A DNA stretch of 64,000 nucleotides from Thermodesulfovibrionales bacterium (GTDB taxonomy: Bacteria; Nitrospirota; Thermodesulfovibrionia; Thermodesulfovibrionales; UBA6898). The notes beneath the pieces are model-generated. The model searched no databases and was not told where the DNA came from. It saw only the letters and a program-made list of their open reading frames with translations. How positions within the stretch are numbered: the stretch's first letter is position 1; each line of letters opens with the position of its first letter. Position numbers and translations under genes: made by a program. The DNA lies in NCBI GenBank assembly GCA_044450345.1, contig JBIOIY010000002.1, forward strand, positions 64,001 through 128,000, in the 5' to 3' direction. Below, piece by piece: positions 1 through 64,000 of the stretch.

Positions 1-158
1 CCGTGGATCTTTCCCTTCTCCTCGCTGACGACAAAATCCCGGACATTTTCATAAAGCTCATTGATCGAGCGGGGAATCATCTCTTCCCTTCGTGCGAATT
101 CGTTTACGAGCTTCTGGATTTCCTTTATATCAGCTATCCTCGCCCTTCGTATCCTCAA
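1..158 (-). CDS. GNAT N-acetyltransferase (short ArgA-like), 5' part; runs off the window edge
   Basis: Manual translation from TTG at 158: MRIRRARIADIKEIQKLVNEFARREEMIPRSINELYENVRDFVV..., typical of short amino-acid N-acetyltransferases; overlaps the end of the gamma-subunit gene. Confidence 0.7.
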   Translation of the reverse strand, partial: MRIRRARIADIKEIQKLVNEFARREEMIPRSINELYENVRDFVVSEEKGKIH

Positions 159-687
159 TGTACTGTATCCCTTTCAAGATTGAATTTGTGTTTACTTTTA
201 TCCCGTTTCCGACGGCCGACTTTGAAGGTCCCTCGACGATCTTCAGTATCGAAGACTTCCTGAGAAGTGCGGTTTCAGCGATGAGCGCACCGAGCATCAC
301 CATGTTGGCCGCTTTCGTGTTTCCGGCCGAACTCGCTATCTCAGTTGCAGGAACGGAGATACCTCTTGCACCGTTCTTGATGACAAGGTCCTTGATGAAA
401 GAACTGTCGTAGAAGATAAGCCCATGCCTCTTCAGTCTCGGCTGAAATTTCTCGAGAGACGCCTTGTTCATTATCACAAGGACATCGGGGCTCAGCACCA
501 CGGGCGAACCGATCATTTCGTCCGAAACGATGACCGTGCAATTTGCCGTGCCGCCGCGCATTTCTGCGCCGTATGAGGGAAACCATGTAACTTCCTTGTT
601 TTCCACCATTGCAGCATACGAAAGAACCTTGCCGAGAAACAATATCCCCTGTCCTCCGGAGCCGGCGATGATTACCCTTGTTTCCAT
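130..687 (-). CDS. 2-oxoacid:ferredoxin oxidoreductase gamma subunit
   Basis: IAGSGGQGIL, WFPSYGAEMRGGTANC and NMVMLGA motifs. Confidence 0.92.
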   Translation of the reverse strand: METRVIIAGSGGQGILFLGKVLSYAAMVENKEVTWFPSYGAEMRGGTANCTVIVSDEMIGSPVVLSPDVLVIMNKASLEKFQPRLKRHGLIFYDSSFIKDLVIKNGARGISVPATEIASSAGNTKAANMVMLGALIAETALLRKSSILKIVEGPSKSAVGNGIKVNTNSILKGIQYIEDTKGEDS

Positions 688-1437
688 TCAGGTTGCCTCC
701 GCGTATTTGTCTTTCACTATCCCCGGGGGGTATGCCTTCAGCATTTCAGCCCTTATCCATTCCAGTGACGCCCTCGGCGATAACCCCCAATCCGTGGGGC
801 AAGGAGACAGGATTTCGATAAAGGCAAAGCCTTTTCCTTCTATCTGATATCTGAAGCATTTTTCTATCGCGGACCTTGCAATAACGAGATTCTTGTGGGA
901 ATCGAGGGAGACCCTCTGGATAAAGGCGACACCTTCAATAGTGGCAAGGAGTTCAGATACATGCAAGGGGTATCCTTCTGAGGCCGCACTTCTTCCTGCG
1001 GGGGTTGTAGTTGTGCGCTGGCCCAAGAGAGTCGTGGGAGCCATCTGCCCGCCTGTCATACCGTAGTTTGCGTTATTGACGAAGAAGACGGATATGTTTT
1101 CTCCACGCGCAGCAGCATGCACGATTTCGGAAGTGCCGATTGCAGCCAGATCGCCGTCCCCCTGATAAGAAAATATTATCCTGCCCGGCATAACCCTTTT
1201 TAATGCGGTGGCGACGGCAGGAGGCCTTCCATGAGCCGATTCGAGAATGTCAAAATTAAAATAGTCATAAGAAAAGACCGCGCATCCGACAGGAGCTATC
1301 CCGATGACCTTTTCACGAATTTCGAGGGCATCTATGCATTCTGCGATCAGCCGGTGAGACAGACTATGGCCGCAGCCGGGACAATACCGGAACGGGACGG
1401 ATTTCAAACTCTTTGGTCTACGGAATATCTTTTCCAT
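688..1437 (-). CDS. 2-oxoacid:ferredoxin oxidoreductase beta subunit (TPP-binding)
   Basis: YCPGCGH, HGR, GDGD...NN TPP motif, YGMTGGQ, SPCPT; start could be 1449 (GTG) or 1437 (ATG). Confidence 0.92.
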   Translation of the reverse strand: MEKIFRRPKSLKSVPFRYCPGCGHSLSHRLIAECIDALEIREKVIGIAPVGCAVFSYDYFNFDILESAHGRPPAVATALKRVMPGRIIFSYQGDGDLAAIGTSEIVHAAARGENISVFFVNNANYGMTGGQMAPTTLLGQRTTTTPAGRSAASEGYPLHVSELLATIEGVAFIQRVSLDSHKNLVIARSAIEKCFRYQIEGKGFAFIEILSPCPTDWGLSPRASLEWIRAEMLKAYPPGIVKDKYAEAT

Positions 1438-1642
1438 TAATTCTCTCACTGAAACAAGATTGTCCTGTCTGCAAGGGTGATCGCATCGGCTTCAACCGTA
1501 TGCGGGAGGATTAATGTGAATTCCTCCACCAGTATCTTACCACGATGTCGGCCTCTGGCGAAACCTCAGTAACTGGTTGCAATTTTTTTTAAAAACTATA
1601 TAATGTGTTTTAGATGATTGAATGCGGGACCTCAACCGATAA

Positions 1643-1978
1643 ATGGCCTGGAGTAAAAAGGGCATGAATTCGAGCCTAAAATGGGGCCTTGCCGCAAGTG
1701 TCGCTGTAATTTGCGTGATTATTTTTCTGTTTACACAGGGCTCGCCTGACGGTGCCGAACTTTTTAGAAGTCAGGGGTGTATCAATTGCCACAGTTTTAA
1801 AGGTAAGGGCGCAGAGGTCTGTCCTGACCTTACCGGGGTCACCCGTCGGAGGAGCGACGGCTGGATACGGGACCAGATTAAGAATTCGAAAAAGCACAAT
1901 CCGGACTCGCGGATGCCCGGCTTCGGGCATCTTTCCTACAGAGAAGTCAGCGCGATAATCCGTTATTTGAAGTCATAA
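1643..1978 (+). CDS. Monoheme c-type cytochrome with N-terminal membrane anchor
   Basis: Hydrophobic N-terminus, CINCH heme motif, PDLT, distal SRMP Met ligand. Confidence 0.85.
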   Translation: MAWSKKGMNSSLKWGLAASVAVICVIIFLFTQGSPDGAELFRSQGCINCHSFKGKGAEVCPDLTGVTRRRSDGWIRDQIKNSKKHNPDSRMPGFGHLSYREVSAIIRYLKS

Positions 1979-2024
1979 TGAATAAGGGAGGCTCAGATGA
2001 TAGGGACGGCGATAAATTTAAATT

Positions 2025-2041
2025 CTGGCACCGCTTCTGCA
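2025..2041 (+). promoter_or_regulatory. Candidate sigma-54 (-24/-12) promoter of the hydrogenase operon
   Basis: CTGGCACCGCTTCTGCA has GG-N10-GC spacing and matches YTGGCACG-N4-TTGCW at most positions; about 100 nt upstream of hybO. Confidence 0.45.
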
Positions 2042-2144
2042 ATCTGTCAATAAAAATATTTTATGGATTAATAAAATAAGTGTTGAATTTGGCAAACTTA
2101 TGAAATAAGCTGTACATAATGATAAACCGTTAAGGGGGTGCTGT

Positions 2145-3314
2145 ATGAAGGATATTTTGGATAGTCTTTCCACAGAGTCAGGAGAATCCCTTGAAAGGCT
2201 CATAAAGGGAGGGGTGTCACGCAGGGATTTCCTTAAATTCTGCACAGGAGTTGCAGTACTGCTGGGACTCCCTGTGGCAATGGGCTCAACGATCGCGGAG
2301 GCTGTGATAAGCTCTAAAAGGCCTCCTGTCCTTTGGCTCTCTGCTCAGGAATGCACCGGCTGTACTGAGAGCCTCTTAAGAACAAACCATCCGACCCTCG
2401 AAAAACTGATCCTCGAACTTATATCCCTTGATTATCACGAGACCCTTAATGCGGGGGCAGGGCATCAGGCCGAGGCTGCGCGTATTAAGTCAATGCAGGA
2501 GAATAAAGGGAAATATATTTTGGTGGTGGACGGTTCCATCCCTGTTAAGGACAATGGAATCTACTGCAAGATCGGCGGAAAAACCGCCCTTTCACTCCTC
2601 GAAGAGATGGGATCCCAGGCAGCGGCGGTCATTGCGATTGGTTCTTGTGCCTCCTGGGGAGGGGTACCTTCTGCAGATCCTAACCCGACCGGAGCAACCC
2701 CTGTTCATGAAATCTTCAAGACCAAGGGCATAAAAACACCGGTCGTAAATATTCCAGGATGTCCTCCCAATGGCTATAATTTTCTTTCCACGGTTTTGTA
2801 CTTCGTGACATTCAAAAAACTTCCGGAATTGGATGATCAGGGCAGGCCCAAGTTTGCCTATGGAAGGATAATACACGAAAACTGCGAACGGCGCCCTCAC
2901 TTCGACGCCGGCAGGTTCGCGGTGGAGTTCGGAGATGAAGGACACAGAAAAGGCTACTGTTTGTACAAACTGGGATGCAAAGGACCTGAGACATATAACA
3001 ACTGTCCCACATTGCTTTTTGGAGATGTGGGGTCCGGTGCGTGGCCTGTGGGGACGGGGCATCCCTGCTTCGGATGTTCCGAAAAAGGGGTCGGGTTTAC
3101 CGTGCCCCTCCATACTCCGTCGAGGCCGCAATATCTTACCCCTCCGGCGTTGTTTACGGAAGTCTACCCCGGTAAAGAAGGTGTTCCGTCGGGAGTCAAG
3201 GCACTGGCTGCCGGCTTTGCGGGAGCAGCGATAGGAGCTGCGGGAGCGGCAATACTTACCGGTCTTGGCAAGAAGGACGAAGAAAAAGAAGACAAAAAAG
3301 ACAAGGAGGGTTAA
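2145..3314 (+). CDS. hybO: [NiFe]-hydrogenase small subunit (Hyb type), Tat substrate
   Basis: Tat motif SRRDFLK, QECTGCTES, GSCASWGG, PGCPP, HENCERR, CLYKLGCKGP, GHPCFGC, C-terminal hydrophobic anchor. Confidence 0.93.
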   Translation: MKDILDSLSTESGESLERLIKGGVSRRDFLKFCTGVAVLLGLPVAMGSTIAEAVISSKRPPVLWLSAQECTGCTESLLRTNHPTLEKLILELISLDYHETLNAGAGHQAEAARIKSMQENKGKYILVVDGSIPVKDNGIYCKIGGKTALSLLEEMGSQAAAVIAIGSCASWGGVPSADPNPTGATPVHEIFKTKGIKTPVVNIPGCPPNGYNFLSTVLYFVTFKKLPELDDQGRPKFAYGRIIHENCERRPHFDAGRFAVEFGDEGHRKGYCLYKLGCKGPETYNNCPTLLFGDVGSGAWPVGTGHPCFGCSEKGVGFTVPLHTPSRPQYLTPPALFTEVYPGKEGVPSGVKALAAGFAGAAIGAAGAAILTGLGKKDEEKEDKKDKEG

Positions 3315-3318
3315 GGCC

Positions 3319-4314
3319 ATGAGTATGGAAAGGCGAGACTTCTTGAAGATAGCCGCCGGAAGCGGACTGCTCCTTGCCTCTAAAGTGAACCCCGCACTTG
3401 CCAGCATGCCTACGGAGCTGCCTCCTCAGGCCGTCGGCATTCTTTATGACGCGACGCTCTGCATCGGCTGTAAGTCCTGTATGGTGAATTGCAAGATTTA
3501 CAATAGCGTACCGGGCGGAGCGCTTTATCAGAAAGGCCGCACAATCTCGTATGAAGTGAAGCCTGGTGAGCCTTATTGGGATGCGGCGGAAAATCTTTCA
3601 TCGAAAACGGTCAATGTTATCAAGATCAATAAAAGCGGGACTGGAGTGAACAAGGACAGCGTTGAAAACGGCTTTTCCTTCATAAAACAGCACTGTCTTC
3701 ATTGTATATCTCCGGCCTGCGTATCGGTATGCCCGGTCGGTGCAATCAAAAAAGATCCTGTGAACGGTGTCGTCTCGTATGATCGAGACCGGTGCTTCGG
3801 TTGCCGTTACTGTATGATTGCCTGTCCGTTCAATATTCCGAGATATGAATTTGAGAGCGCGAATCCAAGGATCAGGAAATGCCAGCTGTGCTATCACCGG
3901 TATGCGGAAGGAAAGTATTCCGCATGCTGTGAGTTCTGCCCGACAGGGGCGTCAATTTTCGGAAAGGTCGTAGACCTCAGGAAAGAGGCCCAAAAAAGAC
4001 TTACGCTGAAACCCGGAACAGAGTATGACTTTCCGGTTCAGACAGTCGATTCGACTCAAAAAATGCGACGCCCTGTTTCAAAGTATTTAAACCATGTTTA
4101 CGGAATGACGGAGGTGGGGGGCACCCAGTATCTATTACTTGCCGGGGTGCCGTTTGATTGGCTGGGATTCAACAAGAATATCAAGGACTCTTACCTTCCC
4201 GATCTTACCTGGGCGTACATAGCCAAGATTCCGGCTGTGATCGCAGGGATAATCCTCGCCGGCACAGCGACCTGGGCCGTTACCAGGAACAAGAACAAAG
4301 ATAAGGAGGGATGA
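3319..4314 (+). CDS. hybA: Hydrogenase-2 periplasmic ferredoxin-type subunit (4x[4Fe-4S])
   Basis: Tat motif ERRDFLK, four Cys-cluster motifs (CIGCKSC, CLHC..CVSVCP, CFGCRYCMIACP, CQLC..CCEFCP), C-terminal TM helix; RBS AGGAGG before ATG 3319. Confidence 0.92.
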   Translation: MSMERRDFLKIAAGSGLLLASKVNPALASMPTELPPQAVGILYDATLCIGCKSCMVNCKIYNSVPGGALYQKGRTISYEVKPGEPYWDAAENLSSKTVNVIKINKSGTGVNKDSVENGFSFIKQHCLHCISPACVSVCPVGAIKKDPVNGVVSYDRDRCFGCRYCMIACPFNIPRYEFESANPRIRKCQLCYHRYAEGKYSACCEFCPTGASIFGKVVDLRKEAQKRLTLKPGTEYDFPVQTVDSTQKMRRPVSKYLNHVYGMTEVGGTQYLLLAGVPFDWLGFNKNIKDSYLPDLTWAYIAKIPAVIAGIILAGTATWAVTRNKNKDKEG

Positions 4315-4318
4315 CCAT

Positions 4319-5446
4319 ATGAACCAGCGAGACATTAAACTGATCACTCCTACCACTGTGGTGCTGCTTCTTATCATTGCCGTTGGCGCTGTCGCTGGCC
4401 TGTACCGGGTGTTCTTCGGACTCGGGGCATCAACGCATCTCAATGATGTATGGCCGTGGGGTTTATGGATATCCTTCGATGTCTTGGGCGGCGTTGCTCT
4501 GGCAGCAGGAGGGTTTGTCATTGCAGGAGCGGTTTATATTTTGAACTGGAAGAAATACAAGCCGATTGTAAGGCCGGCGATACTGAACGCATTTTTCGGT
4601 TATCTCCTGGCGGCTACTTCAATAACGCTTGACATTGGGCTTCCCTGGCGCATATATCACCCATTGATTATGTGGCAGATCAACTCTATTATGTTCATTG
4701 TGGCCATCCATGTGGTGCTTTATACGACCACTCTTGCTACAGAGTCCAGTCCGATGTTCTTTGAGAAACTCAAAATGCCGAGGGCCCTGAACTTCATTCA
4801 AAGGATTATGGTAGGCATAGTCTTGTTCGGCGTGCTTCTTTCCACGCTGCACCAGTCATCACTCGGAGCGGTCTTTCTTATCGCTCCGACGAAAGTGTCA
4901 CCCCTTTGGTACAGCAGCAAGCTCCCTTACATGTTTCTTGTCTCTGCAGTAGTGCTGGCGCTTTCAATGGTGAGCTTTGAGACGATTTTGAGCGGAAGGG
5001 TCTTTAAACATAAGCCCCCCATGGACATCCTCCACGGCATGGCAAGGGGTTCTTTGATTGTTATCGGTCTTTATTTGTTCCTGAAAATATGGGACCTGGT
5101 TAGAGGCCCTGGCATAGGACTGGCGTTTAACGGGAGTCTGACTTCCAATATGTACCTCCTTGAAATGATCATAGGGATTATTCTTCCCTTTGTATTACTT
5201 CTGAATAGCGGCGTTAGGACCCGGCTAAACGGCATTTTTTGCGTCAATATACTCGTGATAATCGGAACCGTGCTCAATCGTATGAACGTCGGCATCTTCA
5301 GCATGGTCGAATACAACGGTTTGATGGGGCGTGATTATTTCCCTTCGTGGATGGAAATCGCGGTCACGATGGCGATGGTGGCCTTTGCAGTTTTGGGATT
5401 TAAAGTCTGCGTAAAATACTTGAATGTTCTGAAACTGGAGCACTGA
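4319..5446 (+). CDS. hybB: Hydrogenase-2 integral membrane subunit (NrfD/HybB family)
   Basis: Multi-TM protein; PWGLWISFD, LHQSSLG, PLWYS motifs; lies between hybA and the large subunit. Confidence 0.92.
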   Translation: MNQRDIKLITPTTVVLLLIIAVGAVAGLYRVFFGLGASTHLNDVWPWGLWISFDVLGGVALAAGGFVIAGAVYILNWKKYKPIVRPAILNAFFGYLLAATSITLDIGLPWRIYHPLIMWQINSIMFIVAIHVVLYTTTLATESSPMFFEKLKMPRALNFIQRIMVGIVLFGVLLSTLHQSSLGAVFLIAPTKVSPLWYSSKLPYMFLVSAVVLALSMVSFETILSGRVFKHKPPMDILHGMARGSLIVIGLYLFLKIWDLVRGPGIGLAFNGSLTSNMYLLEMIIGIILPFVLLLNSGVRTRLNGIFCVNILVIIGTVLNRMNVGIFSMVEYNGLMGRDYFPSWMEIAVTMAMVAFAVLGFKVCVKYLNVLKLEH

Positions 5447-5495
5447 CTATGCGTATGAACTATAGCAGGAAAATATATTTCAGGAGGTGGTCGAC

Positions 5496-7196
5496 ATGGC
5501 AAAAAGGATAACAGTTGATCCCGTAACAAGAATAGAGGGACATCTGAGGATAGACTGCGAAGTTGATGGCGGCAAAGTCACAAATGCCTGGTCCTCCGGG
5601 CAGATGTGGCGAGGGATAGAGGTTATCCTCAAGGGACGCGATCCGCGCGATGCATGGTTATTCACACAGCGCTTCTGCGGCGTCTGAACGTCGGTCCACG
5701 CACTGGCTTCAGTGCGTTCGGTAGAAAACGCCCTGGGGATGGAGATCCCTGTGAATGCGCAATATATCAGGAACATGATTATGGGCGCTCACGCAACACA
5801 TGACCATATCGTCCATTTTTATCATCTTGCCGCTCTCGACTGGGTAGATATCGTCTCAGCCCTTAAGGCCGATGCAAGAGCGGTTTCGAACCTGGGCCAG
5901 AAGCTTTCTCCATGGACGGGGAACAGTTACGCCGAGGTCAAGGCATCTCAGGACAGGCTGAAGACTTTTGTGGGTTCAGGTCAGCTCGGTGTGTATGGAA
6001 GCGGCTATTGGGGCCATCCTGCAATGAAGCTTGCGCCCGAGGTGAACATGCTTGCGGCCCATCATTATCTTCAGGCGCTTGAGTACCAAAGGGAGATCAA
6101 TAAGGTCGTCGGCATTCTCGGCTCGAAGACGCCGCATATACAGAACGTGGCCGTAGGAGGAGTTTCCAATGCCATCAATCTGGACAGCCCTTCGACCCTC
6201 AACATGGAAAGGCTGTACTATATCAAGACGCTGATTGATAAGGTCGGTGACTTTGTTGAAAATGTGCTGCTCGTGGACACTGCCGCAGTCGCTGCGTTTT
6301 ATGCGGAGTGGACAAAGTACGGCTCTGGCGTGATGAATTACCTTTCGGTTCCAGATATGCCAATGGACACTAAGGGTACGACCTTTGCGCTTCCAGGCGG
6401 ATACATCCCCGGTGGAGATGTGGGTAAATTCCAGGCGATAAAGAGTTATCAGGACCCGTTCTTCCGCGATAATGTCAAGGAGAGCATCAAACATTCCTGG
6501 TACGACGGCGACTGGGACCGCCACCCGTACGAGGAAGATACGCTTCCGAAATATACCGACTTCCAGGACAAAGGAAAATATTCATGGGTTAAGTCGCCGA
6601 CTTTCAAGGGTAAACCGGCACAGGTGGGGCCGTTGGCCAATGTTCTCTGTATGTTTGCAGCGGGCCACGAGCCGACAAAAAAGTACGCCACGAAGATGCT
6701 TGATACTATAAGCGCCCTGGCCGGTACTAAAGTCGGGATTGCAGCGCTCCACTCGACAATCGGCAGGATCGGTGCCAGGTCAATCAGGTGTGCGGTACTC
6801 TACGATACCCTAAAATCGCAGTGGCAGGCGCTCGTAGAGAATATCTCGAAGGGAGATGTCAAGACCTTCAACCACCCGACTTTCCCAGCGGGCGAACAGA
6901 GGGGTTATGGTTTTCACGAGGCCCCAAGGGGCGCTCTCTCTCATTGGATCGTCATTAAGGACGGGGCGATAAAGAATTATCAGGCCGTAGTGCCTTCGAC
7001 ATGGAACGCCGGCCCCAGGAACAGCGAAGATGCATTAGGGCCTTATGAGGCTTCCCTTATCGGAAACCCCGTGATAGACGCTGAAAAGCCTCTCGAGGTA
7101 TTGCGGACCGTGCATTCGTTTGACCCCTGTCTTGCATGCGCCATACATATGGTCGACAAGACTAATAATGAAATCGTGAAGGTCAAGGCGGTCTGA
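5496..7196 (+). CDS. hybC: [NiFe]-hydrogenase large subunit (566 aa) with in-frame TGA at codon 64, probably selenocysteine
   Basis: ORFs 5487..5687 and 5712..7196 share a frame, separated only by TGA 5685-5687; read-through gives DPVTRIEGH...QRFCGV[TGA][10 protein letters not shown]...DPCLACAIH plus a cleavable C-terminal tail; RBS AGGAGG before ATG 5496. Confidence 0.85.
5698..5717 (+). promoter_or_regulatory. Candidate bacterial SECIS element
   Basis: ACGCACTG-GCTT-CAGTGCGT: perfect 8-bp stem, 4-nt loop starting with G, loop 18 nt after the UGA. Confidence 0.7.
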
Positions 7197-7203
7197 TAAG
7201 AGC

Positions 7204-7722
7204 GTGAATGTCCTTGTACTCGGGATAGGCAATGTCCTTATGATGGACGACAGCGTCGGAGTGCGTGCTATCGAGGAGCTCGAGAAGAGATACTGCTTCC
7301 CGCAGGGCGTGGAGCTTCTCGACGGCGGTACTTCGGGCATCGAACTTCTCTCGTATATAGGCGACCGCGATCATTTGATCATAATTGACGCGCTGAAATC
7401 GGGACTTCCTCCTGGGACGGTCGTGAAAGTGGAAGGCGAAGATGTTCCCGCAAGGTTCATGACGAGAATATCGCCGCACCAGCTAGGTCTGTCCGATGTA
7501 CTTGCGGCAGCCACAATTTCCGGCCAGCTCCCGAGAAATTTGGTGCTTTTCGGGGTCGAACCCAAAACAGTCAGGCTCGGCCTTGGCCTCTCAAATGAGG
7601 TCAGGGCGAGCCTTGACAAGTTGGTGAGCACGGTGATTGAAGAACTCGGACGCATCGGATGTGCGGTGGAACCTGCTGAGATCGTGTCAACCAGGAGTAC
7701 ACTATGGGAGGCTCTTGGGTAA
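7204..7722 (+). CDS. hybD: Hydrogenase maturation endopeptidase
   Basis: VLGIGNVLMMDDSVG, LLDGGT, IIDA, SPHQLGL motifs; directly after the large subunit. Confidence 0.92.
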   Translation: MNVLVLGIGNVLMMDDSVGVRAIEELEKRYCFPQGVELLDGGTSGIELLSYIGDRDHLIIIDALKSGLPPGTVVKVEGEDVPARFMTRISPHQLGLSDVLAAATISGQLPRNLVLFGVEPKTVRLGLGLSNEVRASLDKLVSTVIEELGRIGCAVEPAEIVSTRSTLWEALG

Positions 7723-7921
7723 TGATATATAGTGTCTCATTGTCGTTAGAGTCTAACCTGCCGGTCACTGCCTAATGTATTCCTGCCTCTAAAAAAAAGG
7801 CCGGGCATCTTCTTCGTACCGAAGGTTCTGATAGATACAATAACCATCATTTCCGGCAAAGCACGTCGACAAACATTATTACCGGCGTGATTTTTCGGCG
7901 GCAATCGCGATATAATAGAAT

Positions 7922-8608
7922 ATGAGAATTTTGTTGGTAGAAGACGAGCAGAATGTGGCCTCTTTTCTGAAGAAGGGACTCGAAGAGGAATTTTATACAG
8001 TAGATGTTGCAGAGGATGGGGGAGACGGTTTTGCCATGGCTACTTCCAAGGAATATGACTGCATCATTTTGGACGTAATGCTGCCCGAGATCAGCGGTAT
8101 CGAGATATGCAGGAAATTGAGAAGCTCGAACGTAAAAACGCCGATACTCATGCTCACGGCCCTCGATTCCGTGGGCAGCAAGGTCGAAGGACTTGAAAGC
8201 GGCGCCGACGATTATCTTACAAAACCATTCGCCTTTTCAGAGCTCCTTGCGCGGATAAGGGCATTGTTGAGGAGAGCACCGGATTCGCTGAGCGAGCTTA
8301 CACTGAACGATTTGCGCATGGATCTTTTGTCTAGGAGAGTTTTTAGAGGTGAACAGGAGATCATTCTCACGCAGAAGAGCTTTGCAATCCTCGAATATTT
8401 TTTAAGAAACAAGGGGAGGGTGTTGTCCAGAACACAGATTATTGAGAACATCTGGGGATATAATTTTGATCCGAATACCAACGTAGTGGACGTACATATA
8501 AAGTTTCTGAGAGAAAAAATAGACAAGGAATTCAATAAGAAATTGATTCATACGGTCAGGGGATCGGGGTATGTACTGAAGGCCGAAGATGATAGTCAGG
8601 ACCTTTAG
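7922..8608 (+). CDS. OmpR-family response regulator (CusR/CzcR-like)
   Basis: LLVEDE, LDVMLP, DDYLTKPF receiver motifs; winged-helix end IHTVRGSGY. Confidence 0.93.
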   Translation: MRILLVEDEQNVASFLKKGLEEEFYTVDVAEDGGDGFAMATSKEYDCIILDVMLPEISGIEICRKLRSSNVKTPILMLTALDSVGSKVEGLESGADDYLTKPFAFSELLARIRALLRRAPDSLSELTLNDLRMDLLSRRVFRGEQEIILTQKSFAILEYFLRNKGRVLSRTQIIENIWGYNFDPNTNVVDVHIKFLREKIDKEFNKKLIHTVRGSGYVLKAEDDSQDL

Positions 8609-9959
8609 GTTAAGGCTGACCATAATCTACACGCTCGTAGTTGCGGGAATACTTTCCGTGTTTGCGACTGCGATTTACTTTCAATACAGGCACAGCTTGT
8701 CGAAAGAGATTGATAGCTACCTGATTAAGGAAGCAAACGAGGAGATCCTCGTCGAGAGCAACCCTAAACTCCCCCCTAAAAACCGCCAGGTCATAAAGAG
8801 GTTCGGTGACGAGTTCTTTGAGGTCATCGACAACAAAGGGCAGGTACTCATTACGTCGCTGAGCGCAGAGAATCAGCGCTGGCCGCTCGACAGCGAAACG
8901 CTGCTGAAAGCATTCAAGGGGGTTCCCCAGTTCAGCACCGTTTATTTCAGAGGTGCGAATTACAGGATCCTTTACTTTCCGATCAACGCGGAAAAGATAT
9001 TGAGGATAGTCTTGTCCCTGGGAGAGATCGAGGGAAGCATCAGAAGCCTGAGGAATCTCTTTCTCCTCTCTCTCCCGTTTGTCGTGTCTATGTCCTTCGC
9101 CGCCAGTTGGTTTCTTTCCGGCAAGGCCCTGTCGCCTATTATAAAAATCAGCTCGCTTGCGAGTCAGGTAAGAGAGGGAAGGCTGGTCAAGAGGATTGAA
9201 ATGGAGACAAAAGGTAAAGAAATTCAGGACCTGGTGGTCATCTTCAACGAGATGCTCGACGGCATCCAGCACTCTGTCGAGTCGCAAAAGCGATTCACCG
9301 CGGCGGTTTCGCACGAGGTGAGATCTCCCCTTACCTCCTTAAGGGGGAACATCGAAGTAGCATTAAGGAAGAAAAGGACCCCGGAGGAGTATGAGGACAT
9401 CTTAAATACAAACCTTTCCGATATTATAAGACTTTCAAGAATTACGGATAACCTCCTTTTCTTTACCAAGGCCGATAATAATATCCTCGAATTGAGGAAG
9501 CAGTGGTTTGAGGTCTCACATCTACTGCAAAATATTGTTGAGCGCCTAAAATACAGGGCTTCAGCTGCGGGGATCACAATCTCTGAGTCTTATCAGGACG
9601 GGATCGAGATGCGCGGCGATCTTGATCTCCTCGAACAGGCATTTTCCAATATCGTCGAGAACGCAATCAATTATACTCCTTCCGGAGGGATGATATCGGT
9701 GACTTCGAATAGAGAAGATGATAAGATCATCATTTCGATCAGCGATACGGGGATTGGAATCCCTGAAGACGAAATACCCCACTTATTTGAAAGGTTTTAC
9801 AGGGTCAATAAGGAGCGTTCGAGAAAGTCAGGGGGGACGGGACTCGGTCTCTCTATAACAGAGTGGGTCCTCAACGCCCATGACGGAAAGATTGAGGTAA
9901 AGAGTACCCTGGGGGCGGGCAGCGAGTTCATTACCTCATTCCCGGTCTCTAAGGATTAA
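8589..9959 (+). CDS. Sensor histidine kinase (CusS-like; two TM helices, HAMP)
   Basis: SHEVRSPL H-box, ENAINYT N-box, DTGIGI, FERFYR, GTGLGL. Confidence 0.93.
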   Translation: MIVRTFRLRLTIIYTLVVAGILSVFATAIYFQYRHSLSKEIDSYLIKEANEEILVESNPKLPPKNRQVIKRFGDEFFEVIDNKGQVLITSLSAENQRWPLDSETLLKAFKGVPQFSTVYFRGANYRILYFPINAEKILRIVLSLGEIEGSIRSLRNLFLLSLPFVVSMSFAASWFLSGKALSPIIKISSLASQVREGRLVKRIEMETKGKEIQDLVVIFNEMLDGIQHSVESQKRFTAAVSHEVRSPLTSLRGNIEVALRKKRTPEEYEDILNTNLSDIIRLSRITDNLLFFTKADNNILELRKQWFEVSHLLQNIVERLKYRASAAGITISESYQDGIEMRGDLDLLEQAFSNIVENAINYTPSGGMISVTSNREDDKIIISISDTGIGIPEDEIPHLFERFYRVNKERSRKSGGTGLGLSITEWVLNAHDGKIEVKSTLGAGSEFITSFPVSKD

Positions 9960-10971
9960 ACTCACCCGCTTCTTTCATCTCTCTACAGTCCACCGGGGAT
10001 AGTCGCAGCTCGCCGATAATGTCAAGCATCTGTTTCTTTGTTATCGCGTGAAACGCTTTTTCTCTGAGAGGTTTCGATCCATAAAGGGACCTTGTGTACC
10101 ATGCATAAAATTTTCTGAAGAGCTTGGTCCCCGTCGCTTCACCCTGGAAATCGCAACACATGGCAAGATGATCAGTCATGGTATCTATAATGTCTCGGAT
10201 ATGGGGTCTCTCTGAGATAGTTCCCTTTTCCAGAAATTCCTCCGTCTCTTTGAATATCCACGGGTTTCCCAGAGCCCCTCTTGCGATGGTAACACCGTCA
10301 CAGCCGGTCTCATCGAACAACTTCTTTATCAGCAGGGGAGAGAGGGCGTCACCACTGGCTATCACCGGAATGTCGATTGCCGCCTTCACCTCTGCAATAA
10401 TTCGGTAATCTACGCTGCCGCCATACCTCTGCGACCGCGTCCGTCCGTGGATAAAAAGGGCCTTTATACCGGCCTCATACGCATACAGAGCAACATCCCT
10501 TGCATTGACAGAGCACTCGTCCCAGCCGGACCGTATTTTAAGAGTGACAGGAAGCGGAGAGTTGTTCACCAATGTCCTCAGGATGTCCCGCAGCTTTACC
10601 GGGTCTCTCATAAGGGCGGCGCCTTCACCCTTGCGAATTACCTTTTCGACAGGACAGGCGGCGTTTATATTCAGAAGATCGAAATCCGAAGTGCGCAGGA
10701 TGTCCAGCGCCTGCTTCATGACCTTTTTATCATCTCCCAGAAGCTGGACCCCGAGGGGCCTGTCGGTAGAATTCGTTGACAGCATTTTCCTGGTGTTTTC
10801 ACTTTGATAAACCAGGGAACGGGCGCTGATCATCTCAGCGAAAGCGAAGCCGCATCCGAATGACCGGTTCAACATCCTGAAGGGAAGGTCACTTATTCCC
10901 GCCAGCGGGGCAAGCATCAGAGAGGGAAATTCTTTTCCGTCAATTAATAATGGCACGCTACTATTGTACAA
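9949..10971 (-). CDS. dusB: tRNA-dihydrouridine synthase
   Basis: LAPLAGISD, NAACP, GAALM, IHGRT, ARGALGNPWIF motifs. Confidence 0.9.
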   Translation of the reverse strand: MYNSSVPLLIDGKEFPSLMLAPLAGISDLPFRMLNRSFGCGFAFAEMISARSLVYQSENTRKMLSTNSTDRPLGVQLLGDDKKVMKQALDILRTSDFDLLNINAACPVEKVIRKGEGAALMRDPVKLRDILRTLVNNSPLPVTLKIRSGWDECSVNARDVALYAYEAGIKALFIHGRTRSQRYGGSVDYRIIAEVKAAIDIPVIASGDALSPLLIKKLFDETGCDGVTIARGALGNPWIFKETEEFLEKGTISERPHIRDIIDTMTDHLAMCCDFQGEATGTKLFRKFYAWYTRSLYGSKPLREKAFHAITKKQMLDIIGELRLSPVDCREMKEAGEFNP

Positions 10972-11094
10972 GAATGCATCCCCATAGTGAAAATTCGAAA
11001 ACCGCGGCGGCGCCCGGGCACTAAGCGATGTAACTTATCCTTGAAAAGTTGTTATAATGAAATCAAAATTCTCCATAAGAGAAAAGGAGAGGTT

Positions 11095-11352
11095 ATGGCA
11101 AAGGTAATTACTTACGAATGCAAAGAGTGCGGTTGTGAGATCGTGGTAAGTGGAACACACGAGTCCCCTCTGCGGCCTATTTACTGCTGCGGGATCGAGG
11201 TTGCAAAAATCTCTTCTGCGAAGAACCCCGAAAAAAAGAAAACAACAAAGAGACCGGTCCCGAAGGCGGTCAGGAAAGTGGCGATAAAGACGGCAGCAGG
11301 GAAGCCGGCCAAAAAAAAGGCGCCTGCTCGGAAGAAGACGTCTCGAAAGTAG
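11095..11352 (+). CDS. Small protein: desulforedoxin-like Cys domain plus Lys/Ala/Pro-rich tail
   Basis: RBS AGGAGAGG; YECKECG...IYCCG followed by KKKTTKRPVPKAVRK...KPAKKKAPARKKTSRK. Confidence 0.7.
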   Translation: MAKVITYECKECGCEIVVSGTHESPLRPIYCCGIEVAKISSAKNPEKKKTTKRPVPKAVRKVAIKTAAGKPAKKKAPARKKTSRK

Positions 11353-11362
11353 GGCATCATTT

Positions 11363-11704
11363 GTGCAGTCGAACATACGTGAAATAGAAAGGTTGCTTTC
11401 CGTCTATCGTTTTTGGGGGCTTGCTGCTGTGGCATTTTTTGTGCTTTTTCTTCTATCGATCTTCACCGTTATATCAAGCACAGGGATCAACTACCTGCTG
11501 ATTGCCGCGCCGCTTTTTTTCGGCTTTCTCTGGATTGGGACGACATCTCTAAGCCGCCATTCTCTTGTTCAGCTCAAACAATCCATCGACAAAGAGGTGG
11601 GCCTGCTTGAGTTTGTCTCGACGCAATTTGTTTTTGCACTCTTTCCCTTTACGTATAGGGAGTTAAAAAAAGAAGTTGCACTGTACGAAAGCTCCTGCCG
11701 TTAA
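11363..11704 (+). CDS. Hypothetical membrane protein
   Basis: Two to three hydrophobic segments; fills the gap between neighbouring genes. Confidence 0.55.
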   Translation: MQSNIREIERLLSVYRFWGLAAVAFFVLFLLSIFTVISSTGINYLLIAAPLFFGFLWIGTTSLSRHSLVQLKQSIDKEVGLLEFVSTQFVFALFPFTYRELKKEVALYESSCR

Positions 11705-11733
11705 AGGGCAAGGATGATCCGGTTAAACGGAAA

Positions 11734-12654
11734 TCATCTGCCGTTGAGAAGTTCTTCTATTGTGATCACCACGGATTCTCCCAGGGACACAAGGTCATAG
11801 CCGCCTTCAAGGCAAAAGATAAAGGGTATGTCTTTCCGGGAGCTTATTATCGACCTGACGATATTCCTGACACCTTCGTTGGTGACCCTTATACCGGCAA
11901 GCGGGTCTTTAACATGAAGGTCATAGCCGGCCGACACGAGGACAATATCGGGCGAGAAATTGCTCACCAGAGGAGGAAGAAAGTCATGGAAGGCGGCAAA
12001 ATAGTCCTTATCGCCTGAGCCATGGCGCATCGGGACATTGCAGGTAAAGCCTTTTCCCTTTTCTTTCCCGTGCTCTAAGTCGCTCCCGGTTCCGGGATAA
12101 TGGGGATACTGGTGAGTGCTGAAATAGAAAACAGAATCGTCCTCTTCAAATATATGCTGAGTGCCGTTACCATGATGAACGTCGAAATCTATCACAAAGA
12201 CCTTGTTATAGCCGATCTTCTGGGCATGTCGCGCGCCTATCGCCACATTGTTGAATATGCAGAAACCCATGGCCCGATTTGCTTCAGCGTGGTGGCCAGG
12301 CGGTCTCACTGCGCAAAAAGCTCCGTCCAGATATCCCTCCCTGCACTTGTCGATAGCACTTGTTACAGCGCCCGCTGCGAAAAGGGCCGCCTCGATGGAA
12401 TGGGGTGAGATGTAAGTGTCGGCGTCGTAATAGCCGGTAAAGGCAACTATCTTTTCATAATATGGAGCCGTATGGACCAAAAGGATATCTTCAGTTGTGG
12501 CCTTATGGGGTGAAAGATGAATAAGTCCTTCCCACAAGTCCACTTTCCTGAGAGCGTCTGTGATTGCAATGAGCCTCTCCTTTGACTCAGGATGGCCGGG
12601 CGGGGTATCGTGACGAAGAAATACGTCGTCATAGATGAATCCTATCTTCTTCAT
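11734..12654 (-). CDS. Histone deacetylase family (AcuC/AphA-like) Zn amidohydrolase
   Basis: HPES..RL, RPPGHHA, GFCIFNN, DFDVHHGNGTQ, SAGYD, LEGGY. Confidence 0.93.
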   Translation of the reverse strand: MKKIGFIYDDVFLRHDTPPGHPESKERLIAITDALRKVDLWEGLIHLSPHKATTEDILLVHTAPYYEKIVAFTGYYDADTYISPHSIEAALFAAGAVTSAIDKCREGYLDGAFCAVRPPGHHAEANRAMGFCIFNNVAIGARHAQKIGYNKVFVIDFDVHHGNGTQHIFEEDDSVFYFSTHQYPHYPGTGSDLEHGKEKGKGFTCNVPMRHGSGDKDYFAAFHDFLPPLVSNFSPDIVLVSAGYDLHVKDPLAGIRVTNEGVRNIVRSIISSRKDIPFIFCLEGGYDLVSLGESVVITIEELLNGR

Positions 12655-12768
12655 TGGCACTCAATTTTATCACGCAGCATGAAAAAAATAAATATCGGTG
12701 AAGAGCGCAGGGTTGTAGGCCTGATGGAAGCATATTATGATGGAATCCACAAGTGAAATTTAACATTG

Positions 12769-12796
12769 TAAAGGGCAGGGGAGGCCCTGCCCTTAT
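12769..12796 (-). terminator. Probable intrinsic terminator downstream of fhs
   Basis: AAGGGCAGGG-GAGG-CCCTGCCCTT 10-bp inverted repeat about 20 nt after the fhs stop. Confidence 0.65.
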
Positions 12797-12817
12797 TTAA
12801 ATATTATCGCCTAGTTC

Positions 12818-14581
12818 TTAGAACAATCCACTCACCTTTCCGGTATTGACATCTACGTCGACCCTTCTGAAGGCCGGATTGGAACTCGTTCCGGGCATGA
12901 GGCTGATCGTTCCGGCGCATGGGCAGAGAAACTTGGCCCCGGAGTAAATCAAGACGTCCCTGATCGGCAGGGTCCAGCCTTTGGGCACTCCCTTGACGAC
13001 CGGGTCGTGTGTGAGGCTTAGGTGAGTCTTGACCATCATGGTGGCGAAGTCCGCATATTTGGGATCGCCTTCAAGCATCTTGGCCTTTGCCTCGGCCTCC
13101 GGCAGCCAGGAGACCCCGTCTGCACCGTACACTTCTTTGGCGATGAGCGCCACACGGTCGCGCAACTTCATCTCCAGGGGGTAGAGGAATTTGAAATCGT
13201 TTTTCTCGTTGCAGGCGTCAATAACCGCATCCGCCAGTTCTAGAGCTCCCTCACCGCCCTTAAGCCAGTGCTGGGATTCGGCGCAGCGGGCGCCCGCTGC
13301 TTCAGCAGCTTTCTTGACCACGGCCACCTCTGCATCCGTATCAGTGTAGAAACGGTTGATGCAGACAACCGGGTTTATGCCCGACTTGCGGATGACGTTG
13401 ATCAAATGGACCATATTGGCACAGCCTTTTTCCACCAAGGCTACATTCTCCTTGGTGTACTCGTCGGGCAGGGCCTTGCCGGCCACTACCTTCGGACCAC
13501 CGCCGTGCATCTTCAGGGCGCGGACAGTAGCAGTAAGCACCGAGACATGAGGTTTGAGACCGCTGTTACGGCACTTGACATTCCAGAATTTCTCAAAGCC
13601 AATGTCGGCAGCAAAACCTGACTCGGTTACGTGGTAGTCAAACATCTTCAAACCGATGCGGTCGGCGATGATGGAGGATTGGCCCACAGCGATGTTGGCA
13701 AAAGGCCCTGCATGGACAAAGCAGGGGTTGTATTCAGCCGTGCACATCAGAGTGGGGTTGATGGTATTGCGCATCCATGCGGTCATAGCGTTGCCGACTT
13801 CCAGATCACCTGTAGTTACAGGATTGCCGCTCTTGTCAAAGGCGACTGTTATGTTATTAAGACGCTTTTTCAGGTCAGCAAGATCCCTGATTATAGAGAG
13901 GATCGCCATGCACTCTGACCCCACGGCAATACCGAACTTCGATTGCATCATAAAGCCGTCCTGTCGTCCGCCGAGTCCGATAACTATATTACGAAGAGAT
14001 TGGGCGCAGAAGTCCATGATCCATCCCATTTCTACGCGGGTAGGGTCGATGTCGAGCCTTCTCATTTTGGTTAGCCTTTGTAGCTGCTCGTCATTGTAGT
14101 TCCGCTCGTGCTGCATACGGGAGGTCAGCGCTACCATAGCCAGGTTGTGGGCGTTCATGATATCGTTTATGTCGCCGGTAAGACCCAGGGAAAACTCGGT
14201 CATCGGGATTAGCAGGGAGTTGCCACCGCCGGCTGCGGTGCCTTTGACGTTCATGGTAGGGCCGCCCGATGGCTGGCGCAGGCACCCGCCCACATTCACG
14301 CCCCGCTTGCCCAGACCTTCCATCAAACCGCATGAGGTAGTGCTTTTGCCTTCGCCCAAAGGGGTTGGGGTGATGGCTGTCACCTCGATGTACTTGCCGT
14401 CGGGTTTATTGTTGAGACGGTTGATAACCTTCAGAAAGTCAACCCTGCCCAGTCTGCCCATGGGCAGTATCTCGTCCTTTTGCAGTCCCAGCCGCTCGCG
14501 CCACTGTTCCGGGGTAGGCATGTTTTTCTCTGCTTCTTCGGAAATCTGCCAATCGGCTAATTTCGTTGCATCATACGGCAT
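12818..14581 (-). CDS. fhs: Formate--tetrahydrofolate ligase
   Basis: [57 protein letters not shown] before ATG 14581. Confidence 0.96.
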
Positions 14582-14970
14582 AGTAATTCCTCCTTTTTTT
14601 TGCTGATATTGTTTTTGCCCCCAGGCCCGGCCTGGACGGGGCAAGATAGTTACCTAATCATTACTTATGAAATGATAAGAAAAATTAATGATAAATGCAA
14701 GAAGAAAATCGCAAGTAATTCTCGGCTCGTCTAAGCACTCGTGCTGCCTATGCGTTTTCATCTAGCTTTTCTAAGACTTTTTCCATCTGAATACATTAAT
14801 ATAGAAACATGGATTTGAAAATTATCATATAAGAAGAAACACTGTCAAGGAAAAGAGGGGTTTTAGTTCATTAATAATATTAATAGATTTATTGCACCTG
14901 CATGGCGGACTCTCTGTTATTATATTGTCACAAATTCCGTTGTAAGAGCAATGAACCCGGAGGAAATAAA

Positions 14971-15927
14971 ATGCTGAAAATAAAGTCTTCACTGGTTGTT
15001 ATTTTTTTCGTCTTTTTCGCTGTACCCAGTCAGGCGAGCATACTCCTGGACAAAGTAGCGGCCGTTGTAAACCAGGAAGTAATAACGTGGAGCGAGTTAT
15101 ACAAGTCTATGGAAGCCGACGCAGCCCCCCAGCTAAAGGAGATGAAGGAGAATGAGAGGCGTCAGGTCTTCAAGGAGAGTGAGGCGTCTTTTCTCGACAA
15201 TCTGATCAACGTAAAATTACAGCTTCAGGAGGCCCGGGGTCTGGGCATCAGCGTGACAGACGAGGAACTGAAAGAGGGTATCGATAATATCAAAAAAAAA
15301 TACTCTATGACCGATTCTGCTTTCATAGACTCACTTAAGAAGGAAGGGTATACCCTCGACGAATATAAAAAGAGACTTCGCGAACAGATCATGATAAGCA
15401 AAATCGTAAATATTCAGATCCGGAGCAAAATACTCGCATCTGAAGGGGAAATTAATAAGTTTGTGGATGAGAACAAAGAATTATTCGAATCGGGTGAGGG
15501 GTACAGGATAAGTCAGATCTTCTTTAAACGCCCAAAGGACGATAGAGAAAAGGGTGTTGTTGAAGAGAAGGCCGCTGCAATACTTAGGAAGCTGAAAGAG
15601 GGGATGAACTTTTCTGATCTGGCAAGACAGTATTCTGAAGACCCCTCGGCCCCGTCAGGTGGAGATCTCGGATTGATCAAAAAAGGTCAGATAGCCAAGG
15701 AGTTCTCAGAGGCTGTTTCAACTATGAAGCCGGGAGAGGTAAGTAGCCCTTTCTGGACGGCAAGAGGCCTGCACATCATCAGACTTAACGAAAAAATTGA
15801 CGCGAAAAGCCCCAATGAAATCAAAGAAGACGCAAAGACCGCTCTAATCAATAAAACATTTACAGAACGGTACAATGCCTGGATAAAAAGTCTGAGGGAA
15901 AAATCCTATATAGAAATCAGGCTCTAG
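14971..15927 (+). CDS. surA: SurA/PpiC-type periplasmic peptidyl-prolyl isomerase
   Basis: Signal peptide, DKVAAVVNQEVIT SurA N-domain, parvulin motif FSDLARQYSEDP..GGDLG. Confidence 0.82.
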   Translation: MLKIKSSLVVIFFVFFAVPSQASILLDKVAAVVNQEVITWSELYKSMEADAAPQLKEMKENERRQVFKESEASFLDNLINVKLQLQEARGLGISVTDEELKEGIDNIKKKYSMTDSAFIDSLKKEGYTLDEYKKRLREQIMISKIVNIQIRSKILASEGEINKFVDENKELFESGEGYRISQIFFKRPKDDREKGVVEEKAAAILRKLKEGMNFSDLARQYSEDPSAPSGGDLGLIKKGQIAKEFSEAVSTMKPGEVSSPFWTARGLHIIRLNEKIDAKSPNEIKEDAKTALINKTFTERYNAWIKSLREKSYIEIRL

Positions 15928-16027
15928 GCGTGGTTATTCTCTGCGATTTGTCAAATGCAGGCAGCAGCTATTTGATTTCTTCGGGAGGACCCCGGCGCTG
16001 CAACACTAAATTAACGGAGGAGGGGCG

Positions 16028-16684
16028 TTGGACAATCTCAGGGTAGGGGTTCTTGCATCGGGACGGGGTTCTAATTTCCAATCCATCATTGACGCGGTCG
16101 TGGCCGGATGTGTAAAGGCTGAATTGAAAGTCCTCATCACCGATAACCCAAAGGCGTTCGCTGTCGAAAGGGCGAAGAAGCACGGAATAGAGCACATAGT
16201 AATGAGGCCTAAGCAGTTTATTTCAAAGGACGGCTACTTTGGGGCGATCGCCGAAGAACTGAAAAGCAGGGATGTGGGACTTGTAGTCCTGGCCGGTTTT
16301 ATGCGCATCGTTGGAAAGCCACTGATCGATGCGTATCGTAACCGGATAATGAATATACACCCGGCTCTCTTGCCTTCCTTTCCGGGGTTACATGGCCAGC
16401 AACAGGCCCATGACTGCGGGGTAAAAATATCAGGTTGTACGGTTCATTTTGTCGACGAAGGGATGGATACGGGGCCGATCATCATCCAGGCCGCTGTCCC
16501 GGTAAGTGACGACGATACAGAAGAAACTTTATCGGAAAGGATTTTGAAGTTCGAACACAAAATCTATCCCGAGGCGATAAGACTTTTCTCGGAAGGCAGA
16601 CTGAGGGTAGTCGGCAGCAAAGTAGTCATAGAGGGCGCCGGCATGGCTGAAGAAGGCCTTATAAATCCCCGGCTATCAAAATAG
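16028..16684 (+). CDS. purN: Phosphoribosylglycinamide formyltransferase
   Basis: SGRGSNFQ, LAGFMRI, NIHPALLPSFPG, GCTVHFVDEGMDTGPII. Confidence 0.96.
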   Translation: MDNLRVGVLASGRGSNFQSIIDAVVAGCVKAELKVLITDNPKAFAVERAKKHGIEHIVMRPKQFISKDGYFGAIAEELKSRDVGLVVLAGFMRIVGKPLIDAYRNRIMNIHPALLPSFPGLHGQQQAHDCGVKISGCTVHFVDEGMDTGPIIIQAAVPVSDDDTEETLSERILKFEHKIYPEAIRLFSEGRLRVVGSKVVIEGAGMAEEGLINPRLSK

Positions 16685-17219
16685 TTTCAGTGTTATTCTT
16701 TTTTTCCAGTCTTTTCTTGAGAATACCCCTTGCATCAGCGAATAACTTGAGGATCAGATCGTCTCTGTAGTCATAGTATGTGTAGGGAAGAGGATTGAAC
16801 TTCCCTTCCTGATAAAACAGCTCAAGTTCACAGAACACGCCCCTGCCGAGGTAAATACGATGGGAATAATTCTTTCTCGATGCGAGAACAACCTTCGCAA
16901 GAGACATATAGCCCGGATCGAGATTAATCCGTCTATTCCCGCTTGTTGAAAATTCTTTTTCGATCTCGCACAATGCGAGCTTCGCATCTACGAGAAAAAT
17001 AGGGTCCACGATGTTCTCAAAAAACATGAAAGTACGGTAGAGTGGAGCACCCAGCTCTCCGTTGTAATAAGCGCTGAAATTCCAAGGCAGAGAAGGGCTT
17101 TCATAATAGACATGTCCGAACAGATCGCGGATTCTCGGGGCGGCGTTGTTAAAGTCTTCCTGCGAAGAAAAGAGCGATGCTATGAATATGACTGTTTCCT
17201 CGGGATAGTTCCGGCGCAT
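16659..17219 (-). CDS. Conserved hypothetical protein (DUF4416-like)
   Basis: RRINLDPGY...LAS.KNYSHRIYL motif. Confidence 0.75.
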   Translation of the reverse strand: MRRNYPEETVIFIASLFSSQEDFNNAAPRIRDLFGHVYYESPSLPWNFSAYYNGELGAPLYRTFMFFENIVDPIFLVDAKLALCEIEKEFSTSGNRRINLDPGYMSLAKVVLASRKNYSHRIYLGRGVFCELELFYQEGKFNPLPYTYYDYRDDLILKLFADARGILKKRLEKKNNTETILIAGDL

Positions 17220-17230
17220 GTCGGCTGCTT

Positions 17231-17743
17231 TCAGAACATCGCTTTGATCTGACTCTTCTCGTCAGGGGAGTTCCAGTCAGCTCCGCCTATTACTCGCCTG
17301 ACCAACACACCCTTCTTGTCGACAATATACGTCTCCGGAACACCCGTCACGCCGTAATTTCGTGCAGAGCTGCCGTCGGGGTCGACGTACACCGGAAACG
17401 TATAGCCGTTTGATTTCATATAACCGATGGCATTCCCCGGGCTGTCCTTATAAAGAATCGTAATCATTACAAAATCTTCTTTGCCCATCATCTCCCTGTA
17501 AAGGGCCTCGATGGAAGGCATCTCTTCCTTGCAGGGCTGGCACCAAGACGCCCAGAAATTGACAAAAATTATCTTGTTCTTCAGATCGGAAGAAAACAGC
17601 TCTTTGCCGCTCGCCGCATCTCTTACTTCAAAACCAGGTGCCTCCGACCCCTTCCCGATATTGCTGCTGCGGGTTGCGTTGAAAAAAAGAAAGGCCGCGC
17701 CTGCTAGAAGGAGGACGGCCAAAATTATGACCTTGTGTTTCAC
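17231..17743 (-). CDS. TlpA/ResA-family thiol-disulfide oxidoreductase
   Basis: N-terminal anchor, NFWASWCQPCKEEMP, GVPETY. Confidence 0.9.
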   Translation of the reverse strand: MKHKVIILAVLLLAGAAFLFFNATRSSNIGKGSEAPGFEVRDAASGKELFSSDLKNKIIFVNFWASWCQPCKEEMPSIEALYREMMGKEDFVMITILYKDSPGNAIGYMKSNGYTFPVYVDPDGSSARNYGVTGVPETYIVDKKGVLVRRVIGGADWNSPDEKSQIKAMF

Positions 17744-17749
17744 GAAAGC

Positions 17750-20191
17750 TCAGTTTACCCCGGTAAGAAGGGATGCCTCCTCCGCAGAAATGAATACAGG
17801 CCCATCCGTTTCCAGAAGGACTTTAATTTTATTGGCGCCCTTGAATCTGCCCTTGAGAATCTCTTCCGAAAGAGGATCCTCGATGACCTTCTGGATAGCC
17901 CTGCGCATCGGCCTTGCACCGTAAGCAGGTTTGTAATAATGGTCCAGGATCCATTCCTTGACCTCCGGCGCTACCTCGATGACAAGTTCCTGCTCGATCA
18001 ACTGTTTGTTCGTCTCCTCTATAAGAAGGTCTATAATAGAAATGAGATGCCCTTTGTCAAGAGGATGAAAAACCACGATTTCATCGATACGGTTGAGAAA
18101 TTCCGGATTAAAAGTTTTTCTTAACTCGCTCAGAACGTTTTCTTTCATATTTTCATATACTTCCCCGGAATCGCTCCGTTGGAAACCCAACGGTGTGGAC
18201 TTCTCGATGATCCGCGCGCCGACATTGGAAGTCATTATGATAACCGTGTTCCTGAAGTCGACCCTCCTGCCGAAACTGTCGGTGAGGACGCCCTCATCAA
18301 GAACTTGCAATAGTACATTGAAGACATCCGGATGCGCCTTTTCTATCTCATCGAAGAGGATGACCGAATAGGGTTTCTTGCGCACCTTTTCAGTAAGCTG
18401 TCCGCCTTCTTCATAGCCCACGTAACCCGGCGGGGCACCGGTAAGCTTCGAAACATTAAACCGCTCCATGTATTCAGACATATCGATCTTGATGATAGAG
18501 CTCTCGTCGTTAAAAAGGAAGGTGGCGAGAGCCTTTGCCAACTCTGTCTTTCCCACTCCCGTAGGCCCGAGAAAGAAAAATGAACCGATCGGCTTTTTGC
18601 TGCTTTTCAGGCCTGCCCTTGACCTGCGGAGCGCCTTTGAAACGACCCTTACGGCCTCCTCCTGCGCGATAATGCGCATATGGAGTTCTTCTTCCATCCT
18701 GAGCAGCTTCTCCGATTCTTTTTCTTCGATTTTTATAATCGGGATGCCCGTCATTTTCGAAACGGTGTAGGCAACGTCTTCTTCATCAATCACGGGAATT
18801 TCCTTATTCAGATCGTCCCGCCATTTTTTCTGCATCTGCTCATATATCTTCTTGGTTTTTTCTTCTTCCGTCCTGACTGAAGATGCCTTGTCCAGGTCAT
18901 GCAGCTTCACATACAGGTTCTTTTCCTTAGTAAGTCTGTTCATCCTGTATTCCAATTCCTTTAATTCCATAGGCGGGGTAAACCTCTTCAGCTTGATCCT
19001 GGAGCCTGTTTCATCCAAAACGTCTATCGCCTTATCGGGAAGGAATCTGTCCGGGATATAGCGGTCCGAGAGCTTGGCCGACGCGGTTATAGCCGACGGG
19101 CTGATCTTGACCCTGTGATGCGCCTCATACCTCGAACGAAGGCCGGTAAGGATCTCGACTGTATCGCTTACATCCGGGGGCTGGATACTGATGGGTTGGA
19201 ACCTTCTCTCAAGCGCCCTGTCTTTTTCAATGTATTTCCGGTATTCATCAGGCGTCGTAGCGCCAATGCATTGTATTTCTCCGCGGGACAGGGCCGGCTT
19301 CAGCATACTGGAAGCGTCGATTGATCCTTCGGCCGCTCCGGCGCCTATGAGAGTGTGCAACTCATCGATAAAAAGTATAACGTTGTCAATCTGGACAATC
19401 TCCTTCATAACGACCTTAAGCCGCTCCTCGAATTGCCCCCGGTACTTAGTTCCGGCTATGAGCGCGCCAAGATCAAGTGATATGATCCTTTTGCCTAAAA
19501 GGCTTTCCGGAACGTCGCCGGCCACGATCCTCTGGCAAAGACCTTCAACAATGGCCGTTTTGCCGACGCCGGGCTCTCCAACGATCGCCGGGTTGTTCTT
19601 TATCCTCCTGCCCAGTACCTGGAGCACTCTTTCTATTTCATCCTCTCTGCCTATCACGGGATCGAGACGGTTCTCTTTCGCCATCTGGGTCAAGTCCCTT
19701 CCGAACTCATCAAGAGCCGGAGTAGCACTGCGTTTTTCACGCATATTCGTATATGACTTCATCGAAAGGTTTATGGTCAACTGTCTGGCGCCCAGGAGGT
19801 TGGCGCCCAGATTCCTCAGTATCTTGCCGGCGATACCTTCGTCTTCCCTGATAAGACCCAACAAAAGATGCTCACTTCCTATATAATTATGGCCCAGTAA
19901 CCTCGCCTCCTCGACGGCCAATTCCAGAACCTTTTTAGCCCTTGGGGTGAAAGGGATATCCCCGAATGTCAACAAGTTCATGCCGGCTGGAAGGTTCCTT
20001 TCAATTTCCATCCTGAGTTCTTCAACGGTAAGACCCATTTTTTTCAATATCGCAACGGGAAGACCGTCATCCTCCCGCAAAATAGCCAGAAGGAGATGTT
20101 CCGTGCCAAGATAATCGTTTTGGCGTTTTTCAGCCTCTTCCTTTGCGAAAATAATGACCTTCCTGCCTCGTTCAGTAAATTTCTCAAACAT
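17750..20191 (-). CDS. clpC: ATP-dependent Clp protease ATPase subunit ClpC
   Basis: MFEKFTER N-domain repeats, two AAA modules ([16 protein letters not shown]), short middle domain. Confidence 0.93.
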
Positions 20192-20351
20192 AATGTGACT
20201 CCTTATCAGAACCTCTTAGTTCCTTATAAAATAATACTGTCTTTGAGGTGCCAAAGTCAACAAATGGAATGCGTTTTAATCGTTGTTTTGGATGAGGGAT
20301 GGTATAGACGATGGGCGGGATCAACGGGCATGCTTCACGAAGCAATATGCC

Positions 20352-21092
20352 TTAATCTTTCTCCTGATTTGCATTTATGAGATACTTGGCGGCCACTGCC
20401 TGAAGAGAAAAGGGGGCCGGCACTCCCTGATAGATCAGGCGAAGAGTCTCCAAGTCGGACTTCCATGCAATATCACCCGGGGCGAGCAAAGAAACACTTC
20501 CCGGCTCATGAGTCATATAGAGGGTGTTATCCTTATAATAAAAATGTTCACTGTTTATCTCAGCGGGGTATTCACGCATGGATGGAGGAATATCAACCGG
20601 CTGGAACCATAGTTTTATCTCACGTTCAGCGTCACTGTCATTAGCTGAGGCGTGGATCAGATTATCCATCCGGTCGCCAATTATTTTTCCCTCGGCATCT
20701 TTAATAGGAACTATCGTGCCCAGAGAGCGAACGCACCCCGGTCTCGTATCACGGGCGACGTGGGGATTCGTTGGTCCGCATATATCCCGCATCTTTTTCG
20801 TAGCATCGGGGCCCTGATACACGAAAGCGATCACCCTGCGCTTATGAGGTTGGTCGGGATAGTGAAGACAGCCCATAATGTAATCTATCAGCGAAGGATA
20901 AAATATTTTTCCTCGATGCTCGGAATAGTGTTCCTCTGCAAGCATTCTGCTCACATGCACTATCTTGGCTCCTGCGAAACGCAGGCCCGTATGAAATTCT
21001 GAAAGCAGTGAAAGCACATATCCCGTCAATGAATTCTTGAGTGCATCGGGTTTAATCAATACAAGTGTTTGCTCAAATTCCTCTTTCAGCAT
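20352..21092 (-). CDS. ndk: Nucleoside-diphosphate kinase, extended form
   Basis: EQTLVLIKPDA, AEEHYSEH, GPTNP, NLIHAS...EREIKLWF; start likely ATG at 21091-21089 region as in ORF track. Confidence 0.82.
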   Translation of the reverse strand: MLKEEFEQTLVLIKPDALKNSLTGYVLSLLSEFHTGLRFAGAKIVHVSRMLAEEHYSEHRGKIFYPSLIDYIMGCLHYPDQPHKRRVIAFVYQGPDATKKMRDICGPTNPHVARDTRPGCVRSLGTIVPIKDAEGKIIGDRMDNLIHASANDSDAEREIKLWFQPVDIPPSMREYPAEINSEHFYYKDNTLYMTHEPGSVSLLAPGDIAWKSDLETLRLIYQGVPAPFSLQAVAAKYLINANQEKD

Positions 21093-21120
21093 ACGAAAAA
21101 TCCCTTTCTGTCACAGTTCA

Positions 21121-22047
21121 TTAAACCAGTGCCCTATCCAATAATCCCTTCACCGAAGCAGCCGATTTATTGAACTCCTTCTTTTCCTCATCCGTGAGTT
21201 TTAATTCTATTATTTTCTCTATTCCTTCTTTGCCCAGAATGACCGGCACGCCCACAAAAAGGCCGGAGATCCCGTATTCTCCGTTTAGATAGGCCGCGCA
21301 CGGAAGAACCCTTTTTTCATCGAGAAGAATAGCCTTTGTCATTTCAAAAACCGAGGCGGCCGGAGCATAATAAGCGCTGCCGGTTTTGAGCAGTGCCACT
21401 ATTTCAGCTCCGCCGTTTCTCGTCCTCTGTATTAGTTCTTCGATCCGCTGATGGTCAAGCAGTTCGGTCAGCGTTATTCCCTTTACGGTGGTAAAACGCG
21501 GCATGGGGACCATAAGGTCGCCGTGCCCTCCCAACACAACAGCCTCGACATCTTTCGCAGAAACCCCCAGCTCCATGGAGATGAACGTGCGGAACCTTGA
21601 AGAATCCAGAATTCCGCCCATGCCTACCACCCTTTGCGCCGGGAACCCTGAAACCTTCCACGCAACCTGCGTCATGACATCCATCGGATTGGTCACAACG
21701 ATAAAAATGCTGCCGGGCGACAGTTTTGAAGTCTCCCCCACAACCTTCGCAATTATTTCCTTGTTTGCAACGAGAAGATCGTCCCTGCTCATCCCGGGCT
21801 TCCTCGGAAGGCCGGCAGTAATGATAATAATATCTGATCCTGCGGTGTCGGCCAAGTCATTTGTGCCATTACTCAGGGATGATATACCCCAGAGAGGAGT
21901 TGCCTCTGCGAGATCAAGCGCCTTTCCCTGCGGAACACCCTCCATAATGTCATAGAGGACAATATCGGCAAGTCCTGACTGCAGAACCAAATGGGCCGTC
22001 GTCGCTCCTACATGACCTGCCCCGATTATCGAAACCTTGGATTTCAT
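21121..22047 (-). CDS. mdh: Malate dehydrogenase (LDH-like)
   Basis: IIGAGHVG, TAGLPRKPGMSRDDL, VTNPMD, LDSSRF, LGGHGD, SAYYAPA. Confidence 0.94.
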   Translation of the reverse strand: MKSKVSIIGAGHVGATTAHLVLQSGLADIVLYDIMEGVPQGKALDLAEATPLWGISSLSNGTNDLADTAGSDIIIITAGLPRKPGMSRDDLLVANKEIIAKVVGETSKLSPGSIFIVVTNPMDVMTQVAWKVSGFPAQRVVGMGGILDSSRFRTFISMELGVSAKDVEAVVLGGHGDLMVPMPRFTTVKGITLTELLDHQRIEELIQRTRNGGAEIVALLKTGSAYYAPAASVFEMTKAILLDEKRVLPCAAYLNGEYGISGLFVGVPVILGKEGIEKIIELKLTDEEKKEFNKSAASVKGLLDRALV

Positions 22048-22196
22048 GAGAACGTAATTATAAATAAAGAAGTCCGGCAATGGCAAGCTATATTATGGTT
22101 CGTATTATTTGTTCTTGACATAAAAGGCAATCTTTGCTATAAAAATTTTGGCAGTATTCCCGCTTAAATACAGAAGCACAGAAGAAGGATAACGTA

Positions 22197-23300
22197 ATGA
22201 GACAGATACGCATTGCAATCGCCGGTGTCGGTAATTGCGCAAGCTCACTGGTCCAGGGCATCGAGTACTATAGAAGCATAAGGGGGAATGATGCCGATCG
22301 TTCGCTGGGTTTGATGCATTATACCCTTGGTGGTTATGCTCCCGGCGATATTAAGGTAGTCGCTGCTTTTGATATAGATAAAAGAAAAGTGGGCAAGTCT
22401 CTCGGCGAAGCAATAGCGAGCGCGCCTAATTGCACAAAACGATTCCATCCAGTTTCCCGTCGGAACCTCGTAAAGGTCCATATGGGAAATGTGCTGGACA
22501 GCGTGGCCGAGCACCTCAGTAATTATCCTGAGGAGAGAAGGCTCATGGTCGCAGATAAAAGGCCTGCAAATGTTTCTAAAATACTGAGAGAAACAGGTGC
22601 GGAGATTCTCTTGAATTACCTGCCCGTAGGTTCCGAAAAGGCCACTGCCTATTATGCTGAGGAATGCCTCAAATCGGGAGTGAGCCTTATAAACTGTGTC
22701 CCTGTATTCATCGTATCGAACAAGGCATGGTCTAAAAGGTTCAAGGATAAGGGGATACCCGCAATCGGCGATGACGTGAAGAGTCAGGTGGGAGCAACGA
22801 TTATTCACAGGTGTCTGGCAAAACTTTTCGAAGACAGAGGAGTCAAAATCGATAGGACGTACCAGCTTAACGTAGGTGGCAACACTGACTTCCTGAATAT
22901 GCTGAACGGGAGCCGGCTTAGGATGAAAAAGATATCGAAGACGGAGGCGGTGCAGTCGCAACTTCAGGTGCCCCTTGATCGTGAAAATATTCATATAGGT
23001 CCTTCAGACTACATCCCATGGCTGAATGACAATAAAATCTGCTTTCTCCGGCTGGAGGGCAGGGGGTTCGGCAACGTTCCTATGCATCTTGAAATGAGAT
23101 TGTCCGTCGAGGATTCTCCGAATAGCGCGGGGGTGGTTATCGATGCCATACGTTGCTGCAAGATTGCGCGCAGCAGAAAAATTGGGGGAGCTCTTGTCTC
23201 TCCGTCAGCGTATTTCATGAAACATCCTCTTATACAGTTTCCCGACGAAGTGGCGAAGACGATGGTTGAAGACTTCATTCAAGGGAAGATAGAAAGATGA
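22197..23300 (+). CDS. ino1: myo-inositol-1(3)-phosphate synthase
   Basis: GVGNCASSLVQG, GDDVKSQVGAT, QLNVGGNTDFLNM, SKTEAV, DSPNSAG. Confidence 0.94.
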   Translation: MRQIRIAIAGVGNCASSLVQGIEYYRSIRGNDADRSLGLMHYTLGGYAPGDIKVVAAFDIDKRKVGKSLGEAIASAPNCTKRFHPVSRRNLVKVHMGNVLDSVAEHLSNYPEERRLMVADKRPANVSKILRETGAEILLNYLPVGSEKATAYYAEECLKSGVSLINCVPVFIVSNKAWSKRFKDKGIPAIGDDVKSQVGATIIHRCLAKLFEDRGVKIDRTYQLNVGGNTDFLNMLNGSRLRMKKISKTEAVQSQLQVPLDRENIHIGPSDYIPWLNDNKICFLRLEGRGFGNVPMHLEMRLSVEDSPNSAGVVIDAIRCCKIARSRKIGGALVSPSAYFMKHPLIQFPDEVAKTMVEDFIQGKIER

Positions 23301-23303
23301 CAA

Positions 23304-23873
23304 TTGTTTAGCGAGAAGTTAGGGCACCTTTTCGACAGGCCGCTTGAGAATCTTGCGAAGAAAATACCCTTTCATCCGAATACCTTAACAACAGCGGGGT
23401 TCCTTGTTACCGTTGTCGCGTCGCTGGCACTTGCCTCGAATCTCGTGCTTGGGGGGATCCTTGTAATTATTGGCGGGCTTTTCGATGTGCTCGATGGCGT
23501 AGTTGCGCGTGTCAACGGAAAGGACTCAAAGTTCGGCGCATTTCTCGATTCAGTACTGGACCGTTTTTCCGACGCCTTCATTATGCTGGCAGTGGGCTGG
23601 AATCTTTTCAATCGCGGCAATGTGTTGGGTCTGGCGCTAAGTCTCTTTACTCTCGTCGGTGCTTTTTTGATAAGCTATACGAGGGCGCGGGCGGAGGGGC
23701 TGGGGGAAAACTGCACCCACGGTCTTATGGAAAGGCCGGAGAGAATACTCTTACTTTCTTTGGGAGCTGTGACGGGAATGATCATTCCCGTATTATGGGC
23801 GATGGTTATATTAACGCAGTTTACCGTAATTCAGCGTATTTATCATGTCTGGAAGATCACAGAACGTCGCTAG
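23304..23873 (+). CDS. CDP-alcohol phosphatidyltransferase (phosphatidylinositol-phosphate synthase-like)
   Basis: PNTLT, DVLDGVVAR...GAFLDSVLDR signature, SYTRARAE, GLMERPER. Confidence 0.88.
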   Translation: MFSEKLGHLFDRPLENLAKKIPFHPNTLTTAGFLVTVVASLALASNLVLGGILVIIGGLFDVLDGVVARVNGKDSKFGAFLDSVLDRFSDAFIMLAVGWNLFNRGNVLGLALSLFTLVGAFLISYTRARAEGLGENCTHGLMERPERILLLSLGAVTGMIIPVLWAMVILTQFTVIQRIYHVWKITERR

Positions 23874-23938
23874 GTAAGCCTCGTCGTATCAGAATTCTAT
23901 GCCTTTGCTAGCCGACCTATTCTTATCGTATTTTAGAC

Positions 23939-24013
23939 TGGAGCGGGCGACGGGATTCGAACCCGCGACTTTCAGCTTGGGAAGCTAACACTCTACCACT
24001 GAGTTACGCCCGC
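23939..24013 (-). tRNA. tRNA-Gly (anticodon CCC)
   Basis: Reverse complement GCGGGCGTAACTCAGTGGTAGAGTGTTAGCTTCCCAAGCTGAAAGTCGCGGGTTCGAATCCCGTCGCCCGCTCCA folds as a cloverleaf with TTCGAA T-loop and encoded CCA. Confidence 0.96.
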
Positions 24014-24148
24014 GATAGTGTTTTATAAATCAGAATACGGGCAAATGTCAAGCAATTCAAGTCAGTAGATCGCTATGGTTATCACTGCATGATAAAATAC
24101 AATAAATTTTATAGGCATGGGCGGAGCGGAGGAGAAAAAGGGACAACG

Positions 24149-25351
24149 ATGTTCACGGTATCCGAGCGCGGGGAATTGAGGGAAAGGATACTCAACGACA
24201 GGCATAACGGCCTTGTCTTTAGTGCCGGACGGCGTCTACCCCTTTATCTTGTAGGTGGTTATCTTAGAGATTTATTGATAGGCAGGGACAGTCTTGACAG
24301 GGACTATGTGGCGGGAGGTGATATCGAGTCCCTGTTGGAACAGATAGTGGCCGAGACTGGCGGGAAAGTGATAAGACTCGGCAACTACCTACGCCGGATA
24401 GTACTCAAAGATAATTCAACGCTTGATTTTTCACCCCTGATAAATGACATAGCCGATGATCTGTCCCAGAGAGATTTTACCATGAACTCACTTGCATGGT
24501 CTCCAGGCACGGGGATTGTCGATCCTCACGGAGGGGTGAAGCATCTGCGCCAGCGGAGGATTAGTATTATCAGCAGGGATAGTATAGAGCACGATCCGGT
24601 CAGAATGATTAGGGCCTATAGATTTGCGGGCGAATTATCCTTTCGGATTGATCGTCCCACGAGACGGATCATAAGGGAACTTTCAGGAAGAATTATCGAG
24701 GCAAAGAGTGAAAGGATTACTTTAGAATTCTTTAAAATACTAAATCTAAAAGATCCTTCGACAATCCTTGTCATGATGGCTAACGATGGATTTTTAAATC
24801 AGCTATTTCTTTGTGGTGAGGAAGAGTTATCTTCCAAACTTCGAGTTCTTTCTAGAGTTAATAGAATACTTAATGCGTTACCTTTAAAGTATAAAGGCCT
24901 GCTCGGTCAAATTTATTCACAGAATCTTTCACGGGAGGGTATGATACGACTTGAAGTCCTCATGAGCGGCCTTCCCGCAAAGGCCTTATCGCTGAGCTCT
25001 AAGATCATAGGGAGGGTGGAAGATATCGAAAAGGGTGAAAGGATACTATGGGGCCGTAGCGTGTCGCGGGCCGGGTTATTCGAAGCATTTAGTATAATGG
25101 GCGATGGCTCGATCGATTTTCTGATAGTCAAGGGCAGGACTACTCTTCTTCCCGACTACGAAAGATTCAGGACAATTATGAAAAAAAGCCTCCTGTCCAC
25201 AGAGGAAATTATTGTCATCAGTGGCCTCGCGAAGGGAGTAAATCTAGGCAAAGCGATATTAAGTTTAAAGAAAGCGGAATTTAGCCATAAAATCAAGACA
25301 TGTAGTGAGGCGGTCAATTTACTCAAGAAGTATTCTTCTGAGTGTATTTAA
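24149..25351 (+). CDS. Class II tRNA nucleotidyltransferase / poly(A) polymerase family
   Basis: LVGGYLRD, DxD (DRD), RDFTMN, DPHGG, DPVRMIRAYRF, ERI..E; start uncertain (24089 or 24149). Confidence 0.85.
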   Translation: MFTVSERGELRERILNDRHNGLVFSAGRRLPLYLVGGYLRDLLIGRDSLDRDYVAGGDIESLLEQIVAETGGKVIRLGNYLRRIVLKDNSTLDFSPLINDIADDLSQRDFTMNSLAWSPGTGIVDPHGGVKHLRQRRISIISRDSIEHDPVRMIRAYRFAGELSFRIDRPTRRIIRELSGRIIEAKSERITLEFFKILNLKDPSTILVMMANDGFLNQLFLCGEEELSSKLRVLSRVNRILNALPLKYKGLLGQIYSQNLSREGMIRLEVLMSGLPAKALSLSSKIIGRVEDIEKGERILWGRSVSRAGLFEAFSIMGDGSIDFLIVKGRTTLLPDYERFRTIMKKSLLSTEEIIVISGLAKGVNLGKAILSLKKAEFSHKIKTCSEAVNLLKKYSSECI

Positions 25352-25510
25352 CATAATATATCTTATCGGACATTAGCTATAAACAACAATTGTTGACATC
25401 ATGTTGATAATCATGTGAGTAATGGACACTTCTCTGGAAAGATACTGTCTGCGCCCGCCCTGACTAGGTATTAGGCAGAGAGATTATTACATTGATCCCA
25501 CACGTTACAG

Positions 25511-26743
25511 CTAAAGCATAACATCCGCATCAAGAAAGTCTCCTGTCACCCTCGCGGGCCTTACGTACACAATGTTTCCCTTTGAGTGCCCCCTCACGGA
25601 AGCTCTCACCTTCAGGTAATTTCCGGATGTTCCCGTATAAACTCCCGAGCCCATTGACTCTTCCAAAATAATATCGAGGGGATTATTTATCTGTCTTTCC
25701 ATGTAACCCCGTTTTTTTGATCTATTGAGATCGGCCAGCTTTTCAGTCCTCATTTTAATCGTGAGATCGTCTATTTGTCCCTTCATCTTCGACGCATCTG
25801 TACCGGGTCTCACCGAAAACGGGAAAATGTGCATATACGAGATAGGAAGGCTTCTCATTAAATCGAACGTTGCATTAAAATCCTCATCGCGCTCGCCGGG
25901 AAAGCCGACTATGATGTCTGTCCCCAAGGAAATATTGTCGATTCTTCCGGCAATGGATTGCAATCGCAGAGAGAACTCTGAGGAGCTATACCCCCTCCTC
26001 ATGAGACACAGGATGGTGTCGCTGCCGCTCTGCGATGGAAGATGCAGGTGTCTGCAGATTCGTTGGTCCTTGATTATCTCGATAAATTCCTCATCAACCT
26101 CGGTGATCTCGAGGGAACTCAGGCGAATCCGCCTTATCCTTGTTTCACATAGGATACGCTTTAAAACCTTTTTAAGATTCGACTTTACCGTAAGATCCCT
26201 CCCATAAGAGCCGATATGTATCCCCGTTAAGACAACCTCATTGTATCCACGGGATTCAATGATCTGTACTTTCTCGATTACCTCTTCCTCAGGAATGCTG
26301 CTTGACTTTCCTCTCGCAAAAGGAACAGCGCAATAGCTGCACCGGAGATTACAGCCATCCTGTATCTTTAGATATGGTCGAGAGCGACCATGACTGCCAT
26401 AGCAGAGATCGACATCTACGGAAGTAATCATTTTTACTATATCGAATTTTCTCGCATTATCAACAACTTCAAACACACCAGGCATGCTCTTCACATTGTC
26501 CGACTTAAGTTGGGAGTAACAGCCCGTAACAACAACCTTTGCACCAGAACGAACCGCCCTCCGAATGAGCTGCCTCGAATTATAGTCACCTTTTGCAGTA
26601 ACAGCACACGTATTCACTATGCAGAAGTCCGGATTTTCACTTAAACCGACTATAGTTACGCCATTTTCCTTAAGTGTTCCTTCAATTACCGAGCTTTCAG
26701 ACTGGTTGACGCGACAACCTAATGTCAAAAAAGATACCTTCAC
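25511..26743 (-). CDS. mtaB: tRNA t6A37 methylthiotransferase
   Basis: TLGCRVNQSES, KIQDGCNLRCSYC radical SAM motif, LTGIHIGSYG, HIFPFS.RPGT. Confidence 0.9.
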   Translation of the reverse strand: MKVSFLTLGCRVNQSESSVIEGTLKENGVTIVGLSENPDFCIVNTCAVTAKGDYNSRQLIRRAVRSGAKVVVTGCYSQLKSDNVKSMPGVFEVVDNARKFDIVKMITSVDVDLCYGSHGRSRPYLKIQDGCNLRCSYCAVPFARGKSSSIPEEEVIEKVQIIESRGYNEVVLTGIHIGSYGRDLTVKSNLKKVLKRILCETRIRRIRLSSLEITEVDEEFIEIIKDQRICRHLHLPSQSGSDTILCLMRRGYSSSEFSLRLQSIAGRIDNISLGTDIIVGFPGERDEDFNATFDLMRSLPISYMHIFPFSVRPGTDASKMKGQIDDLTIKMRTEKLADLNRSKKRGYMERQINNPLDIILEESMGSGVYTGTSGNYLKVRASVRGHSKGNIVYVRPARVTGDFLDADVML

Positions 26744-28053
26744 GACCCGGTGGGATTTCCGTCAGTGTTGATGCTTGTTCCAAATAACGAATGTTGTCTG
26801 GCCTTTTCGATTCTCACGAAAGAGTAAGAGCCTGCCTTCTCGCCATTGTCCCTGATGGTAACGATCTTATTCGTCCTCATCCTTCCGCAAAGCATTTCGC
26901 TGTCGGTTTCGGAAGGGCCTTCAAGAAGAACCTCCTGAATGGTGCCTTCTAAGGTCTTATTCTTCCTATATGTTATCTCTTCCTGCAATCTCAGTATCCC
27001 GCCCAGTCTCTGAGATTTAAGATCATCCGCTATATGCCCCTCCATTCCGCAAGCTACTGTACCTTTTCTCGCGGAATACTTAAAGGCAAAAAGCCCGTCG
27101 AACCCGATTTCCTTTATTGCGCGCATGGTTGCTTCGTGGTCCGTTGCTGTTTCACCTGGAAAACCTGTTATCACATCCGCGGTGATCCCGATATCATGAA
27201 TCTTTCTCCTTAGGCGGTCGATTTTTTCTCTATACTCCTTATAAGTGTACCCCCTGTTCATGAGTTTCAGTATTCTATCCGAACCGGACTGAATCGGCAG
27301 ATGCAAGTGCTCGCAAACATGCGGCAACTCTGCCATAGCTTCGATCAACCGATCTGAAAAATCTCTAGGGTGGGAAGTCACGAAACGTATCCTGTCGATC
27401 CCAATGTCATCGATTCTTCGCAGCAAATCAGGGAAATCGATATCACTTCTATAGGAGTTTACGTTTTGACCGAGAAGGGTGATTTCCTTGTAGCCCCTGC
27501 CTGCAAGATTCTTAATCTCAGAAATAATACTGCTGCTTGGTCTGGAGACCTCCCTTCCCCGCGTATATGGCACGATACAGTATGCGCAAAAGTTGTTGCA
27601 GCCGTACATGATGGAAACCCATGCCTTTATCAGGCTTTGACGGTTAGTTGCCAAATCCTGAAAGGCCAACTCATGATTATCATCAACCAGAGATGATCGA
27701 AGCCTTCCAGAAAGCATATCGCTGACAAGATGAATATTTTGGGGGCCCAGTACAAAGTCAACATAGGGAGCCCTCTTCATCAACTTTTCTTTGGTCTCTT
27801 GGGCAACACACCCGGCGACCGCTATCTTAAGCCCTTTATGCTTTTTTTTGAGCACCTTGGTCCTGCCGAGTTGACTATAAAACTTCTGCTCCGCTTTTTC
27901 CCTGATCGCACAGGTATTGAAAATAACGAGATCTGCGTGGTCGGGAAGGTCAGCTTTGCTATAGCCATTTTCGAAAAGAACGCCGAGCATTTTCTCGGTA
28001 TCGTGGACATTCATCTGGCACCCGTATGTATAAATGAACACTGACTTACGCAT
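26740..28053 (-). CDS. miaB: tRNA i6A37 methylthiotransferase
   Basis: TYGCQMNVHD, NTCAIREKAE, GCNNFCAYC, LLGQNVNSY, FVTSHP, TRAM domain. Confidence 0.95.
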   Translation of the reverse strand: MRKSVFIYTYGCQMNVHDTEKMLGVLFENGYSKADLPDHADLVIFNTCAIREKAEQKFYSQLGRTKVLKKKHKGLKIAVAGCVAQETKEKLMKRAPYVDFVLGPQNIHLVSDMLSGRLRSSLVDDNHELAFQDLATNRQSLIKAWVSIMYGCNNFCAYCIVPYTRGREVSRPSSSIISEIKNLAGRGYKEITLLGQNVNSYRSDIDFPDLLRRIDDIGIDRIRFVTSHPRDFSDRLIEAMAELPHVCEHLHLPIQSGSDRILKLMNRGYTYKEYREKIDRLRRKIHDIGITADVITGFPGETATDHEATMRAIKEIGFDGLFAFKYSARKGTVACGMEGHIADDLKSQRLGGILRLQEEITYRKNKTLEGTIQEVLLEGPSETDSEMLCGRMRTNKIVTIRDNGEKAGSYSFVRIEKARQHSLFGTSINTDGNPTGS

Positions 28054-28182
28054 CTAAAAATGTAACATGATCTTGAAGGTTTCTTCAATTTTAGATATTA
28101 GCCTTTCTAAATATGGATATTCTAAGGCGTTGATATATTGTGATTTCTTGCAATATTAACGTGTTTGATTTAATATTAAAAT

Positions 28183-30801
28183 GTGTTTGGAATACTGAAA
28201 AAAATTATTGGCACCAAGAATGATCGCGAGATCAAGAGACTTCTCCCTATTGTAGAACATATTAACTCCCTGGAAAGCACCATCGGCACGCTTTCAGATT
28301 CTGATCTGAGGGGCAAAACTGCTGAATTTCGGAAGAGGCTCGAAAATGGAGAGACCCTGGACGATTTGCTTCCTGAGGCTTTCGCCGTGGCACGTGAGGC
28401 GTCAAAACGGGTCTTGAAGATGAGACACTTCGATGTCCAGATTCTCGGGGGATTGGTACTGCACGAAGGAAAGATAGCCGAGATGAAGACTGGCGAAGGC
28501 AAGACATTGGTAGCCACCCTACCCGTCTACCTCAATTCACTCGAAGGCCGAGGCGTCCATATAGTGACGGTAAATGACTATCTGGCAAAGAGGGATGCCC
28601 AGTGGATGGGGCCTCTCTATGAATTCCTGGGTATGAGCGTGGGGATAATTGTCCATGGTCTCACGGATGAAGAGAGACAAGTATCCTATAACTCCGACGT
28701 TGCGTACGGTACGAACAATGAATTCGGCTTCGATTATCTGAGAGACAACATGAAATATGACCTCTCCCAGTTTGCACAGAGGGAACTCAATTTCGCAATC
28801 GTCGACGAGGTGGACAGTATCCTGGTAGACGAGGCCCGCACGCCCCTGATTATTTCAGGCCCCTCTGAAGAGTCGACCGACAAATACTATAAAATCGATA
28901 AGATTATCCCAAAACTCCAGAAAGAGACCGATTATACTGTGGACGAAAAGGCGAGGACCGTCATACTCACGGAGGAAGGGAATATCAAGGCAGAAAGGCT
29001 TTTGGGAGCAGGCAATCTTTATGACCCTTCGAACATAGAACTTGTCCACCATATACTTCAGGGACTCAAGGCGCATACCCTCTTCAAGAAAGACGTCGAT
29101 TACGTCGTAAAGGATGGAGAGGTCTTAATAGTCGACGAGTTCACTGGCAGGCTTATGCCGGGAAGGCGTTGGTCCGATGGGCTTCATCAGGCCGTTGAAG
29201 CGAAGGAAGGGGTCAAGATAGCGAGCGAGAACCAAACCCTTGCGACAATCACCTTCCAAAACTACTTTCGCATGTACAAGAAACTTGCGGGCATGACGGG
29301 TACGGCCGAAACCGAGGCTGAGGAATTCGCCAAAATATATAACCTCGACGTTCTCGTGATCCCTACTAATGCACCCATGATAAGGGCGGATTACCCCGAC
29401 GTAATCTACAAGACGGAAACAGGTAAATTCAATGAGGCCATCAAAGAGATTGAAGAACTCAACAAGAAGGGACAGCCGGTACTCGTAGGGACCATATCGA
29501 TAGAAAAATCGGAACTCCTCAGCGGTCTTTTGAAGAAAAGGGGGATAAAGCACTCTGTCCTCAATGCGAAATACCACGAAAAAGAGGCTGAGATCATCGT
29601 CCAGGCAGGCAGAAGCGGCGCAGTGACAATAGCGACTAATATGGCCGGGAGGGGGACCGACATCATCTTGGGTGGAAATCCGGCAGCGATCGCAAGGGAT
29701 ATGCTGAGGGATATACCCGATTACACAGACGAGGATTGGCGTAAAGCTCTCACAGAAGCGGAACAAAAGTGCGCTGCCGACAAAGAAAAAGTCCTTTTCC
29801 TTGGAGGGCTCCATATCTTGGGCACGGAAAGGCACGAGGCACGAAGGATCGACAATCAGCTGCGGGGACGCTCGGGAAGACAGGGGGATCCGGGGTCTAC
29901 GCGCTTTTATCTCTCCCTGGAAGATGACCTGATGAGGATATTCGGCTCTGACAGGATATCAGGGCTAATGGGCAGACTCGGCATGGAAGAAGATATTCCT
30001 ATAGAAAACAGGATGGTCTCCAAGGCGATAGAGAACGCGCAGAAGAGGGTCGAAGCCCAGAACTTCGATATCAGGAAGCACCTTCTCGAATATGACGATG
30101 TAATGAACAAACAGAGGACAGAAATCTACGCGTTCCGGAAAGAAATACTGCAGGGCGGCGACAACCTCCGACAAAGGATTCTTTCGATGATGGATGAGAT
30201 CGTTGATGAGTTGCTCGCCATTTATTGCCCGGAAGACACAAGGTTCAGCGAATGGGACGTGAAGGGGCTGAAAGATTCCATGTATGGTGTTTTTTCCCTG
30301 GTACCGGATGACATTCCTGAAGATATACAGACGCTGAGGGAAAAACTCTCGGTCGACATCAGGGGACTATATAAAGCAAAAGAGGATGAGGTAGGTCAGG
30401 AGATGATGCGTTATCTCGAAAAGATGATAGTCCTCCAGGTCGTAGATACCCAGTGGAAGGACCACCTTCTGGCGATGGACCACTTGAAGGAAGGCATCGG
30501 TCTGCGCGGATATGGGCAGCGGGACCCCCTTGTGGAGTATAAGAGAGAGGCATTCGATATGTTTGGAGAGATGTCCGGGAGGATATCTGCAGAGATCGTG
30601 TCCAGGCTCTTTAAAATCCAGGTACAGAGGAATAATGAGGCGGTAGTACGAAGCCAGGAGAGAAGGGTTAACCTTAACTATAATAGAGGAGAAGGCGGGC
30701 CGGTGCAGCCCGTCACGAAAGGCAAAAAAACAGGGCGTAACGAACCCTGCCCCTGCGGCAGCGGAAAGAAATACAAAAAATGCTGTGGGGCGAATGAGTA
30801 A
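28183..30801 (+). CDS. secA: Preprotein translocase ATPase SecA
   Basis: [52 protein letters not shown]-terminal [17 protein letters not shown]. Confidence 0.98.
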
Positions 30802-32194
30802 AATATTTTCTATAGGCCAGGCCCCCCGCATTAAAGAAAAAGAAATAGCCCTAGCTTCTAGGGGAAACAGGGTATTAAAACTCAAGTCCATCAAGGACAT
30901 GAGATACCGGCCTGAAGACAGGCCTGATCTTATCATCGTCGATAAGAACCAAAGCTCCGAACCGTCGTTTAGGGAATTTCAGGCGTCCTTCAAAGATATC
31001 CCGAAGATCGTATTGTCAGCTTCCTACTCTTACACGGGATTCGCCCCTTGGACAAAGTATCCCCAGACCTATACGGTTCAGAATCCATCTGCAAGGGAAA
31101 TCGAATTTATTATCAGGAAGGCGCTTAAGGTTAGGGACCTCCTCGGTGAGAATCGGTCGCTGAAGGAGCAACTCGTTAATATGACATATGAACTCGAATT
31201 CTTCAATGAGGTCAGCAAGACCCTTACTTCGACGCTCGAACTGAATGATATCCTTACCACGATAATGAAGAAATCAAAGAAGCTTATAAAGGCCGAGACA
31301 TGGTCGATACTTCTCCTTGACGAAGAGACTGGGGAACTCGTGTTCGAAAAGATAACGGGCAAAAAGGAAAATACAACCAAAATAAAGAAGATAAGGCTCA
31401 AGATTGGCGAGGGGATCGCCGGCTGGGTAGCGCAGGAAGGTATTCCTGTGGTAATACCGGATGTTTCGATAGACAAGAGATTCTGTTCGGCGATGGACAA
31501 GGAAACCGATATCGGGGCCAAATCGCTCATATGCGTGCCGATAAAGAGCAAGGGGATTATTATCGGCGTACTGGAAATTGTGAACAAGGCGACCGGTACC
31601 GCCTTCACCAAAGACGATCTTGACATAATTATGAGAATCGTCGACCATGCGGCGATTGCGATAGAGAGAGCCTCGCTATATCAGAAAATGGCCGAATTGT
31701 CCATCACTGACGACTTAACTAAACTTTTCAATACACGATACCTGGACAGAACCCTTGAGATAGAGATTACGCGATCGACCCGCCACAAGTCTTCTCTCTC
31801 ACTCATTTTCATGGACATTGATCACTTTAAGATAACCAATGATAACTATGGTCATCTTATAGGCAGCAAGCTGCTTGTGGAAGTAGGACAGCTGCTCATA
31901 AAACGTTTAAGAACCATAGATATTGTGGCCAGATATGGCGGCGATGAATTTGTTATCGTCCTGCCGCAGACCGTTCCCAGTGCTGCGGTTCAGATCGCCG
32001 AGAGAATGCGCAAGGCCGTCGAACAAAATGTATTTCTCAAGAAGGATGGATATTCGCTTCATTTAACCGCAAGTTTCGGGGTCGCTTCTTATCCCGAGAG
32101 CGCAAAATCCAAAGAGGATCTACTGAGGTTGGCGGATGAGGCGATGTACAGGGTCAAATATCAGACACGAAATGGCGTTTATGCTATAGTATAG
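30794..32194 (+). CDS. GAF-domain diguanylate cyclase
   Basis: [11 protein letters not shown] domain, [19 protein letters not shown]-site and intact RYGGDEF. Confidence 0.92.
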
Positions 32195-32196
32195 CG

Positions 32197-33270
32197 ATGG
32201 CGCTTTTTAATTACGCTACAAAGGAAATTACTCTCAAGATCGTCTATTACGGGCCCGGATTGAGCGGCAAGACAACTAATCTTCAGTATCTCCATTCTAT
32301 CTTAAATCCGGAAACCAAGGGGAGGCTGCTTTCCTTATCTACAGAGGCTGATAGAACGCTCTTCTTTGATTTCCTTCCCGTCGAACTCGGGAAGATTCGC
32401 GATTTTTCCATTAGGTTTCAGCTCTATACCGTACCTGGTCAAGTAAGATATAACGCCACGCGAAAGATTGTCCTCAAGGGTGCTGACGCGGTCATTTTTG
32501 TCGCCGACTCCCAGAGAGATATGAAGGAACAGAACATAGATAGCTTCGAGAATATGAGGGAAAATCTTTTCTCTAATAATATCAATCCTGACGAGATACC
32601 AGTAATTTTTCAGTACAACAAAAGAGATCTCAATAACGTCGCTTCCATTGAAGAACTCAATGCGGGGCTGAATCCCTATGGATACCGTGTGGTAGAGGCG
32701 TGCGCGATAAACGGCTCGGGGGTTGAGGAATCCTTTAAGCTAATTACCAAGCTTTTGCTGAAATTTATCGCGAAGAAACATCAGATAGAAATACAACAGC
32801 CTGAAAAAAAGGAAGAAGAAAAGTCGGTGGAAAAACCTGAGGCGGTTGTAGATAAACTTCCACCTCTTCCTGCTTTTTCTGTTTCTCCCGAGGTGCGGAC
32901 GGAGGTTTCTCTTCCTGAGAAGGCCATCATACCTGACAGCAGAGTGGTATCCGGTGAAGACGCAGTGTTATCGTCTGAAGAAGACCTTGAAAGCGGCTAC
33001 GGGCGCATACCGGAGCGAGAGAAGATCCTTTCTCCCCGGCCAGAGGAAATCCCTGTCCTCCCCGTTGACAAAGTTGATCAGATTGCTGAGGAACTGACGG
33101 GTCTCCATGGTATCCTGACAGATATTAAGAATTCGCTGTATGTACTAAGCAAGGAGATGAAAGACCTCAGGTCTATAAAGAAGGAACAGGAAGAGACCAG
33201 CCGCTCGCTGAAGGATCTTTCCGCCCGCTTCCAAGGGCTAAAAACGAAGAGACGCTGGTTCAGATTTTAA
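32197..33270 (+). CDS. MglA-like small GTPase with long C-terminal extension
   Basis: KIVYYGPGLSGKTTNL, RTLFFDFLP, YTVPGQ, QYNKRD; about 160 extra C-terminal residues. Confidence 0.9.
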   Translation: MALFNYATKEITLKIVYYGPGLSGKTTNLQYLHSILNPETKGRLLSLSTEADRTLFFDFLPVELGKIRDFSIRFQLYTVPGQVRYNATRKIVLKGADAVIFVADSQRDMKEQNIDSFENMRENLFSNNINPDEIPVIFQYNKRDLNNVASIEELNAGLNPYGYRVVEACAINGSGVEESFKLITKLLLKFIAKKHQIEIQQPEKKEEEKSVEKPEAVVDKLPPLPAFSVSPEVRTEVSLPEKAIIPDSRVVSGEDAVLSSEEDLESGYGRIPEREKILSPRPEEIPVLPVDKVDQIAEELTGLHGILTDIKNSLYVLSKEMKDLRSIKKEQEETSRSLKDLSARFQGLKTKRRWFRF

Positions 33271-33307
33271 ATCGGACTGAGACGCCCATGACGGCTGTTT
33301 CCTCCTG

Positions 33308-34711
33308 TTAGAGGAGATATTCAGCAAGATTAATCCTGTATTTATTGGGGTCCATTGTCTTCAAAATGGACCTGACGTATAAATCCCTATCGTCCTTTTC
33401 GGTCAGGTCGACCACATGTCCTTTTATCCTGCTCCCCTTTTCGTCGATTATGATCAGCACGCGCGGTCTTGCCGGAAAGACCTGATTGCTTTCACATACC
33501 AGCCCTAATTCCTTAGTGTTGAGCATGACCAAAGTGCCGATAGGGAACACGCCGACCATATTGACAAAAAATTTAAGAAGAAGCGGATCAAGCTGTGTGT
33601 TAGACCGCTCCATCATGATGCTCAATGCCTTGTCCGGGGCCATCGGTACTCTCGAATAGACCCTGGCTGAGGTCATCGCATCATACTGGTCAGCAAGGCT
33701 CACGATCTTGCTGAAGAAATCAATCTCGAAATCCTTCTTTACGCGCGGGTAACCCGAGTGGTCGAAGTTCATGTGGTGTTCGAAGGCGACAATCGCTGAT
33801 TTGATCGTCAGGGGGTCCAGCTTCTTCAATTTCAATAAAGCCTTGACTCCCCATACCGGATGTCTTCTTATAATGTTCCATTCAGAATCGTTAAAGTTCG
33901 ACGGCTTGTTGAGAATTTCGTTGGGTATGTCCATTTTTCCGATGTCGTGAAAAAGCGCCACCATACCGAGTTCCGTGAGTATCTTTCGGCTCAATCCGAC
34001 GCGCTGGCCCAATGCAATCGAAAGGATGCTGACGTTTACCGAGTGATGATAGGTGTATTCGTCGTAGTCCTTTATTGCAGTCATCCCAAGAAGAAGCTGT
34101 TCTTCCTCTAGAATCTGGTCCACCATAGTCTCGATTACCCTCTTGGCCATTCTTATGTTTACCTTCTCGCCGCCCTTTATTTTATTGATCACGCCGCGCG
34201 CATAGGAGACCGCATTAAAATAGGTCTTTTTGACCATCTTTCTTGGTTCCAGCGACCTCTCCTCCACGACCTTTTTGAGTTTTTCTACCGATATATTTCT
34301 GGCATTCGACATTTTTTCCGCTATCGCCTCGAACGGCGACTCCGCGTAGGGGGATGAAAGAAGAGCCCTTACGAGGACTTTAACCTCTTCTGCGGTGATC
34401 TTGTCCTTAAAGGCAAGACTGCCCAACTCCCTTTTCTTGAATTCCCTTATCAGAAAGTCGAAGTTCAAAAGGTATTCCAACGAATACCGAATGCGATAAT
34501 CGTTGATATAAAAATACTCACCTCTCAATTCAAGGGAAATCACGCGCTCGTGCTCGACGAGGAGGTTTATCATGGATACGAATTTGTCGATAACCGATGT
34601 AACGGCGACATTGTCTGGGTCGTGGATATGCGATGTCCGGAGTACCACGGAGAGCTGGTTGACCAGGTCTTTTCCAGTCTTGAATCTTTCTATATCTTCT
34701 CTATTGTCCAT
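33308..34711 (-). CDS. HD-GYP domain phosphodiesterase
   Basis: YTYHHSVNV, FHDIGK, EHH....SGYP, ADQYDAMTS.RVY. Confidence 0.9.
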   Translation of the reverse strand: MDNREDIERFKTGKDLVNQLSVVLRTSHIHDPDNVAVTSVIDKFVSMINLLVEHERVISLELRGEYFYINDYRIRYSLEYLLNFDFLIREFKKRELGSLAFKDKITAEEVKVLVRALLSSPYAESPFEAIAEKMSNARNISVEKLKKVVEERSLEPRKMVKKTYFNAVSYARGVINKIKGGEKVNIRMAKRVIETMVDQILEEEQLLLGMTAIKDYDEYTYHHSVNVSILSIALGQRVGLSRKILTELGMVALFHDIGKMDIPNEILNKPSNFNDSEWNIIRRHPVWGVKALLKLKKLDPLTIKSAIVAFEHHMNFDHSGYPRVKKDFEIDFFSKIVSLADQYDAMTSARVYSRVPMAPDKALSIMMERSNTQLDPLLLKFFVNMVGVFPIGTLVMLNTKELGLVCESNQVFPARPRVLIIIDEKGSRIKGHVVDLTEKDDRDLYVRSILKTMDPNKYRINLAEYLL

Positions 34712-36338
34712 ATTCCAGCCTCTTCATTGCGGAGAAGATGAGTTCCTGCATGAGTTTATTGCCGTCGTTCCTGTATTTGTTCAGAATCGGAAGTGCGTTT
34801 TTGTTCCCCAAGAGTCCGAGACAATATGCGGCACACGCCCTGTTCTCATCATTCTTTGCCCTTCCAAGAAAAGTCTTCTTCTTAAAAATTCCAACAACTG
34901 AAGCATATACTTCATCGTCTTTCCACTGTGAAAGGACCTCGAAATATTCCTTCTTTTCCTCAAAATCCTTGTCCTTGAAAGTCTTGTCCGCTATCTTATT
35001 CATGATGATACGCTTGGGTGCCTCCGATTTTATATTCCCCAACGCCCTCAGGGCAGCTGAACGTACCTGGATCTCCGCGTCTTCAAGACAGTCCCTCAGC
35101 GCCTGCAAAACCCCGCCGCCACCGAGCTCTCCAAGCGCGCGGATGACTTCTTTCTTGACTCTGATATCGCCGTGCTTGACCGTTTTAAGCAGATAATCTA
35201 CGGCCCTCTTGTCTCCTATCTTCCTGAGTATGTAAATAATATTTCTTACTACGTACCAGCGAGAGTCGCTTAACCCCTTCGCAAGAGTAGTAATGTCTTT
35301 GGTCCCCAAAAGGATCAGGGCATCGATCACTATCTTCCTTGCGTGAATGCTTTTCAGTTCCCCCAGTATTTTCATAAACGGTACGATCGCATTTTTATCG
35401 AGGAACTTCACAAAATCTTCAAAGAGTTTTTCTTCCATCTCCTGGCCGCTGTCCAGGATCTCCCCCAGGAGATTGATTATGGCTTCACTTCCCGCGAGTA
35501 AAAGTATCTTTTTGGCGAGCCTCTTTCTTTCCTCATCCTCGTTTCTGTCTTCGACCATTTTTCTGAAACGTGACAGGATGCGCGTTACCAACTGGATATT
35601 GCCGCGACCCACCGCGTACTCGATAGCATTCACGAAGAACCTGACTATATCTTCGATATCCTCCTTCGACGGCTGGAGATAAATCATCTCAAACAAAATG
35701 TCGGTCAGTTTATCGGTCTTATCCTCCGAATCTTTGTCAAATTCCTGCATCAGAAGCTGCAGGTCTTTGTCCGAAAGTGGCACGATTGAGACATCGTGTA
35801 CCAGCTCCTCTTTGAAGGCATCTTCGTATGCCTTCATTAGCGAGTCCTGATCAGGTTTCTTTTCTACGATCGCGTTCACCGCGCTCTCCTCATAGTCATC
35901 CTCATCAGCCAGGACCGTCTCATCGACTAAATACTGAATGTTCTGAAAGTCTTTCTCCCAAAGGAGCGTTACTATGTCGTCTTCCAATGCATCCCGGTTG
36001 AAATCCAATGAGATGATCTTCAAGAAATCTTCCATCTCCTCCATAGCAAGACCTTTTCTGAAGGTAATTTCTCTCAGGCCGTCCTTAAAGAAAAAAAGCG
36101 CGAGGTTATCTTCTTTTTCTAGACTCACATAGACCTGCTCAGAATCGAAAAATATTTCGTTCTGTTTTATCTTGAGGCACAGTTCGTCTTTGAAATAAAA
36201 GAACTCTTTGAATTTTTTGAAATCGTCCTCGATAGTGTTAATATAGATAGGGTTATTTGACGGATACATCCTTAGTATCTTCTTTGATTTGAGGAAAGAC
36301 TGGATTATGTCTTTGGCCTTCTTAAGTTCTTCGCTCAT
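34701..36338 (-). CDS. HEAT-repeat protein
   Basis: C-terminal repeats such as DSRWYVVRN, DIRVKKEVIRALG, EIQVRSAALRALG. Confidence 0.82.
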   Translation of the reverse strand: MSEELKKAKDIIQSFLKSKKILRMYPSNNPIYINTIEDDFKKFKEFFYFKDELCLKIKQNEIFFDSEQVYVSLEKEDNLALFFFKDGLREITFRKGLAMEEMEDFLKIISLDFNRDALEDDIVTLLWEKDFQNIQYLVDETVLADEDDYEESAVNAIVEKKPDQDSLMKAYEDAFKEELVHDVSIVPLSDKDLQLLMQEFDKDSEDKTDKLTDILFEMIYLQPSKEDIEDIVRFFVNAIEYAVGRGNIQLVTRILSRFRKMVEDRNEDEERKRLAKKILLLAGSEAIINLLGEILDSGQEMEEKLFEDFVKFLDKNAIVPFMKILGELKSIHARKIVIDALILLGTKDITTLAKGLSDSRWYVVRNIIYILRKIGDKRAVDYLLKTVKHGDIRVKKEVIRALGELGGGGVLQALRDCLEDAEIQVRSAALRALGNIKSEAPKRIIMNKIADKTFKDKDFEEKKEYFEVLSQWKDDEVYASVVGIFKKKTFLGRAKNDENRACAAYCLGLLGNKNALPILNKYRNDGNKLMQELIFSAMKRLEYGQ

Positions 36339-36385
36339 ACCTATCACGAACCTGTATCAATGATTAATAAGATGTGTCAATTGCG

Positions 36386-36664
36386 CTATACAAGAGACAC
36401 CCTTCTCTCTCTCGCGAAATTTCTAATTATCATTGTGGCGGAAAATAACCTCTGAAGTTTAAGGTTTCTGCTTCGTATCGCAAAGACATCGTGGGTCGGG
36501 AACCTCTCAGCCCTGATCTCATTCTGGACCTTCGATATCTCAACATAGAAATCACGCAGCGTTTCGTGCTCAAAGGATTTCAGAAACAACGGATTCACCA
36601 CCACGTATCCCTCCGCGATGTCATGAATGGTTGCCTTAAGACTCTTTCCCCTCACGTTTGACAT
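36386..36664 (-). CDS. Hypothetical protein
   Basis: 92-aa ORF overlapping the tatC end and filling the gap; no recognised motif. Confidence 0.6.
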   Translation of the reverse strand: MSNVRGKSLKATIHDIAEGYVVVNPLFLKSFEHETLRDFYVEISKVQNEIRAERFPTHDVFAIRSRNLKLQRLFSATMIIRNFARERRVSLV

Positions 36665-37427
36665 GCTTCTTCTTTCTATATAAAAATCTGGATACTAGTA
36701 TACCAATTTCATAAAGAATTATAATAGGGACAGCCATTAGGGTTTGATTGAAGGCGTCAGGCGTCGGGGTAAGAATGGCGCCGGCAATAAACGCAAAAAG
36801 TACTGCAAATTTTCTATTTTTGGCCAGCATTGCCGGAGTTACGATGCCTATGCGTGTCAGGAAGATAATCACAAGAGGAAGCTCAAAGATAACGCCAAAG
36901 GCGAGCACGAATTTGAGGCAGAAGTCCACATAGCTGCCCACGGACAACATAGGTGTCATATTCTGCGTCTTGTATCCCAGCAAGAAGGTTATCGCAAAGG
37001 GAAGCACGATGCTAAAACAAAAGAACGCGCCTAATATAAACATTGCCGTAGCAAAAAAAACGAAAGGCAATACATATTTCCTTTCTTTGTCGAGAAGCCC
37101 GGGAGAGATAAAGCGCCACAGCTGGTAAAAAATTATCGGGAGAGAAAGAATCAGGGCGGCGACAAGGGAGACCTTAAGGTGCATCCAAAAGGCCTCGGCG
37201 GGCGCCAGGAAGACCAGGGGGGCGGCTGTCTTCTTGATTATCTGAAAATAGGGGGAGACAGGGCTAATCTTGAGCTCGGACCTGAGTGGAAAGGTGATCA
37301 CGTCAAAAATCTTTTCGGAGTAATTGAAGACCCCGACAAACACAACAAAGATCGCGGCCAGAGAAACTAAAATTCTCTTGCGAAGTTCGGTAAGGTGTCC
37401 TGTCAGGGGCATCTTGTAATTTTCCAA
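36636..37427 (-). CDS. tatC: Twin-arginine translocase subunit TatC
   Basis: HLTELRKR, QLWRFISPGL..ERK, FELP, TPTPD, LYEIG. Confidence 0.96.
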   Translation of the reverse strand: MENYKMPLTGHLTELRKRILVSLAAIFVVFVGVFNYSEKIFDVITFPLRSELKISPVSPYFQIIKKTAAPLVFLAPAEAFWMHLKVSLVAALILSLPIIFYQLWRFISPGLLDKERKYVLPFVFFATAMFILGAFFCFSIVLPFAITFLLGYKTQNMTPMLSVGSYVDFCLKFVLAFGVIFELPLVIIFLTRIGIVTPAMLAKNRKFAVLFAFIAGAILTPTPDAFNQTLMAVPIIILYEIGILVSRFLYRKKKHVKREGKES

Positions 37428-37693
37428 TTATCCCTCTTCTTTCTCTCTGCAGGCTGAAAGCACATTTTCGCCTTTTCCTCTGACCGACGAGTCATCTCAG
37501 TTTCTTCGACGGCATTCCGCCCGGACTCGTCAAGCTCTGTCTCCATCCGCATACCGGGCATTATGTATACCCCCCTGATTTCATTAATCCATCACCGCGG
37601 AGTCCTGCCCGCTTCAGGAAGTCTTTCCGGTCCAAACACAAGCAGCGCCACCAAAGAAATTACTATGAGTTCCTGGAATCCTATATCAAACAC
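37428..37693 (-). pseudogene. tatB: Disrupted tatB/tatA-family gene
   Basis: GTG start gives [33 protein letters not shown], then in-frame TGA (37592-37594), then WINEIR; downstream sequence appears frameshifted; directly upstream of tatC. Confidence 0.72.
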
Positions 37694-37726
37694 TGCAAAA
37701 AACTGAAAAAATCCAAGGAGGGAGGC

Positions 37727-38509
37727 CTATTCTTCCTCAATAATTTTCTTGATCTCCTTCTTCTCCTGCGGAGACGTATAGCTGATCGAAATCAGAATCC
37801 TGTATTCGGGGGTTCTCTTGTTTAGGTCCGTGCCGATGCCGAGTGTGGTATAAAAAAAATCAGTAGTCTTAATTCTATATCCGAAACGCGCCTCCACCTG
37901 GTCATATTCATTTGAGAAATGGCTCTTCCTCACAAGAAGTTCCCCAAGCATCTTAAAGTTGTTGGCGGCGGAAAACTCTATGCCTCCCAGAAAAGTAATT
38001 TCCTCCCTGAGTTCTCCCGAACCCGGCCTTTCATAAAAGAAATTCATATGCCCCTTGAAAGGGCCGACTCTCTTGCTCATGATCAAACCTATACCGTATC
38101 TGCCATGCGTGCTGAATTCTTCACGGCCATTATTTAGTGAAGCGTTGATCACATAGGCCAGAGAAGGCCTGTATTTCCCCTCATCATAGAATCTGTGTTT
38201 GAACCCGACAGCGATATCCTCCATGCCGTCTATTGTGGTAGTAAAATTATATACGTAGGGCACGGTCAAATTGAATTCTACGGAATCGGAAATACCAAAA
38301 GCGCTCTTCAGGCTGAATCGATAAAAATTAGGGTCTTTCGATTTTTCAAAGCCGGTCTCAACGGCCACCTTATTCTTGGGAAGGCTCTCGGCACTGAAGG
38401 TGGAAAAGACGCTGTTGGGGGCTACAGGTTGGAGGCCGGAAACATCGAATGCAAATGATTCTCCGGAAAAAAGAAGAATCGCGATTATAAGAAAAATGGG
38501 TCTTTTCAT
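37727..38509 (-). CDS. Exported, probable outer-membrane beta-barrel protein
   Basis: Signal peptide, alternating aromatic beta-strand pattern, DGMEDIAVGFKHRF segment typical of MetA-pathway/transporter-like barrels. Confidence 0.6.
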   Translation of the reverse strand: MKRPIFLIIAILLFSGESFAFDVSGLQPVAPNSVFSTFSAESLPKNKVAVETGFEKSKDPNFYRFSLKSAFGISDSVEFNLTVPYVYNFTTTIDGMEDIAVGFKHRFYDEGKYRPSLAYVINASLNNGREEFSTHGRYGIGLIMSKRVGPFKGHMNFFYERPGSGELREEITFLGGIEFSAANNFKMLGELLVRKSHFSNEYDQVEARFGYRIKTTDFFYTTLGIGTDLNKRTPEYRILISISYTSPQEKKEIKKIIEEE

Positions 38510-38644
38510 TAATAGAAAAAATAGCAGAAAAATCTCAGACTGTCAATGAAACTCTCCTTTTTGAGTTCAGTGACGCCTGCGTTTCATTGACAAACAACGT
38601 CTATTATAACTATAATGAAACTCATTTATCTTAGGAGGTATTAT

Positions 38645-38977
38645 ATGGCTGAAGGGATTCTTGAGGTTACCACAGCTTCATGGGAACAGGAAGTCTTGAA
38701 TGAGAGCGGATTAGTGCTGATCGATTTCTGGGCAGTGTGGTGCGGTCCTTGCCGTATGATAGCACCGACAGTAGAGGAACTGGCGAAGGAATATGCGGGA
38801 AAGGTAAAGGTCGTAAAGTTAAATACAGACGAAAACCCCGAAATAGCCAGTCGATATAAAATAATGGGCATTCCGACGCTTATGTTCTTTAAAGCAGGCC
38901 AAAAAATAGATCAGATCGTAGGCGCTGTGCCAAAGCCGCAGCTTAAGGCAAAACTCGAAGCGCTGATTAATGCCTGA
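38645..38977 (+). CDS. trxA: Thioredoxin
   Basis: [26 protein letters not shown]. Confidence 0.96.
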
Positions 38978-39039
38978 AAATCTGTCATTATTTTTCAGGA
39001 TCAATCGGTAATTTCAATTCACTTCATAATATCCCCGAG

Positions 39040-39570
39040 GTGTGGTTTGTGAAAAGAGCATTGCTTCTTATTTTTTTACTCATATCGCTGTGCCTTGTCT
39101 CATGCACAAAGAGCGACACCGGAACGGAAAAGCTTTCCCCTTCACAGACTGCAGGCATGGCGCCGGATTTCGTCCTTAAGGATATCGAAGGCAAAGACAT
39201 ACAGTTGTCCCGCTTCAAAGGAAAAATGGTCGTACTGGAGTTTTGGGCAACATGGTGTCCCCCCTGCAAGGCAACGATCCCGGAATTGATCGCAATGCAA
39301 GAGAAATATGCCGGAAAGGGGCTGGTGGTGCTCGGCATTTCCATTGATGAAGGCGGAGATCTTGCCTCGAAATTGTCTGCTTTTTCAAAAGCGAACAAGA
39401 TCAATTACCCGATATTACTCGGTAGCGAAGAGGTCTCCAGGGCCTACGGCATCATGAGCGTCCCAGCCACGTTTCTTATCGGCAAAGACAACAAAATCAT
39501 CACCGCATACAAGGGATACGTTGATAATCTTGAGGCCCTCATATCTCAGCAGATAGACAAAAACATATAA
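39040..39570 (+). CDS. TlpA-family thiol-disulfide oxidoreductase (lipoprotein)
   Basis: Lipobox-like LVSC, APDF, EFWATWCPPCK, SVPATF. Confidence 0.9.
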   Translation: MWFVKRALLLIFLLISLCLVSCTKSDTGTEKLSPSQTAGMAPDFVLKDIEGKDIQLSRFKGKMVVLEFWATWCPPCKATIPELIAMQEKYAGKGLVVLGISIDEGGDLASKLSAFSKANKINYPILLGSEEVSRAYGIMSVPATFLIGKDNKIITAYKGYVDNLEALISQQIDKNI

Positions 39571-39577
39571 AGAAGCC

Positions 39578-40897
39578 ATGTTTGAAAATCTTAGCGAAAA
39601 ATTAGATTCGATCCTGAAAAAATTGAAGGGTAGAGGTCTCCTTAAGGGCCAGGATGTGGAGGCTGCGCTCAAAGAAATCCGCCTCGCCCTGCTCGAAGCT
39701 GACGTAAATTTCAAAGTTGTCAAAGATTTGATCGAAAAAATCAAGTCAAAGGCTGTCGGAAAAGAAGTCCTCGATAGTCTCACTCCAGGGCAGCAGGTAG
39801 TCAAGATAGTTAACGATGAACTCTGCGAACTCCTTGGCAGGTCACAGAGCAAAATTACACTTTCCCCGAACCCTCCCACGGTAATCATGATGATCGGCCT
39901 CCAGGGTTCCGGCAAGACCACCACCGCGGCAAAACTAGCCAGATATTTCAAGAAAGAGGGAAGAAGGCCTTTACTAGCAGCGTGCGACCTCCAGAGACCC
40001 GCTGCCATCGACCAGTTACGAACACTGGGGAAACAGTTGGATGTAGGCGTTTACTCATCCATGGACACAAAAGACCCTGTTCGCGTTGCGCTCGAATCGG
40101 TAAACCGGGCAAAAGTCGACGCAAATGACATTGTGATAATAGATACTGCCGGCAGACTTCACATCGACGAGTCGCTCATGAGCGAGTTGAAAGACATCAA
40201 GGAAAAAGTCGCTCCAAGGGAAACACTCCTTGTTGCGGATTCGATGACCGGACAGGATGCTGTGACGATAGCAAGGCATTTCAATGAACAGATAGGAATT
40301 GACGGCATTATACTCACCAAGATGGATGGAGATGCGAGGGGCGGAGCTGCCCTGTCGATCAGAGCAGTTACGCAGAAGCCGATCAAGTTCATCGGGGTTG
40401 GTGAAAAAATAGATATGCTCGAGCCGTTTTATCCTGATAGGATCGCGTCGAGAATACTTGGAATGGGTGACATGTTGAGTCTTATCGAACAGGCGCAGCA
40501 GTCCTTCGACCAGAAAGAGGCTGAAACTCTTCAGAAAAGGATTCTCGATGATTCATTTACCTTCGACGATTTAAGGGAACAGTTGAAGAAGATCAGAAGT
40601 ATGGGGCCTCTGGAAAGCATATTGGGTATGATACCGGGGTTCAACAAGATGAAGAATGTAAACGTCGACGAAAGGGAATTCGTAAAGATCGAAGCGATAA
40701 TTAATTCCATGACAAAGAAGGAAAAGACGAATCATAACCTTCTGAACGGAAGCAGGAGGAAAAGGATTGCCATCGGCAGCGGAACGAATGTTGCCGACGT
40801 AAACAGGGTCATAAAGCAGTATGTCGAACTGAAGAAAATGCTGAAGATGTTCAAAGGCAAGAAGAACCTTAAACTCCCGAAGATGTTTCCTTTTTAG
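39578..40897 (+). CDS. ffh: Signal recognition particle protein
   Basis: [40 protein letters not shown] domain. Confidence 0.97.
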
Positions 40898-40958
40898 CGG
40901 ACTTTACTTTACAAACCGCAATATATTAAAATTTCACATATTTTATAGGAGGTGTTTT

Positions 40959-41195
40959 TTGGTAAAAATCAGACTGACGAGATTAGGAGCTCATAAGAAA
41001 CCTTTTTACAGGCTTATCGTGGCAGATTCTAGGGCGAGAAGGGACGGTCCTTTTATCGAGATTCTGGGGACATACGATCCTCTTAAGGAACCCTCGGAAA
41101 TCAAGATAGACTTAGAGAAAGCCAAATATTGGCTGCAGAAAGGGGCACAGGCTACGGACACCGCTAAGAAGCTGATGCAACGGGCTGGCATATAG
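40959..41195 (+). CDS. rpsP: 30S ribosomal protein S16
   Basis: [30 protein letters not shown]. Confidence 0.97.
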
Positions 41196-41225
41196 GCTGC
41201 CAATTTTTCACACGGAGGTGGACAG

Positions 41226-41456
41226 ATGAAAGAGTTAGTCGAGAGAATGGCGAAGGCATTGGTGGACAAACCTGAAGATGTAGCTGTAAATGAAATCGAC
41301 GGTGAAAAAACTACGGTCTATGAGCTCAAGGTAGCTTCGACTGATCTGGGGAAGGTTATAGGAAAACAAGGAAAGACCGCCCGTGCGATGAGGACCATTC
41401 TCAGTGCTTCGGGTACGAAGATCGGAAAACGCTGCGTACTGGAAATTCTCGAATAA
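41226..41456 (+). CDS. khpA: KH-domain RNA-binding protein
   Basis: [17 protein letters not shown]; conserved position after rpsP. Confidence 0.92.
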
Positions 41457-41986
41457 TTCATCCTAAAGGGCCGGACTTAAACGGTCCACGCTGCACCGCG
41501 TTAGCGAAAATCATAAAAGAATGGGGGATAAAGGGAGAAATGAAGGCCCTCCCCCTCTCCGAACAATTCTCCCTCCTCGGGCCGGATGCGAATGTCAGCC
41601 TGCATGTCAAAAACGATATTCTGCAATGCACGATTAAATCACTGCGGAAGTTGAACAGGCATTTCATCGTGTCATTTCACGAAGTCACGGACAGGGATGT
41701 GGCCGTGCGGTACCGCGGCGCCCTTCTCTCCTCTTCATTCGAGGCGATAGCCTTGCGAGAGGGGGAATTTCTCTATGAGCAGATAATAGGTCTCACGGTA
41801 ATTTCAAGCGATGGGAATGAGATCGGGAAAGTTGTTGATATATTCGATTCCGGAGCGCACGATGTGTATGTGGTAAGAAAGGATGAAAAGGAATATTTAA
41901 TACCGGCAGTAAGAGAATTCATTTGCGATATACAAGTCGCCGAGAAGAAAATTATCGTAAAGGAGATGGAAGGACTTTTCGACTAA
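41453..41986 (+). CDS. rimM: 16S rRNA processing protein RimM (start uncertain)
   Basis: In-frame [16 protein letters not shown] upstream of the first ATG (41540); [26 protein letters not shown] barrel; synteny. Confidence 0.85.
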
Positions 41987-41987
41987 A

Positions 41988-42719
41988 ATGAAGTTCAGTA
42001 TTGTCACAATTTTTCCTGATATGGTCCAGACTTATTTCAACGCGAGTATTATGAAAAGGGCCGTCGATAGCGGTATCATAAGTGTTGTCGTCCATAACCT
42101 CCGGGATTATACTACGGATAAGCACAAAAGTGTTGACGACTACCCCTATGGCGGCGGGGCCGGCATGGTCATGAAACCGGAACCTTTTTTTAGGATCACG
42201 GAGGACTTATGGCCCCGAAAAGAGAATCGGAGGATCATTCTTCTCGGCCCACAGGGGCGATTGTTCAGTCAGAGGACAGCAGAGGAACTTTCCCGGGAAC
42301 AAAAAGAAATTATTTTTCTCTGTGGCAGGTATGAAGCCATAGATGAGAGGGTTAAGGAACAATTGGCTGATGACGAAATTTCGATCGGCGATTATGTTTT
42401 GACTGGCGGAGAATTGCCCGCATTGGTTATAATAGATGCCGTCGCCAGATTGATGCCGGGTGTGTTGGGAGACAGCCGTTCTTCTGAGGAAGACTCTTTT
42501 ACGTGCGGGCTTCTCGATTATCCTCATTATACGAGGCCGGAGATCTTCAGGGGTATGAAGGTGCCGGACGTACTTCTTTCCGGCAACCACAGCGAGATAA
42601 AGAGGTGGCGGAAAAAACAGTCATTTAAACAGACTTTAGAAAGAAGGCCTGAACTTATCGATGAATATGTTTTGATGCCTGAAGAGAAAGAAATATTAGA
42701 CAAACTCAAGGAGGAATAG
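41988..42719 (+). CDS. trmD: tRNA (guanine37-N1)-methyltransferase
   Basis: [41 protein letters not shown]. Confidence 0.97.
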
Positions 42720-42721
42720 AA

Positions 42722-43069
42722 ATGAATTTAGTCGCGGCAGTCGAGGAGGGATTCAGGAGAGACCTCGGACAATTTAATATCGGAGACACAGTAAAGGTTT
42801 TTGTTAAGGTCGTAGAAGGAGACAAGGAGAGGATACAGCCTTTCCAGGGTGCCGTTATCGGCAGGAAAGGAAGCGGAACGAGGGCGATGTTTACCGTCAG
42901 GAAGGTTTCCTTCGGTGTGGGGGTGGAGAGAATATTCCCTGTATGTTCCCCGATTGTTGACAGAGTTGAAGTCGTAAAGAGGGGAGACGTGAGAAAGGCG
43001 AAACTTTATTATCTGCGGGGCAAGAAGGGCAAATCTGCAAAGATAAAAGAAAAGGGGTTGTCGGCGTAA
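42722..43069 (+). CDS. rplS: 50S ribosomal protein L19
   Basis: [40 protein letters not shown]. Confidence 0.97.
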
Positions 43070-43082
43070 TAAGAGCTCTGTT

Positions 43083-43691
43083 ATGGGCATATACCAGCAT
43101 GACGGGTCCTTGAGGCGGCAGGGAAATGCGATCATTGCCGGTATTGACGAAGCGGGAAGAGGACCCATCGCCGGACCTGTAGTAGCCGCTGCAGTTGTCT
43201 TGTGTGACAGTATCCGGATTGAAGGGCTTCGCGATTCAAAAAAAGTCCCGGAAAAGGAGAGAGAGGGCCTTTTTTGGGACGTACTTTGCTCGGCACTGGG
43301 AATCGGGGTCGGAATCGCTGAACACGATGAAATCGACAGACTGAATATCCTTCAGTCCACTAAGTTGGCAATGGCAAGGGCACTGGATGATCTGGGTATG
43401 GTGCCTGATATGCTTGTCATCGATGCAGTTACCCTCCCCTCGGTGCCGATCAGACAGATATCTCCCTTTAAGGCTGAATCTAAAAGCGCCTCTGTTGCGG
43501 CCGCATCGATCATCGCAAAATATGTAAGGGACTCTATTATGCTGCATTATCATGACATCTACCCCCAATACAACTTCAAACGACATAAAGGATATGGTAC
43601 GAAAGAACATCTCAGCCTGATACAGCTTCATGGCCCCTCCCCCATCCATAGAAAATCTTACGCCGGCGTTATGTCCCTTCCCCTTTTCTGA
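43083..43691 (+). CDS. rnhB: Ribonuclease HII
   Basis: GIDEAGRGP.AGPV, DSKK, AAASIIAK, HKGYGT. Confidence 0.95.
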   Translation: MGIYQHDGSLRRQGNAIIAGIDEAGRGPIAGPVVAAAVVLCDSIRIEGLRDSKKVPEKEREGLFWDVLCSALGIGVGIAEHDEIDRLNILQSTKLAMARALDDLGMVPDMLVIDAVTLPSVPIRQISPFKAESKSASVAAASIIAKYVRDSIMLHYHDIYPQYNFKRHKGYGTKEHLSLIQLHGPSPIHRKSYAGVMSLPLF

Positions 43692-43747
43692 ACATCTCAA
43701 ATCTTTCGTTGAAATTATTAATTCAGTACCTATAAAATAAAAAGGCC

Positions 43748-44413
43748 ATGGGAACCATAACCGATAAAGAGAGAATTGACGAGGCGCTGGAACTTATCTG
43801 GGTGTTGGAGGAGGAGGGCCATCGGGATATTGACCGTTTCAACCTCAGCTCCGACGATGCGGATGTCACCGTGCTCTTAGACACACTGAAAGATGAGGGG
43901 TTTATACTCATAGACGGCGGCGCGATCCATCTAACAGAACTGGGACGCAGAATAGCCAGGGGACTTATCAGAAGACAACGCCTGGCAGAGAGGCTTTTCA
44001 CGGATGTGTTTGAGATGCCGGAGAACACCGTGCTCGACGATGCATGCAAAATGGAACATATCCTAAGTGAAGAGCTTACGGAAAGTGTATGCATCTTCCT
44101 GGGCCATCCCCCCACATGCCCTCACGGAAAACCGATTCCTAGAGGGGAGTGCTGCAAGAAGCTGAAGGTGGGGGTGACGCCGGTTGTGACCAGGCTGTCG
44201 GAATTCGAGGTCGGTGCAATTGGGAAGATCACCTTTATCGTTCCTTCAGACCCCTCCAGGCTGAGCAAGCTCAATTCCCTGGGCATTTCTGCCGGAAGCG
44301 TCATTAAATTTATCCAGAAAGTGCCTTCGTGCGTTCTTCAAATCGACGAAACGACCGTCGCGATTGATCCCGAAATAGCCAGGGAGATATACCTGAAGAA
44401 AGTGCTCAAATAG
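43748..44413 (+). CDS. DtxR/MntR-family metal-dependent regulator with C-terminal FeoA domain
   Basis: RLAERLF, DACKMEHILS, HPPTCPHGKPIP, FeoA-like C-terminus. Confidence 0.88.
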   Translation: MGTITDKERIDEALELIWVLEEEGHRDIDRFNLSSDDADVTVLLDTLKDEGFILIDGGAIHLTELGRRIARGLIRRQRLAERLFTDVFEMPENTVLDDACKMEHILSEELTESVCIFLGHPPTCPHGKPIPRGECCKKLKVGVTPVVTRLSEFEVGAIGKITFIVPSDPSRLSKLNSLGISAGSVIKFIQKVPSCVLQIDETTVAIDPEIAREIYLKKVLK

Positions 44414-44479
44414 CCAATATTCCGGTGAAGCATTTTTTGCTTGTCAATGCATTCGCTTTTTTTGTATGTTTAATACGGC

Positions 44480-44926
44480 ATGCAGAAAATGATATCGGCC
44501 GATGAATATTTCATGAAGGGCATTCAGCTCTTAGGGGAAGCAAATCTCCTGGGTGCTCTTGCCTGTTTTGAGAGGGCCCATATCCAGGAAACGTCACCAT
44601 TAATCCAATCCTATCTGGGCTACTGTATCGCGACGGAGAGGGGCCAGATCGCCGAGGCATTAAACCTCTGCCGGGCCGCCATCGAAAGAGATCCTCACAA
44701 CCCCGAACATTATCTAAACCTCGGAAGGGTCTACCTGAAGGCGAAAAAAAAGGACGAGGCGATAGCAGAGTTGAGAAGGGGCCTGTCGTTCGGCAATAAT
44801 CAGGATATAAAGGCGCTCCTGGAGGGCCTCGGCCTCCGAAAGAATCCCGTCTTCTCCTTCCTGTCGAGGGACCATGTTCTGAACAAATCCATCGGTCTTA
44901 TCCTCTCTCGTCTCAGACTGCGATAG
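44480..44926 (+). CDS. Tetratricopeptide-repeat protein
   Basis: TPR-like helices (SYLGYC, AIERDPHNPEHYLNLGRVY). Confidence 0.8.
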   Translation: MQKMISADEYFMKGIQLLGEANLLGALACFERAHIQETSPLIQSYLGYCIATERGQIAEALNLCRAAIERDPHNPEHYLNLGRVYLKAKKKDEAIAELRRGLSFGNNQDIKALLEGLGLRKNPVFSFLSRDHVLNKSIGLILSRLRLR

Positions 44927-44980
44927 TCGCTTCACCATAAACCCTTTGCACCGTCTTCATACACGAACCTGTCAGACGCC

Positions 44981-45793
44981 TTACTTGATGTCTCTATTGT
45001 TCCCGATATCGAATCTTTCCCTCATTTCATCCCCGATGAGATTGAAACAAAGAGCCGTTACCGCTATCATAATACCCGGCGAAAGAACCATCCAGGGAGC
45101 CGAGTTTATATAGGCGCGGTTCGAGCTTATCATGGAACCCCAGGTCGCAGTGGGTGGTTGTGCCCCGAGGCCGAGGAAACTCAGCGCCGATTCAGTCAGA
45201 ATATAGCCTCCGAGTTTCATGCCGATCATCACCAGTGCAAGAGGGACGCACTGAGGGAAAAGGTGCACAAATACGATCCTCAAGTCACCGCACCCGACGG
45301 CCCTTGCCGCCTCAACGAAGGAAGATTCTTTAAGAGACAGCACCTGTCCTCTCATGAGCCTGGCAAATGACGCCCATCCTACAGCAGACAATGCGATCAT
45401 GACCGTATAAATGCCTGGAGGGAATAATACAGAGACGCCGATTGCGAGAAGAAGCGAGGGGAAAGCAAGAATCAGATCCACAAGCGCCATAAAAATCGTA
45501 TCTGCCTTACCGCCGATATAACCGGACATGAGGCCCACGAAGAGCCCTATGCCCATAGATAAGAGTGCAGCAACGACAGAAACAGCAATCGAAATCCGCC
45601 CGCCATACAGCACCCTTGTAAAGATATCCCTTCCTTTGTTGTCCGTTCCCATGAGGTGTTGCAGAGAAGGAGGCTGGCGGAGACTGTCGAGATCTATGGC
45701 ATTAGGAGAATAACGCGTAAGAGCGGGGGAGATCACCGACAGAATAGCTATACAGAGAAAGATGCAGGCCGATATTCTACCGATCAGTCCCAT
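44981..45793 (-). CDS. Peptide/nickel ABC transporter permease (DppC-like)
   Basis: HLMGTDNKGRD, FVEAARAVG EAA loop, LSFLGLG. Confidence 0.92.
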   Translation of the reverse strand: MGLIGRISACIFLCIAILSVISPALTRYSPNAIDLDSLRQPPSLQHLMGTDNKGRDIFTRVLYGGRISIAVSVVAALLSMGIGLFVGLMSGYIGGKADTIFMALVDLILAFPSLLLAIGVSVLFPPGIYTVMIALSAVGWASFARLMRGQVLSLKESSFVEAARAVGCGDLRIVFVHLFPQCVPLALVMIGMKLGGYILTESALSFLGLGAQPPTATWGSMISSNRAYINSAPWMVLSPGIMIAVTALCFNLIGDEMRERFDIGNNRDIK

Positions 45794-46709
45794 CTATCCT
45801 CACCCGGGGGTCTACGTAATGATACATGACGTCGACAAACAGATTGATCAAGACGAAGAGTATGGTCCCCACAATAATGCATCCCATTATCACCGGATAA
45901 TCCCTCTTTACAATGCCCTCCATCATAAATCTTCCGAGACCGTCCCACCCGAAAATAGTCTCGGTAAGCACAGCCCCATTAAGGTAACTACCGAAATCCA
46001 GACCTATCACGGTTACGACAGGTATCATGGCGTTCTTCATAACGTGAAGGGCATTGATACGGCTTTCCTTTATTCCCTTCGCCCTCGCAGTCCTGATGAA
46101 CGGCATTGTCACAACGTCCAGGACCGACACACGCGTTACCCTGGCTATGGTGGATAACGCGGGGAGCGCAAGCGTCAGGGAAGGAAGCAACATATATCGC
46201 AGTCCCCCTGTGCCGGATGGAGGGAGGACTCTAAGTCTGAGACTGAAAAAGAGCATAATCAGTAGCCCGCTCCAAAACACGGGGACGCTGAGAAACAAAA
46301 TACTTGCTACAGAGATAAGCCGGTCTGCTATGCCACCCTTCTTGAGCGCCGAGAAGAGACCCAGTAATATGCCGGGAGGCACGGCAATGACCATCGCCCC
46401 TGCCGCCAGCGCGAGTGTATTAGGGAATTTGGACTTTATATCATCAAACACCTTCCTGTTTGTAAAGTAGGACCTCCCCATTTCTCCCTTTATCAAGAGC
46501 GAGACATATCCTACGTACTGTCTGACTGTCCCTTTATCGGCACCTATTTCTTTCCTTATCTTTTCTATGATCTCCGGACTGCTTCTTTCCCCTACCAGGG
46601 TATAGACAGGGTCTCCGGGGAGTGCCTTTGTCAGAGCAAAGGTGATCAGGGTAATCCCCAGCAACAGCGGGATTAGAAGCGCTATCTTCTTTATGATATA
46701 GGAACTCAA
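45777..46709 (-). CDS. Peptide/nickel ABC transporter permease (DppB-like)
   Basis: LPGDP, TARAKG, ETIFGWDGLG, RDYPVI, DPRVR. Confidence 0.92.
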   Translation of the reverse strand: MSSYIIKKIALLIPLLLGITLITFALTKALPGDPVYTLVGERSSPEIIEKIRKEIGADKGTVRQYVGYVSLLIKGEMGRSYFTNRKVFDDIKSKFPNTLALAAGAMVIAVPPGILLGLFSALKKGGIADRLISVASILFLSVPVFWSGLLIMLFFSLRLRVLPPSGTGGLRYMLLPSLTLALPALSTIARVTRVSVLDVVTMPFIRTARAKGIKESRINALHVMKNAMIPVVTVIGLDFGSYLNGAVLTETIFGWDGLGRFMMEGIVKRDYPVIMGCIIVGTILFVLINLFVDVMYHYVDPRVRIDGTDR

Positions 46710-48286
46710 AAAGAGACCTCCAATCCCTTATCCATACTGTAGATAGGGTATATCCTGTAGTTCTTCACGTATGGCTGCCGAAGGGTGAAGTCCGTTTTAT
46801 GCCAGAAAAAAACCCAGGGAGATTCTTCTGCAATAATATTCTCCGCAATGCCGTAATAACGGTTTCGTTCAGATGGGACGATCGAACCCTGTCCCGCCTC
46901 AATAAGCCTGTCCACCTCCTTGTTTGTATATCTCGCCCTATTGCCGCTTGCGCCGTGGTTGGCCGAGTGAAAGAGCGGGAACAGGAAATTCTCTGGGTCA
47001 GGATAATCCGCCCACCAGCTTATCCAAAAGAGATCTGCATCGCCTCTGTTTATGGCGGATTTATAAGCGCTCCATTCAAGCTGCTTGATATGCACGTCGA
47101 GCCCCGCCTTTTCAAGGAAGGACTGAATTATCTCGGCTATGTCCACCATTTCCTGATCGGGAGTGATGTAGAAATTTACAACTCTGTTCGATGCGCCCTC
47201 TCTTTGAATGATCTTTCTTGCTCTTGCCGGGTCATATTCGCCGGTGACACACAAGTTCCATTTTCTGAGAAGATCAGGCACAGGTCCCTCCGAGAGTCGC
47301 CCCCTTCCTTCATAAAAAGTTTCCAGGACCTTCTTTCTATCTATAGAACTGGAAACAGCCTTCCTGAGATTAATATTATTGAAGGGAGGTCTCGAACAAT
47401 TGAAACCCAGATAATAAGTATTCAGACCCTTGACGGACGAAATCAGGTCCCTCCATTTTGGAGACCTCTTGTACCTGGAGTATTCATACGCAGGAATCGC
47501 TATTACATCGAGATTCCCGAGTTCAAACTCAGTCACTGTCGTGAGGTCTTCGGGAATAATCCTGTATAGTATCCCTCCAATGCGTGCCCGGCCGTTAAAA
47601 TATCCCTCATTCCTTTCCAGTACGAGCTGGTTGTTGTGCTCCCATTTCTTCAAGATGAAAGGACCGCTTCCGGACGGATGGGTCGCGTAATCGACACCCC
47701 ATCTTTTCACTTCCTCTTCGGGCACTATGTAGGCGGCAGTCATCGTAAGGAGATTCAGGAAAGGCGAAAAGGCATTTACCAGTCTTATCTTTAGGGTATA
47801 TCTGTCCTTTACTTCGATTCCCTCCACGTCAGCAGCCTTCCCGCTCATATACTCCTTCGCACCGAGTATCTTGTCCAAAACCCAGGAGTTCGGAGACTTT
47901 CCATGGGGATCGAGTATCCTCTTGAAAGAATATTGCACGTCATACGCGGTGACTTCCCGTTTATTGGCAAATCTGACTCCATGTCTGAGAAAAAAAAGGT
48001 AGGCAGTGCCTTTGTCACTGATCTTCCATTTTTCGGCTAAATCAGGAATCACGTCCAGGTTCTCGTCAAGTCTCACCAGACCGTTGAAGAGCTTGGCGGC
48101 GATTACTCCGCCGGTCACGTCTACGATAAGTGCCGGATCGAGGGTCGTTGGATTGTAATTCAGCCTGTAGTGGATGAAGCCGTCCGTCCTGTTCCGGGAC
48201 GAACATGCAGGGAAATACAGAAATAGGCATAAAAGACAAAAGGCGCCTAGGATCCTTTTACTATTCTTGCTAAAGATATCTCGCAC
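46706..48286 (-). CDS. Peptide/nickel ABC transporter substrate-binding protein (family 5)
   Basis: TLDP, LFNGLV..D, PDLAEKW, LRHGVRF, GSGPF, WWADYPDP. Confidence 0.92.
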   Translation of the reverse strand: MRDIFSKNSKRILGAFCLLCLFLYFPACSSRNRTDGFIHYRLNYNPTTLDPALIVDVTGGVIAAKLFNGLVRLDENLDVIPDLAEKWKISDKGTAYLFFLRHGVRFANKREVTAYDVQYSFKRILDPHGKSPNSWVLDKILGAKEYMSGKAADVEGIEVKDRYTLKIRLVNAFSPFLNLLTMTAAYIVPEEEVKRWGVDYATHPSGSGPFILKKWEHNNQLVLERNEGYFNGRARIGGILYRIIPEDLTTVTEFELGNLDVIAIPAYEYSRYKRSPKWRDLISSVKGLNTYYLGFNCSRPPFNNINLRKAVSSSIDRKKVLETFYEGRGRLSEGPVPDLLRKWNLCVTGEYDPARARKIIQREGASNRVVNFYITPDQEMVDIAEIIQSFLEKAGLDVHIKQLEWSAYKSAINRGDADLFWISWWADYPDPENFLFPLFHSANHGASGNRARYTNKEVDRLIEAGQGSIVPSERNRYYGIAENIIAEESPWVFFWHKTDFTLRQPYVKNYRIYPIYSMDKGLEVSF

Positions 48287-48321
48287 GAATAATTATAATA
48301 CATCCGTTGCTATCAGGGCAT

Positions 48322-49374
48322 TCACTGCGCGGCGATACCGTCTTCTGTACGCCGGAAGATTTCAAACACAGAGATAAAGACGGCGGTTATGAGAGGCCCC
48401 ATAATCAGGCCGATCACACCGAACAGCTTTATTCCGCCCAGTACGCTGAACAATATTACGATCGTCGGCATCTTGGTCCTGCTCCCGATTATCAAGGGCT
48501 TAAGAATATTATCGACCATGCTGATAACAAAGACACCGAAGAGGAGAAGACCGATTCCCTGGGTGTAATTATGCTCGATTATAAGATACAGGGAAGTGGG
48601 GCCCCAGATCGCAAAAGTACCGAGCAGCGGAACAAACGACATCACGGACATGGCCATCCCCCACATGACCGGGGCCTCGATGCCCATGAACGCATATGCG
48701 ATACCCCCGAGGATACCCTGTATAATTGCAACTATTACCCCGCCGTATACTGTCGATACTATCATGTCTTTAATCTGTCCCGCAATTCTCTCTTTCTGCA
48801 CTTCGTTGAAAGGCATGTAATCTTTCGTCTTCGAGAGAAGACCCGGGCCGTCTTTGAACAAAAAGAACGTGGTAAAGAGGACAAAGATGAAATCTATCCC
48901 CGCCGCCAATATGTTGGGGATCCTCATCGAGAATTCCGAGAGCAGACCCTTCCCTACTTTTTTTACGTTTTCCAGGATAACCTCCTCCGAAATCAGGTCG
49001 GACGCGCCGCTATAGGACCTTATTTTTTCAAATAGGGCTGAAGAATATAATTTTTTGACGATCAAACTCAGTGACCCGACATTAGCATCGTTGATCTTAG
49101 CAGCGACGATCTGCACTTCGTCGATCAGCATCAGCGTAAGATAGGTAATCGGACCGATAAGGACGATAAGTATCAAGATGACCGTCATTCCGGCGGCTAT
49201 CCCCCTGATTCTGACATGACGCGAAATAAACGCAAAGACAGGGTAAAAGATGATAGAAACTACGATGGACCATGCTATGGCGGTAAAAAAGGGACTCATA
49301 ATCTCATAGGTAAGGTACCCCAGCGCTCCAAGAAGAAACAGCAGGGTAAGGACATAAAACCTATCTTTAAACAC
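48322..49374 (-). CDS. AI-2E (PerM) family transporter
   Basis: Multi-TM protein; DNILKPLIIG, GGIKLFG..GLIMGP. Confidence 0.88.
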   Translation of the reverse strand: MFKDRFYVLTLLFLLGALGYLTYEIMSPFFTAIAWSIVVSIIFYPVFAFISRHVRIRGIAAGMTVILILIVLIGPITYLTLMLIDEVQIVAAKINDANVGSLSLIVKKLYSSALFEKIRSYSGASDLISEEVILENVKKVGKGLLSEFSMRIPNILAAGIDFIFVLFTTFFLFKDGPGLLSKTKDYMPFNEVQKERIAGQIKDMIVSTVYGGVIVAIIQGILGGIAYAFMGIEAPVMWGMAMSVMSFVPLLGTFAIWGPTSLYLIIEHNYTQGIGLLLFGVFVISMVDNILKPLIIGSRTKMPTIVILFSVLGGIKLFGVIGLIMGPLITAVFISVFEIFRRTEDGIAAQ

Positions 49375-50035
49375 GGCAAGCCCCTACAAAGTGACTGAAC
49401 AGTTGTCTTGACAAAGAGTCCTCCATCCTCTCGGGGTGCCACTGGACACCGACAAGAAAGCGATATCCTTCTCCATAAAATGCCTCGATTATGCCGTCAT
49501 CTGCCCATGCAAAAGGTTTCAGGCAGTCTCCCCCCTTTTTTACCGCCTGATGATGGCTGCTGTTGACTTGACTCCCGTGCACTCGTACAAAAGGGTTAGG
49601 CTCTATACTTATGCCATGCACTCCCCGCACATGATCCAGAGATCCCGGAACCTGCAAATGAATATCCTGATAAAGGCTGCCCTGAAAAAAAACATTCATC
49701 AATTGCATCCCGTAACATATACCGAGAACAGGTTTCTTCCGTCCCATTATCTCACGCAGCAGAGAAAATTCAAAATCAATTCTCACAGACTCTTCAGGCA
49801 CAATATGACATAAGGGGCCTTCGCCATATAACGATGCTGGCAGGTCTTTGCCCCCGGGGATAATCAAACCGTCATAACAGACTGCAAGACCACTCACTCT
49901 TCTTTGCGGAGCCACAAAGACCGCATCTCCCCCTGAATTCTCTACAGCAGTCCTATACCGCTCGCGTTCAAGAGGAAAGCTGGCATCAGTTCCGCAGGTT
50001 ATCGCTATGAGAGGTGTGTGGCCGGCCTTTTTCAC
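49367..50035 (-). CDS. Peptidase C26 / gamma-glutamyl-gamma-aminobutyrate hydrolase-like glutamine amidotransferase
   Basis: PGGKD, LGICYGMQ, NSSHHQAV, GVQWHPE. Confidence 0.9.
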   Translation of the reverse strand: MKKAGHTPLIAITCGTDASFPLERERYRTAVENSGGDAVFVAPQRRVSGLAVCYDGLIIPGGKDLPASLYGEGPLCHIVPEESVRIDFEFSLLREIMGRKKPVLGICYGMQLMNVFFQGSLYQDIHLQVPGSLDHVRGVHGISIEPNPFVRVHGSQVNSSHHQAVKKGGDCLKPFAWADDGIIEAFYGEGYRFLVGVQWHPERMEDSLSRQLFSHFVGACRV

Positions 50036-50167
50036 GCGGACGATATGATTTCAACAGCCGCATTTTCGCGGGAACTATAATTCTTCAATATGATCTCGGC
50101 TTGCGGGTCTTGGTTCAAGACAGCTCACATCGCCCTTCGACAATAGGGATAAAGACAATTCAGGGCT

Positions 50168-50779
50168 TCAGACGCTGCCTGCGCTCAGGTCGCTCATTAC
50201 CACAATGTCCTCTTCAGTCCGTTCCAAACTCTCACAAGTTTTCCCCATATCCTGAAGAAGATGACTCTTTTTTATGCTGAGTTTTCTGTCCGTAATTACC
50301 GCCTTTAGTGCCATAAGGCCGATATTAATCTTCTCTCCGTTTCTATTAAACGATAAAGTAGTCTTGGTCGCCTGATCTTCCGTCGTATAGTATGCCTCCA
50401 TCTTCTTCTTAAAGGTCCTCGCCGCTTCCCTGAAATGCTTGATCATGTTTTTCGTCTCGCACATGATCACAAAGTCGTGGGTACTCATCGTACCGACGAA
50501 GCATTTACCGCATTTTTCACAAGTAGTTTTAAGAATGGCAGCGGCCCACTGTATTATCTCAGCATGCCTGTCGGGACCGTACTTTATCAGATAGGGATGG
50601 ATATTGGCGATCCTTACATAGGCGACCGAGTATCTGCCTATGTCAGGATAGATCTCTTCCAGCCTCTTTATGATCGCAACTTTATCGGGCAGACCGGTCA
50701 GGAAATCCGGCCACAAGTATGGATTTTCCTGTCTTTTATGTAGATCCTGAATGTACTTTTTCGCCTCTGATATTCCCAT
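50168..50779 (-). CDS. Degenerate GGDEF-like domain protein
   Basis: DFLTGLP N-terminal motif, YG-containing helix, STHDF in place of GGDEF. Confidence 0.6.
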   Translation of the reverse strand: MGISEAKKYIQDLHKRQENPYLWPDFLTGLPDKVAIIKRLEEIYPDIGRYSVAYVRIANIHPYLIKYGPDRHAEIIQWAAAILKTTCEKCGKCFVGTMSTHDFVIMCETKNMIKHFREAARTFKKKMEAYYTTEDQATKTTLSFNRNGEKINIGLMALKAVITDRKLSIKKSHLLQDMGKTCESLERTEEDIVVMSDLSAGSV

Positions 50780-50901
50780 CTAAGGCTCCCTCTCTATTAA
50801 ACCCGGCTCATGTACTTGAAATTCACTTATAATTCAGTATTTCAATTCGGAATGTCAACTTTAAGTTATAATTATCAAGTAATCGTGCCGCAGATCATAT
50901 A

Positions 50902-50933
50902 ATAAAAAGGGGCAGAATTCTGCCCCCTTTTAT
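50902..50933. terminator. Intrinsic terminator downstream of ppdK, possibly bidirectional
   Basis: ATAAAAAGGGGCAGAATTCTGCCCCCTTTTAT near-perfect inverted repeat with A/T tracts. Confidence 0.75.
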
Positions 50934-50967
50934 CAGCTGACGGCCTTTAAGGCCCCTTTTTTTTCCT

Positions 50968-53736
50968 TTATTTTTTCTTCGCGGTCTTCTCCTTCAGCGA
51001 AGCCTGCGCCGCCGAGAACCGCGCAATCGGCACCCTGTAAGGCGAGCAACTCACGTAATCCAGACCGATGGCATGACAGAACTCCACAGACTTGGGCTCG
51101 CCCCCATGCTCTCCGCAAATCCCCATCTTAAGTCCTTTCTTCACCTTTCTGCCCTTTGCCACTGCAAGTTTCATGAATGCACCGACGCCGTTCTGGTCGA
51201 TCGTGATGAAGGGATCTTCTTTCAAAATACCTTTTTCAACATAGAAGGGAAGGAACCTTCCCGCATCGTCTCTCGACAGGCCATATACCGTCTGCGTAAG
51301 GTCATTAGTGCCGAAAGAATAAAAGTCGGCAACGGCAGCTATCTCGTCGGAAGTCACACATGCCCTGGGGAGTTCTATCATAGTCCCCACAGTGTAAGGA
51401 ACCCTGACGCCAAAATCCTTTCTCACCCGGTCAGCCGTCGCAATAGTAAGTTCCTTCAAATTCGTCAACTCATTCACGTGACCGACGAGGGGAATCATTA
51501 TCTCCGGAACGACCTTGACCTTCTCCTTCACCAGCTCACAGGCCGCCTCCATAATAGCCTGCACCTGCATTTCATATATTTCGGGATACGTGACCCCGAG
51601 ACGGCATCCGCGGTGTCCGAGCATAGGGTTGAACTCATGGAGTGATTTGTTCTTGACGTTCAACTGCTCGAACGGAACCCCCATTTCATCTGCAAGTTCC
51701 TGCAGTTCTTCATCTGTATGCGGAAGGAACTCATGGAGCGGCGGATCGAGAAGCCTTATCGTCACCGGAAAGCCCGCCATAGCCCTGAATATTCCTATGA
51801 AATCGACCTTCTGGAACGGAAGGAGCTTTGCAAGGGCTTTCTTTCTTCCCTCAATGGTTTCAGAGAGGATCATTTCTCTTACGGCCCTTATCCTGTCAGG
51901 TCCGAAAAACATATGCTCGGTCCTGCAGAGTCCTATCCCTTCGGCCCCGAAATTTCTTGCAACAGTGGCATCGTTAGGGGTATCCGCATTCGTCCTGACC
52001 CTCAGGCCCCTAAACTGGTCAGCCCATTTCATCAGTTCCTTATACCAAAGATTGCGATCAGGATCGGCCGGCAGGAGGTCGAGTTGGCCCTCATACACGC
52101 GGCCTTTCGTCCCGTTCAGGGTTATCCAGTCACCCTCTCTAAGGACCCTCCCGTTCACATGTATCTCCTTTTTACGGACATCAATATTGAGATCTGAACA
52201 GCCCACAATGCAGCATTTGCCCCATCCCCTTGCAACGAGGGCAGCGTGGCTCGTCATTCCGCCCCTTGCGGTAAGTATAGCCTGCGCCGCATGCATGCCA
52301 TGCACATCTTCGGGGGAAGTCTCGTTCCTGACGAGAATGACTTTCTCGCCCTTATTTGCCTTTTCTTCCGCATCGTCCGCAGTAAAGACGATCTTACCAA
52401 TGGCCCCCCCCGGCCCGGCAGGCAATCCCTTGGCGAGTTCAACGGCCTTCTTCTCGGAATTAGGATCAACACTCGGATGCAGAAGTTCATCGAGTTGATC
52501 GGGCTTTACACGCAGGACAGCAGTCTCCTTCGAAATCAATTTCTCCCTGGCCATCTCTACCGCCATCCTTATCGCCGCCGGACCATTTCTCTTGCCGACC
52601 CTCGTTTGGAGCATCCAGAGTCGTCCTTCTTCTATAGTAAATTCTATGTCCTGCATATCGGCGTAGTGTTTTTCGAGTCTTTTCTGGATACTGTAAAGCT
52701 GCTTATAGAGCATCGCCATCGCAGACTCCAGGGAAGGAAGGTGTTTAGTGTCCTCGGTCTTACCTGCCTCATTCACCGGATTCGGGGTTCTGATGCCGGC
52801 GACAACATCTTCGCCCTGGGCATTGGGAAGCCATTCACCGAAGAACACGTTCTCACCCGTTGCGGGGTTCCTGGTAAAGGCGACCCCTGTTGCGGAATTA
52901 TCGCCTGTATTGCCGAATACCATCGACTGGACGCTAACTGCCGTCCCCCAGTCCTCGGGTATCTTCTCTATTTTGCGGTATGATACTGCGCGCTTGCCCA
53001 TCCACGACTGAAAGACTGCTCCGATACCACCCCACAGCTGTTCATAGGGATCGTCAGGAAAATCCTTCTTGAGAGTCTGCCTTATAATCATTTTGAATTC
53101 GTCGCAGAGTTTCTTCAGGTCCTCTACGTTCAGGTCAGTATCGCTTTTGTATCCCTTTTCTTTCTTCAGCCGGTCCATGAAATGTTCGAGCTTGTGACGG
53201 ATTCCTCCGCCTTCTTCCGGCTCAACTCCGGCGGCTTTTTCCATGACAACATCTGAATACATCATGAGCAGGCGACGGTACGCATCGTATACAAAACGAT
53301 CGTTGTTGGTCTTTTTTATGAGTCCGGGGATCGTCTTCGTTGTGAGCCCGACATTGAGGACCGTTTCCATCATGCCAGGCATTGAACTGCGCGCCCCTGA
53401 ACGAACCGAGACAAGGAGGGGATCCATGGGATCTCCGATTTTTTTCCCCATTATCTTTTCGACCTTGGCTACGGCCGAAAAGACTTGTGTCTTCAATTCA
53501 GGCGGATATTTCCGGTTGTTCTTGTAATACAGTGTGCATACCTCAGTCGTAATCGTAAATCCCGGCGGGACGGGTATGGCGAGGTTCGTCATCTCCGCAA
53601 GATTGGCCCCTTTACCGCCCAGGAGATTTTTCATTTCGGCCTTACCATCGGCCTTGCCGGCACCAAAAAAATAGACGTATTTTCTCAACGTTTTTTTTGC
53701 ACTCTTCTTAGCCGCCTTAACTGCTGACTTCGCCAT
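50968..53736 (-). CDS. ppdK: Pyruvate, phosphate dikinase
   Basis: LLGGKGANLAEM, SVRSGA, GGMTSHAA phospho-His motif, GIGLCRTEHMF, SFGTNDLTQ, GICGEHGG. Confidence 0.97.
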   Translation of the reverse strand: MAKSAVKAAKKSAKKTLRKYVYFFGAGKADGKAEMKNLLGGKGANLAEMTNLAIPVPPGFTITTEVCTLYYKNNRKYPPELKTQVFSAVAKVEKIMGKKIGDPMDPLLVSVRSGARSSMPGMMETVLNVGLTTKTIPGLIKKTNNDRFVYDAYRRLLMMYSDVVMEKAAGVEPEEGGGIRHKLEHFMDRLKKEKGYKSDTDLNVEDLKKLCDEFKMIIRQTLKKDFPDDPYEQLWGGIGAVFQSWMGKRAVSYRKIEKIPEDWGTAVSVQSMVFGNTGDNSATGVAFTRNPATGENVFFGEWLPNAQGEDVVAGIRTPNPVNEAGKTEDTKHLPSLESAMAMLYKQLYSIQKRLEKHYADMQDIEFTIEEGRLWMLQTRVGKRNGPAAIRMAVEMAREKLISKETAVLRVKPDQLDELLHPSVDPNSEKKAVELAKGLPAGPGGAIGKIVFTADDAEEKANKGEKVILVRNETSPEDVHGMHAAQAILTARGGMTSHAALVARGWGKCCIVGCSDLNIDVRKKEIHVNGRVLREGDWITLNGTKGRVYEGQLDLLPADPDRNLWYKELMKWADQFRGLRVRTNADTPNDATVARNFGAEGIGLCRTEHMFFGPDRIRAVREMILSETIEGRKKALAKLLPFQKVDFIGIFRAMAGFPVTIRLLDPPLHEFLPHTDEELQELADEMGVPFEQLNVKNKSLHEFNPMLGHRGCRLGVTYPEIYEMQVQAIMEAACELVKEKVKVVPEIMIPLVGHVNELTNLKELTIATADRVRKDFGVRVPYTVGTMIELPRACVTSDEIAAVADFYSFGTNDLTQTVYGLSRDDAGRFLPFYVEKGILKEDPFITIDQNGVGAFMKLAVAKGRKVKKGLKMGICGEHGGEPKSVEFCHAIGLDYVSCSPYRVPIARFSAAQASLKEKTAKKK

Positions 53737-54002
53737 GGATACTCCTCCCAACAAGTTAAAAATCATAATTCCTATTAAATTTATAGGACTTATAGAGTAC
53801 CTTACAAATCCATAAAAATTCAATATGAAAACTTAAAGAAATTCTTATAAATTCATTAGGAATTATAATGAATTAACCTCTGTTTCAAATTAGGCCGTTC
53901 TTTCCAGGTTGCTTCACGTCCCTAGTCGTGATAAAAAAATTAGTGGTGTTATTGGCGGCCGTAGCACCCGGAGCAGAAATCACGAGAGCGTCCGGTTAAA
54001 GA

Positions 54003-54383
54003 CTACTGGCCGGCCTCTTTTGAAAATAATTCAATAACCTTGGGGTCCTCTTTTCTCATTGTTGACCTTCCGTCGAATATTCCACCCTCAGCGATCACAA
54101 GTGTAGTGGTAAATAACTCTCCGATGATCTCGCCTTTATTTCTTATCTCGCATATCTCTCCTATCTTTAAATTGCCCTCTACCCTTCCGCCGACAACGAC
54201 TCCGCGTGCTGTTATATCCCCCTTCACCCGGGATTTTTCCCCCAGTACCACCCAATCCGCCTGAATATTGCCTTCCACTATCCCGTCTATCCTGATCGTG
54301 CCTTTCGTGCTGACATCCCCCGTGAACATCGAGTCGGGGCCTACAAGGGATTCCAATTTTTCAGTATTCTTGTGGAACATCAT
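54003..54383 (-). CDS. Bactofilin (polymer-forming cytoskeletal protein)
   Basis: Beta-helix repeats IRIDGIVEGNI, VKGDI, VGGRVEGN, IAEGGIFDG. Confidence 0.9.
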   Translation of the reverse strand: MMFHKNTEKLESLVGPDSMFTGDVSTKGTIRIDGIVEGNIQADWVVLGEKSRVKGDITARGVVVGGRVEGNLKIGEICEIRNKGEIIGELFTTTLVIAEGGIFDGRSTMRKEDPKVIELFSKEAGQ

Positions 54384-55216
54384 GACCTCCCTTTAAGATA
54401 CGAATCCGGATTTACCGCCTTACCGTTAAGCCACACCTCGTAATGCACATGGGGGCCGGTAGAATTGCCGGTCGAACCGATATAACTTATGATATCTCCA
54501 CGCTTTACCCTCTGACCTGTTCTGACCGCAACCATCTTGTTATGCGCATAAAACGTTGAGAAACCTGCCCCGTGCTCGATAACTACCAGATTTCCATTTG
54601 CTCCGCTCCAGCCGGAAAAACTGACAATGCCTTCTCCTGTAGCCTTTACCGGACGCCCGGGTTCAGCCGCTATGTCGACACCGCTATGAAATTCGCTCTC
54701 ACCGGACGTCGGGTGTTCCCGAAGCCCGAATGGAGAAGTAACGTATCCTTCAACCGGCCAGCCCTTGGGAGTGGCCACATAGATATCTCTCTGCTGGCTT
54801 AAATAATCCTTTATTTCACCGACACTTTCCATCGTTGCCCTAATCTGTTTCTTTAAGTCTTCCATGTCTATTGAGCCACTATCGGACGTGTCAAGATTCT
54901 CGAGTATTTTTTCCTTGGAGCTAAAAGAAAAGAGTCGTTTGAACTCAGTATCTGCTTTCTTCAAACTGGCTATCGTGGCTTTAACTTCTATGAACTGCGA
55001 TGCATAATAGTTAAGCCGCTGATTCATCTCTTTATATTTCACCGCATTTACTCCGATAGAAAAAAGATATATAGAAACCCCCGCCCATATGACAATCGAA
55101 ACAATGACGCCAAGCGAAGGCAGTTTAATCCTCCACGATTTTGAATCACTATGAGGAATGACCATGATGGTCACCGGGGTAAAGGCCTTTTTCAGTATTT
55201 TTTTTGTCCTAAGCAT
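54380..55216 (-). CDS. M23 family metallopeptidase
   Basis: N-terminal TM helix, coiled coil, HSGVD, YAHN, STGPHVHYEV. Confidence 0.92.
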   Translation of the reverse strand: MLRTKKILKKAFTPVTIMVIPHSDSKSWRIKLPSLGVIVSIVIWAGVSIYLFSIGVNAVKYKEMNQRLNYYASQFIEVKATIASLKKADTEFKRLFSFSSKEKILENLDTSDSGSIDMEDLKKQIRATMESVGEIKDYLSQQRDIYVATPKGWPVEGYVTSPFGLREHPTSGESEFHSGVDIAAEPGRPVKATGEGIVSFSGWSGANGNLVVIEHGAGFSTFYAHNKMVAVRTGQRVKRGDIISYIGSTGNSTGPHVHYEVWLNGKAVNPDSYLKGRS

Positions 55217-56249
55217 ATCTAACCCCCCTTATTCCCTTTTTGACACTTCCTATCATGTAAGCCCCAAAGCCCTTCTTTCTTAACGCGGCGAGAACTTTTT
55301 TTCCTTCTTTCTCGCTAACGACAACGATTAACCCGAGCCCCATATTGAAGGTCCTTTTCATGTCCTCTTCCGGTACGTTACCTGCCTTGCGAATCACCGA
55401 AAATATCGCCGGTTCAGGCCAAGACCCTTTATAAAGCAACGCCCCGAGACCTCTAGGAAATATCCTGGGCAGATTCCCGGGGATACCGCCTCCCGTAATA
55501 TGCGCCATCCCTTTCACATCCACCTTATCTTTTATCGCCTTAAACGCCTTCACATAGATAGTGGTGGGCTTTAAAAGCTCCTCACCCAGCGAAACGCCTA
55601 TTACAGGAAGGATTTTTTTTGCGCTCATTCTTTTCGAATCAAATAAGACCTTCCTGGCAAGGGAGTATCCGTTGCTGTGCAGGCCGCTTGAAGGAATGCC
55701 GATTAAGGAATCTCCGTCCTTAATCCGGGTTCCGTCAATCAGCTTTCTTCTTTCGACAACCCCCACGGCGAATCCCGAGAGATCGTATTCTCCACGTGCG
55801 TAAAAACCGGGCATCTCTGCCGTCTCACCCCCGATAAGAGAACATCCGGCCTCAAGACAACCGGTTGTTATGCCTCTTAGCACTTCAGCAGCGCTTTCCG
55901 GCTTCAGCTTACCCGTGGCAAAATAGTCGAGGAAGAAGAGCGGCTCCGCCCCGCTGGTGAGTATGTCATTGACACACATGGCAACAAGGTCAATACCTAC
56001 CGTATCGTGCCGGCCGGTCATAAAGGCTATCTTCAGCTTTGTGCCGACACCGTCCGTCCCGCTCACAAGGATTGGATCCTTATATTTGCGGGTATCGAGT
56101 TTGAAAAAAGCGCCGAAAGAGCCTATATCTGCCATTACTTCGGGCCTGAAAGTTCTTCTGGCGAGGGGCTTAATTATCCGGACGAACCGCTCTCCCTCGT
56201 TAATGTCAACTCCGGCCTTCTTATAGGTAAGTCTTTTGTTTGTTTCCAT
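55209..56249 (-). CDS. purM: Phosphoribosylformylglycinamidine cyclo-ligase
   Basis: YKKAGVDI, TDGVGTK, GGETAEMPG, SSGLHSNGYSL, AHITGGG, TFNMG. Confidence 0.97.
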   Translation of the reverse strand: METNKRLTYKKAGVDINEGERFVRIIKPLARRTFRPEVMADIGSFGAFFKLDTRKYKDPILVSGTDGVGTKLKIAFMTGRHDTVGIDLVAMCVNDILTSGAEPLFFLDYFATGKLKPESAAEVLRGITTGCLEAGCSLIGGETAEMPGFYARGEYDLSGFAVGVVERRKLIDGTRIKDGDSLIGIPSSGLHSNGYSLARKVLFDSKRMSAKKILPVIGVSLGEELLKPTTIYVKAFKAIKDKVDVKGMAHITGGGIPGNLPRIFPRGLGALLYKGSWPEPAIFSVIRKAGNVPEEDMKRTFNMGLGLIVVVSEKEGKKVLAALRKKGFGAYMIGSVKKGIRGVRYA

Positions 56250-56415
56250 AAAATAGTTGATGAGGCAGGACTCGTTTTGAACGAATATATTTTGCACAAA
56301 GTCATTCTAAAGGGCAAGTCAAATTTTTAATTATGCATTTTATATTCTTTATTGCCACACCTAAAGGCTCAGAACCTTATTCTCGAAAAGAGGTGTTTCT
56401 GCTAAGATATGGGTG

Positions 56416-57198
56416 ATGCCTCTGATACTTGTAACGAATGACGACGGCGTGCATTCTCCAGGGATTGTGGCGCTTTACGGGGCGGTGAAGCATTTGGGTG
56501 ACGCATACATCGTTGCTCCGGACAGGGAACGAAGCGCTGCAGGCCATTCCCTCACCCTCCACCGGCCCTTGAAAGTGACAGAGGTTAGGGAAAGGGTATA
56601 CAGCATCAACGGCACCCCGACTGATTGCGTAACCCTGGGTATTAACAAGGTCCTGCCCGAAAAACCGGCGCTTGTCGTGTCGGGGATTAACAGGGGGGCC
56701 AATCTCGGGGATGATGTTACATACTCAGGGACCGTCTCCGCGGCGATCGAAGGGACCATATTCGGAATACCCTCCATTGCGTTTTCGCTGCCGGCGGCAA
56801 AGCACTGCCATTTCGATGCAGCATCAGCCATAGCACACGACATCGCCAAATTTGTCCTGGAGCACTCACTGCCCTATGATACGCTGTTGAACGTCAATAT
56901 ACCGAATGTCGATAAAGAAAACATCAGGGGCATCCGGTTCACCAGGCAAGGGAAGCGTATTTACGACGGTGCGATATTGGAAACGTTTGATCCCTGGGGA
57001 GAGAAGCACTACTGGATAGGAGGGGGAAAACCATATTGGGAACGGGGTGAAGATACGGACATAGAAACAGTTGAGGCAGGCTATATTTCGGTAACGCCGA
57101 TACACCTGGACCTCACAAACTACAATGCCCTCTCCTTATTCAAGGAAAAATGGCGTGGGGACGAAATGTGGAAAGATAAACCAAATGAAAAATTTTGA
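56416..57198 (+). CDS. surE: 5'/3'-nucleotidase SurE
   Basis: LVTNDDG, GTPTDCV, SGINRGAN, YSGTV, SVTP. Confidence 0.96.
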   Translation: MPLILVTNDDGVHSPGIVALYGAVKHLGDAYIVAPDRERSAAGHSLTLHRPLKVTEVRERVYSINGTPTDCVTLGINKVLPEKPALVVSGINRGANLGDDVTYSGTVSAAIEGTIFGIPSIAFSLPAAKHCHFDAASAIAHDIAKFVLEHSLPYDTLLNVNIPNVDKENIRGIRFTRQGKRIYDGAILETFDPWGEKHYWIGGGKPYWERGEDTDIETVEAGYISVTPIHLDLTNYNALSLFKEKWRGDEMWKDKPNEKF

Positions 57199-58582
57199 CG
57201 TTATCGTCATCGGCGCCGGGCCATCCGGGATATTCGCGGCACTCGAACTTCTCAAGTCGAATAAGAAATTAAGCATTCTCATGATCGAAAAAGGTAAAGA
57301 TATCGACCAAAGGGCCTGCCCCGTAAAGGTCAAAAAAATCTCCTGTACCGCCTGCAAGGAATGCGATCTCCTGAGCGGCTGGGGCGGGGCTGGTGCGTTC
57401 AGTGACGGCAAGCTAAGTCTCTCTCCTGAGGTCGGGGGGTTCCTTTCCCGTTACATGGATAAGGACGAGGTAAGATCACTTATAAATTATGTCGATGGAA
57501 TATATTTGAAGTACGGCGCCCCTGCCGAGATATTCGGCAACAGCCCGGAAGAAGTGCAGGAACTGGAAAAGCTCGCATCTTTCAACAACCTTGTTCTCAT
57601 CCCCTCTAAAATTCGACATATCGGCACCGACAGATGCAAGGTGCTCCTAAAAAGGGTCCGCGAAGACATCTGCAACTCTATCGAGACGATTTTTCAGGCT
57701 GAGGCAGGGACCGTGATTACCGAAGACGGCAAATACAGGGGAGTGAAACTAAAAGACGGTACCGAGTTCCTCTCGGACTTCCTTGTCCTTGCTCCCGGCC
57801 GTGAAGGCTCCCGCTGGCTCGAGGAAGAGTCCAAGAGACTTGGTTTTACGCTGCTTAAGAACCCCGTGGATATCGGGGTTAGGGTAGAGCTTCCCGCCTC
57901 CGTCCTTGAGCCGCTTACCAGAATCACCTACGAGCCAAAACTCCTCTTCTACTCAAAGAGGTTCGATGACAAAGTCAGGACCTTTTGCGTAAATCCCTAT
58001 GGCGAAGTCGTGAAGGAATATCTTAAAGGAATCTGGACAGTAAATGGTCACAGTTACGCCGACAGGAGGACTAACAATACGAACTTCGCCATCCTTGTCA
58101 GCACATACTTCACCGAGCCATTTGATCAGCCGATTTCGTATGGGAGGTATATCGCACAGCTCGCGAACTTTCTGGGGAAGGGGGTGATCGTTCAAAGACT
58201 CGGTGACCTGATGTCGGGCAGGCGTTCTACACAAGAACGCATTTCGAAAGGGATAGTGCGGCCTACCCTCGACGACGCCACTCCAGGTGACCTGAGCTTC
58301 GTCATCCCCTACCGTTATCTTTGCGACATCATGGAAATGCTGGAAGCCCTCGACAGGATAGCGCCGGGGGTGAACTCGCGGCATACCCTCCTTTACGGCG
58401 TCGAAGTAAAATTCTATTCCATGCAGTTGAAGCTCACCGACAGGCTCGAGACCGAGATAGCTAACATATTCGCCATAGGGGACGGGGCCGGCGTCAGCAG
58501 AGGGCTCATACAGGCGTCGGCATCGGGGGTCGTGGCGGCAAGAGAGATACTGGCCCGTGCCGGTATCGCCGGCGTGTCATGA
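57185..58582 (+). CDS. NAD(P)/FAD-dependent oxidoreductase (uncharacterised family)
   Basis: IGAGPSG, GWGGAGAFSDGK, RHIGTD, VNGHS, GDGAG; N-terminal Cys cluster CP..CTACKEC. Confidence 0.85.
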   Translation: MKNFDVIVIGAGPSGIFAALELLKSNKKLSILMIEKGKDIDQRACPVKVKKISCTACKECDLLSGWGGAGAFSDGKLSLSPEVGGFLSRYMDKDEVRSLINYVDGIYLKYGAPAEIFGNSPEEVQELEKLASFNNLVLIPSKIRHIGTDRCKVLLKRVREDICNSIETIFQAEAGTVITEDGKYRGVKLKDGTEFLSDFLVLAPGREGSRWLEEESKRLGFTLLKNPVDIGVRVELPASVLEPLTRITYEPKLLFYSKRFDDKVRTFCVNPYGEVVKEYLKGIWTVNGHSYADRRTNNTNFAILVSTYFTEPFDQPISYGRYIAQLANFLGKGVIVQRLGDLMSGRRSTQERISKGIVRPTLDDATPGDLSFVIPYRYLCDIMEMLEALDRIAPGVNSRHTLLYGVEVKFYSMQLKLTDRLETEIANIFAIGDGAGVSRGLIQASASGVVAAREILARAGIAGVS

Positions 58583-58598
58583 AGTGTTAAGAAAGTAG

Positions 58599-59246
58599 AT
58601 GGACTACCAAAGACTCAGAGATGATATGGCGGATACCCAGCTTGTACCAAGGGGCATTAGAGACAAAGCGGTCCTGAATGCCATGCGCACGGTCCCGCGC
58701 CACCTCTTTGTTGACGAATCGACGCAATACAGGGCATATGACGACATGGCCCTTCCCATCGGCGAGGGGCAGACGATCTCTCAGCCGTATATGGTTGCGG
58801 TAATGACTGAACTGCTTGGGTTGACCGGCAAGGAAAAAGTGCTCGAGATCGGTACGGGCTCGGGGTATCAGGCGGCGGTGCTGGCCCATCTCGCAAAAGA
58901 GGTCTTTACAATCGAGCGCATCGCTTCACTTGCAGAAAAGGCAGAGCAGAGGTTCCGCGACCTCGCCTATTTCAATATCCATGTAAAAATAGGGGACGGC
59001 ACACTCGGATGGCCGGAAAAAGCGCCTTTTGACGGGATAATCATTACCGCTGGCTCGCCAAAGATGCCTGACCCCCTGAAAGAACAGGTTTCTGAAAACG
59101 GCATCATCGTCATACCGGTCGGGAGCAGATACTCCCAGCAACTTCTCAGAATAAAGAAAACGAAATCGGGATTTGAGGAAGAATATCACACGCCGTGCGT
59201 ATTCGTGCCGCTTATAGGTGAACATGGATGGAAAGAGAAAGATTAG
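58599..59246 (+). CDS. pcm: Protein-L-isoaspartate O-methyltransferase
   Basis: VPRHLF, GQTISQPYMV, VLEIGTGSGYQAA, FVPL. Confidence 0.96.
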   Translation: MDYQRLRDDMADTQLVPRGIRDKAVLNAMRTVPRHLFVDESTQYRAYDDMALPIGEGQTISQPYMVAVMTELLGLTGKEKVLEIGTGSGYQAAVLAHLAKEVFTIERIASLAEKAEQRFRDLAYFNIHVKIGDGTLGWPEKAPFDGIIITAGSPKMPDPLKEQVSENGIIVIPVGSRYSQQLLRIKKTKSGFEEEYHTPCVFVPLIGEHGWKEKD

Positions 59247-59267
59247 GTGCGGACAAAGTCAAAGGGA

Positions 59268-61184
59268 TCATCTTTTCAGCCCCGCCTTGATATTCCGCAG
59301 AAGGCTGCCGTATCTCTTTAGCTCCCCGGGGCCCATCTGTTTTCGCCCGAACCTGTGTTCCTCATAAAGTCTCATAAATTCCCTTACCTCTCCTTCAATC
59401 GGAAGACCGCGAGCTTTGTTTACTACCTCTCCTGGTGTAATCGAAATCGGAACAGCGACTCCGGGCCCCGCCATCGCCTCCCTGATATCTACATATTTCT
59501 GGCTCACAAAGTCATATCTTTTTCGGCCGATCGCCCTGCGGATTACATAGATGAGGCAAGCGAGCAGTACAGAAGAAGGAACCAAATACCACAAGTCCCT
59601 CATCTTCCCGGCCTTTATTACGTAGGCAGCAGGATATGCGAAAAGATCAGCCAAGGATTTAAGGATCGTCCTTTGGTCTTCACCCCTGAAGCCCACCACG
59701 TACCTCTCCCAGTTCATTTTAACCGAATCCAGCAAAAGGGTGACTGCCGTCAGACGCCGCGAGGGAACAGACGGTGTCGGGTCAAATCTTGTCCACCTGT
59801 CGTCAATCAAAGCCTCGACCCATGAATGCGCGTCGCTCTGCCTCACTATGATGTATCCCCCATATTGGTTTCTTTCACCTCCATAGAAACCATTGACTAT
59901 CCTGGAGGGTATACCCAATCCCCGAAGCATCAAAACCATTGAGGTCGCGAAATGTTCGCAGAACCCTTTTTTTGAATAAAAGAGAAAGTCGGTGACGGGG
60001 TCTATCCCTTCCGGCGAACGGGAAACAGCCAACGAATAGGAATAATTCTCCTTCAGATATCGCTCAATCAGAACCGCCCTCTCCCTGTCCGTCCTGCCCT
60101 TCGACGCAATATTTCGTGCAAGATGCTGCACCCTTTCCAGTCCCGGGGGCGACTGAAGATATCTGGAATCCCCGACACCCGGGACCGCACTGCGCGCGAT
60201 GCTGTAGGCCGTATAAAAAGCCCTTCTTGCAGCCTTTCGGGACAAAAACAGGGCGTCCGCACGGTCCGTCCAGACCAAGAAAGAATCGACTTTTATCCCC
60301 TTTATTTCCGTCAGCCCGAAGATGATATCCGAATCGATAGGCTCCAGGTATATCCTCTGCTCGACTGCCGACTCTTTGTCATAGCTGCCGATAACATACT
60401 CCTCCCCGACTTTCACTGACCTGTACCGCTCGCTCACTGTATTCTTCCACAAAGTGCCGTCGAAATGATCCAGTGACATGCCTCGCCAGTAATATGGAGG
60501 AGAAGGGTCTCGTCCCAATTCAATCCGCATGACTACCGACGGATCAAGCTTAACCTCACCCATGGAACCGAAATTTACCCGGTCCGAAAAACCCGATGTC
60601 CTCATCCCTTTGACATGACTCTTTCCCAAAAATGTATAGGTGTTCCTCGGCAGGGCGATAAAGAGAACCACTGTCGATGCAAGAGATAACACAGAAATCA
60701 TCATGATAGGCTTCAACAATCCGATCTCCCCCTCATGTCTATATTTCACAAAATGAGAAAATACCATCGCCGCGACGAGCGCCGCAAGGAAGACAATGAA
60801 AACAACACCGAAGACGAGCGACTGAGACAGCTCCGATGCAATCACCATCTGAAGGAGCGAGACGAAATATACCTGGAGATGGTCCCAGGGTTCTTTGAGG
60901 TCGTAGCTCTTTATCGCCTGGAATGTTATGGTAAGGTGCGCAACGGCGATAAAAAAGTCGCCGGAGACGAGCGAATCGAATGAGAAAACAGCGAGGGCAA
61001 GCACGGAACACATCCCGATGACCCAGCCGGGCGCGGCCCCCCTGCCCTTCAGAAAACGGTAGTACCCGGGGATTATCGCTATGCCGCCGGCTGCCATGAC
61101 AGGATTTATCTCACCGGTAAGGACGAGACCTATACTTCCGGTAAGGCCAAGAAAAGCGGTGAGAATTTTATACGTCCTCGGCAT
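59268..61184 (-). CDS. Membrane transglutaminase-like protein (DUF3488 + TGase, TgpA-like)
   Basis: N-terminal TM helices, YWRG, GFCEHFA catalytic Cys, DAHSWVE, FDPTP. Confidence 0.9.
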   Translation of the reverse strand: MPRTYKILTAFLGLTGSIGLVLTGEINPVMAAGGIAIIPGYYRFLKGRGAAPGWVIGMCSVLALAVFSFDSLVSGDFFIAVAHLTITFQAIKSYDLKEPWDHLQVYFVSLLQMVIASELSQSLVFGVVFIVFLAALVAAMVFSHFVKYRHEGEIGLLKPIMMISVLSLASTVVLFIALPRNTYTFLGKSHVKGMRTSGFSDRVNFGSMGEVKLDPSVVMRIELGRDPSPPYYWRGMSLDHFDGTLWKNTVSERYRSVKVGEEYVIGSYDKESAVEQRIYLEPIDSDIIFGLTEIKGIKVDSFLVWTDRADALFLSRKAARRAFYTAYSIARSAVPGVGDSRYLQSPPGLERVQHLARNIASKGRTDRERAVLIERYLKENYSYSLAVSRSPEGIDPVTDFLFYSKKGFCEHFATSMVLMLRGLGIPSRIVNGFYGGERNQYGGYIIVRQSDAHSWVEALIDDRWTRFDPTPSVPSRRLTAVTLLLDSVKMNWERYVVGFRGEDQRTILKSLADLFAYPAAYVIKAGKMRDLWYLVPSSVLLACLIYVIRRAIGRKRYDFVSQKYVDIREAMAGPGVAVPISITPGEVVNKARGLPIEGEVREFMRLYEEHRFGRKQMGPGELKRYGSLLRNIKAGLKR

Positions 61185-62172
61185 AAATTACCTTACTACC
61201 GGTGCCGTCATACGTACGGCGCATAGATCGCCGCGACTTCAGTATGCTCACAAAGTACCCTTCTCCGGCGTCGCGCTGCAGGTTGTCCCAGCTGTCCTCC
61301 TCTTGTATCACCGCAAGGCTATCAAGGATCGTAAAGAGCTGTTCTTCACCGCTGCCGAAGGGTATTACCTTCCTGCAGGAAACGAACCTGACAAAATATC
61401 CTCTTTCAAGAAAATCTTTGGCAAGAGAGCCGGCCAGTGAAACCGCCCTTTCGAATAGTTCCCCGCCTTCCGGCAAGAGATTGTCGAGAATGACGGTCAA
61501 CCTCCTGACTTCGAATTCAGCGTATTCCTTGACGAAAAGGACCCCTGTCTTCGCAGATGCCTTCCAGTGAATGCTCCTCCGGTCGTCGCCGTCCCTGAAT
61601 TCCCGGAGGGAATACACTTCGTCCCCGGATGCCGAAAGGCCGGAGACCTCCATCCCCTCTTCTCCACTGACACTGTCGAGAAGACCTCCGAGTGAGCGCA
61701 GAGCCGGATATACAAGCAGCTCGCCGTTTACCCCCATCGATCTCTCTCCTCTCAGCAGGATAAAAGGAAAGTCGCTCAGCAACTGAAAATCCCCGTAGCT
61801 GTATATCCCCCTCCTCTCGAATCTCACCGCCATCTCTTTTTCTACTCTCTGAAGCGGCGGTATCATCCCGAAGAAAGCAGGCGCAAGGGCGCCGGGAAAC
61901 AGACATTGCACTGAATAGGAGGGTATCATGCGCTTATGGTTCCTGACTGATATGGTCAACATGGCATCTTCTCCCGCGAACAGAGCAGGGCTGCCCCCGA
62001 AATCAAGAGACAGACCGGACAGGTTGGCCCTTCCCAGAACTACGGAAAGCATAATGAAGGAAAGCATAAGAGAAAATATGAGATAGATAAGGTTGTTTCC
62101 CGTATTGAGAGCAGCCACGCCGATCAGGAAAGTGGCTATCGCAAACCTCTTTCCTTCCTTCGATACCTCCAT
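61168..62172 (-). CDS. DUF58 family protein
   Basis: NTGNNL, LREFRDGDDRRSIHWKASA. Confidence 0.9.
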   Translation of the reverse strand: MEVSKEGKRFAIATFLIGVAALNTGNNLIYLIFSLMLSFIMLSVVLGRANLSGLSLDFGGSPALFAGEDAMLTISVRNHKRMIPSYSVQCLFPGALAPAFFGMIPPLQRVEKEMAVRFERRGIYSYGDFQLLSDFPFILLRGERSMGVNGELLVYPALRSLGGLLDSVSGEEGMEVSGLSASGDEVYSLREFRDGDDRRSIHWKASAKTGVLFVKEYAEFEVRRLTVILDNLLPEGGELFERAVSLAGSLAKDFLERGYFVRFVSCRKVIPFGSGEEQLFTILDSLAVIQEEDSWDNLQRDAGEGYFVSILKSRRSMRRTYDGTGSKVIYAEDV

Positions 62173-62176
62173 CACA

Positions 62177-63100
62177 TCACACAGGCACCGGCACCTTTTC
62201 GACGATCTCCCGGACAATCAATTCCCCATCCGAAAAAAACCTCCCGGACTTCAGGATCAGCCTGTGTCCAAGGAGAAGCGGGGCGAGTATTTTGATATCA
62301 TCGGGGACAGCGTAATCCCTTCCTTCATAATAGGCGTGGGCCCTGACCGCACTGAGGAAAAACTGGGCTCCTCTCGTGCTCGCCCCAAGTCTGATTCTGT
62401 CGTCCCGCCGCGTGCACGCGACGATCTCCATCAGGTAGTCAATGAGACTCTCTTCCACCTCGACTTTTTCCGCCTCTTCCTGCATACGTAGGATGTCAAA
62501 CCTTGAGACCGCAGGTACCATTCTTTCGAGCAGTGGGAAGCTCGGTCCCTCCAATACGGCAATCTTCTCATATTCCGGAGAGGGATACCCCAGCGCAATA
62601 CGCATCATGAAGCGGTCGAGCTGGCTCTCGGGCAAAGGGAATGTACCATGATACTCCACGGGGTTCTGTGTCGCGACGATCATAAAAGGCTCTGGAAGCC
62701 TGAATGTCTTCTTCTCGACAGTCACCTTTTTCTCGTTCATCGCCTCAAGAAGAGCCGACTGGGTCTTCGGGTTCGTCCTGTTGATCTCGTCTGCAAGTAT
62801 TATGTTGCAAAAGAGAGGGCCAGTCTTGAACTCGAATTCCTTTGTCTCCTGACTGAAGACGCTGACGCCTATAATGTCCGAGGGCATCATATCACTGGTG
62901 AATTGTATCCGTTGGAATGTGCAATCCGTGGCCTTTGCGAGCGCGCATGCGAGCGTCGTTTTCCCCACGCCCGGCACGTCCTCGATGAGCAGGTTGCCTC
63001 TCCCCAGGAGGCAGACGATAGCCATTTTAACTGCTGTATCTTTTCCTTTGAGCACCGCGCCGACCTGCCCGCTGAGTTGCTTTAAGGCGGGATTTGTCAT
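62177..63100 (-). CDS. MoxR-family AAA+ ATPase
   Basis: EDVPGVGKT, RIQFT.D, LADEINR, ATQNP, PLPESQLDRF. Confidence 0.95.
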   Translation of the reverse strand: MTNPALKQLSGQVGAVLKGKDTAVKMAIVCLLGRGNLLIEDVPGVGKTTLACALAKATDCTFQRIQFTSDMMPSDIIGVSVFSQETKEFEFKTGPLFCNIILADEINRTNPKTQSALLEAMNEKKVTVEKKTFRLPEPFMIVATQNPVEYHGTFPLPESQLDRFMMRIALGYPSPEYEKIAVLEGPSFPLLERMVPAVSRFDILRMQEEAEKVEVEESLIDYLMEIVACTRRDDRIRLGASTRGAQFFLSAVRAHAYYEGRDYAVPDDIKILAPLLLGHRLILKSGRFFSDGELIVREIVEKVPVPV

Positions 63101-63138
63101 ATGATTATCCATATTTCATATTATACACAGGAGAAGCT

Positions 63139-63669
63139 ATGGAATGTTCGCTTAAGGGCCATTTGTCGGTAATGTGTCTAACGGATCTCCTTCAGTGGGG
63201 AGAACTCTACCGGAAAACCGGCGCGATCACCGTGAAAAAAAATAATATCGAGAAAAAGATTTATTTGGAAGGAGGCAAGATAGTCTTCGTCTCCTCAACC
63301 AAGGATGGAGAACGTCTCGGCGAGTACCTTCAGAGGGGATCTCATATAGACCTCGACAAAATCAAGGCCGCCTTGAGCGAGGCCCAAAACATGAAAATTC
63401 CCTTCACTCAGAGGCTGCTCAAGATGAACTATTTCACTCCGGCGGGTCTAAGGAGCGTTATCGAAAGGCACGCGCAAGAGATATTACTCGAAGCCGCGGC
63501 ATGGGCCGAAGGCACCTTCGAGTTTATTCAGGGAGATCTCCCTTCCAGCGTCCTTGGGGGACCTATCAAACTCAATGCGTCCGAACTTATTCAGCAGATG
63601 TGCAGGCAGCTTGAAGATTCACGGGCAGGGCTGAGGAAAAATATCTCATACTTTTATATAATAAAGTAA
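63139..63669 (+). CDS. DUF4388 (PatA_N-like) domain protein
   Basis: LKGHL...LTDLLQW, KTG, G.I, RLGEYL, W.EGTFEF. Confidence 0.8.
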   Translation: MECSLKGHLSVMCLTDLLQWGELYRKTGAITVKKNNIEKKIYLEGGKIVFVSSTKDGERLGEYLQRGSHIDLDKIKAALSEAQNMKIPFTQRLLKMNYFTPAGLRSVIERHAQEILLEAAAWAEGTFEFIQGDLPSSVLGGPIKLNASELIQQMCRQLEDSRAGLRKNISYFYIIK

Positions 63670-63746
63670 CTTTTTTTAATCGGGAGAATATCTTCGAACC
63701 TCGGAAGGGATGCGTCCCGGAAGCGTCATGAAGGAGGTCTATTTCT

Positions 63747-64000
63747 GTGAAAAAGCCCTGGTCCGGCAGGTTTACCAATAAGACATCTGCCATAGTCGAA
63801 TCCTTTTCAGAATCCGTCTCCTTCGATAAGAGGCTTTGGAGATATGACATCGAAGGCAGCATCGCACACGCCAGGATGCTCGGCAGGCAGGGTATCATTC
63901 CTCATAAGGATGCCGGACTGATCGTGAAGGGACTCAGGGAGATCGCCTCTGATATAGAGTCGGGCAGGTTTAGATTCCGCGAACATCTCGAAGACGTCCA
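63747..64000 (+). CDS. argH: Argininosuccinate lyase, 5' part; runs off the window edge
   Basis: Manual translation from GTG: MKKPWSGRF...SVSFDKRLWRYDIEGSIAHARML...EDVH; RBS AAGGAGG. Confidence 0.93.
   Translation, partial: MKKPWSGRFTNKTSAIVESFSESVSFDKRLWRYDIEGSIAHARMLGRQGIIPHKDAGLIVKGLREIASDIESGRFRFREHLEDV

Follow-up and report, generated by a model that had tools for sequence, protein, structure and literature searches.

The hybC gene of a Thermodesulfovibrionales bacterium raises the question of how an in-frame TGA is read when it takes the place of a metal ligand of a [NiFe] hydrogenase. The gene lies in the window, the whole 64,000-nt stretch of DNA that was analysed, and all the features described here are on the + strand. 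Translation of 5496-7196 gave a large-subunit frame of 566 codons running through one TGA, codon 64 (5685-5687), in the context R59-F-C61-G-V-[TGA]-T-S-V-H, as the first-pass annotation had described. Codon 64 occupies the second Cys position of the RxCGxC motif and aligns with Cys64 of E. coli HybC, which bears out the earlier placement of the TGA at the second Cys of this motif in a Hyb-type large subunit. In [NiFe] hydrogenases this second N-terminal Cys is the ligand shared by Ni and Fe. The C-terminal motif, DPCLACAIH at 7122-7148 (D-P-C545-L-A-C548-A-I-H551), has the ordinary DPCLAC form that had also been claimed and is followed by a tail of 15 residues. The ligand set is accordingly made up of the TGA at the second N-terminal position and Cys at the remaining three (Cys61, Cys545 and Cys548). 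In the alignment, the mature chains of E. coli, 552 aa long, cover residues 1-551 of the hybC product, and the tail beyond would be removed by HybD. The terminal stop of hybC is TGA too (7194-7196), indicating that TGA is not reassigned in this genome. With translation table 11 the gene is read as two ORFs, 5487-5687 (66 aa) and 5712-7196 (494 aa). The sequence comparisons described below indicate that UGA64 very probably encodes selenocysteine (Sec) at the Ni-Fe bridging position of a Hyb-type hydrogenase.

The Hyb-type identity of the enzyme was examined through its gene neighbourhood and its closest relatives. Upstream of hybC lie hybO (2145-3314), encoding the small subunit with a Tat signal, hybA (3265-4314), encoding the Fe-S electron-transfer subunit, and hybB (4319-5446), encoding the integral membrane subunit, and the maturation endopeptidase gene hybD follows at 7204-7722. 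All four are open frames, so that the remainder of the operon is intact, as the first-pass annotation had stated. The start codon of hybA is uncertain, and its ORF as given overlaps hybO. NCBIfam profile matches of hybO include TIGR00391 hydA (435.8 bits, cut-off 179.5), the TIGR01409 Tat signal at residues 24-53 and the hydrogenase 2 small subunit model NF007779 (480.2 bits, below the cut-off of 659). HybA was assigned by NF008134 (355.7 bits, cut-off 263), and HybD by TIGR00072 (156.4 bits, cut-off 47.45) and TIGR00140 hupD (155.3 bits, cut-off 151.8). The two matches of HybB, to the Ni/Fe-hydrogenase cytochrome b subunit NF008133 (281.2 bits) and to HmcC (281.6 bits), are both below their cut-offs. 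The hybC product itself scores 875.9 bits against the hydrogenase 2 large subunit model NF007778, with the next family at 500.7 bits; by the cut-off of this model (969) it is a relative and not an equivalog. Among solved structures, E. coli Hyd-2 matches it best (6EN9, 783.5 bits; next family 576.5), and the two large subunits share 59% identity and align colinearly with a single gap. A quick maximum-likelihood tree of 70 large subunits, with sampling enriched for TGA forms, groups the hybC product and E. coli HybC in one 59-row clade (SH-aLRT 100). The hybC product is a Hyb-type large subunit (Group 1c, E. coli Hyd-2-like).

Comparison with E. coli Hyd-2 (HybOABC, Group 1c; PDB 6EN9, 6EHQ) showed a shared gene order, hybO-A-B-C-D, and a similar C-terminal motif and 15-residue tail. 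The two differ at codon 64, which is Cys in E. coli and UGA in the window, and downstream of hybD, where the window has a two-component system in place of the E. coli hybE, hybF and hybG. In addition, the HybC, HybO, HybB and HybD proteins of the window are all under the NCBIfam equivalog cut-offs. Quinone-linked H2 oxidation is suggested solely by the HybA and HybB partners.

The recurrence of the TGA was analysed at three levels of relatedness. Exactly one TGA is present in all 17 full-length orthologues of 84-100% identity, comprising that of the window genome and 16 others (84-96% identity) found in 60 related genomes. The TGA column reads RFCGV-U in each of the 18 one-TGA loci inspected, indicating that the TGA is not a chance occurrence. 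The single TGA-free orthologue among the 60 relatives is 73% identical and has RICGVC. Among 301 genomes drawn evenly from the phylum, 24 of the 29 Hyb-type orthologues covering the site (identity threshold ≥72%) have TGA and five have Cys, the pattern that the first-pass annotation had proposed to look for, with TGA recurring at this column while other homologues have Cys. Two named Nitrospirota records have proteins identical to those of genomes from the window's own phylum, so the organism belongs to Nitrospirota; its closest named neighbours bear the labels Thermodesulfovibrionales or Nitrospirae. Cys codons (TGC or TGT) occupy the column in L039, L174, L175, L177, L193 and E. coli HybC. 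A degenerate-pattern scan using one genome per species gave at least 119 loci, all in hydrogenase large-subunit frames, with at least 65 C-x-x-U and at least 54 U-x-x-U forms among the matches listed. An RxEG motif lies exactly 47 residues upstream in 118 of the 119 matches listed. Among these matches, the C-terminal motif was reached in 68 of the 80 loci with long flanks, and it is DPCxxC in all 68. Many uncultured bacteria carry the variant. One of the matches listed is a MAG labelled Desulfobacca acetoxidans (L070), and some relatives of the window genome, e.g., G042, are assembled as one contig. The matches listed span Nitrospirota, Chloroflexota (Anaerolineae), Thermodesulfobacteriota, Spirochaetota, Methylomirabilota/Rokubacteria and Nitrospinaceae. 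In L062, L063 and L066, seemingly additional TGAs or absent C-terminal motifs are due to masked bases or frameshifts and do not mark further Sec sites.

The Sec and Cys forms are interspersed in the tree of 70 large subunits, which gives no direction for the change between them because its sampling is enriched for TGA forms. Judged from the sequences, the two forms interconvert over short distances, since full-length Cys64 forms reach 88% identity. The residue differences between the two forms, uncorrected for phylogeny, serve only as a lead.

A SECIS-like hairpin is located at 5698-5717, beginning 10 nt past the UGA. Its 8-bp stem (5698-5705 paired with 5710-5717) corresponds to nt 14-21 and 26-33 counted from the U of UGA, and its loop is GCUU (5706-5709). 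Across 31 distinct sequences 98% of cells are paired, sliding the partners lowers this to 50% or less, and column 22, where the loop begins, is G in all 31. A G at loop position 1 or 2 is the SECIS rule given by Takano et al. (2026, PMC13582414) in the accessible part of their text, and the hairpin of the window conforms to it, being near the UGA, downstream of it and with G at loop position 1. The mean synonymous entropy of the seven hairpin codons is 0.20 bits, compared with 1.29 bits for 117 other conserved degenerate codons, in a clade of 31 sequences that was defined by the protein tree and not by the hairpin. The hairpin codons have the lowest synonymous entropy of 118 sliding windows. 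Only 4 of 3000 synonymous recodings folded the hairpin stretch as stably, this stretch having been picked after the fold was seen. In the corresponding test over 48 nt, 417 of 3000 recodings were as stable, which is not significant. The 66-nt fold downstream of the UGA is not unusual either (z = -0.89, 36 of 200 shuffles as stable) and is uninformative because the flanks dilute the 20-nt hairpin. Compensatory double changes were found in none of the eight pairs of this hairpin type among the 31 sequences; the stem is nearly invariant, so that covariation neither supports nor refutes the hairpin. An Rfam scan of 5400-6000 returned no matching family, with two matches at chance level (E = 3 and 3.6).

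Further comparisons showed how the hairpin is distributed among related enzymes. In Hyb-type orthologues from a different class, H-A-L-[A/T]-S-V-R-S-V is again the peptide but is spelled with other synonymous codons, and these codons form a different hairpin a few bases further downstream. The hairpin codons are free to vary in the Cys-type orthologues and in E. coli. The remaining N-terminal-Sec hydrogenases (93 distinct sequences) share a 6-bp hairpin with double changes at five of six pairs (54 cells); its score was matched by none of 500 shuffles, and RNAalifold independently gave the same stem. The hairpin of the window is under selection as RNA.

The genome also encodes the machinery for Sec. 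Profile matches identified selA (608.7 bits), selB (382.4 bits) and selD (357.8 bits), and selC was identified by ARAGORN as a tRNA of 98 nt, typed SeC, with the anticodon tca. All four of the genes named in the first-pass annotation are thus present. The selD gene carries an in-frame TGA of its own, and the region past that UGA has a different fold that shares no loop motif with the hybC hairpin. selA is found in 60 of 61 relatives, so that its presence is consistent with a Sec reading and does not discriminate. Three computational tests able to overturn the Sec reading had been proposed together with it, and the outcome of each favours Sec.

Nothing but the stop codon itself speaks for a sequencing or assembly error or for a recent pseudogene, and recurrence, selection and independent DNA make this explanation hardly credible. 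In pairs of the window gene and its orthologues with unsaturated dS, codons 65-566 have a dN/dS (Nei-Gojobori) of 0.018-0.038 and codons 1-63 one of 0.018-0.086; dS is saturated in most pairs, in which dN is still 0.02-0.11. The low dN/dS downstream of the TGA (~0.02-0.04) indicates that the downstream part is translated, and the purifying selection there is about as strong as that upstream. The same TGA is present in dozens of independent assemblies, including the 16 other orthologues, and hence is not peculiar to this one. Contigs from two other studies, of peat and soil metagenomes, span hybC with 61 and 36 differences (2-3% diverged) and are therefore from other strains, and they keep the TGA. 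Among the differences listed for 5447-6395 in these contigs, which are assembled contigs and not raw reads, none is at 5685-5687, so that the replacement of TGA by TGC or TGT raised as a possible refutation is not seen in either DNA study. Two metatranscriptome libraries also have contigs that bridge the TGA (164 and 204 nt, each with two differences), and the RNA-library contigs cover only 14 and 12 of 30 bins. The intact remainder of the operon also argues against decay. A different possibility is that translation stops at UGA64 and leaves two pieces, one of 63 aa and one of 494 aa starting from the GTG at 5712, or that Sec insertion is partial and the UGA acts mainly as a selenium-dependent throttle on expression. 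Translation table 11 yields exactly these two ORFs, and 64 of the 120 public clusters nearest to the 494-aa piece have exactly that length. However, the shortened database forms begin at differing residues, as artefacts of gene callers would, and a break at this point would fall inside the CxxC motif and cost one metal ligand. Stopping or throttling at UGA64 would also leave the constrained hairpin without a role, and the 63 N-terminal codons are under equally strong purifying selection. We therefore consider this explanation very improbable. In total, 90 of the 120 nearest clusters are shortened calls of 466-500 aa that start just past the TGA, and one is of 530 aa. The 29 full-length clusters (566-567 aa), which include one at 88% identity, all carry Cys64. 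Gene callers hide the Sec forms, and the splitting of the gene predicted by the first-pass annotation is evident in these public calls.

An explanation closer to the Sec reading is that UGA64 is decoded as Cys by a SelC*-type tRNA(ReC) through the same SECIS and SelB route, which would make the enzyme an ordinary four-Cys Hyd-2. Such a tRNA decodes UGA as Cys given a SECIS, and this limits all in-silico calls, as stated in the accessible part of Takano et al. (2026, PMC13582414). The assembly, in which 30 tRNAs were found, is 91% complete, leaving some room for a further tRNA. However, the single tca tRNA found by ARAGORN in the genome is the 98-nt one typed SeC, the sole gca tRNA is a normal 76-nt tRNA-Cys, and the next-best Rfam tRNA-Sec matches were typed by ARAGORN as Leu, Trp and Ser tRNAs. 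The presence of selA and selD likewise speaks against decoding as Cys, as does the frequency of tRNA(ReC) in the other (non-UXXU) Sec-type genomes, which the same source puts at ~2.3%. Decoding of UGA64 as Cys is thus improbable.

Sec at the bridge is very likely because the TGA recurs, selection acts on both sides of it, the hairpin is constrained and the Sec machinery is present. The proposal that UGA64 is read as Sec is supported by this conservation, by the SECIS-like hairpin and by selA, selB, selC and selD. In the proposed mechanism, hybC would encode the catalytic subunit of a Hyb-type uptake [NiFe] hydrogenase that is periplasmic and anchored to the membrane, and the hairpin at 5698-5717 would recruit SelB carrying Sec-tRNA(Sec). 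UGA64 would then be recoded as Sec and translation would run to the full 566 residues. Sec64 would stand in for the bridging Cys of the Ni-Fe site, with Cys61, Cys545 and Cys548 remaining as the other three ligands. From the sequence data we infer Se incorporation at codon 64; the bridging geometry of Sec64 is predicted from the alignment to E. coli HybC Cys64 together with the literature, and any catalytic consequence of Sec64 is presumptive.

To our knowledge, Se is a terminal Ni ligand in every [NiFeSe] hydrogenase studied by structure and electrochemistry. The canonical [NiFeSe] enzymes (Desulfovibrio and Desulfomicrobium HysAB, PDB 1CC1 and 2WPN; methanococcal Fru and Vhu) resemble the enzyme proposed here in having one UGA-encoded Sec ligand. 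However, Sec in those enzymes is a terminal Ni ligand at the first Cys position of the C-terminal motif, which reads DPCLAC in the window. The hybC product scores 469.9 bits against NF033181 (cut-off 600) and 352.6 bits against NF045518 (cut-off 780), the two models of canonical [NiFeSe] enzymes, and the HysAB structures (1CC1, 2WPN) match it only over residues 177-561. The accessible part of a 2026 review of prokaryotic selenoproteins (PMC13188914) lists UxxC alone for hydrogenase catalytic subunits and places [NiFeSe] enzymes exclusively in sulfate reducers and methanogens. A natural bridging Sec is not mentioned in the accessible part of a 2023 selenium review, and in that of the Dissulfurirhabdus genome paper Sec appears solely as a tRNA and the hydrogenase is unmentioned.

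The position itself has precedents, contrary to the first-pass annotation, which knew of no described natural example. According to the accessible text of PMC13582414, an N-terminal CXXU predicted to form the Ni-Fe bridge had been reported by Baltazar et al. (2011) in two sequences of Group 1 and one of Group 3, and Takano et al. (2026) themselves identify the second position of CXXU as the Ni-Fe bridge. CxxU was also described in FrhA of a symbiont metagenome (Zhang et al. 2007, PMC1976440, as far as its accessible text goes), and Evans et al. (2021, PMC8020662) refer in passing to 'purported examples' of substituted bridging Cys. The suggestion of a candidate new kind of hydrogenase therefore does not hold for the Group 1 CXXU position, which by citation has been in print since 2011. 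The window gene has TGA at the second Cys of CXXC and so belongs with the N-terminal CXXU sequences of Group 1, its proposed Sec lying at the second N-terminal Cys as in the sequences of Baltazar et al. and in FrhA. The difference is one of extent, since Baltazar et al. had only two Group 1 sequences as cited, whereas CXXU is here the majority form of the Hyb-type orthologues in the phylum sample (24 of 29). The Group 4 variants CXXU, UXXC and UXXU, as described in the accessible part of PMC13582414, share three features with the window: Sec confined to the N-terminal motif, a SECIS-like hairpin downstream whose loop has G in its first or second position, and a mosaic distribution of Sec and Cys like that among the relatives of the window gene. 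However, Group 4 enzymes are cytoplasmic, energy-converting complexes, whereas that of the window is a periplasmic Group 1 uptake enzyme. A search of full-text literature with few subscription journals found neither work on a natural CXXU enzyme of the Hyb type nor a Group 1 survey like that of Group 4. The Hyb-type context, the dominance of the Sec form among Nitrospirota Hyb enzymes and the alternative SECIS made from synonymous codons go beyond the published work found.

Sec has been engineered at the same ligand position in E. coli. In the accessible parts of the two reports, H2 oxidation by the Hyd-1 C79U variant was 13% of the native activity (Evans et al. 2021, PMC8020662), and Hyd-2 variants with Sec at 61, 64, 546 or 549 were all active at reduced levels (Evans et al. 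2024, PMC11212049). The activity of engineered Sec at the equivalent Hyd-1 and Hyd-2 position, as given there, was counted for the Sec64 reading. Both Hyd-2 Sec64 and Hyd-1 C79U place Sec at the ligand position of the window. They differ in that the engineered variants were made, according to the same texts, by UAG suppression in a scaffold adapted to Cys, whereas the Sec of the window is proposed to be natural, SECIS-directed and conserved over many species.

These comparisons bear on how the ligands of the Ni-Fe site are used. It is possible, although we hold this only tentatively, that a Se-bridged Ni-Fe site is the usual Hyb-type form in Nitrospirota and common in several other anaerobic phyla, being kept and repeatedly swapped with Cys for a distinct catalytic property. 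If so, this property, e.g., inactivation by O2 or sulfide or the affinity for H2, would be absent in the engineered E. coli variants, and the related U-x-x-U form of the same lineages would hold two Se ligands. A natural Se-bridged Ni-Fe enzyme would be the counterpart of the Sec variants engineered in E. coli Hyd-1 and Hyd-2, and would allow a direct test of each ligand position in catalysis and in tolerance of O2 and sulfide. Since 90 of the 120 nearest entries are shortened, hydrogenase surveys based on called proteins lose the N-terminal motif, and they may mis-score the H2 metabolism of Nitrospirota, Anaerolineae and Desulfobacterota of soils, peat and sediments.

The related genomes also hold a paralogue among the Group 1 large subunits (identity ~50%) that carries the N-terminal motif R-I-U-G-V-U, in which TGA replaces both cysteines; its C-terminal motif is still DPCMAC. 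This two-TGA paralogue is present in 27 rows (61 relatives examined; related loci L043-L051), and the two-TGA form accounts for 54 of the 119 loci among the matches listed in the pattern scan of species-level genomes (for example, L055, L084 and L129). In a genome of the same genus (G003), the one-TGA gene and the two-TGA paralogue lie ~2.2 kb apart (the two loci are G003:C22:25030-26730 and G003:C22:21091-22788). A search of the window's own genome with the same query, in an assembly that is 91% complete, did not find the two-TGA paralogue. Takano 2026 (PMC13582414) presents the UXXU form as a novelty, and solely within Group 4. Scan locus L165 (171 residues of frame, 300-nt flanks) combines R-F-U-G-V-U with the SECIS-like hairpin of the window type; thus the two-TGA form may also have arisen within the Hyb-type clade of the window.

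Comparisons of the Hyb orthologues showed Leu70 in the Sec-type proteins versus Ile or Val in the Cys-type, and Ser75 versus Ala. In a count that ignores phylogeny, these two positions are among the three that discriminate best between the Sec and Cys types. Their codons, 70 and 75 of hybC (window 5700-5720), lie in or adjoin the hairpin codons, suggesting that the amino-acid choice there is dictated by the RNA signal.

The genes directly after hybD encode a CopR/CopS-like heavy-metal two-component pair (7922-9959), in the place taken in E. coli by hybE, hybF and hybG. Annotation of the window genes showed no hyp maturation genes within the 64 kb. The presence of tatC (36639-37427, minus strand) in the same window as the hyb operon is consistent with Tat export of the HybO-HybC dimer. 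Genes for thioredoxin and AhpC/TSA-like redoxins are located at 17234-17743 (minus strand), 38615-38974 and 39040-39567 (both plus strand); Sec forms of these families are frequent in Sec-using bacteria. The selD of the window's genome (L010, G000:C28:7518-8441, minus strand) also encodes a selenoprotein; its in-frame TGA falls within the stretch SSCAG-U-AAKF.

Follow-up and report, generated by a model that had tools for sequence, protein, structure and literature searches.

A SECIS-like hairpin behind an in-frame UGA in a Hyb-type [NiFe] hydrogenase gene of a Thermodesulfovibrionales bacterium

The window analysed here, a stretch of 64,000 nucleotides from one contig of a Thermodesulfovibrionales genome, carries a set of forward-strand genes (Table 1) whose profile matches, to a Tat small subunit, HybA, HybB, a large subunit and HybD, are those of a membrane-bound uptake-type hydrogenase operon. 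The large subunit gene is interrupted by an in-frame TGA, the only one inside its profile match in the genome search. Translated with this codon as selenocysteine (U), the product matches PF00374 (706 bits) and has as its best NCBIfam model NF007778, hydrogenase 2 large subunit, at 875.9 bits, under the cut-off of 969. The same translation gives an N-terminal metal motif of RFCGV-U-TSVH and a C-terminal DPCLAC that retains its Cys residues, the three ligand codons other than the TGA all specifying Cys, as in N-terminal CXXU hydrogenases of Group 1. The TGA is kept in relatives with 84-96% protein identity. If it is a programmed selenocysteine codon, the open reading frames at 5487-5687 and 5712-7196 are a single gene that ORF callers have split.

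Table 1. Features of the hydrogenase operon and of the putative SECIS element, in positions of the window
Feature	Position	Strand	Remarks
Hydrogenase small subunit, Tat signal, HybO-like	2145..3314	+	PF01058, PF14720, TIGR00391; Tat signal TIGR01409
HybA-like iron-sulfur protein	3319..4314	+	NF008134 HybA 356 bits, above cut-off
HybB/NrfD-like membrane subunit	4319..5446	+	PF03916; NF008133 281 bits
[NiFe] hydrogenase large subunit, HybC-like, Group 1c type	5496..7196	+	Translation with internal TGA=U
In-frame UGA, probable selenocysteine codon	5685..5687	+	Second Cys of RxCGxC (CXXU type)
UGA-to-stem spacer, 10 nt	5688..5697	+	ACGTCGGTCC
Possible weak lower-stem strand (UCGG)	5691..5694	+	Pairs with 5718-5721 across 3-nt bulge
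Putative SECIS upper stem, 5' arm	5698..5705	+	ACGCACUG; codons His-Ala-Leu; inverted-repeat search
Apical loop GCUU, G first	5706..5709	+	GCTT in DNA
Putative SECIS upper stem, 3' arm	5710..5717	+	CAGUGCGU; codons Ser-Val-Arg; inverted-repeat search
Possible weak lower-stem strand (UCGG)	5718..5721	+	Partner of 5691-5694
Terminal TGA of hydrogenase gene, internal control	7194..7196	+	Without SECIS-like hairpin
HybD-type maturation endopeptidase	7204..7722	+	PF01750, TIGR00140

Directly behind the internal TGA lies a short hairpin, which a sequence-only reading of this DNA had described as a perfect 8-bp stem closing a GCTT loop with G first. Inverted-repeat search and direct reading of the sequence agree with that description: the arms, ACGCACTG at 5698-5705 and CAGTGCGT at 5710-5717, are 8 nt each, 100% complementary and 4 nt apart, and since they follow the TGA at 5685-5687 after a spacer of 10 nt, the loop begins 18 nt past the UGA. 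The isolated hairpin has an energy of -12.5 kcal/mol, and its pairs have probabilities of 0.84-0.995 in RNA folded starting at the UGA. In naked RNA of 121-261 nt the probability drops to 0.34-0.50, because upstream sequence there offers rival pairings. The extension of the stem by TCGG/TCGG, suggested in the same reading, is possible as a pairing, but gains only about -1.2 kcal/mol and is poorly conserved; in the register of most homologues only 70.5% of lower-stem cells are paired, and we found a lower stem unconvincing. A second suggestion, that TGAACG could pair with CGTTCG and sequester the UGA itself, did not survive folding (-3.3 versus -12.5 kcal/mol, with a pair probability of at most 0.003) or comparison, as 8 of 22 distinct homologues no longer have its middle pair. 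Readings of the hairpin as an intrinsic terminator or as a promoter were also discarded, there being 0 terminator-like sites and no T-run behind the stem. Searches of Rfam at the gathering threshold and at E up to 10 gave no family matching the hairpin; besides a tRNA located elsewhere, they yielded only two hits at the level of chance (E 1.2 and 2.1).

The bSECIS model of Zhang and Gladyshev (bSECISearch), as given in the Fig. 2 legend of PMC13188914, has a loop of 3-9 nt, a stem of 4-16 bp, a G at loop position 1 or 2 that is "often" followed by G or U, a spacing of 16-37 nt and an MFE of -7.5 or lower. In all four in-silico respects the hydrogenase hairpin falls within this model (loop 4 nt and stem 8 bp; G first; 18 nt; -12.5 kcal/mol), and it also lies where such elements are placed, within the coding region and immediately behind an in-frame UGA whose counterparts in homologues are Cys codons. 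It shares with the model the small apical loop and its leading G, and departs from it in the second loop base, which is C where G or U is more usual; its upper stem has no mismatch, and such lower stem as may exist is weak and little conserved. Among experimentally characterised elements, those of E. coli fdhF, fdnG and fdoG place the stem-loop bound by SelB about 10-11 nt behind the UGA, and the fdhF type has a GGUC-like loop, with contacts through G and U, and a bulged U in the upper stem. The present hairpin resembles them in layout and in the length of its spacer, but has a GCUU loop on a perfect stem without a bulge, and its host gene encodes a hydrogenase rather than a formate dehydrogenase.

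The genome encodes the machinery that a bacterial SECIS requires. A selB gene (382 bits) adjoins selA (609 bits), selD is present and itself carries a TGA, and the single UCA-anticodon tRNA found by ARAGORN is typed as tRNA-SeC (selC) and scores 70.5 bits against Rfam tRNA-Sec. Family searches revealed six further TGA-interrupted genes (selD, three Fdh-like and two Prx), each with a UGA-linked hairpin that has G at loop position 1 or 2 and lies 18-33 nt past the UGA, the G-loop of Prx2 appearing only in a hairpin with a bulge taken from the MFE structure. Two of the Fdh-like genes have the same 18-nt spacing as the hydrogenase, with GGUCU loops. The comparison with the genome's other elements that had been proposed from the sequence came out in favour of the SECIS reading, the hydrogenase hairpin matching the six in general form; in primary sequence its likeness to them is limited to the loop G. 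This genome's homologues of HdrA and MvhD/FlpD contain no TGA in the family searches, and hence could not serve as comparison selenoproteins. A de novo selenoprotein search by codon-usage scoring around in-frame TGAs was abandoned as non-discriminating (6553 candidates, 861 after scoring); the upstream part of the hydrogenase itself scored only 0.087, for which reason family searches were preferred.

Perfect hairpins of at least 8 bp with loops of 3-8 nt occur in this genome once per 3.6 kb (882 in 3.19 Mb, 13 of the matches within the window). The MFE of the whole stretch around the UGA is unexceptional against dinucleotide shuffles (z-score -0.62), and 8-9% of synonymous recodings fold equally well over 45 nt; as the whole-stretch MFE is uninformative for a 20-nt element, a local hairpin measure was used instead. 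Behind 644 TGA codons that terminate ORFs of at least 300 codons, a G-loop hairpin of -12.5 kcal/mol or lower was present within 16-37 nt in 0.78%, and within 16-24 nt in 0.31%. The terminal TGA of the hydrogenase gene provides an internal control: the best G-loop hairpin behind it reaches -5.8 kcal/mol and falls short of the -7.5 threshold. When the peptide covered by the hairpin was recoded synonymously 5000 times with the codon usage of the genome, 0.26% of the recodings attained -12.5 kcal/mol. The hydrogenase hairpin exceeds chance expectation.

Further evidence comes from homologues, assembled as a set of 108 loci. The codon aligned with the internal TGA is TGC or TGT in 60 of these and TGA in 48 (33 + 15). 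Among the 33, 29 carry the hydrogenase's own hairpin type; they stem from MAGs labelled Nitrospirota, Thermodesulfobacteriota and Rokubacteria, with gene-wide nucleotide identities of 60-88%, and the same hairpin recurs in 19 more distinct metagenome sequences. The stem is kept in all 29, with 97.2% of upper-stem cells paired; their spacer and hairpin align with zero indels, so that the 18-nt spacing is fixed, columns 14-20 of the 5' arm show no variation, and the loop G (G5706, column 22) is invariant. Loops vary among GCUU, GUUU and GUCU, or become AGUUUC or UGGCUUCU upon loss of the top pair(s). No pair has changed on both sides within this hairpin type, and the shuffle control for covariation was not exceeded, as is to be expected where, in all 8 pairs, a synonymous position faces one that a conserved amino acid holds constant; support for the structure accordingly lies in conservation, not covariation.

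The synonymous sites themselves are informative in this regard. In CXXU genes, the mean pairwise synonymous codon difference averages 0.56 across the gene and falls to 0.19 over codons 68-74, the lowest of all windows (rank 1 of 411), whereas in CXXC genes the same codons are unremarkable (0.585 versus 0.554, rank 174 of 279). These frozen sites support the view that synonymous codon choice maintains the stem in TGA-bearing genes, and, along with the recoding result, they bear out the earlier contention that a hairpin lying over the conserved HALASVR peptide must arise from such choice. Codon 75 (5718-5720) still lies within the trough of synonymous variation.

Across the wider family the hairpin is linked to the TGA. 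Of 47 TGA-bearing genes, 44 have a G-loop hairpin at -7.5 kcal/mol or lower, compared with 6 of the 60 Cys genes. The expectation that Cys homologues would lack the stem thus held for 54 of the 60, which have no comparable hairpin; the other six (L073, L077, L086, L099, L117 and L119) carry a stable but different one, with a CGGUNC loop at 22 nt and energies of -9.1 to -15.5 kcal/mol, indicating that the in-silico model yields about 10% positives here without a UGA. A FastTree phylogeny, with local support values only, requires at least 4-5 changes between Sec and Cys. Separate TGA lineages bear distinct hairpins (GGU or GGC at 23 nt; CGGGC at 27 nt; CGUGC or CGUGA at 23 nt), and the Cys sisters L076 and L095 reach merely -5.1 kcal/mol. 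Independent Sec/Cys contrasts are few: in 5 pairs the hairpin was concordant in 4.5 on average (sign-test median p 0.0625). Compensatory changes, predicted for TGA-bearing homologues, are absent from the hydrogenase hairpin type but occur in other classes, where CUGCUC/GAGCAG is found 15 times versus 12 times for CAGCUC/GAGCUG, the GGY class shows a C-G to U-A swap, and L036 has two compensatory pairs.

These observations are very probably to be explained by the hairpin at 5698-5717 acting as a bSECIS that directs selenocysteine insertion at the UGA at 5685-5687. As a ribosome nears this codon, the hairpin would stand just outside the mRNA entrance, 10 nt downstream, and SelB would bring its tRNA to the A site, such that the UGA would be decoded as selenocysteine and not as a stop. 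Translation would then yield the complete large subunit of a Hyb-type [NiFe] hydrogenase, in whose N-terminal RxCGxC motif selenium takes the place of sulfur at the second Cys, a position assigned in the literature to the bridge between Ni and Fe. Binding by SelB, actual insertion of selenocysteine and dependence of read-through on the stem are what the sequence comparisons lead us to expect.

A conserved RNA structure could alternatively serve some role other than SelB binding, such as ribosome pausing for folding or metal-site assembly, mRNA stability or the binding of another factor, in which case decoding of the UGA would depend on something other than the hairpin. Synonymous constraint reveals selection on the RNA and not the factor that reads it, and a 20-nt sequence nearly invariant across phyla is more than a purely structural signal requires. 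We nevertheless consider such a role improbable, as constraint and hairpin follow the TGA and are missing at the same codons in the 60 Cys homologues, hairpins of other sequence recur in each of the separate TGA lineages, the geometry of the present one fits that of the bSECIS model as well as that of the other UGA sites in the genome, and no second candidate SECIS was found within 16-37 nt of the UGA. It is very unlikely that the UGA is recoded with the help of the hairpin to a residue other than selenocysteine, whether Cys, brought by a non-canonical tRNA dependent on SelB such as has been discussed for UXXU genomes, or Trp or Cys by near-cognate read-through: the lone UCA-anticodon tRNA is a tRNA-Sec, and selA and selD are present, although the genome is 91% complete and a second UCA tRNA could have been missed. 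Hardly any credence attaches to the hairpin as a chance by-product of the HALASVR peptide behind a nonsense mutation, sequencing error or split gene, since, despite the tendency of this peptide to encode structure and the stable hairpins in 10% of Cys homologues, that reading is already contradicted by the recurrence of TGA at this codon, in 48 of 108 loci as well as in additional metagenome contigs, by a frame that stays open for 502 codons beyond the TGA, by the rarity of the specific hairpin among recodings and by synonymous sites frozen in TGA-bearing genes only; the sequence-only reading had likewise argued against random mutation or a base-call error.

If the hairpin is a bSECIS, its nearest published counterparts are in other hydrogenases. 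In the relevant passages of Takano et al. 2026 (PMC13582414), N-terminal Sec variants of the CXXU, UXXC and UXXU types are described in Group 4 [NiFe] hydrogenases, with a hairpin within about 50 nt downstream and a conserved G at loop position 1 or 2, while some Cys-type relatives show SECIS-like stems in which the G is less conserved. The present element is alike in place, in its loop G and in having SECIS-like Cys relatives (6 of 60 here), but belongs to a Hyb-type Group 1 operon, for which SECIS sequence and position are determined here. The same source credits Baltazar et al. 2011 with having noted N-terminal CXXU sequences in Group 1. Variants of E. coli Hyd-1 and Hyd-2 engineered from Cys to Sec are described by Evans et al. 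(PMC11212049). Our enzyme, likewise Hyd-2-like, shares with these the (predicted) Sec at the second N-terminal Cys, the presumed Ni-Fe bridge; those reports, as far as the passages at hand go, treat the protein, whereas here the RNA element is described. In the literature found, with Baltazar et al. 2011 represented through PMC13582414, the natural SECIS of CXXU genes in Group 1 is not described. Canonical [NiFeSe] hydrogenases of the Hys type (C-terminal UXXC) are similarly selenium-containing large subunits made by UGA recoding, but their Sec replaces the first Cys of the C-terminal DPCxxC motif, whose Cys codons the present gene retains; its SECIS would in consequence lie about 480 codons further upstream than theirs, and the NCBIfam NiFeSe models score far under their cut-offs (NF045518, 352.6 versus 780; NF033181, 469.9 versus 600).

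The hairpin is almost certainly a genuine but ordinary case of a textbook mechanism, in a rare hydrogenase variant that has already been noted in print (PMC13582414). It speaks for the natural occurrence of Hyd-2-type hydrogenases that have selenium at the position of a metal-bridging ligand, a position which the literature found, in the parts concerned, covers only in engineered E. coli enzymes (PMC11212049). A defined 20-nt element and its natural variants also offer material for the study of SelB recognition in Nitrospirota and Desulfobacterota.

More tentatively, the hairpin may exceed a generic bSECIS, either as part of a UGA-plus-SECIS module transferred between phyla or through sequence-specific constraint beyond the usual needs of SelB, for example a tuned pause at the codon supplying the metal-bridging ligand. 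We regard this as doubtful; it is raised because the 20 nt are essentially invariant (29 genome and 19 metagenome sequences, under at least three phylum labels) while the rest of the gene falls to 60-70% nucleotide identity and the other hairpin classes drift and covary. Were it so, the N-terminal motif of these hydrogenases would constitute a natural series probing the tolerance of SelB. Across the gene family, the neighbourhood of this motif displays at least five different hairpin solutions, and in paralogues of relatives one such solution may serve two UGAs 9 nt apart.

Read with TGA as selenocysteine (Sec, U), the hydrogenase gene encodes a single [NiFe] hydrogenase large subunit of 566 residues (706 bits against PF00374), whose best NCBIfam match is the hydrogenase 2 large subunit (875.9 bits, under the model cut-off) and which scores well under the cut-offs of the canonical NiFeSe models. 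In the N-terminal RxCGxC motif, here RFCGV-U-TSVH, it is the second Cys that the UGA replaces; the C-terminal motif DPCLAC retains its Cys. The operon is Hyd-2-like Group 1, its other members being a Tat small subunit, HybA, a HybB/NrfD-like protein and the HybD protease. The gene is the sole PF00374 match in its genome (91% complete), and among named records the closest are MAGs that carry the label Nitrospirota or Thermodesulfovibrionales. Standard ORF calling divides it in two, and automatic annotation would probably render it as two fragments or a pseudogene.

A hairpin proposed behind this UGA by the sequence-only reading was borne out by the sequence, in which the TGA is followed by the spacer ACGTCGGTCC and then by ACGCACTG-GCTT-CAGTGCGT, by an inverted-repeat search (arms of 8 nt, 100% complementary, 4 nt apart), and by folding, the hairpin by itself reaching -12.5 kcal/mol. 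When folding starts at the UGA, the minimum-energy (MFE) structure contains the stem, whose pairs have probabilities of 0.84-0.995. The stem probability drops to 0.34-0.50 in naked RNA segments (121-261 nt) in which upstream sequence offers rival partners; these would lie within or behind the ribosome during UGA decoding. In the MFE fold of one 121-nt naked segment (5655-5775; stem probability 0.34), the 5' arm and the UGA region have other partners. No T-run follows the stem, and no terminator-like sites were found. The same reading had suggested a TCGG/TCGG extension, which is possible and would gain only about -1.2 kcal/mol, and a TGAACG/CGTTCG pairing that would hide the UGA; the latter is rejected, at -3.3 kcal/mol, with a pair probability that exceeded 0.003 in none of the contexts tried and its middle pair missing in 8 of 22 distinct homologues.

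Features of the hydrogenase region, and in-frame TGA genes elsewhere in the genome with their downstream hairpins
Feature	Position (strand)	Loop	Distance after UGA	Energy (kcal/mol)
Large subunit, TGA read as U	5496-7196 (+)			
ORF fragment, 66 aa	5487-5687 (+)			
ORF fragment, 494 aa	5712-7196 (+)			
In-frame TGA	5685-5687 (+)			
Trough of synonymous variation in CXXU genes, codons 68-75	5697-5720 (+)			
Hairpin	5698-5717 (+)			
Terminal TGA, best hairpin	7194-7196 (+)			-5.8
AhpC/TSA match without TGA	17300-17650 (-)			
AhpC/TSA match without TGA	38708-38965 (+)			
AhpC/TSA match without TGA	39157-39501 (+)			
TGA positions of the six other genes (contigs of this genome)	C28:8411(-), C26:23512(+), C2:188532(-), C38:25604(-), C59:13807(-), C66:6395(-)			
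selD		GUG	33 nt	-14.3
Fdh-like 1		GGUCU	18 nt	-13.6
Fdh-like 2		GGC	23 nt	-9.6
Fdh-like 3		GGUCU(G)	18 nt	about -7.5
Prx1		GGC	20 nt	-12.5
Prx2 (bulged stem; read off MFE, no negative score in hairpin scan)		GUGU	about 25 nt	

Perfect hairpins of at least 8 bp with loops of 3-8 nt occur once per 3.6 kb genome-wide. Of 644 TGA codons ending ORFs of at least 300 codons, 5.0% are followed at 16-37 nt by a G-loop hairpin of -7.5 kcal/mol or lower, 0.78% by one of -12.5 or lower, and 0.31% by one of -12.5 or lower at a spacing of 16-24 nt; the gene's own terminal TGA has none comparable (Table). When the peptide was recoded synonymously with the codon usage of the genome, 0.26% of 5000 recodings equalled the real hairpin in energy. 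The MFE of the whole stretch is unexceptional (equalled by 8-9% of recodings; z-score -0.62 against dinucleotide shuffles), which places the signal in the local element rather than in overall foldedness.

The genome encodes the machinery for Sec: selB (382 bits, above cut-off) with selA immediately upstream (609 bits), selD, itself carrying a TGA, and a single tRNA-Sec (anticodon UCA; 70.5 bits, ARAGORN in agreement). Six more genes, all outside the window, have an in-frame TGA inside a family match: besides selD these are two peroxiredoxin-like AhpC/TSA genes, one with a W-U-P-Y-C motif, and three Fdh-like genes of the molybdopterin family; family searches found no TGA in the HdrA and FlpD homologues of the genome. 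Each of the six has a G-loop hairpin 18-33 nt downstream. These resemble the hydrogenase hairpin in general form, two sharing its 18-nt spacing, and have no sequence in common with it except the loop G. Three AhpC/TSA matches in the window are without TGA, so that Cys and Sec forms of this family coexist in the genome.

Among 41 related genomes, 12 full-length orthologues (84-100% identity, the window's own counted) each carry one TGA, one orthologue (73% identical) carries none, and 20 rows represent a paralogue, 50% identical, with two. Together with 80 named genome loci, the motif was seen in 108 of 110 loci: 60 CXXC, 33 CXXU and 15 UXXU, with U denoting TGA in place of Cys. A G-loop hairpin of -8 kcal/mol or lower, 15-30 nt past the codon, was found in 33/33 CXXU, 12/15 UXXU and 6/60 CXXC genes, and in two of the three UXXU genes scored as lacking it, the stem is bulged and falls outside the scoring of a contiguous-stem scan. 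At -7.5 the contrast is 44/47 TGA-bearing against 6/60 Cys genes. The six Cys exceptions (L073, L077, L086, L099, L117, L119) are a genuine count against a simple present/absent rule. Theirs is another type of hairpin, in which a stem of 9 bp, or of 7 bp in L099, closes a CGGUNC loop at 22 nt from the Cys codon (-9.1 to -15.5 kcal/mol). They could reflect chance, remnants of a lost Sec codon, or pre-adaptation, and they fit a remark by Takano et al. (PMC13582414) that some Cys types retain SECIS-like stems. On a FastTree phylogeny with local supports only, the CXXU label requires five changes, four of them being forced by well-supported branches. One clade holds 26 genes with the window's hairpin; elsewhere L087 and L114 have GGU at 23 nt, L056 has GGC at 23 nt (Cys sister L076 only -5.1), and L125 has CGGGC at 27 nt (Cys sister L095 only -5.1). 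On average, the hairpin follows the codon in 4.5 of the five independent Sec/Cys contrasts and runs counter to it in 0.0 (median p 0.0625, five being too few for p 0.05).

Selection on the RNA is also visible in codon choice. Across 32 CXXU genes (the truncated L091 excluded), mean pairwise synonymous codon difference falls from 0.56 over the gene to 0.19 at codons 68-74 (HALASVR), a value below that of every other window, whether the 268 with at least 6 informative columns or the 411 with at least 5 are compared. The trough recurs in the 15 UXXU genes (ranks 1-6 of 418 windows) and is absent from the 60 CXXC genes, where these codons give 0.585 and the gene averages 0.554 (rank 174 of 279). 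Relatedness does not explain the trough, because all columns of a group share one tree.

The window's hairpin is common to 29 of the 33 CXXU genes, which are 60-88% identical to the window's gene in nucleotides over their length, with loops of GCUU, GUUU or GUCU, larger where top pairs are lost. Pairing holds in 97.2% of upper-stem cells across the aligned 45 nt; of the eight pairs, five are invariant, one changes on one side (U-A to U-G), and two differ only by unpaired cells. No two-sided changes occur in this hairpin type, and the shuffle control was not exceeded. By our codon reading the pairs are His2-Arg3, His3-Arg2, Ala1-Arg1, Ala2-Val3, Ala3-Val2, Leu1-Val1, Leu2-Ser3 and Leu3-Ser2. 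In each, one partner is a synonymous third position and the other a base that a conserved residue dictates, so that frozen synonymous sites, not covariation, are to be expected.

Covariation is found in other hairpin classes. The degenerate pattern C-G-V-UGA-T-x-V-H-A retrieved 80 metagenome loci (L150-L229) with 69 distinct 48-mers, of which 59 have a hairpin of -7.5 or lower and two others (L176, L183) are not readable as hydrogenase. The window's hairpin recurs in 19 sequences, unchanged in 17 and without its top pair in two (CTG to CTA), one of these with a GUUU loop too. In these loci and in L056, L087, L114 and L125, the same UGA is followed by at least four alternative hairpins, with loops CGUGC, GGU or GGC at 23 nt and CGGGC at 27 nt. 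CUGCUC-CGUGC-GAGCAG occurs 15 times versus 12 for CAGCUC-CGUGC-GAGCUG, the GGY class exchanges an outer C-G pair for U-A, and a UXXU paralogue (L036) has two compensatory pairs. Selection thus maintains some hairpin at this place in UGA-bearing genes, irrespective of hairpin sequence.

All four features of the bSECIS model, as presented in a review that also describes the SelB mechanism (PMC13188914), are found in the window's hairpin. The SECIS interpretation of the sequence-only reading is supported by this in-silico membership and by UGA-linked selection on the RNA, both of which are observed, and the hairpin is very probably a bacterial SECIS of general type; we infer that SelB binds it and that Sec is inserted. 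The host gene is a rare hydrogenase variant already noted in print. Takano et al. (2026; PMC13582414) describe Group 4 hydrogenases of the CXXU, UXXC and UXXU types and credit Baltazar et al. (2011) with an N-terminal CXXU, predicted to bridge Ni and Fe, in two sequences of Group 1 and one of Group 3; Evans et al. (PMC11212049) replaced Cys by Sec in the E. coli enzymes Hyd-1 and Hyd-2. Our literature search found no description of a SECIS in natural Group 1 CXXU genes, and 'CXXU' with hydrogenase terms only in PMC13582414. UXXU is placed there, in the portion available, in Group 4 only. The UXXU paralogue (L033-L047, from G009-G040, genomes other than the window's; 15 of the 20 rows fetched) is a Group 1-like large subunit with TGA at both Cys codons of its N-terminal motif (RIUGVUTTVH), and its hairpin, CAGCUC-CGUGA-GAGCUG, lies 23 nt past the second UGA and 32 nt past the first.
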